32,000 nucleotides of DNA from Acinetobacter wanghuae (GTDB lineage: Bacteria > Pseudomonadota > Gammaproteobacteria > Pseudomonadales > Moraxellaceae): contig NZ_CP045650.1 in the NCBI RefSeq assembly GCF_009557235.1, positions 1,740,001 to 1,772,000 of the forward strand, given 5' to 3'. Made by a program: the position numbers and the translations under genes. Shown piece by piece: positions 1-32,000 of the stretch; position 1 is the first letter of the stretch; the number at the start of each line of letters is the position of its first letter. Under the pieces are notes generated by a model that had not been told where the DNA came from, did not search any database, and was given only the letters and a program-made list of their open reading frames with translations.

Positions 1-1
1 T

Positions 2-244
2 TATCCAGACTTCCAAAATGTACCTGCCGAAGAACCATACCGTTCACGCTCATATGTGAAAAAACCGGGTGGTACAGGCGGTAAGCCAATGGTTCGTAAG
101 AATAAAGATGGTTCTGTGAAGAAAACTTCAGGCACCAAACGTATTTGGCAAATGGATGAAAGCGAAAAACCGAAACGCCGTACCAATGGTACAACGCGTC
201 CGAACACCAAAGCGCCTCGCGGTCGCGGACGTGGTCGAGGTTAA
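2..244 (+). CDS. 3' end of a CDS that enters from upstream of the window. It has a basic Lys/Arg/Gly-rich tail ending RGRGRGRG, a tail type seen in RNA-binding proteins such as RNA helicases or pseudouridine synthases. The parent family cannot be determined.
   Basis: Frame 2 is open from nt 2 (YPDFQNVPAEEPYRSRSYVKKPGG...) to TAA at 242-244, so the Met at 56 in the ORF track is internal. A terminator follows. Confidence 0.5.
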   Translation, partial: YPDFQNVPAEEPYRSRSYVKKPGGTGGKPMVRKNKDGSVKKTSGTKRIWQMDESEKPKRRTNGTTRPNTKAPRGRGRGRG

Positions 245-262
245 TTGCTCGCGTTACAATAA

Positions 263-285
263 GGGTGCATATGCGCCCTTTTTTT
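263..285 (+). terminator. Rho-independent terminator
   Basis: gggtgc/gcgccc stem with one G-U pair and a 4-nt loop, followed by a run of 7 T. Confidence 0.7.
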
Positions 286-368
286 CACATAAGATAAATA
301 GAATCACGCTTTATTGATCATTAAAATCAAATGCATCCATTCTAATGACACTATTAGGTCGATTTGTT

Positions 369-767
369 ATGCGTCAATTTAGCCTTGTTTTGGGTCTCTC
401 TCTTGTTTCCACTATTTGCTTTGCCAATAATCCTTTAAGTGTGCACGTTTTAAATCAAGATAAAGGTGTGCCTGCGACCAATATGTCTGTGATTTTAGAA
501 GCTCAAAATGGCGATACTTGGGTGAAGTTAAATGAAGCTAAGACCAATAAAGAGGGTCGTATTCCTGAGTTTTACCCGAAAGACACCAAGCTACAAAAAG
601 GCGTGTATAAAGTCACTTTTAAAACAGCGGATTGGTTTAAGAAAAATAATAAAAAGACGTTCTTCCCAGAAGTGCCGGTTATTTTTGTCGTGGATGGTCG
701 CTTGGAACATTATCATATTCCGTTATTGTTAAGTGCTTATGGGTATTCAACCTATCGGGGGAATTGA
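369..767 (+). CDS. hiuH: Transthyretin-like 5-hydroxyisourate hydrolase, periplasmic form
   Basis: Small transthyretin-fold sequence (VHVLN..G.PA..., HYHIPLLLS.YGYSTYRG-x C-terminus) with an N-terminal signal peptide (MRQFSLVLGLSLVSTICFA/NN). An alternative start lies at 345. The C-terminal tetrapeptide is YRGN, not the usual YRGS. Confidence 0.8.
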   Translation: MRQFSLVLGLSLVSTICFANNPLSVHVLNQDKGVPATNMSVILEAQNGDTWVKLNEAKTNKEGRIPEFYPKDTKLQKGVYKVTFKTADWFKKNNKKTFFPEVPVIFVVDGRLEHYHIPLLLSAYGYSTYRGN

Positions 768-898
768 TCTTCTAAAGCTTAAATTCTTCCTCTTAATATT
801 CCAAGATAAGTATGTAACAAAAATATTTATTAACACATAGAGTTTTAATTTTTTTTACAATAAAATCTTTATAATTAAAGATTAATCGAAAAATAATT

Positions 899-2134
899 AT
901 GAAATTAGAGTTAACGTTGTATATACTTGTAATTTTTCTGATTTTCTATTTTTCAGACACAACAGATTTCAAAGTATTTAAAGATGAAAGTTCCTCAAAA
1001 TATAATGTAGAAATAATAGATAATACCGAAATAACTTATAATAAAAATTGTGAAAAAAATTTCTATAAAAACACACCACCTTATACCCACTCAAAACCAC
1101 ATAGAAAGTATACATATCCCTTATGTTTTACAGACTATAATGTAATGTATTCAGGCATAACAAAAACACCATTATGGACTAGTCAACACTTGAATACAAA
1201 AAAAATACTTTCAAGTCCGAAAGAAAAAATTGATTTCCACCACGAAAGAAGAATACCAATTAGATATCAACCTATTGAAGAAAAATATGATGAAAATGAT
1301 ATAAATTATATTTACAAACCGTGGCAACTATCACCTTATGTTGAAATGTCAAATGAATTTTCAAACTATGAAAGCCACTCCTTAGCTAATATTAGCCCAG
1401 CTTACAATCCATCTAAGATATATAATTTAGAACAAATCATAAGAGACATTGCTTTAAAAAATGATTTAGATATCTATATTATCACCGGAAGTATTTATAG
1501 CAAATCTGAGGTTAAATATTTAAAGAATAATATACTTATACCAGACCATTTATTCAAAGCTATATATATACCTACCATCGGATTAAATAGTGCATATTAT
1601 ATTAGCAATGATGCGCAACAAATAGTCAAAGTTGTTAGTCTTTGTTATTTGGAGGAAATTACAAGTATAAATTTATTCCCAACATTAAAACTAATAGATA
1701 AGAAAAAAGTTTATAATCTACCTACAAGTAATTATATAGATATAAAAGATCTTCAAAAAATATTAAAGATTGATAATGATATAGATTGCTCTAAGAATAT
1801 TTCCACTCAAGAACTCCAAAAAAATAGAAATTTTTTTGGAAAAAATATTGTGTGTTATGGGAAATATTGTGAAGAGGAAGAAAATTTATATAAAAATAAT
1901 TATAGTTTAAGCGATGACTATGAAGGCCCCTGTAATCATATGGAATGCCTAGAAGGTGAAAACATAATTTGTAATCCTGAAAAATGTAGAACGCTTATTA
2001 CTAAAAAAATCATTCCAATCGAATCTTGTAAAGAAATTGGAAATAGAAGAACTTTAGGATTTCCGTATGGAGTTTACAACTTGAGTTGTTTTGATAAAAA
2101 CAATGAACTTATCTACGAAATAGATATAGACTAA
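899..2134 (+). CDS. Membrane-anchored homologue of the DNA/RNA non-specific endonuclease family (Serratia nuclease/NucA/EndoG type). It has a degenerate active site and a Cys-rich C-terminal extension.
   Basis: N-terminal hydrophobic helix LTLYILVIFLIFYF. By-eye family blocks are TKTPLWTSQHL, ANISPA...YNLEQ, IYIITGSIY and ILIPDHLFKAIY. KPWQ sits where the family has DRGH. Nine Cys occur in the last ~115 aa. G+C is about 18-25% in hand-counted 60-nt lines. Confidence 0.6.
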   Translation: MKLELTLYILVIFLIFYFSDTTDFKVFKDESSSKYNVEIIDNTEITYNKNCEKNFYKNTPPYTHSKPHRKYTYPLCFTDYNVMYSGITKTPLWTSQHLNTKKILSSPKEKIDFHHERRIPIRYQPIEEKYDENDINYIYKPWQLSPYVEMSNEFSNYESHSLANISPAYNPSKIYNLEQIIRDIALKNDLDIYIITGSIYSKSEVKYLKNNILIPDHLFKAIYIPTIGLNSAYYISNDAQQIVKVVSLCYLEEITSINLFPTLKLIDKKKVYNLPTSNYIDIKDLQKILKIDNDIDCSKNISTQELQKNRNFFGKNIVCYGKYCEEEENLYKNNYSLSDDYEGPCNHMECLEGENIICNPEKCRTLITKKIIPIESCKEIGNRRTLGFPYGVYNLSCFDKNNELIYEIDID

Positions 2135-2184
2135 TAATAGGTTTGATACATACAGATCGAAAATCATTTAATAAAAAGATTAGT

Positions 2185-2210
2185 AAAACCCATACCTAAG
2201 TATGGGTTTT
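2185..2210. terminator. Bidirectional intrinsic terminator between convergent genes
   Basis: aaaacccata/tatgggtttt 10-bp stem with a 6-nt loop. The A-run and T-run arms give a U-tract on either strand. Confidence 0.75.
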
Positions 2211-2235
2211 ACATGGTTTTTATTGCTTATGCAAA

Positions 2236-3939
2236 TTAAGCGTTAAACCACTTCTCTGCTTTCGCTTGATCTTCAACTTTCAATTCAACTTCAGGCAATA
2301 CAACACCATTGGCTTGAACCTCAAATTGCATAAACTCATCACGACGGAAGGCATAAACAGTATATGTGCCTTCTTGTTTTGAGTATTTCTCAACAAGTTT
2401 CGTGGTTGCTTTTAAACCATCAATCGCAATAATCACATCATTCGCAGACAGACCTGCTTTCGCAGCAGCACCATCACGACGTGCTGACTGAATCAACACA
2501 CCTTCAGGTTTATCAACCAGTTTTACCCCCAAAGGCAATGACTTGTCATTTTTAAGCGTATAGCTCAAACCAAACTCAGGGAACAATTGATCGAGCGGAA
2601 GCTCATCGGTGGTATTAATCAAATGATTAATTTGCTCCGACCAATCATCACCTGTCAGTTCTTTGCACAACTCATAAATGGTTCGTTCATTCACTTGAAT
2701 GCCATTTTGCGCGTTTTCATACAAACGGCGCATTAAAGCATCAAGGCTAGAGCCACGTAAACGCAAACCTAAGTCTAAGCAAAGCGCCACTAAACAACCT
2801 TTATTGTAGTAGCTTGTACCTGCATTATTTGAGTTTTCATCTTGGCGATAGAACTTCACCCAAGCATCAAAACTTGATTCAGACACGCTTTGTACAAAAC
2901 GCCCTGGATTTTGCAAATAACGATCAATTTGCGCTTTGAGCAAGCTGATATATGAGTCTTGATTAATCACGCCACTACGCAGCAAAATTAAATCGTCGTA
3001 ATACGAAGTAAAGCCTTCAAAGATCCACAGCAAAGATGTGTAGCCTTCGCGGTTTAAATCATAATTAGCAAAGTTTTCCGGACGAATAAATTTCACTAAC
3101 CAAGAATGGAAATATTCGTGACTGCATAAACCTAAGAAACGTTGATAATCTTTTGACGGTTCAACAGGCTCATTCGCCTTAGGCAAATCATCACGCGGTG
3201 AAATCAAACTGGTTGAATTTGGATGTTCTAATCCCCCATAGCTATTGCCAGTTGCCATGGTCATAAAAGTATAGTTTTTAAATGGTGCTGAACCAAACAT
3301 TGAAATTTCAGTTGCACAGATCTTTTCAATGTCTTGTTGCATGCGCGCAGCATTCATTTGATGTTTACCCGACACCACAAACTCATGCGCAATGCCATTC
3401 GCTTCAAAAGTAAAGCGGGTTTGCTCCGCCAATTCAAATGGCGCATCAATGAGTTCGGCATAATTTGCAGCTTTGAGCGTATAACGCCCTTTAACCAAGC
3501 TTTTTGATGCCATGCCTGTTGCAAGTTGGAAATGCTTCAACTCATCTGGCAAGAATAATTCAAGCTCAATCTCTTTATGTTCTTGACCATCTAAGCCCAA
3601 ACAGACACAAGCAGGATTCACATACAACCGGGTTTCATCGACATATGCACCACGTACAGACAAATCATACGCATATACATCATATTCGACGGTAATCAGC
3701 TCATGATCGGTATTAAATAGACGCCAATGGTTTTTATCAAACTTCTGAATTTTCAGCTGGCGACCATCTTCATCGTAAGCTCGCACAGCTTCAATATGTT
3801 TAGAAAACTCACGAATTAAATAGCTGCCGGGAATCCATGTTGGCAACGACAGCACTTGTGTCGGGTCTGCCAAAAAGCGAACAGTCACGTGAATGAGATG
3901 CTGACGATAATCGTCAAATTCGATTTGATAATGCAACAT
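2236..3939 (-). CDS. M61 family (glycyl aminopeptidase-like) zinc metallopeptidase with a C-terminal PDZ domain
   Basis: HEYFHSW zinc motif in the typical M61 context (GGLEH...HEYFH...EGFTSYY). PDZ-like segment GLSANDVIIAIDGLKA near the C-terminus. Confidence 0.8.
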   Translation of the reverse strand: MLHYQIEFDDYRQHLIHVTVRFLADPTQVLSLPTWIPGSYLIREFSKHIEAVRAYDEDGRQLKIQKFDKNHWRLFNTDHELITVEYDVYAYDLSVRGAYVDETRLYVNPACVCLGLDGQEHKEIELELFLPDELKHFQLATGMASKSLVKGRYTLKAANYAELIDAPFELAEQTRFTFEANGIAHEFVVSGKHQMNAARMQQDIEKICATEISMFGSAPFKNYTFMTMATGNSYGGLEHPNSTSLISPRDDLPKANEPVEPSKDYQRFLGLCSHEYFHSWLVKFIRPENFANYDLNREGYTSLLWIFEGFTSYYDDLILLRSGVINQDSYISLLKAQIDRYLQNPGRFVQSVSESSFDAWVKFYRQDENSNNAGTSYYNKGCLVALCLDLGLRLRGSSLDALMRRLYENAQNGIQVNERTIYELCKELTGDDWSEQINHLINTTDELPLDQLFPEFGLSYTLKNDKSLPLGVKLVDKPEGVLIQSARRDGAAAKAGLSANDVIIAIDGLKATTKLVEKYSKQEGTYTVYAFRRDEFMQFEVQANGVVLPEVELKVEDQAKAEKWFNA

Positions 3940-4113
3940 AATAGACGATATAAAATAAAAATTAGTAAGGTATAACTTAGCTTAACATTTTTTACGATTA
4001 CAATGCGGAACTGTCTTAATTGTCAGCAATCAAGACTAGTCAACCTGCTCAAAAAGGCATAGCATGCCAAAAATTTTATCTTTGACCAATGGACTGGTCT
4101 ATAAGGAACCCTC

Positions 4114-5427
4114 TTGAAATACATCACCGCACTAATTGCCGTTTTCAGCTTACTGATTTCTGCAATGTCAAACGCTGCTCTGCTCAATATTAACCCTGCA
4201 AGTGTTGAAGCTGAAGCATGGTCTATTTTAGACACGCAAACGGGTCAAGTCATTGCCGATCACAATGCCAATGTACAGCGTTCACCTGCATCGTTGACCA
4301 AAATGATGGTGGCATATATTGCGCTCAAAGAAATTAAAGCGGATAAGCTAGATAAAAATGAGATTTTGACTGCAACACCGGTGGTACAAACCGTGATGTG
4401 GGATGAATCACAGATGTATTTAAAAGCAGGTGAACAAATTTCGGTTGATCAGTTATTGGCAGGTTTAATTGTGATGTCTGCTAACGATGCCGCAGTCACT
4501 TTAGCCGAAAAAATTTCAGGCAATATTCCGAATTTTATTGCGCGTATGAATAAAGAAGCCAAAGCCTTAGGGATGAGCAATACACATTTCCAAAATCCAG
4601 CCGGCATTACCATGCCAGAGCATTATTCGACTTCTGCCGATTTAGCCAAGTTAGGACAAGCCTTGGTCAAAGAAGTGCCTGATTATTTATATTATTCAAA
4701 ACAACAAAGTTTTAGCTATAACAATCGTTTCCACCATGCTACCAATCGCCTACTACAACTCGATCCAACCGTCGATGGTTTAAAGACAGGTTTCACCAAG
4801 GCTGCGGGTTATAATTTAGCGGCAACAGCAAACCGTATAACAGAGAGTCTAGACGTTCCAAATCGTCGTTTAATTGTGGTGGTGCTTGGGGCAAAAAGTG
4901 CCGCTAAACGCGCTGAGGTTGCTTATAAGCTGATGAACCTCGCTTATACCTATACACATAATGAAATCGTGCTCAAAGATAAGCAACTATTGGCTGAATT
5001 ACCTGTGATTCAATCCACCTTAAAAATGTTTAAAGTTAAAAGTAAACAACCTGAAATCATGACCACCTCGCTGTATGACCAAAGCTACATGATTGACTTA
5101 AATGAGTTTGATGTTACAACTCAACGCATCATGCTTGATGTAGGCAACGGTGTGATGCAAAGCATTGAACCTTTGCATGAAACGCAAACACGTGTAAAAG
5201 TCGAAGTACAAGAAAAAGCCCTTACTGCACCGCTGGCACAAGTCATGCAATTGGCAACGGTAAATGTTTATCAAAATGATGAACTGATTCGTACGATCGC
5301 GATTGAAGATCGTGTGGACATTGAAGAAGCGGGTTTATGGCAACGCTTTAGCACATGGGTCAAAAGCTTATTTGGCTTATTCTCTGAAGCAACACCGGAT
5401 GTCAAAATCTATCCGATTCAACATTAA
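4114..5427 (+). CDS. dacC: D-alanyl-D-alanine carboxypeptidase (low-molecular-weight PBP5/6 class)
   Basis: SxxK (SLTK), SxN (SAND) and KTG (KTGFT) motifs plus a signal peptide. TTG start with AAGGA about 8 nt upstream. Confidence 0.85.
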   Translation: MKYITALIAVFSLLISAMSNAALLNINPASVEAEAWSILDTQTGQVIADHNANVQRSPASLTKMMVAYIALKEIKADKLDKNEILTATPVVQTVMWDESQMYLKAGEQISVDQLLAGLIVMSANDAAVTLAEKISGNIPNFIARMNKEAKALGMSNTHFQNPAGITMPEHYSTSADLAKLGQALVKEVPDYLYYSKQQSFSYNNRFHHATNRLLQLDPTVDGLKTGFTKAAGYNLAATANRITESLDVPNRRLIVVVLGAKSAAKRAEVAYKLMNLAYTYTHNEIVLKDKQLLAELPVIQSTLKMFKVKSKQPEIMTTSLYDQSYMIDLNEFDVTTQRIMLDVGNGVMQSIEPLHETQTRVKVEVQEKALTAPLAQVMQLATVNVYQNDELIRTIAIEDRVDIEEAGLWQRFSTWVKSLFGLFSEATPDVKIYPIQH

Positions 5428-5442
5428 GCCTACATTGCATTT

Positions 5443-5477
5443 AAAAAACTGGAAGCTCAACCCTTCCAGTTTTTTTA
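5443..5477 (+). terminator. Rho-independent terminator of the dac gene
   Basis: actggaag/cttccagt stem with a 7-nt loop and a T7 run. Confidence 0.8.
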
Positions 5478-5612
5478 TCTCTGAAACATTCAGTTTAGAA
5501 AATTGCTACGTTTTGTAAACTGTACAACAATTCTATTCAAGACCCATTTATTGTGATGCCATAGTATGTCTTAACTTCGATTTCATTAAAAAAATAAACA
5601 GGTTAACAACAG

Positions 5613-6899
5613 ATGACAGCACATAAAATTGTAATTATTGGTGGTGGTGCAGGTGGTTTAGAACTCGCAACGCAACTGGGCGATACCTTAGGCAAAAGCG
5701 GTAAAGCCAAAATCACGCTCATTGATCAAAAGCTCACCCATATTTGGAAACCGCTACTGCATGAAATTGCTGCTGGTACACTGAACCCTGCCGAAGAAGA
5801 AACCAATTATCTCGCCCACGCTGCCGCCCATCATTACGAATTTGTACTCGGTACATTTACCCAGCTTGATCGACTTGCAAAACAAGCGGTTGTTGAAACG
5901 CAATATTTTTCTAAAAAAAGCCAACCGAAAAAAACGGCTTATATTGACTATGACACGCTTGTACTCGCAATCGGTTCGACTTCGAATGACTTTAACACTG
6001 AAGGTGTCAAAGATTTCTGTCACTTCTTAGACAGCCGAGAACAGGCCGATATTTTCCAACAAGATTTACTGCATTTTTATCTCAATGCTCAGCGTGAAAG
6101 TTCTACGCGTGAACTTAAAATCGCCATTGTGGGTGCAGGTGCAACTGGAGTGGAGCTGGCGGCAGAATTGGTTCAAGCCAAACAAAATTTCTTTAAATAT
6201 GGTTTAAATAAAATTGATCCGAAAAAAGTTAAAATCACCTTAATTGAAGCTGCCCCTCGTATTCTGCCCGCTTTAACACAAAAAACGGTGGATCACACCA
6301 TGAAGCAGTTAGCGCAATTTGGTATTGAAGTATTGACTGAGCATCGTGTTGCCAAAGTCGATGAAGACAAAGTCTATTTTGCCGATGGTTCAAGCTTAGA
6401 TGCTGAAATTAAAGTTTGGGCTGCGGGTATTAAAGCACCTGAAGTGATGGCACAACTTGAAGGCTTAGAAAAAGATAATATTCACCGATTAAAAGTATTC
6501 GCGACTTTGCAAAGTATTTCAGATCCGAATATTTATGCTTTTGGTGATTGCGCCCATTGCCAACCTGTCGCTGATGAACCTGTACTTGCACCACGTGCGC
6601 AAGTGGCAAGCCAACAAGCAAGTTTCTTAGTGGGTGCGCTTAAAGCTCGCATCAATCAAGAATCTTATTTACCGATGTTTAAATTTTCAGACAAAGGCTC
6701 TTTGGTGTCATTAAGTCAGCATAAAGCGGTAGGCGAATTACTCGGTCAGGTCAATGTTCAGGGCTTTGTAGCAAAATCAATGTATGTCTCACTCTATCGT
6801 TTGCATCAAGCTACCATTCATGGTTATACCCAAGCCGGAATTTTGACTGCAAAAGATTTTGTGACCAGAAAAATATCACCCAAAATAAAATTGCATTGA
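5613..6899 (+). CDS. ndh: Type II NADH:quinone oxidoreductase (NDH-2)
   Basis: Two dinucleotide-binding motifs (IIGGGAGG and IVGAGATG). Length and overall pattern fit NDH-2. Confidence 0.85.
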   Translation: MTAHKIVIIGGGAGGLELATQLGDTLGKSGKAKITLIDQKLTHIWKPLLHEIAAGTLNPAEEETNYLAHAAAHHYEFVLGTFTQLDRLAKQAVVETQYFSKKSQPKKTAYIDYDTLVLAIGSTSNDFNTEGVKDFCHFLDSREQADIFQQDLLHFYLNAQRESSTRELKIAIVGAGATGVELAAELVQAKQNFFKYGLNKIDPKKVKITLIEAAPRILPALTQKTVDHTMKQLAQFGIEVLTEHRVAKVDEDKVYFADGSSLDAEIKVWAAGIKAPEVMAQLEGLEKDNIHRLKVFATLQSISDPNIYAFGDCAHCQPVADEPVLAPRAQVASQQASFLVGALKARINQESYLPMFKFSDKGSLVSLSQHKAVGELLGQVNVQGFVAKSMYVSLYRLHQATIHGYTQAGILTAKDFVTRKISPKIKLH

Positions 6900-7036
6900 A
6901 ATTTTAAAATTAGACCTTATTAAAAAAAAAACGTCATTAAACTGATCAAAATTGATTTTTTTTGCTAATTTTAGTCTACAAAAATTGAATTTCACTTTAT
7001 GATGTACCCTTTAAAAAATTTGAATGGATCAATATC

Positions 7037-7519
7037 ATGACTGCTATTGCAAATGACCTTGTGGTTTCTTTCCACTACACGTTGACTAACGCAGAGGGCG
7101 AAACTCTAGACAAATCTCAAGGTGAACCACTTGTGTACTTGCACGGTGCAGGCAATATCATCCCTGGCCTTGAAAATGCATTGCTTGGCAAAACAACAGG
7201 CGATAAATTTACTGTAACTGTTCCTGCTGCTGAAGGTTATGGCGAATACAACCCTGAACTTGTTCAAGAAGTGCCTGCGCAAATGTTCCAAGGCGTAGAT
7301 AACATTGTTGCTGGTATGCAATTCCAAGCACAAACTGATGACGGCGTTCAAATCGTAACGGTTAAATCAGTTGAAGGCGACAACATCATCGTTGATGCTA
7401 ACTTCCCACTTGCTGGTCAAGACTTAACTTTTGACGTTGAAATCGTTGACGTTCGCTCTGCTTCTCAAGAAGAATTAGATCACGGTCACGTACACGGTGC
7501 AGGTGGTCACCACCACTAA
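7037..7519 (+). CDS. slyD: FKBP-type peptidyl-prolyl cis-trans isomerase SlyD
   Basis: FKBP core with an inserted-flap region and a short His-rich tail (HGHVHGAGGHHH). Confidence 0.85.
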   Translation: MTAIANDLVVSFHYTLTNAEGETLDKSQGEPLVYLHGAGNIIPGLENALLGKTTGDKFTVTVPAAEGYGEYNPELVQEVPAQMFQGVDNIVAGMQFQAQTDDGVQIVTVKSVEGDNIIVDANFPLAGQDLTFDVEIVDVRSASQEELDHGHVHGAGGHHH

Positions 7520-7540
7520 GATCATTTGATCTGAAGTGCA

Positions 7541-7571
7541 AAAAAGGCAAAGTGAAAACTTTGCCTTTTTT
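7541..7571 (+). terminator. Rho-independent terminator of slyD
   Basis: aaggcaaagt/actttgcctt 10-bp stem with a GAAA loop and a T-run. It ends 2 nt before the GGAG of the next gene. Confidence 0.8.
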
Positions 7572-7584
7572 ATGGAGAATAACA

Positions 7585-8601
7585 ATGAAAATAACAAACG
7601 TCATAATTGCCTCTGCCACTTGTCTTTTTAGCCCCCTACTCATTGCCGATTGTCGCGTATCGTCTCCTGCATGGACCCAACAGTTTAATCAAGTCTATCA
7701 GGCAGATGAGTTTTATATTTACTATACCAATCGCACTAACTCTAAAGACCGAGTCCCGCAGCAGGACATAAACAAAAACAATATTCCAGACTATGTTGAA
7801 GATGTTGCACGTCAAGCACAAGCAAGCCGAGACATGTTTGAAGTCGCAAAGTTACAACATCCTTTACATTCGCCTCGTTATAAAAATAAAGCTCAAGCCA
7901 TTGCGGTTTTTATTAAAGATATGAAAGGCAATGGTGTTGCTTATGAGGTAGTAAGCCGCCATCCATCTGTATCAACTCAAACACCTATGCCTTGCTCCTT
8001 GGTAATCAATATTTCTAATCGTTTAACAGATTTTCCGGGCAATTATTGGACCACAGTCACTCATGAATTATTTCATTTATATCAATACGGCTATAGCCAA
8101 TTTAAAAATAGTTGGTATTTAGAAAGCTTAGCCAATTGGTCTGAGCGTGCGCTTAGAATTGATATCAATCAACAAACCAAAAACTTAAAAGCATTACCAC
8201 AAAACGTCAAGGCACTTGAACAAGAAATTTTTAAAGCAAGCTACAACCCATTATGGCGACGTTATTTTTATATTCAGCCGAATGACGTACTTAACGTTCC
8301 AAAACAACTACAACTTAAAACCTATATCGATGGCAGCCCGATTTTTAAAGATCATGTATGGTATGGCACGCGTTTTGTAAGAAATTTTTTGGTCGACTTA
8401 TCTGCAGCTTCTTATCAAACTTCCGAACAATACCAATGGCCAAAGTACAATTGGAAAGAAGCCGATCAAAGACGTACGGAATTCAATTGTACAATTTTCA
8501 CTGTTTATCAAAAGCAATTGAAAAAACAAAAAAAACTCACCAAAGAGGCACAATTTTTAGCAAGTTTTCCACTCTCTTCAAACTCACCTCAATGCAAATA
8601 A
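7585..8601 (+). CDS. Secreted hypothetical protein with a gluzincin-like HExxH...E motif (putative zinc metalloprotease)
   Basis: Signal peptide MKITNVIIASATCLFSPLLIA. TVTHELFHLYQYGYSQFKNSWYLESLANW contains HExxH plus a Glu about 18 residues later. GGAG lies 8 nt upstream of ATG 7585. The 7552 start in the ORF track falls inside the slyD terminator. Confidence 0.55.
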   Translation: MKITNVIIASATCLFSPLLIADCRVSSPAWTQQFNQVYQADEFYIYYTNRTNSKDRVPQQDINKNNIPDYVEDVARQAQASRDMFEVAKLQHPLHSPRYKNKAQAIAVFIKDMKGNGVAYEVVSRHPSVSTQTPMPCSLVINISNRLTDFPGNYWTTVTHELFHLYQYGYSQFKNSWYLESLANWSERALRIDINQQTKNLKALPQNVKALEQEIFKASYNPLWRRYFYIQPNDVLNVPKQLQLKTYIDGSPIFKDHVWYGTRFVRNFLVDLSAASYQTSEQYQWPKYNWKEADQRRTEFNCTIFTVYQKQLKKQKKLTKEAQFLASFPLSSNSPQCK

Positions 8602-8628
8602 AAAAGCAGGACATTTGCCCTGCTCTAT
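8597..8628. terminator. Hairpin terminator between convergent genes; the U-tract is best on the minus strand
   Basis: agcagg/cctgct stem with an 8-nt loop. On the minus strand it is followed by TTTTTATTT. Confidence 0.55.
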
Positions 8629-8646
8629 TTCAAAACATCACGCTGA

Positions 8647-9417
8647 TTAACGTTGATTATAAATCGCTTGAGCAGCAGGTAAGTTTTTACGCATGGCTTC
8701 AATACGTTGGCTATTTGATGGATGCGTCGACAAGAACGATGAACCACCTGAACCTGACAATTTATTCATTTTTTCCCATAAGGTAATCGCCGCTTGTGGG
8801 TTATAACCTGCACGCGCCATAAGCATTAAACCGCCTTGATCGGCACGGCTCTCAAGATTACGTGAGTAAGGCAGACCAATACCGATTTGACTACCCAATT
8901 GTGCTGCCGCTGTTGCACCTTGACCCGCACCTGCCGCACTTAAGCCAATACCAATCGCAAGATCCGTTAACGCCTGCGCACCCACTTTTTGTTTTGAGTG
9001 TTCTTCAAGGGCATGTACCATTTCATGTCCCATCACTGCTGCAATTTCTGCATCGGTGAGGTTGAGTTTATTGACAATACCTGTATATACAACCACTTTA
9101 CCGCCTGGTGCAACATAAGCATTCACTTGATCTGACTTCAATACAGCCAGCTGCCACGCAAATTTAGTACCTGTTTGGTTCATCTGATCGGCATAGGGGC
9201 GTAGCTTGTTAAATACTGCATTAACACGCTGATACGTCGCAGATGAAGTATCTAAGGTTTTATTACTACTTGCTTCCTGTACGGTTTTATTAAAGCCCTG
9301 TGCAGCGACATTGTTTAAAGTTGCGGTATCTGCACCTGCAATATCTGCAATGGTGGTACATCCTGATAGGGTCACTGTAGCGGCAGTCGCCATACATAAC
9401 ATCAATTTATTGTTCAT
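8647..9417 (-). CDS. loiP: M48 family zinc metalloprotease lipoprotein (LoiP/YggG-like), copy A
   Basis: Lipobox LSGC, HEMVHALEEH zinc motif, and conserved LPYSRNLESRAD and STHPS blocks. About 255 aa, like E. coli LoiP. Confidence 0.75.
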   Translation of the reverse strand: MNNKLMLCMATAATVTLSGCTTIADIAGADTATLNNVAAQGFNKTVQEASSNKTLDTSSATYQRVNAVFNKLRPYADQMNQTGTKFAWQLAVLKSDQVNAYVAPGGKVVVYTGIVNKLNLTDAEIAAVMGHEMVHALEEHSKQKVGAQALTDLAIGIGLSAAGAGQGATAAAQLGSQIGIGLPYSRNLESRADQGGLMLMARAGYNPQAAITLWEKMNKLSGSGGSSFLSTHPSNSQRIEAMRKNLPAAQAIYNQR

Positions 9418-9528
9418 TATCTATTTCTCCGCCCAAGTTTTTAGGCATATCAATTCACTAAATTATAAATTAAAAAGCAAGCATCTATACATGCTTAATC
9501 GCTGCATCTTGTTATTATTTATGTAAAT

Positions 9529-9837
9529 TTAAGCCATGAATTGAATCAATAACCAATAAAGCAAGCACAGAATATTCAGTACCAAATAAAAATGAGCCAC
9601 AGGTTCTATTTTTTGTTCAAGCGTGATGCTATTTCGTTTTACAAATAAAATGGCATTTTGAATGAGAATTAAAGGGACTAGTACACAAGCAACCGCGACG
9701 CTTAAACCGACTAAGGCATGATAAATCAGGTCAGGATTTTGGGTTTGGGCACGAATGATCAACATCGCAATGGTAGGCGCGCCACCCATTGCAAAGAGTA
9801 AGGAGTAGAACATCGTTCCTGAAATATTTTTCTGCAT
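9529..9837 (-). CDS. Small integral membrane protein (about 3 predicted TM helices), hypothetical
   Basis: The ORF lies between the two M48 genes on the same strand. Hydrophobic segments are FYSLLFAMGGAPTIAMLII, LVGLSVAVACVLVPLILI and FYLVLNILCLLYWLLI. Confidence 0.5.
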   Translation of the reverse strand: MQKNISGTMFYSLLFAMGGAPTIAMLIIRAQTQNPDLIYHALVGLSVAVACVLVPLILIQNAILFVKRNSITLEQKIEPVAHFYLVLNILCLLYWLLIQFMA

Positions 9838-9937
9838 CCTGCAGGCTCTTGATCTTTTATATTGTTTTTATTCTAACAAGCACCATGCAATTGCATAGTG
9901 CTGTGTTGTGCAACTTTAGTCGTGAGCCATTCAGCTA

Positions 9938-10717
9938 TTAACGCGCTTGGTATAATTTTTTAGCTTCAGGCATCATAGCTTGCAATGCGGCAATACGATC
10001 ATTATTACTCGGATGCGTTGACATAAATTTCACAATGGCATTATTACCACGTGAATCATTCGCATTCATTTTTTTCCATAAGGTGACAGCCGCTTCAGGG
10101 TTATAACCTGCTTTTGCCATCAGCATTAAACCGCCTTTATCAGCACGGCTTTCTAAATTACGCGAATACGGCAATCCAACCCCAAATTTACTACCCATAT
10201 CAATTGCTAAGGCACCGTAGCCGCCTAATGATGCACCCGCATATTGCTTCCCTACATTCACCGCTAAATCGGTAATCATTTGTGAACCAATTTTGCTTTT
10301 AGAATGCTCTTCTAAAGCATGAACCATTTCATGCCCCATGATCGCAGCCACTTCATCGTCAGTCAATTTTAAGGTTTCTACTATACCCGTATAGAACACT
10401 ACTTTGCCGCCCGGTGCAACGTAGGCGTTAATTTCATTGGATTTTAATACCGCCACTTGCCATTCAAATTTATGCCCTGTTTGATTGAGTTCATCGGCGT
10501 GATTTTTCATTTTTAAAAATACGCGATTGACTTTTTTATAGGTGGCAGATGTTGTATCTAATACTTTTTTGGTTTTCGCTTCATTTAACATTTGATTGTA
10601 GGTTTGCGTAGCACTCATATTTAATGATGCCGTATCTGCCCCTGAAAATTCCGCAATGGTTGCACATCCTGACAAACTCAACGCAAATCCTGCTGTCATC
10701 GCTATTTTCTTATACAT
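9938..10717 (-). CDS. M48 family zinc metalloprotease lipoprotein (LoiP/YggG-like), copy B
   Basis: Paralogue of copy A over its full length, with lipobox LSGC and an identical HEMVHALEEHSK block. The start is set at MYKKIAM (10717), which gives a normal lipoprotein signal peptide. Confidence 0.75.
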   Translation of the reverse strand: MYKKIAMTAGFALSLSGCATIAEFSGADTASLNMSATQTYNQMLNEAKTKKVLDTTSATYKKVNRVFLKMKNHADELNQTGHKFEWQVAVLKSNEINAYVAPGGKVVFYTGIVETLKLTDDEVAAIMGHEMVHALEEHSKSKIGSQMITDLAVNVGKQYAGASLGGYGALAIDMGSKFGVGLPYSRNLESRADKGGLMLMAKAGYNPEAAVTLWKKMNANDSRGNNAIVKFMSTHPSNNDRIAALQAMMPEAKKLYQAR

Positions 10718-10814
10718 ACCCCGATCCACCCTATTATTTAAATAAAAAACGCAATATAACAAAATAAAAAGTTATATCAATAGCATAAATTTACCAAATG
10801 TTATATTTAGGCAT

Positions 10815-10845
10815 AAAAAAGCCTCGCATAGAGCGAGGCTTTTTT
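10815..10845. terminator. Intrinsic terminator downstream of purA, symmetrical with A6/T6 flanks
   Basis: gcctcgc/gcgaggc stem with a 5-nt loop, flanked by A6 and T6. Confidence 0.8.
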
Positions 10846-10866
10846 CGATCAATTTAATGCAAAAAA

Positions 10867-12201
<1,335 letters not shown>

Positions 12202-12257
12202 TCATGCTGTTAAAGTTGAAAGCCTCGCCCGGTAAGATGAAGACCGAGCCAAGCAAT

Positions 12258-13424
12258 TTAAATCGTTGTTACTGTCCACTCACCGCCAACATTCACCAAC
12301 TGGTGGGTTGCATGCGGAACGGAACTAAAATTATCATTGCCAAGCAATTGAATTACGCTTAAACCTTGCGAACGTGCAGTTGCAATCGCAGCAACTAAGT
12401 CTGCCGCTGTACCTTTCGGTGCAACCACCGTTTGTAGGGTTTCAAATTTACCTGCGCTTAAAGCGTAAAGGTCAAAAGAGAAACCCGTTGCAGGACGTGC
12501 ACGACCAAAGTGCTCACCAATACCGTCATAACGCCCACCCTGTGCCAACGGCGCAGCACGGTTTGGTGCGTATACAGCGTACATCAGACCTGTATGATAA
12601 TGGTATGAACGTAATTCAACGACATCAATACCAATATGTAAATCAGGCCAGCGTGCTTGGATCGCGTTTTGAGTGCTTTGTACCGCTTCAAATGCTTGTT
12701 TAAATGCAGGATTATTTTGAACCTCTGCGCTTAAATGTGCTTTTAATGCATCCAAATCACTAGCATAACGACCTAGCGTATAGAAATCTTGACCAAAGTT
12801 CAGTGTTGCTGTGAATTCTTGTAACTCAGGCAGCGCTTTACGTTGGTATAAATCTGACAGTTGGTTTTCAGCCGCTTTGCTCAAACCTGCTTGAGCAACC
12901 AGACTACGGAACATACCCACATGACCTAAATCAAGATGAATACCCTCAGCTAAACCTGCGTCCTGAATCAGACTAATCATCAGATCAATCAATTCAACAT
13001 CGGCATCAATGCTGTCTGAACCAAATAATTCTGCACCTAACTGTAAAGGTGCGCGCGTGGTATTGAAACCTTGAGGTTTAGTATGTAAAACCGTGCCCGC
13101 ATAGCAATAACGAGCGACACCTTCAACTGGATGTACATGCGCATCGATACGTGCCACTTGCGGTGTCATATCGGCACGCACACCAAGTAAACGACCAGAT
13201 AACTGATCAATCACTTTGAAAGTGGCTAAGTCTAAATCTTGATTCGATTCTGAAAGAGAAGATAGAGATTCAATGTATTCAATGAATGGCGTGTACACCA
13301 ACTGATAACCTCGAGATGCGAGGAAATCCAGTGACTTACGGCGCAAAGACTCAATGACTTGCGCTTGTTCTGGTAATACATCAGCTACACCATCAGGTAA
13401 TAACCATGTCTCTGAAATGGGCAT
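12258..13424 (-). CDS. hisZ: ATP phosphoribosyltransferase regulatory subunit (HisRS paralogue)
   Basis: Class II aaRS-like core without an anticodon domain, about 388 aa, directly upstream of purA as in Pseudomonas and Acinetobacter. Confidence 0.85.
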   Translation of the reverse strand: MPISETWLLPDGVADVLPEQAQVIESLRRKSLDFLASRGYQLVYTPFIEYIESLSSLSESNQDLDLATFKVIDQLSGRLLGVRADMTPQVARIDAHVHPVEGVARYCYAGTVLHTKPQGFNTTRAPLQLGAELFGSDSIDADVELIDLMISLIQDAGLAEGIHLDLGHVGMFRSLVAQAGLSKAAENQLSDLYQRKALPELQEFTATLNFGQDFYTLGRYASDLDALKAHLSAEVQNNPAFKQAFEAVQSTQNAIQARWPDLHIGIDVVELRSYHYHTGLMYAVYAPNRAAPLAQGGRYDGIGEHFGRARPATGFSFDLYALSAGKFETLQTVVAPKGTAADLVAAIATARSQGLSVIQLLGNDNFSSVPHATHQLVNVGGEWTVTTI

Positions 13425-13466
13425 GTTGTAAACCTAAATTCTTGTCAGCGCGGAACATATCCGCAT

Positions 13467-13492
13467 AAAAAAATCGGGAACACACCCGATTT
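13467..13492 (-). terminator. Intrinsic-terminator-like hairpin 43-68 nt upstream of the hisZ start codon
   Basis: Minus strand reads atcggg-tgtgtt-cccgat followed by T7. A second small hairpin (gcgga/tccgc, 13450-13464) lies between it and the hisZ ATG. Confidence 0.5.
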
Positions 13493-13671
13493 CTCCTAGT
13501 TTAGCACGATAGTTTTGGCTGTGCATGGCAAATTTTATAATTTTGGACGGTTGAATAATTCAGCATCAAATCAATGCTCAATTTTTACGAAAAAAATAGC
13601 GATTTAAATTTAAACAAAACTCGAATTAGTCATACTATATTTTTCAATTTCAAGTAGTTAATTTTAACCAA

Positions 13672-14359
13672 ATGGTCAAAAAAATGCAGATCAAATTCCC
13701 CCTTAAATCACTTTGCTTGCTGAGTATTTTATTCGTTTATGGATGCAATCAGCCGAGTAGTAATGCATCAGCGCAAAATACCAACAAAGACCACAACCCT
13801 AGCCCACAAGCAGTTCAGGAAGAAAAAGTAGACATGCCTAAAGTCTGGCCTGAAGATGACACTATGAAAACAGGTACCGCCGTTCTTGGTTTTAAACTCG
13901 GCGACTCGACTTATGAATCCGTAACACGCACTTTGGCAGGCTGGGATGATTTAGGCACGAACAGCTACAGTCAAGGCAAAATGATTGCAACCAATGGTAA
14001 TGGCTATGGCATCGATGATTTAAAAAAAAGTGACTTATATTTTTAACAGCGATGATGCTTTACAAGCGGTTCTTGTGCACATTGATCACCGCGATAAAAT
14101 GGGTAATGAAAGCTTCAAAAAATTCAAAAGTTATATTGAAAAGCGCGGTTATAAACGTGTCAGTAATCAAGAACCTTTTGTTGGTGATCAATATGCTGAA
14201 TATGTGACGCCTACTGGCGACCATATTGAAATCAATGCACCACATATGAGTTTTGATTTGAATATTGATTACCAAACAGCGGCATTTATGAAAACCTTTA
14301 ACACACGACAACAGCAGCAAAAAATCGAGAAACGAAATACTGAAGCAGCACAATTCTAA
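13672..14359 (+). pseudogene. Lipoprotein gene split by a frameshift in an A8 homopolymer, read as ORFs 13672-14046 and 14030-14359
   Basis: The first ORF has a signal peptide and a lipobox-like VYGC. The second ORF is in the +1 frame, has no independent RBS or ATG (GTG only), and starts directly after the A8 run at 14022-14029. A7 would read through as ...GIDDLKKVTYIFNSDD... Confidence 0.6.
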
Positions 14360-14374
14360 GCTCAAAGTGTATTT

Positions 14375-14424
14375 AAAACAGATAGATTCAAGCACAGTAA
14401 GGTTTTCAATCTATCTGTTTTCTT
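14375..14424. terminator. Bidirectional terminator between the lipoprotein gene and the lrp-family gene
   Basis: 13-bp stem aaacagatagatt/aatctatctgttt with a 19-nt loop and an A-run/T-run. Confidence 0.7.
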
Positions 14425-14878
14425 AATATAAAGGTAAAGCGGTGGTGCTTTTCACTGTTTGTAACGGAATCTCAGTTTTGACGCTTTGAATACATGGTAT
14501 TTGCGTTAAATGATGAATTTGAAACTTACGATAAGCATCAAGGTCTGCCACAACAATTCTTAAAAAGAAATCACAATCCCCTGCCATGAGCTGACATTCC
14601 ACCACTTCAGACATATCTTGAATCGCATCAACGAATTGATCTACCACCGCGGCTTCTTGTGACTTTAGCCAAACTCGAGCAAATACCGTCAGCGCTAAAT
14701 TGACTTTTTGTGGATTCAGCAGTGCGACATATTTTTCAATGACACCATCATCTTCAAGCTGCTTCACACGACGCAAGCACGGTGATGCGGACAAACCCAC
14801 TCGCTGTGCAAGTTCATTATTTTGTAATTTTCCATGCTGTTGTAATTCATGCAAAATTCGTCGATCTAGATGATCCAT
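14423..14878 (-). CDS. Lrp/AsnC family transcriptional regulator
   Basis: N-terminal HTH (LDRRILHELQQHGKLQNNELAQRVGLSASPCLRRVKQLE) plus a RAM domain. It is divergent from azlCD, the classic azlB-azlCD arrangement. Confidence 0.85.
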   Translation of the reverse strand: MDHLDRRILHELQQHGKLQNNELAQRVGLSASPCLRRVKQLEDDGVIEKYVALLNPQKVNLALTVFARVWLKSQEAAVVDQFVDAIQDMSEVVECQLMAGDCDFFLRIVVADLDAYRKFQIHHLTQIPCIQSVKTEIPLQTVKSTTALPLY

Positions 14879-15023
14879 AAACCCTCGCTATTTAATATCC
14901 AATATTTATTATATTGAGCAATTTTATATTAACTATTTGCCTAAAAAGAGCAATAACAACAGAAAATAGCGCACTTTGCACCATAAAATATGCATTCTGC
15001 TTATCTATGCATCGTCGTTTATC

Positions 15024-15773
15024 ATGCTTTTGTTTAAGTCTCGCCCCGCCCTTCATGTAGCGCATCGTGATCTCGCTGAATTTCAGCGTGGCATGAAAGA
15101 TTCTATCCCGATGTTGCTCGGGATTATTCCCTTTGCCTTGGTCTTAGGCGCAACTGCGATGCAGAAAAATTTCAATCTGCTCGAAGTACCGTTGTTAACG
15201 AGTTTAAATTTTGCCGGTGGCTCTGAATTTGCCATTTTAGAAGTGTGGTCAAATCCGCCACATTTACTCATGCTGATGTTTGTGACTTTTTTAGTAAATA
15301 GTCGTCATCTGCTGATGGGTGCAAGTCTCGTGCCTTATTTAAAACACTTACCGAATCGTAAAGTTTTTCCTGCCCTCTTTTTTATGGTCGATGAAAGTTG
15401 GGCATTAGGGCTTAGAGATGCACAACAAAAACATGCACGACTGGGTGCGCGTGCAGCATTTAGCATGCACTATTATGCAGGTTTATGTTTTTGCTTATAT
15501 GTGATGTGGGTCGGCTTCACTAGCTTGGGTGCAGTCATTGGTCCGGTACTTGGGGATATCAACCGCTTTGGCTTTGATATGGCATTTCCTGCGGTGTTTT
15601 TGGTGTTACTCAAAAGTATGTGGAAAGGCTTTGCCGCGGCGCGTCCTTGGTTAGTGAGCTTGGTTTGCGCTGCATTAGCATATCTGTATTTGCCCGCAGG
15701 TTGGTATGTGCCGATTGGCGCGCTCTCTGGTATTGCATCTGCTTTTTTCTTCATTCAGGAACATGACGCATGA
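15024..15773 (+). CDS. azlC: AzlC family branched-chain amino acid exporter subunit
   Basis: Multi-TM protein with the AzlC-type N-terminus (G.KDSIPMLLGIIPFALVLG). It overlaps azlD by ATGA. The start is placed at ATG 15024 rather than the upstream TTG. Confidence 0.75.
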   Translation: MLLFKSRPALHVAHRDLAEFQRGMKDSIPMLLGIIPFALVLGATAMQKNFNLLEVPLLTSLNFAGGSEFAILEVWSNPPHLLMLMFVTFLVNSRHLLMGASLVPYLKHLPNRKVFPALFFMVDESWALGLRDAQQKHARLGARAAFSMHYYAGLCFCLYVMWVGFTSLGAVIGPVLGDINRFGFDMAFPAVFLVLLKSMWKGFAAARPWLVSLVCAALAYLYLPAGWYVPIGALSGIASAFFFIQEHDA

Positions 15774-16069
15774 TTGAAATGAGCACCTTCATTGCGATTT
15801 TATGTATCGCAGCGACCACCTATTTAACTCGAATTTTGGGCTATATCTTACTAAAAAATAAAACGCTGACGACACGACAACGTCAAATTTTGGAAGTCGT
15901 TCCCGGCTGTGTGTTAATTTCCGTAATCGCGCCCTATTTTGTACATGATAATCCTGCGGATCTGATTGCACTGGCATTGACATTATTTGCCGCAAGTCGC
16001 TTCGGCTTACTGCCGACTGTTGCAATCAGCATGGCATCAGCCGCGATTTTAAGATGGGTCTTGGTCTAA
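15770..16069 (+). CDS. azlD: AzlD family branched-chain amino acid transport protein
   Basis: 99-aa hydrophobic protein, translationally coupled to azlC. Confidence 0.75.
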   Translation: MIEMSTFIAILCIAATTYLTRILGYILLKNKTLTTRQRQILEVVPGCVLISVIAPYFVHDNPADLIALALTLFAASRFGLLPTVAISMASAAILRWVLV

Positions 16070-16102
16070 AAAAGCTAAAAAAGCTAAAAAAGCTAAAAAA
16101 GA
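16067..16102. repeat. 9-bp tandem repeat TAAAAAAGC: 3 perfect copies plus 1 copy matching 8/9
   Basis: Read directly from the sequence. The first unit starts with the azlD TAA stop codon. The array runs into the terminator hairpin. Confidence 0.9.
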
Positions 16103-16131
16103 AAGGCATGATGATTATGCCTTTTCTTTTT
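16102..16131. terminator. Bidirectional terminator between azlD and the convergent 100-aa gene
   Basis: aaaggcat/atgccttt 8-bp stem with a 7-nt loop. It is T-rich downstream and A-rich upstream. Confidence 0.75.
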
Positions 16132-16143
16132 CATAAAATTAAA

Positions 16144-16446
16144 TTACTTTTTTCCATCTACCGCTTGTGCAATCAACGCTACAAGCTCTGCATTTTGTAA
16201 TTCGACTTGTTGCAACTTCTGCGTAGTTTGATCCAACACTTCTTGCTGAACATGCATTTTTTTAGCTAAATCTTGCATAATTTCTAAGGTCTTTTTTAAG
16301 TTTTCCTCAAGATTCAGTACATTTTTTTCAAGCTGCTGAATTTTGATGGTATCAAACTGTTCACCCTCACCTTTAAACTGCAACCAAATCAGAAAAATCA
16401 CAGCAGCTGCTAATAAAAAGATGAATCCCCACATCACAATAAGCAT
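16144..16446 (-). CDS. Hypothetical single-pass membrane protein with a coiled-coil tail
   Basis: N-terminal TM helix (WGFIFLLAAAVIFLIWL) followed by a Q/E/L/K-rich heptad-like sequence. Confidence 0.5.
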   Translation of the reverse strand: MLIVMWGFIFLLAAAVIFLIWLQFKGEGEQFDTIKIQQLEKNVLNLEENLKKTLEIMQDLAKKMHVQQEVLDQTTQKLQQVELQNAELVALIAQAVDGKK

Positions 16447-16617
16447 AATTACTTTACTCTTTTCTTATTTATGCCAACATCTTACCTGAAAGCCCAACAC
16501 AATAAAGTGAAAAACATGCAAATGCATTTCCGATGCCTATAAGAAACATTGCATTGGATACCAAGCTTTCATATCTCAAGATATCTTCATCTGGATATAG
16601 CGATATCTTGTTAAATA

Positions 16618-17590
16618 ACCCGAATCGCGGATAAGAAATTAACTTGAAAAATAGAAGGACTAGAGCCATCAGTTGAGTTACCACACAAAACTTAAAACTC
16701 TAGTCCCGATGTTTAATAGTACCGAATTATTTTGCTTAATTGATGATTTCTTTCTTAAATTTGAAGCAACCTACTGGAATTTTCTTAAGCAAAGTAATCG
16801 TTCCTTAAGAATCAGAACTGCTCATTTAACCATTTCAGAAATCTGTTTTATCGTTATTTGGTACAAATGTTCTCATTTCAATAATTTCAAAGCATTTTTC
16901 ATTTGGTTAAAAGAAGATAAAAACCATTTATTTAAGTATTTGCCTTGCTATCAAAGGATGATTCATCTGATCAATATGCACCAATTGGCTCTACACGCTT
17001 TACATGTGGTGCTGATGAAAGACCAAGGTACACAATATTTATGGATTGATTCAACAACTCTGCCAGTTTGTAAAAATCAACGTATTCAACGCCATAAATC
17101 TTTAGCTAAAATTGCATCTCGTGGTAAAAGTTCAATGGGCTGGTTTTATGGCTGTAAATTGCACATTGCAATGAACCAATTTGGTGAAATTGCTTGTTCT
17201 GCTTTATCGAATGGACATGTTGCTGACATAAAAATGGTTGAGAGACTCGTTAAAGAGGTGGAAGCAAAGTTGTATGGAGATCGTGGCTATATTAGTCAAG
17301 AACTGAAGATTAGATTAAAAGAGCAAGGCATTGATTTAATTACCTATCATCGAAAAAATATGCAGGCTACACAACTTTCTGAGTCAGATAAATATCACTT
17401 AAAACAGCGTAATAAGATAGAGACTTTATTCAGTTTATTGAAAGGTCAGTACAATTTAGTGACAAGCAAAGCACGTAGTGTTCATGGATTTCTAGGAGGG
17501 ATTTACGCGTCCTTGTGTGCATATCAACTGATCCATAAAAATAAGCCAACAATTCAAATTATGGAGTCATCGGCTTAAACAGGATTCGGA
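16618..17590 (+). mobile_element. Complete IS982-family insertion sequence, about 973 bp, with imperfect terminal inverted repeats and a 7-bp target-site duplication
   Basis: IRL is acccgaatcgcggataag (16618-16635). The reverse complement of IRR is tccgaatcctgtttaag (17574-17590). About 12 of 18 positions match, with one gap. TTAAATA occurs directly outside both ends (16611-16617 and 17591-17597). There is a single DDE transposase ORF. The boundaries are uncertain by 1-2 nt. Confidence 0.8.
16709..17578 (+). CDS. IS982-family DDE transposase
   Basis: N-terminal ELFCLIDDFF motif, then WIDSTTLPVC...GCKLH...YGDRGYIS...RNKIETLFS blocks typical of IS982/IS4-type DDE transposases. 289 aa from ATG 16709. 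Confidence 0.85.
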   Translation: MFNSTELFCLIDDFFLKFEATYWNFLKQSNRSLRIRTAHLTISEICFIVIWYKCSHFNNFKAFFIWLKEDKNHLFKYLPCYQRMIHLINMHQLALHALHVVLMKDQGTQYLWIDSTTLPVCKNQRIQRHKSLAKIASRGKSSMGWFYGCKLHIAMNQFGEIACSALSNGHVADIKMVERLVKEVEAKLYGDRGYISQELKIRLKEQGIDLITYHRKNMQATQLSESDKYHLKQRNKIETLFSLLKGQYNLVTSKARSVHGFLGGIYASLCAYQLIHKNKPTIQIMESSA

Positions 17591-18625
17591 TTAAATAGTT
17601 TTAAAAGAGTGACATAAGTCCAAAAGACGATTTGCATACCCCCATTCATTGTCATACCACGCAAAGACCTTGGCTTGCTTGCCGACCACCATGGTTTGGC
17701 TTAAATCGACAATTAAAGAGTAAGGCGAATGATTGAAATCTGAGGAAACCAAAGGCTCATCGGTCACTGACATGATTTCTTTATAATTGCTATGTGCAGC
17801 GTTCATCAAAATTTCATTCAGCTGATGATCAGTAATTGTGGATTGCGAAATAAAGGTTAAATCAATGGCAGCCACGTTAATGGTCGGTACACGAATCGAA
17901 TAACCATCAATTCGCCCTTCCATTTTAGGCATGACACGTTTTAATGCACCGAGTGCCGAGGATGTCGTTGGAATAATATTTTGCCCAGATGCACGTGCCC
18001 GTCTTAAATCACGATGCGCATGATCAAGCACCGATTGATCGGCTGTCACTGCATGAATCTCGGTCATCAATGCCGATTCAATTCCAAAGGCATCATCAAT
18101 GATTTTCACCAATGGTACTAAGGCTTGCGTGGTACATGACACACTTGAAATAATTTGATCGGTTTCTTTTACTTCCTGATGGTTTACACCATAAACAATT
18201 GCAGCATCAACCGTATCAAACGGTGCAGCACCGATGATCACGCGTTTCGCACCCGCGTTAATATGTTGCGTTGCTGCACTACGTGAACGGAACAAACCCG
18301 TGCATTCTAAGACGACATCGACTTTTAATGCATCCCACGGCATATTGGACGGATTGGCTTCACAGAGGACTTCAACTTTCAGCTTGGCATCCAGATAACT
18401 GACATGCATATAGACATGATCCAGTTCATAGCTGAGATCGACCTGCCCGGGAAAGCGACCGTGCGTGCTGTCATACTTAAACAGATGCAATAAGGTTTCA
18501 ACATCGGCAACATCATTAATCGCAACAATTTCAAAATTAAAATCTTTTGGATTTTCAAACCATGCACGTAATACATTGCGTCCGATTCGTCCAAAACCAT
18601 TAATAGCGATACGTTGCATCGACAT
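17591..18625 (-). CDS. epd: GAPDH-family dehydrogenase with erythrose-4-phosphate dehydrogenase (Epd)-like signature
   Basis: INGFGRIGRN Rossmann start and the catalytic SCTT motif. The block HAVTADQSVLDHAHRDLRRARASGQNIIP resembles the Epd DLRRTRA segment rather than the GapA equivalent. Confidence 0.7.
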   Translation of the reverse strand: MSMQRIAINGFGRIGRNVLRAWFENPKDFNFEIVAINDVADVETLLHLFKYDSTHGRFPGQVDLSYELDHVYMHVSYLDAKLKVEVLCEANPSNMPWDALKVDVVLECTGLFRSRSAATQHINAGAKRVIIGAAPFDTVDAAIVYGVNHQEVKETDQIISSVSCTTQALVPLVKIIDDAFGIESALMTEIHAVTADQSVLDHAHRDLRRARASGQNIIPTTSSALGALKRVMPKMEGRIDGYSIRVPTINVAAIDLTFISQSTITDHQLNEILMNAAHSNYKEIMSVTDEPLVSSDFNHSPYSLIVDLSQTMVVGKQAKVFAWYDNEWGYANRLLDLCHSFKTI

Positions 18626-18898
18626 TCCTTAAATTGCGACTTAAAACTTTGAATGCCCTATGTTAATAGATTTATGCAGATGACTGATAATTATTCAAAC
18701 AAAAGCACTAAAATTTAGAGAGCATGCCCAATAATTCAACAATTAAATTGAGCGTATAGCCGATATAGCACTGTTTTCCTGTGTTTATTCAGAATTTAAA
18801 TCGCTGTTCTGACAATAGCTTTTGATTTTACAAATCATTTTTAGAAATTCAGGCGTCTTCATTGCTGAGCGTTTTATACGTTATAAAAATGAAAATCA

Positions 18899-18927
18899 TT
18901 GGTTGCACAGGTATTTTCCGTTATAAT
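18899..18927 (+). promoter_or_regulatory. Candidate sigma70 promoter of alaS
   Basis: TTGGTT-N17-TATAAT, about 120 nt upstream of the alaS ATG. Confidence 0.35.
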
Positions 18928-19046
18928 TTGGCGTTTTCGAAAATTTAAGCCGCGCATGTCAGCAAAGAAGTCTTTTCTTGTCAGACTGTCATGCTTTTAG
19001 CCAAATACAAGATTTATGGAGTGACTTGGTTGTGAGTACTCGTTTT

Positions 19047-21725
19047 ATGACATCCGCTGAAATTCGCGAAGCTTTTTTAAGCTATTTTGAATCGCAAGGG
19101 CATACACGTGTCGCGTCGAGTTCTCTGGTTCCTGCCAATGACCCAACGTTACTATTTACAAACGCAGGTATGAACCAGTTTAAAGACTGTTTCTTGGGTT
19201 TGGAAAAACGTGATTATGTTCGTGCAACATCTTCACAAAAATGTGTACGTGCAGGTGGTAAACACAACGACTTAGACAATGTCGGTTATACCGCACGTCA
19301 CCATACCTTCTTTGAAATGTTAGGTAACTTCTCGTTTGGTGATTACTTCAAACGTGATGCGATCAAATTTGCTTGGGAATTTTTAACCGGTGACAAATGG
19401 CTTGCGCTTCCTAAAGACAAACTTTATGCCACTGTTTACCATACAGATGACGAAGCATTTGATATTTGGAACAAAGAAATTGGTCTAGATGCTAGCCGTA
19501 TTATTCGCATTGGCGATAATAAAGGCGGTCAATACGCATCCGATAACTTCTGGGCAATGGGTGACACTGGTCCTTGTGGTCCATGTTCTGAAATCTTCTT
19601 TGACCATGGCGATCACATTTGGGGCGGCTTACCAGGCACACCTGAAGAAGATGGCGACCGTTTCATCGAGATTTGGAACAACGTATTCATGCAGTTTAAC
19701 CGTACTGCTGATGGCGTGTTGCACCCGCTTCCTGCACCGTCTGTTGATACAGGTATGGGCTTAGAACGTATTTCTGCTGTTTTACAACACGTTAACTCAA
19801 ACTACGAAATCGATCTATTCCAAAACTTATTAAAATCCGCTGCTGAAATCATTGGTTTAGATACATCTGAACTTGAAGCAAAAGCACAAGCTGAAAACAA
19901 ACCAGTTGACTACCCTGCATCGCTAAAAGTCGTTGCTGACCATGCACGTTCTTGCTGCTTCCTGATTGCTGATGGCGTAAACCCTTCAAATGAAGGTCGT
20001 GGTTATGTACTGCGTCGTATTATCCGTCGTGCGGTTCGCCACGGTAACAAATTGGGCGCAACAGGTTCATTCTTCCACAAAATGTTACAGCCTTTAATTG
20101 CTGTGATGGGTGATGCGTATCCTGAACTTGCAGCACAACAATCACGTATTGAAGCGCTGCTTTTAAAAGAAGAAGAGCAATTTGCGAAAACCCTAGAGCA
20201 AGGTTTGAAATTGCTTGAAGGCGAATTAGCAAACTTAAAAGGTAACGTGATTCCGGGTGAAGTAGTCTTTAAACTTTACGATACTTACGGCTTCCCAACA
20301 GATTTAACTGCCGACATCGCTCGTGAACGTGAATTGACAATCGATGAAGCGGGCTTCGAAGTTGAAATGGCTGCACAGCGTCAACGCGCACGTGATGCGG
20401 GCAAATTTGCAATCGACTATAACAGTGTGGTTAAAGTTGAAGGCGAAACGCAATTTGATGGCTATGACGCAACCCAAGGTCAAGGTCAGATTGTTGCGAT
20501 CTATAAAGATGGCGAACAAGTGGATGAAGTGGTTGAAGGTGATGAAGCTTTAATCGTTCTCAACCAAACCCCGTTCTATGCAGAAAGCGGTGGTCAAATC
20601 GGTGATACTGGTCTATTCAAAAATGAGACAGGTATTTTCGAAGTTCAAGATACCAAGAAATCGGGTGGCGCATTCGTTCACCAAGGTATCGTGACCATGG
20701 GTAGCTTAAAAGCAACTCAGTCGGTTGAAGCGATTGTAAAAGCGGATTTACGTGCTGCAACTGCGCGTAACCACTCTGCAACTCACCTTCTACATGCCGC
20801 TCTTCGCCAAGTGTTGGGTTCACATGTACAGCAAAAAGGTTCATTGGTTGCATCAGACATTTTACGTTTCGACTTTGCCAATGACCAACCTGTGACTTTC
20901 GAGCAATTGCAAGAAGTTGAACGTTTAGTGAATGCTGAAGTGATTGCCAATACTGCTGTAACAACTGAACTTCTTGACATCGAGTCTGCAAAAGCCAAAG
21001 GCGCGATGATGTTGTTCGGTGAAAAATACGGTGATGAAGTACGTGTACTTTCAATGGGTTCTGTGATTGAAGAGAAAAACTTCTCAATCGAGCTTTGTGG
21101 TGGTATTCATGTCAAACGTACAGGTGACATCGGTCTATTCAAAATCACCTCTGAAGGTGGTGTTGCAGCAGGTGTACGTCGTATTGAAGCAGTTACTGGT
21201 ACTAAAGCAGTAGATGCCGTGCAAAAAGTAGATCGTGATGTCCAGTACATTAATGGTTTATTAAAAGCACAAAATCATCAAACGGTTGAAAAAGTTGAAT
21301 CTGTGGTTGAGACTGCGCATCAGTTACAAAAACAGATTGAACAACTCAATCAAAAACTTGCGAGCCTGCAAGCGGGCGAACTTCTTAGCCAAGTTCAAAA
21401 CATTGCTGGACGTACAACGTTGATTACAACCGTCGAAAATATGGATGCGAAATCACTTCGTAACCTACATGACGGTGTGAAATCAAAATTAGACAATGCA
21501 GTGATTGTACTTGCAGGTGTTGATGGTGACAAAGTCAGCCTGATTGCTTCTGTTGCTAAAGAGTTCACAGCGAATGTTAAAGCCGGTGACATCATCAAAC
21601 ATCTTGCGACTGAGCTTGGTGGTAAAGGTGGTGGTAAACCTGATCTAGCGCAAGGTGGTGCACCATTCAATGAAAAGCTTGCACCTGTAATGACCAGCTT
21701 AAACGATTGGTTCGCTGCAAAATAA
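19047..21725 (+). CDS. alaS: Alanine--tRNA ligase
   Basis: [19 protein letters not shown] start, class II core, HxxxH/CxxxH editing-domain region (HSATHLLH...CGGIH) and a C-terminal DHHA1-like domain. A possible alternative GTG start at 19032 has GGAG upstream. Confidence 0.95.
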
Positions 21726-21746
21726 GGGTTTTATATACGCCAAAGT

Positions 21747-21780
21747 GAACAGGATGTGAGGGTCTCATCCTGTTCATTGT
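21747..21780 (+). terminator. Strong hairpin downstream of alaS; probable terminator with a weak U-tract
   Basis: gaacaggatg/catcctgttc 10-bp stem with a 9-nt loop, followed by attgtat. Confidence 0.5.
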
Positions 21781-22034
21781 ATAAAAGCCAAACACTTGTT
21801 ATGTTTCGCCTCATTTTTTAATGAAGCAAAACCGCTGACATGATAATAATGATGGAGTCCTGCAAAATCGTTCAAAATTTGATTTTGCAGACACGAAGTA
21901 TCTATATCGATTCATCTCATTGCACTGAGTGGAATTGATCAGCTACGTGGTATGTTGCAGCAAGCAAGTTGGTTTGCTGCAAATATATTTAAGTGTTTTA
22001 AGTCATTAGACTTATTTACTTGGTAAGGATAGTT

Positions 22035-23315
22035 ATGGCATTAATCGTTCAAAAATATGGCGGTACCTCAATGGGTACTCCTGAGCGCATTTTAAATGTT
22101 GCTCGTCGCGTAAAGCGCTGGCGTGATCATGGGCACAAGGTTGTGGTCGTGGTATCTGCAATGAGTGGCGAAACCAATCGCCTACTTGCTTTAGCGAAAG
22201 CCATTACCGAAACCCCTGATCCACGTGAACTCGACCAAATGGTGTCTACGGGTGAACAGGTAACGATTTCTATGCTTGCGATGGCGCTCAATTCAATTGG
22301 CGTTGAAGCAAAATCTTTAACAGGTCGTCAAGTTGGCATTAAAACCGACAGCGCCTTTACCAAAGCACGTATTGAAGCGATTGATACCGATGTCATGACT
22401 GCTCACTTAGATGCAGGACGTGTCATTGTTGTTGCAGGTTTCCAAGGCTTTGATGCCGAAGGCAATACAACGACTTTAGGTCGTGGTGGCTCAGATACAT
22501 CAGGCGTTGCACTTGCAGCTGCACTCAAAGCAGATGAATGCCAAATTTACACAGATGTCGATGGTGTTTATACCACTGACCCACGTGTTGCTCCTAAAGC
22601 GAAAAAAGTGGATCGTATTTCATTTGAAGAAATGCTGGAAATGGCTTCGCTAGGTTCGAAAGTCCTTCAAATTCGTTCTGTTGAATTTGCAGGTAAATAC
22701 CAAGTTCCTTTACGCGTATTATCAAGCTTTGATAATGACGATGATGGCGCATTCGACGAAGCATTTAAACAAAACGTCGGTACACTCATTACTACTGAAT
22801 TGGAAGACAACATGGAACAACCAATTATCTCTGGTATCGCGTTCAACCGTGACGAAGCAAAATTAACGATCCTTGGCGTTCCAAACGAACCAGGTAATGC
22901 TTCAAAAATTTTAGCGCCAATTGGTGCTGCAAATATTGAAGTTGACATGATCATTCAAAACGTAGAAGAAGACGGAACAACTGACTTCACGTTTACAGTG
23001 AATCGTGGCGAACTTGCAAAAGCAAAAGCTATTTTAGAAGAAACAGCACGCAATATTGGTGCGCGTGAAGTTGCAACACGTAATGACATCGTCAAAGTGT
23101 CAATCGTGGGTGTGGGCATGCGTTCACATGCAGGCGTGGCAAGCAAAATGTTTACTGCCCTTGCCGATGAAAACATCAACATTATGATGATTTCGACCTC
23201 TGAAATTAAAATTTCAGTGATTATTGAAGAAAATTATTTAGAGCTTGCTGTTCGTTCATTGCACACAGCATTCGGTCTTGACCGTGAGCATGGTGAATCT
23301 AGCGTTCGTGCTTAA
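22035..23315 (+). CDS. lysC: Aspartate kinase
   Basis: MALIVQKYGGTS start, amino-acid kinase domain, and two C-terminal ACT-like repeats. Confidence 0.9.
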   Translation: MALIVQKYGGTSMGTPERILNVARRVKRWRDHGHKVVVVVSAMSGETNRLLALAKAITETPDPRELDQMVSTGEQVTISMLAMALNSIGVEAKSLTGRQVGIKTDSAFTKARIEAIDTDVMTAHLDAGRVIVVAGFQGFDAEGNTTTLGRGGSDTSGVALAAALKADECQIYTDVDGVYTTDPRVAPKAKKVDRISFEEMLEMASLGSKVLQIRSVEFAGKYQVPLRVLSSFDNDDDGAFDEAFKQNVGTLITTELEDNMEQPIISGIAFNRDEAKLTILGVPNEPGNASKILAPIGAANIEVDMIIQNVEEDGTTDFTFTVNRGELAKAKAILEETARNIGAREVATRNDIVKVSIVGVGMRSHAGVASKMFTALADENINIMMISTSEIKISVIIEENYLELAVRSLHTAFGLDREHGESSVRA

Positions 23316-23379
23316 TGGCTAGATTGCTAAAATAATGTCCTTGTCAGACAGTATTTTGCAAAACTCTACAAAAATTCAG

Positions 23380-23415
23380 GGCCACTATAGTGTTTTTTAT
23401 AGTGGCTCTGTTATA
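23380..23415 (+). terminator. Hairpin downstream of lysC; probable terminator
   Basis: gccactata/tatagtggc 9-bp stem with an 8-nt T-rich loop. Confidence 0.5.
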
Positions 23416-23573
23416 TTAGCCTTGAGGATTTATAGAAAATTACGATAGCTGTAATCAAAACCAAGATGGTTTTGTTTTCTATCAAGATTTTCTCTGTGAT
23501 TTCAAACGTTTTAAATTTTTAATTATTACATTCTAAATCGATTGCAGGTTTTGCATTTTGCAAGGAGATAAAC

Positions 23574-23828
23574 ATGCTGATTCTGACTCGACGTGTCGGA
23601 GAAACATTAATGATCGGAGACCAAGTCAGCGTGACTGTACTTGGGGTAAAAGGTAATCAGGTCCGTATTGGTGTCAATGCACCTAAAGAAGTCTCTGTAC
23701 ACCGTGAAGAAATTTATCAACGCATTCAGCATGAACGCGCGATGCATGAGCATCTTCAACATATCGATCAAGACTATCAACCTTCTTTTGAAGATGATAC
23801 TCAACCACAGAATGACTTTAATCGTTAA
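23574..23828 (+). CDS. csrA: Carbon storage regulator CsrA, long form with a C-terminal extension
   Basis: [16 protein letters not shown]...[29 protein letters not shown] is canonical CsrA. About 25 additional acidic/His-rich residues follow. Confidence 0.95.
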
Positions 23829-23842
23829 TTCGAGTGAAATAT

Positions 23843-23870
23843 AAAGCGGCCTATGAGCCGCTTTAATTTT
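23843..23870 (+). terminator. Rho-independent terminator of csrA
   Basis: aaagcggc/gccgcttt stem with a 6-nt loop, followed by TTTAATTTT. Confidence 0.75.
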
Positions 23871-23921
23871 GTGACTGCTGCAAGCTAAAAAACTTACCTA
23901 AAACAAAAAATGTCTAAAAAA

Positions 23922-24518
23922 TTATTCGCCTAATAAATCTTGTTGAACTTGCATCGCAGCCAATGCATTTCGTACCGGTGAAAAACTGCGTCGATGCTCC
24001 GCAATTACCCCATGCGCTGCAATTGCTTCAAAATGCGCTTTGGTTGGGTAGCCTTTATGCTTGGCAAACCCAAATTGTGGGTATTTTTGATCAAGCTCAA
24101 TCATCTGATGATCACGCGTGACTTTAGCCAAAATACTTGCAGCTGAAATTTCAGCATGTAAAGCATCCCCCCCCACGACTGCTTCACAACTCATTGTTAA
24201 ACCTTGTACTAATTTATTACCGTCAATCAGTACATGCTCAGGTTGAATGTTTAAAGCTTCAATTGCGCGTTTCATCGCAAGTAATGATGCCTGCAAAATA
24301 TTAAGTTCATCAATTTCTTGCGCAGAACTTTCGGCAATTGCCCAAGCCAATGCCTTTTCTTGAATTTCTACAAATAACTTTTCACGCTTTTTCTCTGTGA
24401 GCTTTTTTGAGTCATTTAAGCCTTCGATCGGACGATTGGGATCTAAAATAACGGCGGCAGCCACCACAGACCCTACCAATGGACCACGCCCTGCCTCATC
24501 TGTACCTGCAATTAACAT
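23922..24518 (-). CDS. rnhB: Ribonuclease HII
   Basis: [19 protein letters not shown] active-site start, 198 aa. Confidence 0.9.
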
Positions 24519-24526
24519 GTGTATTC

Positions 24527-24570
24527 CTTAAAAATAAAAACGACCCAAAATGTAAACATCATGGATCGTC
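24527..24570 (-). terminator. Rho-independent terminator of the upstream lipoprotein gene
   Basis: Minus strand has an acgatcca/tgggtcgt stem with one G-U pair, followed by TTTTTATTTTT. Confidence 0.6.
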
Positions 24571-24589
24571 GATTTATCCAAAAAATGGA

Positions 24590-24970
24590 TTAGTTTTTCA
24601 GTGTATCAACCACACAGGCATTTAAAGTAGAAGTTACAACTTTAGTAATTAATGTCGCTTGGGTGGTTTTATCCATCGCAGCTACGATTAAATCAGTTGG
24701 TGTTACACTGGTTGTCGCTTTTTCGCCAACACATGAACACACTTCTGTTTGAAGTTCAGTTTTTTGAGTTTCAGTCAGAAGTTTAGAACCCGTTTTCCAA
24801 TAGGTATTGTTGTTTAATTCAGTAACGCATTTCGCTTGAACACCGACTTTAATCGCCATCATTGCCAAATTATTGGTCGTATTCGCTGCTGTTCCTTGCG
24901 TTGTGCCTGTTGCTGCACAACCCGTTAAAGCAAGGAGCATAGGTACAACGACAGCAATTAATTTTTTCAC
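24590..24970 (-). CDS. Small lipoprotein of unknown function, four-Cys family member 1
   Basis: Lipobox LALTGC. GTG start at 24970 with AAGGA about 9 nt upstream. The mature part shares the pattern C..EL.....WK....LQ.EVC.C.GE.A....L..C with the next gene. Confidence 0.6.
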   Translation of the reverse strand: MKKLIAVVVPMLLALTGCAATGTTQGTAANTTNNLAMMAIKVGVQAKCVTELNNNTYWKTGSKLLTETQKTELQTEVCSCVGEKATTSVTPTDLIVAAMDKTTQATLITKVVTSTLNACVVDTLKN

Positions 24971-25102
24971 AGAATTTTTCCTTTTGAATGAATAAGTCAC
25001 ATTGGGTGCTATTGTGCCTAAAGTGTTTTGGTTAAGACATCATTAAATGTGTTTTCTGAATGGCAAGCGTGCAAACGATCTACCATCAAATTAAAGATAG
25101 AC

Positions 25103-25441
25103 TCATTTTTTAGCCGCTAGTAAACAGCCTTTTAGACTATTTAGCATTGCTTGGCGCACGACTTGATTCTTCACTTCATCATTGATGGTCGCTTGCAATA
25201 AAGTTTTTGCAGGCACATTTTCCAAAGCATGTTCACCAATACAGCCGCATACTTCATTTTGCAGTTTGAGCTTATTGGTATCCTGCATAAAATAAGTCGA
25301 GGCTTTCCAAAGTTTTGAGTCTTTGAGTTCTGCCGCACACTGGTATTCAATCACTGGCTTAAGGACTTTTTGAGTCATGCTCATTTGTGCAGATGCAGTC
25401 ATTGAACACAGTAAAGCCATCCCAAACACAACATATTTCAT
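25103..25441 (-). CDS. Small secreted protein of unknown function, four-Cys family member 2
   Basis: Start set at MKYVVFGMALLCSMTASA, which gives a signal peptide and avoids overlap with add. Paralogue of 24590-24970. Confidence 0.6.
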   Translation of the reverse strand: MKYVVFGMALLCSMTASAQMSMTQKVLKPVIEYQCAAELKDSKLWKASTYFMQDTNKLKLQNEVCGCIGEHALENVPAKTLLQATINDEVKNQVVRQAMLNSLKGCLLAAKK

Positions 25442-25503
25442 TGACGTCTTAACCTTTAGGCATAAAAAAGCAGAGTAAACTCTGCTGATATAAGAACGGT
25501 ATT

Positions 25504-26514
<1,011 letters not shown>

Positions 26515-26532
26515 TTATACAAAATCAAATGA

Positions 26533-26563
26533 TAAAAAAAAGGTGCAAACTGAGTTTACACCC
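26533..26563 (-). terminator. Rho-independent terminator between the permease and deaminase genes
   Basis: Minus strand has a ggtgtaaac/gtttgcacc stem with one G-U pair, followed by T8. Confidence 0.7.
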
Positions 26564-26583
26564 TTTTAAAAACTGAAGAAAAC

Positions 26584-27906
26584 CTAGCCACCAAAGTAGG
26601 CAAATTTAATCGTCCAAAGCACAGCAACAATCCAGACCATATAAGGTACAGTTTTCGCTTTGCCAGTGAGCAATTTAATTAGTGCATAGCTAATGAAGCC
26701 CATCGCAATACCATCTGCAATTGAATAGGCAAATGGCATAAAGATAATGGTTAAGAAGGCAGGAACAGCTTCTGTAATATCATCCCAAGCAATATGTACA
26801 ATGCCTTGAATCATCAGTACACCGACAAACAGCAAAGCAGGTGCAGTTGCAAAACCTGGAACCGATTGCGCCAATGGTGCTAAGAACAAGCACAAGAGGA
26901 ACATAATACCCACAACGACAGCGGTTAAGCCTGTACGACCACCGGCAGCTACACCCGCAGATGATTCGATATATGGTGTAGTCGAAGACGTACCCAATGC
27001 AGCACCTGCCACAATTGCAGATGAATCCGCAAATAATGCTTTCTTCAAGCGCGGTAATTTACCATCTTTAAGCAGTCCAGCACGGTGTGAAACACCCACC
27101 AAGGTACCAGTTGAGTCGAACAAATCGACCAAGAAGAAGACAAAGATTACACCGATCAAACTTGCACTAAACAAGCCTTCAAAGTCCATTTGCATGAACG
27201 TAGGCGCAAGTGATGGAATTTGACCAATCACACCTTTAAATTCGTTATAGCCGAGTACTGTTGAAATTGCAGTAATCGCTAAAATACTGATGATGATTGC
27301 ACCGCGAATTTTAAATTGATGCATCACAACAACAAGCAGGAAGCCTAATAACGCAAGCAATACAGTCGGCTGCTTTAAATCACCTAAGCCAACCAAAGTT
27401 GCTGGATTGTCCACAATAATGCCGGCATTTTTTAATGCAACCAATGCGAGGAACAAACCAATACCACCACCAATCGCAAATTTAAGCGACATCGGGATAG
27501 CATTTACAATAGCTTCACGCACCTTGAACATGCTGATGGCAACGAATACCAAACCAGACACAAACACAGCCGCTAAAGCAGTTTGCCAAGGCACGCCCAT
27601 TCCCATACAAACCGAATAGGTAAAGTAAGCATTTAAGCCCATACCGGGCGCAAGCGCGATAGGATAGTTTGCTACAATCCCCATCACTAAACAGCCAATT
27701 GCGGCTGCAAGACAGGTTGCAACAAAGACAGCCCCATGATCCATGCCTGTTTCTGACAAAATCATTGGATTGACAATAATGATGTAACACATTGTTAAGA
27801 ATGTTGTTACACCTGCTAGCACTTCTGTACGAAAACTAGTCTTATTTTCACTCAGTTTGAACATACGTTCAAACAAGCTTTCAGAAGATGGATTAGGAGT
27901 CGTCAT
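26584..27906 (-). CDS. NCS2/AzgA-family purine (adenine/hypoxanthine/guanine) permease
   Basis: 440-aa polytopic protein with the AzgA-type N-terminus (FKLSENKTSFRTEVLAGVTTFLTMCYIIIVNP). It is adjacent to the deaminase gene. Confidence 0.85.
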   Translation of the reverse strand: MTTPNPSSESLFERMFKLSENKTSFRTEVLAGVTTFLTMCYIIIVNPMILSETGMDHGAVFVATCLAAAIGCLVMGIVANYPIALAPGMGLNAYFTYSVCMGMGVPWQTALAAVFVSGLVFVAISMFKVREAIVNAIPMSLKFAIGGGIGLFLALVALKNAGIIVDNPATLVGLGDLKQPTVLLALLGFLLVVVMHQFKIRGAIIISILAITAISTVLGYNEFKGVIGQIPSLAPTFMQMDFEGLFSASLIGVIFVFFLVDLFDSTGTLVGVSHRAGLLKDGKLPRLKKALFADSSAIVAGAALGTSSTTPYIESSAGVAAGGRTGLTAVVVGIMFLLCLFLAPLAQSVPGFATAPALLFVGVLMIQGIVHIAWDDITEAVPAFLTIIFMPFAYSIADGIAMGFISYALIKLLTGKAKTVPYMVWIVAVLWTIKFAYFGG

Positions 27907-27950
27907 GACCTATCCCCTATTGAGTAAACTGTATGCGTTAAGCATTCCGT

Positions 27951-27979
27951 AAATATCGTGATATTTTCAAAAATATCAA
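27951..27979 (-). promoter_or_regulatory. Candidate permease promoter overlapped by an array of three GATATTT half-sites
   Basis: Minus strand reads TTGATA-N16-GATATT. On the plus strand, AAATATC-gt-GATATTTT-ca-AAAATATC forms two overlapping perfect palindromes 45-71 nt upstream of the ATG. Confidence 0.3.
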
Positions 27980-28090
27980 TTATCTATGAATCTATTAGCA
28001 ACGAATATGCCAGTATTGCTATTCGACCGGTCAAAAAATTTTCCAGTACACCTTAACAATAAATGCAGTTAATAAACTGAAAATTACCAA

Positions 28091-28120
28091 CAAAAAAGCT
28101 GCATAACACTTATGCAGCTT
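28091..28120 (-). terminator. Strong rho-independent terminator in the long intergenic region
   Basis: aagctgcata/tatgcagctt perfect 10-bp stem with a 5-nt loop. Minus strand is followed by TTTTTTG. Confidence 0.75.
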
Positions 28121-28180
28121 AAATAGTGGATTAGAATCAATCACTTAGACAAGTAAGTAACAGATCCAATATTAGATTTT
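28091..28180 (-). ncRNA. Candidate ~85-90 nt sRNA or 5' leader transcript
   Basis: Extended -10 promoter TGTTATAAT on the minus strand (plus coordinates 28185-28193), about 60 nt upstream of the terminator at 28120-28091. Internal stem-loop ACTTA-cttgtc-TAAGT. No ORF. Confidence 0.3.
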
Positions 28181-28301
28181 ACAAATTATAACACATTGAT
28201 TTTTGAATGCTTCCAAAAATTTAACTTTAATTGGTCATGACAATGAATACGCTAAAACGCGCAAAAGTAAGACATAGCTTGTTTAAATATATAGGAATAA
28301 T

Positions 28302-28472
28302 TTAACGAACCCAGTGCGTGTTTGCCTCAATACGATGCAAAGATGAATTGGCATCACTGACAACACGTTCAATTTCTTGTTGGCGTTCTGATTCGCTCTG
28401 CTTATAGACAAAAAATCCGAGTAGTACAATCGCTATCACAAGTGCAGGAACAACAAATAACTTCATGTCCAT
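28302..28472 (-). CDS. Possible small single-pass membrane protein (56 aa); below the length cut-off of the ORF track
   Basis: My own translation is MDMKLFVVPALVIAIVLLGFFVYKQSESERQQEIERVVSDANSSLHRIEANTHWVR*. It has a clean TM helix followed by a charged tail. The Shine-Dalgarno sequence is weak. Confidence 0.35.
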   Translation of the reverse strand: MDMKLFVVPALVIAIVLLGFFVYKQSESERQQEIERVVSDANSSLHRIEANTHWVR

Positions 28473-28904
28473 AGGCATTACTTCAATATTATTTATTTTA
28501 TGCTAACAAAAAAACACCTATTAGTGTGACTTGGTATACATTTACACTTATTTTTTGTAAACCCTATGCTGTAAATATCTATTTTTTCAATATACAAGAT
28601 TTCGTGAATTACTCTTATCATTTTACTGAATACAAAAAATTAATAAGGGCATGTAAAAATACGCCCCTATGAATATCAATGCGTTACTTTGACTATTCAT
28701 CAAAATCGAACCTTAAACTTCATTTTTTTATTTTATTTGAAAAGAGATCAAGCCCACATCATCCTACAGCGTTAATGCATTTTTCTTCTAATTCCTTTTA
28801 CAAAATTGACATAAATCATTTCAAATTAAGCTGAAGAATCGTGAAAATTTCACATCAAATCAGATCCCTTTTATTAACAAAGAGATAATTTCTCCTCATA
28901 TTTA

Positions 28905-28943
28905 AACGCAATAAACCAGCATTCATGAACACATAAATGCTGG
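28905..28943 (-). terminator. Probable terminator of yaaA
   Basis: ccagcatt/aatgctgg 8-bp stem with a 12-nt loop. Minus strand is followed by TTTATTGCGTTT. Confidence 0.55.
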
Positions 28944-28955
28944 CTTGCGAATGGC

Positions 28956-29744
28956 TTACGCGATGCTTTTCTCATCACGCTTAAATACAAGCTCACCTGT
29001 TAATGAACTTTGTGCATCAAAATAATATCCATCAGTATTAAAAGCTTTTAAATCATCTATGCTGAAGATTTCATTTTCAATGATAAAGCGCGCCATAAGT
29101 CCACGTGCTTTTTTGGCATAAAAACTAATAATTTTATATTTGCCATTTTTTTGATCAAGGAACACAGGCTTAATGATTTGGGCTTGCAGTTTCGATTCTT
29201 TAACGGCTTTATAGTATTCATCCGATGCAATATTCACCAAAAGCTCACTTTCTGCTGCGGCTAAATCTTGGTTAATTAAATCCGTAATGGTATTGCCCCA
29301 AAAATCATATAAATTATGACCGCGTGAATTTGCCAATTTGGTGCCCATTTCTAAACGATACGGCATCATTAAATCGAGTGGGCGTAATACACCATATAAA
29401 CCCGATAACATACGTAAATGCTTTTGTGCATACGGAATGTGTTGGTCATTCAACGTATATGCATCGAGTCCTGTATATACGTCACCTTTAAATGCAAAAA
29501 TCGCTTGACGTGCATTCGCCAAATCAAATTCAGACTGCCAATCTCTAAAACGTGCCACATTCAGGTTGGCAATTTTTTCACTGACACTCATTAAACTTGC
29601 AATTTCAGTGGCTGATAATTTTTGTGCAACCTGAATCAGTTGCTCCGAATGATCGAGTAATCTCGCCTGTGTAAATTGATCTGTGGGCAAAGTTGTTTCG
29701 TAATCCAACGTTTTTGCAGGAGAAATTAAAGCGAGCATAGTCAA
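28956..29744 (-). CDS. yaaA: Peroxide stress protein YaaA (UPF0246/DUF328)
   Basis: The N-terminus [12 protein letters not shown] is the family hallmark. About 260 aa. The start may be the third codon (29738). Confidence 0.85.
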
Positions 29745-29863
29745 CCTGAGTAAAATTTATGTAAAAGAACTATAGCAGTTGAGGTTTTTCTTTGCCAATT
29801 TGTGTTTTTAATAAACATTATCTGTAAAATATCGACCCTCTCCCCTTTATTCTCTCTTTAGCT

Positions 29864-30493
29864 ATGTCTGAGCCCATATTTATCCAAGGACTTGTTGGTC
29901 AAATTGAAGTTTTTGTTGATTATCCTCAAGGTGATGTAAAAGGATTTGCTGTTGTTTGTCACCCTCATCCTTTGCAAGGGGGCACACCGCACCATAAAGT
30001 TCCCGCTTTATTGGCACAAATGTTCTTAGAACGTGGTTATATGGTCTACCGCCCAAGCTTCCGTGGTTCAGGTCAAAGTGAGGGCGTGCATGATGAAGGC
30101 TTTGGCGAAACAGAAGATGTCCTTGATGTGATTAAATTTGCGCGCCAATCCCATCCGCATTTACCTTTCTATGCTGGTGGATTTAGCTTTGGTGCACATG
30201 TCATGGCAAAAGCTTTTGATAGTTTAGCTGTCGAAATTCGACCAAAACAAATGATTTTATGTGGTCTGCCAACAGCAACAGTTGCGGGTTTACGACACTA
30301 TCAAACCCCAGCCCTTCAAGGCGATATCATGTTCTTACATGGTGAGGCAGATGAAATTACATTGTTGTCTGATTTGATTACATGGGCGAAACCGCAGCGT
30401 CATATCTTAACCATTCTGCCGGGTGCAAATCATTTCTTTACCGGTTACTTAAAACAAATGCGCTTAGCGATTAGCCGATTCTTAGTCAGTTAA
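29864..30493 (+). CDS. Alpha/beta-fold hydrolase (small serine hydrolase)
   Basis: Nucleophile elbow GGFSFG, with downstream Asp (GEADE) and His (GANHFF) candidates for a Ser-Asp-His triad. Confidence 0.65.
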   Translation: MSEPIFIQGLVGQIEVFVDYPQGDVKGFAVVCHPHPLQGGTPHHKVPALLAQMFLERGYMVYRPSFRGSGQSEGVHDEGFGETEDVLDVIKFARQSHPHLPFYAGGFSFGAHVMAKAFDSLAVEIRPKQMILCGLPTATVAGLRHYQTPALQGDIMFLHGEADEITLLSDLITWAKPQRHILTILPGANHFFTGYLKQMRLAISRFLVS

Positions 30494-30511
30494 TCCTATA
30501 TATGAACCTAT

Positions 30512-30543
30512 AAAAAAGCTCATCTATGGATGAGCTTTTTTTA
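30512..30543. terminator. Bidirectional terminator between convergent genes
   Basis: aagctcatc/gatgagctt 9-bp stem with a 4-nt loop, flanked by A6/T7. Confidence 0.8.
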
Positions 30544-30546
30544 AAC

Positions 30547-30915
30547 TCATACCGTTTTCCACTCAAAATCGCTAAATAACTCATCTTCTTTTAGTGTATT
30601 TTCAACCGCTTGAGCCAACTGATTTAAAAGACTTTGCTCTGTAATACGATCTAACCAATCTTGTTCTTCTTCAGGATACGATGAAATCTCGCAAATTAAA
30701 TGCCCCTGTTCATCACGTGTTTCACAACGAATAGAGAGTGGCAAGGTATACTCTTCTACACTAATCGCGATATGTGCGCCACTTTGTGGAAGGGTCTTAA
30801 AACCATATTTGGCTAAATCATGTGCCAATAAATTTGTAACATAATCTTGGGTTTGCTTCTCGGCTTGAATATTGTTTTGATTATCATTATTCACCATGAA
30901 TTTTAATTTTCTCAT
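30547..30915 (-). CDS. Hypothetical acidic cytoplasmic protein
   Basis: ORF with GGAGGG 7 nt upstream of ATG 30915. The ORF track's GTG start at 30930 overlaps that RBS. I recognise no motif. Confidence 0.5.
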   Translation of the reverse strand: MRKLKFMVNNDNQNNIQAEKQTQDYVTNLLAHDLAKYGFKTLPQSGAHIAISVEEYTLPLSIRCETRDEQGHLICEISSYPEEEQDWLDRITEQSLLNQLAQAVENTLKEDELFSDFEWKTV

Positions 30916-30961
30916 TCTCGATCCCTCCACTTTTTATATTAACCGCGCGTATAAAGTACTA

Positions 30962-31005
30962 TAAACAAAACAGCCAAGCAAAAGCTTGGCTGTTTGTTGT
31001 CTTTT
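30962..31005 (-). terminator. Rho-independent terminator of aroA
   Basis: acagccaagc/gcttggctgt 10-bp stem with an AAAA loop. Minus strand is followed by TTTGTTTAT. Confidence 0.75.
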
Positions 31006-31010
31006 TACAA

Positions 31011-32000
31011 TTATTCAGTCACTTGAATATCAAGGCCAGCACGTGCGGTCAGCTCTGTAAAGGTTGGGAAACTGGTTGCCACTGTTTCAGTACCAACAAT
31101 GCGAATTTCTTCAGAATTACGTAAACCTGCAATTGAGAAACTCATAGCAATACGGTGGTCGTGATGCGATTCAATTTCACCACCAGTAAAGATTGGACCC
31201 CACTCACCTGCTTTGCCTTTACCTTCAATAATGATGCCATCATCGGTTGGCGTGCAGTCGATGCCCATGGTTTTTAGACCATCGGCCATTACTTGAATAC
31301 GGTCAGATTCTTTCACTCGAAGTTCTGCCGCACCAGTTAAAATCGTTTGACCTTCTGCACATGCAGCTGCAATAAATAAAGCTGGGAATTCATCAATCGC
31401 AAGCGGCACTTGATCTTCAGGCATATGAATACCTTTGAGCGTACGTGAACCTTTAATGCGAATATCAGCAATCGGTTCGCCACCTGCAATACGTTCATTT
31501 TTAACAGTCAAGTCAGCGCCCATCTGTTTTAAAATCTCAATCACACCTGTGCGCGTTGGATTGATGCCCACCGCTTCTAAGGTAACATCTGCATTTTCAG
31601 TGATTGCTGCTGCAACCATAAAGAATGCTGCAGAAGAAATATCAGAAGGCACTTGAATATTAGTACCGACTAACTTACCACCGCCGTGCAATGAGATTCG
31701 ATTACCTTCTGTTTTCACCTCATAACCAAATGCACGCAGCATGCGTTCAGAGTGATCACGTGTAGGCTCAGGCTCAGTCACCACGGTTTCACCTTCAGCC
31801 CACAGACCTGCCAGTAAAATCCCTGATTTCACTTGGGCAGATGCCATCGGTAGATCGTAATGAATTCCTTTAAGTTGGGCATTCCCAGTAATGGAGACTG
31901 GAGGTGTACCACGTTCGCCCGTAGTTTGGATTTGCGCACCCATGTCACGCAGTGGTTTGGCAATACGCTCCATTGGACGTTTAGACAGTGACGCATCACC
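31011..32000 (-). CDS. aroA: 3-phosphoshikimate 1-carboxyvinyltransferase (EPSP synthase), C-terminal part; the ORF continues past the window edge
   Basis: GDASLSKRPMERIAKPLRDMGA, RVKESDRI and HDHRIAMSF blocks. The frame is open through nt 32000. The upstream part, possibly a TyrA fusion as in some Moraxellaceae, is not visible. Confidence 0.9.
   Translation of the reverse strand, partial: GDASLSKRPMERIAKPLRDMGAQIQTTGERGTPPVSITGNAQLKGIHYDLPMASAQVKSGILLAGLWAEGETVVTEPEPTRDHSERMLRAFGYEVKTEGNRISLHGGGKLVGTNIQVPSDISSAAFFMVAAAITENADVTLEAVGINPTRTGVIEILKQMGADLTVKNERIAGGEPIADIRIKGSRTLKGIHMPEDQVPLAIDEFPALFIAAACAEGQTILTGAAELRVKESDRIQVMADGLKTMGIDCTPTDDGIIIEGKGKAGEWGPIFTGGEIESHHDHRIAMSFSIAGLRNSEEIRIVGTETVATSFPTFTELTARAGLDIQVTE

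Follow-up and report, generated by a model that had tools for sequence, protein, structure and literature searches.

Between a hiuH-like gene and an M61 peptidase gene, the window (the whole stretch of A. wanghuae DNA analysed, 32,000 nucleotides) contains a short segment of very low G+C content with a single gene. The encoded protein resembles DNA/RNA non-specific endonucleases, whose catalytic His it lacks. Two questions arise from this locus. How did the gene come to lie there, and what could a nuclease relative deprived of its general base do for the cell?

An acquired segment at the hiuH/M61 junction

The elements of the junction are as follows (positions are those of the window).

345..767, + strand: hiuH-like transthyretin-family gene, left flank, on the same strand as the island gene (Transthyretin/HIUase Pfam match, E 3e-37).
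775..2184 (approximate ends), no strand: inserted low-GC segment, the island proper.
899..2134, + strand: CDS of the island gene, a 411-aa nuclease-like protein of A. wanghuae (WP_153371760.1 / QGA11367.1).
2183..2212, no strand: bidirectional terminator hairpin with a 13-bp stem.
2236..3939, - strand: M61 glycyl aminopeptidase with PDZ domain, right flank, convergent with the island gene (M61 match, E 1e-49).

The limits of the segment were set by comparison with 80 loci of other Acinetobacter genomes, where similarity stops at about 774 and resumes at about 2185. An insertion had been predicted here and is present, but the limits originally given to it, 780-2235, have to be moved to about 775-2184. 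The left edge lies directly past the hiuH stop codon and the right edge is the hiuH/M61 terminator hairpin. An equivalent hairpin stands beside M61 in the spacers of other species; it is ancestral to the junction. Between hiuH and the island gene no terminator was detected. We suggest that the insertion landed between the hiuH stop codon and hiuH's own terminator, in a junction that takes up species-specific cargo. Where the two genes adjoin in other Acinetobacter, their spacer measures 81 bp to 2.4 kb and its cargo is varied and of low G+C content, including proteins of unknown function and an IS. A nuclease-like gene occurs in none of the 80 loci.

The composition of the segment, about 1.4 kb in length, is extreme (G+C 358/1410, i.e. 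25.4%). The gene itself has 26.4% G+C and a GC3 of 19.9%, about 5 SD below the remaining ORFs of 120 aa or more in the window (n=26; 41.2 +/- 3.0%, minimum 33.8%). The hand counts on which the original prediction was built (15/60 at 901-960, 11/60 at 1741-1800 and 23/60 at 2281-2340) are exact. Together, the G+C contrast and the variable junction, in which the island gene is not universal, bear out the predicted single-gene island, acquired and variably present. The segment at about 775-2184 is a horizontally acquired single-gene insertion.

Neither terminal inverted repeats nor a target-site duplication were found at its edges, and the 32-kb window contains no Rfam families and no tRNAs. A plasmid or phage source was considered and dropped, as the best matches of the gene are a 33%-identical chromosomal gene of A. 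baumannii and a generic phage nuclease family. The promoter consensus scan returned 15 sites against 12.3 expected. The predicted site closest to the gene, 868-897, ends 2 nt short of the ATG and is therefore unable to serve that start codon; no Shine-Dalgarno sequence or promoter was recognised for ORF 899..2134.

A nuclease fold with a degenerate active site

The ORF lies where it was predicted and contains all of the ordered family blocks first picked out by eye. The parts of its central domain that matter here are these.

1043..1786, + strand: Endonuclease_NS-fold core, aa 49-296, with conserved Cys51, Cys76 and Cys249, adjoined by Cys297 (Pfam, AF2, Foldseek).
1316..1327, + strand: KPWQ, aa 140-143, where the family has DRGH (multiple alignments; AF2 beta-strand 140-143).
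1385..1402, + strand: ANISPA, aa 163-168, with the metal ligand Asn164 kept and Gln168 changed to Ala.
1430..1444, + strand: Glu178...Arg182 of the finger helix, conserved; judged by spacing, the counterparts of Serratia E127/R131 and EndA E205/R209.

Pfam Endonuclease_NS (PF01223) matches aa 72-242 at E 6.7e-14, with 52.5 bits against a curated gathering score of 23, and no other Pfam domain is found in the 411-aa protein. Searched with phmmer against the PDB, the protein retrieves EXOG at E 1e-4, and a profile search retrieves EndoG, EXOG and NucA at E about 1e-37. [quoted passage not shown] Foldseek matches this model to Serratia nuclease, NucA, EndoG and EXOG at E about 1e-11, with TMt of 0.73-0.74 against 1smn, 1qae and 1zm8, Serratia nuclease and NucA being among the structures matched. 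The proposed family fold is thus borne out (TM about 0.73). The core, with pI 8.6 and charge +4, resembles that of His-bearing homologues.

The active site departs from the family in the way originally described. KPWQ aligns with SRGH of EXOG and, in multiple alignments, with DRGH. Gln143 occupies the column of the general-base His, which is His in 83 of 95 aligned members and in 151 of 187 members of a larger set, so that no His motif stands at the active-site position. ANISPA aligns with SNIVPQ; its Asn is kept and its Gln, conserved in 99% of His-bearing members, is replaced by Ala. The columns of Asn164 (Serratia N119/EndA N191) and of the water-orienting Glu178 (E127/E205) are conserved in 100% and 99% of His-bearing members, respectively, and N170, K220 and N237 are also retained.

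The changes extend beyond the motif. At positions that are 81-100% conserved (n=83 His-bearing members), the island protein carries R109E, R124Q, D140K, R141P, G142W, H143Q, Q168A and W174I, the R109 column being 99% conserved. Among the phosphate- or DNA-contacting Arg, R109 has become Glu, R141 has become Pro and R182 is kept; equivalence to Serratia R57/R87 and to EndA R127/K128 and R209/K210 is assigned by spacing (32-34 residues ahead of the His; 4 past the Glu) and not by superposition. In EndA, R127/K128 are required for DNA binding, and the roles of residues of the E205/R209 type are taken from the same work (PMC3074123). No conserved substitute His was found. His97 and His114 are also present in His-bearing members, while His160, four residues N-terminal of Asn164, is new and corresponds to Tyr in the metagenomic relative P0046 and to Phe in the IRWR forms of A. 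johnsonii (both described below).

Given the loss of the His, the rest of DRGH, Gln168 and two to three Arg that match phosphate contacts by position, it is almost certain that the island protein does not cut nucleic acid by the mechanism its family uses. Further, the positional equivalents of the DNA-contact Arg (R109, R124 and R141) are gone, whereas the IRWR forms keep them. Such losses weaken the case for DNA binding by the island protein, and its affinity for DNA may therefore be low.

Predicted anchor and Cys-rich tail

On either side of the core lie two segments, which bear on the location of the protein.

899..958, + strand: N-terminal hydrophobic signal-anchor, aa 1-20, MKLELTLYILVIFLIFYFSD (top hydropathy window; modelled helix 2-19).
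1787..2131, + strand: Cys-rich tail, aa 297-411, shared with P0046 only.

Residues 1-19 form the top-scoring hydropathy window of the protein and AF2 models a helix over residues 2-19 (pLDDT 85-90), in agreement with the predicted anchor. Judged by eye, the signal peptidase -3 position is not occupied by a small residue (Y-F-S). In relatives, strongly basic N-termini precede the equivalent helix. For a Gram-negative bacterium, an N-terminal anchor that is not cleaved off points to an inner-membrane protein that faces the periplasm, and not to the surface exposure suggested originally. We infer type II (N-in) anchoring, with the body in the periplasm.

The last 115 aa contain the nine Cys counted previously (297, 319, 324, 345, 350, 358, 363, 377 and 397). 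Six of them (345, 350, 358, 363, 377 and 397) are conserved with P0046 in the pattern C-x4-C-x7-C-x4-C-x13-C-x19-C, and the two tails end alike (YGVY...CFD...ELIYE). The separate search of the tail that had been recommended gave no Pfam match, either for the island protein or for P0046. When the two tails were aligned and used as the query of a word-indexed search, no relatives were returned; the source protein itself was missed too, so that this result counts for little. A scan of metagenome contigs yielded DRGH-type relatives only and no further member with the Cys-rich tail. AF2 models the tail at pLDDT 32-71 in the full protein and at 42.7 when modelled alone. If it forms a disulfide-rich C-terminal beta-module, it might add an extracytoplasmic binding or stabilising function.

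A clade of His-less relatives under purifying selection

The protein is no isolated oddity. It has His-less paralogues in Acinetobacter, with which it forms a small clade that purifying selection maintains. A search of 1.84 billion representatives returned a single relative above 41% identity, the metagenomic P0046 (44-45%), and the subclade of the island protein has these two known members. P0046 carries the motif MRWN. Its gene is solitary and has 24% G+C in flanks of 42-44%; its neighbours are plasmid-like xseBA and an HsdM-like gene, and the flanking genes are Acinetobacter-like. These two proteins, together with IRWR (A. johnsonii WP_325087731.1) and YLWQ (A. equi ALH94951.1), make up a small, Acinetobacter-only set that is His-less and Trp-substituted. 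Of eight His-less relatives, seven have Trp at the Gly position, against 0% of the His-bearing members. Among family representatives close to the island protein, about 10% are likewise without the His. Distribution of the island protein is very narrow and the branches are long.

Compared with P0046, the one close relative known, the island gene has a dN/dS of 0.38, and dS approaches saturation. Values among IRWR genes are 0.14-0.29 and resemble those of the control, the secreted nuclease (0.14-0.30). The His-less set derives from a genus-wide membrane-anchored DRGH nuclease. The IRWR gene of A. johnsonii was also considered as a chimera; this was rejected, since its N-terminal part has diverged from the DRGH forms to the same extent as its C-terminal part.

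The resident position of this nuclease is the kup locus, which in A. baumannii contains one membrane-anchored DRGH nuclease and no second copy. At the same locus, A. johnsonii-type genomes and A. equi have two genes. The first encodes a nuclease with a signal peptide, which retains D(R/K)GH and N..PQ and belongs to a distant subfamily; 42 nt downstream of it follows a His-less anchored paralogue. The pair behaves like a cassette of lower G+C content that has cut short the native gene at the identical point in two lineages, and purifying selection acts on each of its two genes. In some species the DRGH copy is replaced by a His-less form together with a secreted nuclease. No characterisation of the Acinetobacter membrane-anchored DRGH nuclease was found in the literature.

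Possible functions of the island protein

We suggest, with a probability of roughly 0.4, that the acquired insertion encodes an anchored, periplasm-facing binding module that does not cut, and that nucleic acid is its most likely ligand. In its body, the beta-beta-alpha-metal fold is preserved and the metal site survives in part (Asn164, Glu178, Arg182). Selection would then maintain the protein as a non-catalytic pseudo-nuclease, and nucleic acid would be held, uncut, on the periplasmic side of the inner membrane. There are precedents for His-Me fingers that bind DNA or substrate without catalysis, for example Smad MH1 and the NUC domain of ENPP (PMC5714182). In transformable bacteria, membrane-associated members of the family act on incoming DNA, as do EndA and Moraxella NucM (PMC6384898).

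A somewhat unlikely alternative is that the pseudo-nuclease binds a real DRGH nuclease, secreted or resident, and not DNA, serving as its membrane dock, chaperone or inhibitor; the island gene would then be an orphan copy that acts on A. wanghuae's own or on foreign enzymes. The cassette at kup argues for this, both by its 42-nt spacing and by the selection on its two genes, as does its identical truncation of the native gene in two lineages. Further, family nucleases function as dimers (PMC5137453). However, no other nuclease that might act as a partner was found in the 32-kb window, and P0046 is solitary too. As the paired enzyme is from a distant subfamily, the pairing does not imply that the two proteins dimerise through an interface common to paralogues. 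Three independent His-less lineages of other taxa are also solitary, and the general rule that His-less copies adjoin active nucleases was abandoned for this reason. That the protein is still an enzyme, whose remaining metal site (Asn164, Glu178) works with a different general base or on a different phosphoester, we regard as decidedly unlikely. It does keep N164, N170, E178, R182, K220 and N237, its gene is under purifying selection, and His160 lies close to Asn164. Yet this His is not conserved, the Gly beside the catalytic position, 99% conserved in the family, has given way to a bulky Trp, and several conserved Arg are lost. In EndA, exchange of the catalytic His for Ala or Gly (H160A/G) abolishes activity (PMC3074123).

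The extreme G+C content, the lack of a recognisable promoter or ribosome-binding site, the narrow distribution and the long branches would all suit a decaying horizontally transferred gene whose frame is merely still open. We nevertheless consider such a functionless relic highly unlikely. The frame of 411 codons is intact at 26% G+C, where stops arise easily; dN/dS is well below 1 at near-saturated dS; the structural Cys and the six tail Cys are conserved in a 44%-identical homologue from a different genomic context; and the core is modelled at high confidence. That the gene encodes an anti-phage defence protein or a toxin, and sits in a hot spot for defence genes, is hardly credible. The varied low-GC cargo of the junction in other species would fit it, and nuclease folds are frequent among defence systems. 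But PADLOC-DB 2.0 profiles give no match at E <= 0.01 for the island protein, P0046 or the A. johnsonii form (P0011), on which ground defence-system membership was rejected. The gene stands single and without a partner, its product misses the catalytic residues, and the predicted periplasmic site is far from cytoplasmic phage DNA.

Returning to the non-cutting binding module, we can extend it to a broader and rather unlikely proposal. The Trp-substituted His-less anchored proteins (KPWQ, MRWN, IRWR, YLWQ) might be a dedicated class of bacterial pseudo-nucleases that control the fate of DNA at the Acinetobacter inner membrane, either holding incoming or extracellular DNA uncut or docking or restraining a secreted nuclease. 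They would spread in cassettes, taking the place of the resident DRGH nuclease, and the island gene would represent a mobile and further derived orphan with a new disulfide-rich domain.

Acinetobacter are naturally transformable, and the genus is a major route of resistance-gene spread. Because the genus is transformable and family nucleases act on incoming DNA, a selected, catalytically dead, anchored copy of its own nuclease would be worth testing. For most Gram-negatives the nuclease that takes part in DNA uptake is not known (PMC6384898). The island protein could serve as a natural tool that separates DNA binding from cutting at the cell envelope, and it is a candidate modulator of DNA uptake or of extracellular-DNA turnover. 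It would also give a bacterial case for the very short list of His-Me fingers without catalysis, now represented by Smad MH1 and ENPP NUC. If it has no phenotype, it is merely another orphan accessory gene.

Comparison with known systems

The closest His-bearing relative is the genus-wide anchored DRGH nuclease, for example QCP18299.1 of A. baumannii (FDB76_18280, at kup-aqpZ-hisF), with about 33% identity over aa 45-316. As regards a DRGH copy of A. wanghuae's own, none of the 120 hits listed came from this species. The two proteins share an N-terminal anchor and, in the core, Cys51, Cys76, Cys249 and Cys297. The A. baumannii form has intact DRGH and N..PQ, native composition (40% G+C) and an unvarying place in the chromosome, and it ends in an amphipathic helix. 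In contrast, the island gene has KPWQ, 26% G+C and a Cys-rich tail, and lies between hiuH and M61 and not at the kup-aqpZ/hisF position.

EndA of S. pneumoniae, NucM of Moraxella catarrhalis, Serratia Nuc and Anabaena NucA have the fold in common with the island protein. EndA possesses an N-terminal membrane-localisation signal (PMC3074123), and NucM, also from Moraxellaceae, is partly membrane-associated (PMC6384898). All four are active DRGH enzymes. The island protein has the predicted anchor expected of an entry nuclease of EndA/NucM type but not the DRGH His, and consequently it cannot be classified among them.

IRWR, YLWQ and MRWN are more alike to it: all are without the His, carry Trp at the Gly position, have lost the Gln of N..PQ, and combine a membrane anchor with purifying selection. 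P0046 shares, in addition, the Cys-rich tail and the low-GC solitary setting. IRWR and YLWQ differ in length (319-321 aa), in having no tail and in being paired with a secreted nuclease at kup; the IRWR forms also keep R109, R124 and R141.

An inert PF01223 domain is not new in itself, as it is already known from the eukaryotic ENPP/autotaxin proteins (PMC5714182). The NUC domain of ENPP1-3/autotaxin has the PF01223 fold without the catalytic His, and is presumed inert, extracytoplasmic and disulfide-rich (PMC5714182). The island-protein model matches it with Foldseek at E about 1e-10, and a profile search does so at E 1e-6. ENPP NUC has no bacterial member, is fused to phosphodiesterase and SMB domains and buttresses the catalytic domain, whereas the bacterial island protein has no such fusion and no other Pfam domain. 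The ENPP NUC domain and the island protein are of independent origins.

A low-GC island between the hiuH and M61 peptidase genes

The original prediction, that G+C drops sharply between hiuH and the M61 peptidase gene around a single 411-aa ORF, is borne out, and its three hand counts of G+C were exact on recount. The sliding-window profile it had called for gives 22-29% G+C over positions 750-2250 of the window, against about 40% on each side. The nuclease-like gene has 26.4% G+C (GC3 19.9%), compared with 41.2 ± 3.0% in the 26 other window ORFs of at least 120 aa. Its product, WP_153371760.1 (QGA11367.1) of Acinetobacter wanghuae, is labelled in databases as 'hypothetical protein' or 'DNA/RNA non-specific endonuclease'.

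345..767, + strand: transthyretin/HIUase-family gene (hiuH), left flank
899..2134, + strand: nuclease-like gene, 411 codons, the only ORF between the hiuH and M61 genes
2183-2212, bidirectional: terminator with a 13-bp stem
2236..3939, - strand: M61 peptidase gene, right flank, convergent with the nuclease-like gene

The proposed comparison of the junction was made with the M61 orthologue and its flanks from 80 other Acinetobacter genomes. None of the 80 carries a nuclease-like gene near M61 (the A. wanghuae genome itself is missing from the genome-contig scan, so absences there are weak evidence); an old core gene, universal in the genus with the same low G+C, is not what we see. The spot, which spans 768-2235 in the window, is variable. 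hiuH and M61 are not neighbours in roughly half of the loci; where they are, the spacer ranges from 81 bp to 2.4 kb (L001-L069, locus coordinates ~7700-10500, immediately downstream of the M61 orthologue). The shortest spacers, of 81-86 bp in A. johnsonii, A. tandoii and others, contain a terminator hairpin and nothing else, intermediate ones measure about 0.4-0.8 kb, and those of the A. lwoffii group 1.3-2.4 kb. The cargo of longer spacers varies: a 130-aa PaaI-like thioesterase, a 237-250-aa membrane/coiled-coil protein, a 355-aa protein or an IS630-like transposase.

Similarity between the window and other loci ends at about 774 and restarts at about 2185, at the beginning of the terminator, and an equivalent hairpin lies beside M61 in the spacers examined from other species. 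The insertion thus measures about 1.41 kb, lies after the hiuH stop and before the terminator, and has 25.4% G+C and one gene. It is an acquired island. Neither terminal repeats nor target duplications mark its edges. Because no terminator was detected that would separate hiuH from the nuclease-like gene, transcription may run on from hiuH into the latter.

The rest of the 32-kb window contains housekeeping genes and one IS. A DDE transposase gene (DDE_Tnp_1_3, IS5-like; 16673-17578) is flanked by azlC-like and gapA-like genes, and the ~900 bp ahead of it (15774-16672) are without a long ORF. Two paralogous M48-family peptidase genes, ~0.5 kb apart, share a strand (8647-9417 and 9938-10762). 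A second short intergenic dip (29% G+C, 6751-7050) separates a pyridine-nucleotide-disulfide oxidoreductase gene from an FKBP-type isomerase gene. The left edge (1-300) holds the 3' end of a gene extending beyond the window; its product ends at 244 in a basic Arg-Gly-rich tail (…PRGRGRGRG), and a hairpin with a T-run follows at ~263-290. Rfam and tRNA scans of 1-300 gave no match.

A nuclease fold without the catalytic histidine

In the hmmscan that had been suggested, the window protein matches Pfam Endonuclease_NS (PF01223) with 52.5 bits (threshold 23). The AlphaFold model, built from a 95-sequence alignment, has pLDDT >90 across residues ~50-310, the strand-strand-helix metal finger at 140-143, 165-168 and 171-188, and a transmembrane-like helix at 2-19, where a hydrophobic anchor had been predicted. 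Foldseek matches it to EXOG, EndoG/CPS-6 and the two nucleases proposed for comparison, Serratia nuclease and Anabaena NucA (target TM 0.73-0.74), and also to the nuclease-like domain of autotaxin/ENPP, which is catalytically inert. The window protein has the nuclease fold.

Its active site agrees with the original reading of KPWQ in place of DRGH, Ala for the Gln of the N..PQ block and a retained metal-ligand Asn. KPWQ (140-143) aligns with SRGH of EXOG and stands opposite DRGH in every multiple alignment; no alignment put a His-containing catalytic motif there. Judged against 83 His-bearing members, the changes R109E, R124Q, D129K, D140K, R141P, G142W, H143Q, F160H, Q168A and W174I fall at positions 81-100% conserved, while N164, N170, E178, R182, K220, N237 and the structural Cys51/Cys76 are retained. 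The catalytic His and neighbouring residues are lost, and the His-less relatives compared share no substitute His as general base. By spacing, R109, R141, N164, E178 and R182 would correspond to Serratia R57, R87, N119, E127 and R131, and R109, N164, E178 and R182 to EndA R127, N191, E205 and R209. In EndA, activity is lost in the H160A/G and N191A mutants, catalysis depends critically on E205, and DNA is bound by R127/K128 and R209/K210 (PMC3074123). Because the general-base His that defines active PF01223 nucleases is missing, the protein should not be annotated as an endonuclease; we infer that it has no nuclease activity.

His-less relatives are maintained by selection

phmmer, run exhaustively against 1.84 billion representatives, yielded 789 relatives. 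The closest, metagenomic P0046 (390 aa), is 44-45% identical, matches residues 34 to 409, has the motifs MRWN and NVTPVK and shares the Cys-rich tail. A word-indexed protein search missed this 45% identical protein, and absences in that search are weak evidence. The DRGH position reads IRWR in A. johnsonii proteins (a cluster of 147 sequences) and YLWQ in an A. equi protein. Trp occupies a 99%-conserved Gly position in seven of eight His-less sequences (the window protein and seven relatives) and in no His-bearing member. In a neighbour-joining tree the His-less proteins adjoin the membrane-anchored DRGH clade of Acinetobacter, and the window protein pairs with P0046 on long branches; the window protein is a clade member and no lone mutant. 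The DRGH form is widespread in Acinetobacter, with 2,608 matches at E <= 1e-30. Among its carriers are A. baumannii, A. baylyi and some strains of A. johnsonii (e.g. P0296).

The catalytic His is likewise missing from about 10% of the PF01223 representatives nearest this clade. The proteins concerned come from other bacterial taxa (P0077, P0102, P0104, P0114, P0138, P0143, P0149, P0156, P0183, P0194), as solitary genes in unrelated contexts (L094-L098). Pseudo-nucleases of this family seem to recur in bacteria and to have gone undescribed. The P0143 gene is adjacent to one for a DsbA-like thioredoxin and extends into the start of an uncharacterised 498-aa gene.

Nei-Gojobori dN/dS of His-less genes and a control
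Window gene vs P0046 gene: 0.38 (dS 1.09, near saturation)
Among IRWR genes: 0.14-0.29
IRWR vs YLWQ: 0.25
Adjacent secreted nuclease (control): 0.14-0.30

Purifying selection maintains the His-less genes.

Genomic context of the relatives

A. baumannii has one membrane-anchored DRGH nuclease gene, which follows kup and precedes aqpZ and hisF. A gene pair takes its place in A. equi and in many genomes of the A. johnsonii type (kup-aqpZ loci L082 6440-8960; L092 164-2666; L087 4957-6963; L090 4836-5939). The first gene encodes a signal-peptide nuclease of a distant subfamily with D(R/K)GH and N..PQ kept, the second, 42 nt after it, the membrane-anchored His-less paralogue. In two A. johnsonii-type lineages a 155-161-aa remnant of the native DRGH gene, cut at the identical codon (…DRGHLVYPPKNIL), lies upstream of the pair. 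The pair has 30-32% G+C, against 40% in the remnant and 44% in kup. From the remnant and the lower-GC pair we conclude that a cassette of secreted nuclease and dead anchored paralogue took the place of the resident DRGH gene. The IRWR gene was also considered as a chimera, and this was rejected.

Downstream of the pair, two metagenomic A. johnsonii-like contigs carry a run of tyrosine-recombinase genes (Phage_integrase / Integrase_2) and a third contig genes with MTES_1575, SNase and HTH domains (mobile-element-like genes: L092 4066-8445; L093 4758-7523; L091 1656-5050). Both sets resemble mobile elements distinct from the neighbouring cassette.

The P0046 gene adjoins an HsdM-like gene and an xseBA pair whose best match is to Acinetobacter plasmid copies (84-85% at protein level), which suggests an accessory or mobile setting.

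The Cys-rich tail

Residues 297-411 contain the nine Cys that had been counted. Cys297 is common to the whole Acinetobacter clade, Cys319 and Cys324 occur in the window protein alone, and six (345, 350, 358, 363, 377, 397) are kept in P0046, as is YGVY…CFD…ELIYE. Searched separately, as had been advised, the tail has no Pfam match and no relative besides P0046 in the phmmer search, the word-indexed search (weak evidence, as with the tail alignment it missed even the source protein) or metagenome contigs; the Cys-tail form has only two known members. The full model gives the tail a pLDDT of 32-71 and a tail-only model 42.7, too low for a usable structure, and only a beta-rich tendency shows. 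Three periplasmic disulfides are the simplest reading, and a metal-binding Cys cluster is also conceivable.

Proposed role

We propose that the window protein would be anchored in the inner membrane, N-in/C-out, because the hydrophobic helix lies at the extreme N-terminus, no signal-peptidase site is present and the relatives' N-termini are basic. Its nuclease fold would bind without hydrolysis. Nucleic acid is the favoured ligand because Asn and Glu of the metal site are retained along with one DNA-contact Arg, the core is still basic (pI 8.6), and inert His-Me fingers in other systems still bind DNA or substrate (PMC5714182). To this statement as a whole we give a probability of about 40%.

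The main rival, in which the protein binds a nuclease, draws on the conserved pairing with a secreted nuclease at the kup locus; however, the window and P0046 genes are solitary, unlike that pair, and the 32-kb window holds no nuclease partner, which makes this rather unlikely. Catalysis by other means is improbable, given that no other His is conserved among the His-less relatives. That the gene is a functionless relic is quite improbable in view of its dN/dS against P0046, even with dS near saturation, and of the low ratios among IRWR genes, and a defence role appears very improbable.

The pattern is clean and testable, and it touches DNA handling in a transformable genus. We found no paper on these Acinetobacter His-less proteins, and a bacterial His-less PF01223 group is absent from the His-Me finger classification of 2017 (PMC5714182). 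Unlike active PF01223 nucleases, the window protein has no general-base His. In principle of working it would be most like the ENPP nuclease-like domain or Smad MH1, but it arose independently of both, in a bacterial membrane-anchored lineage.
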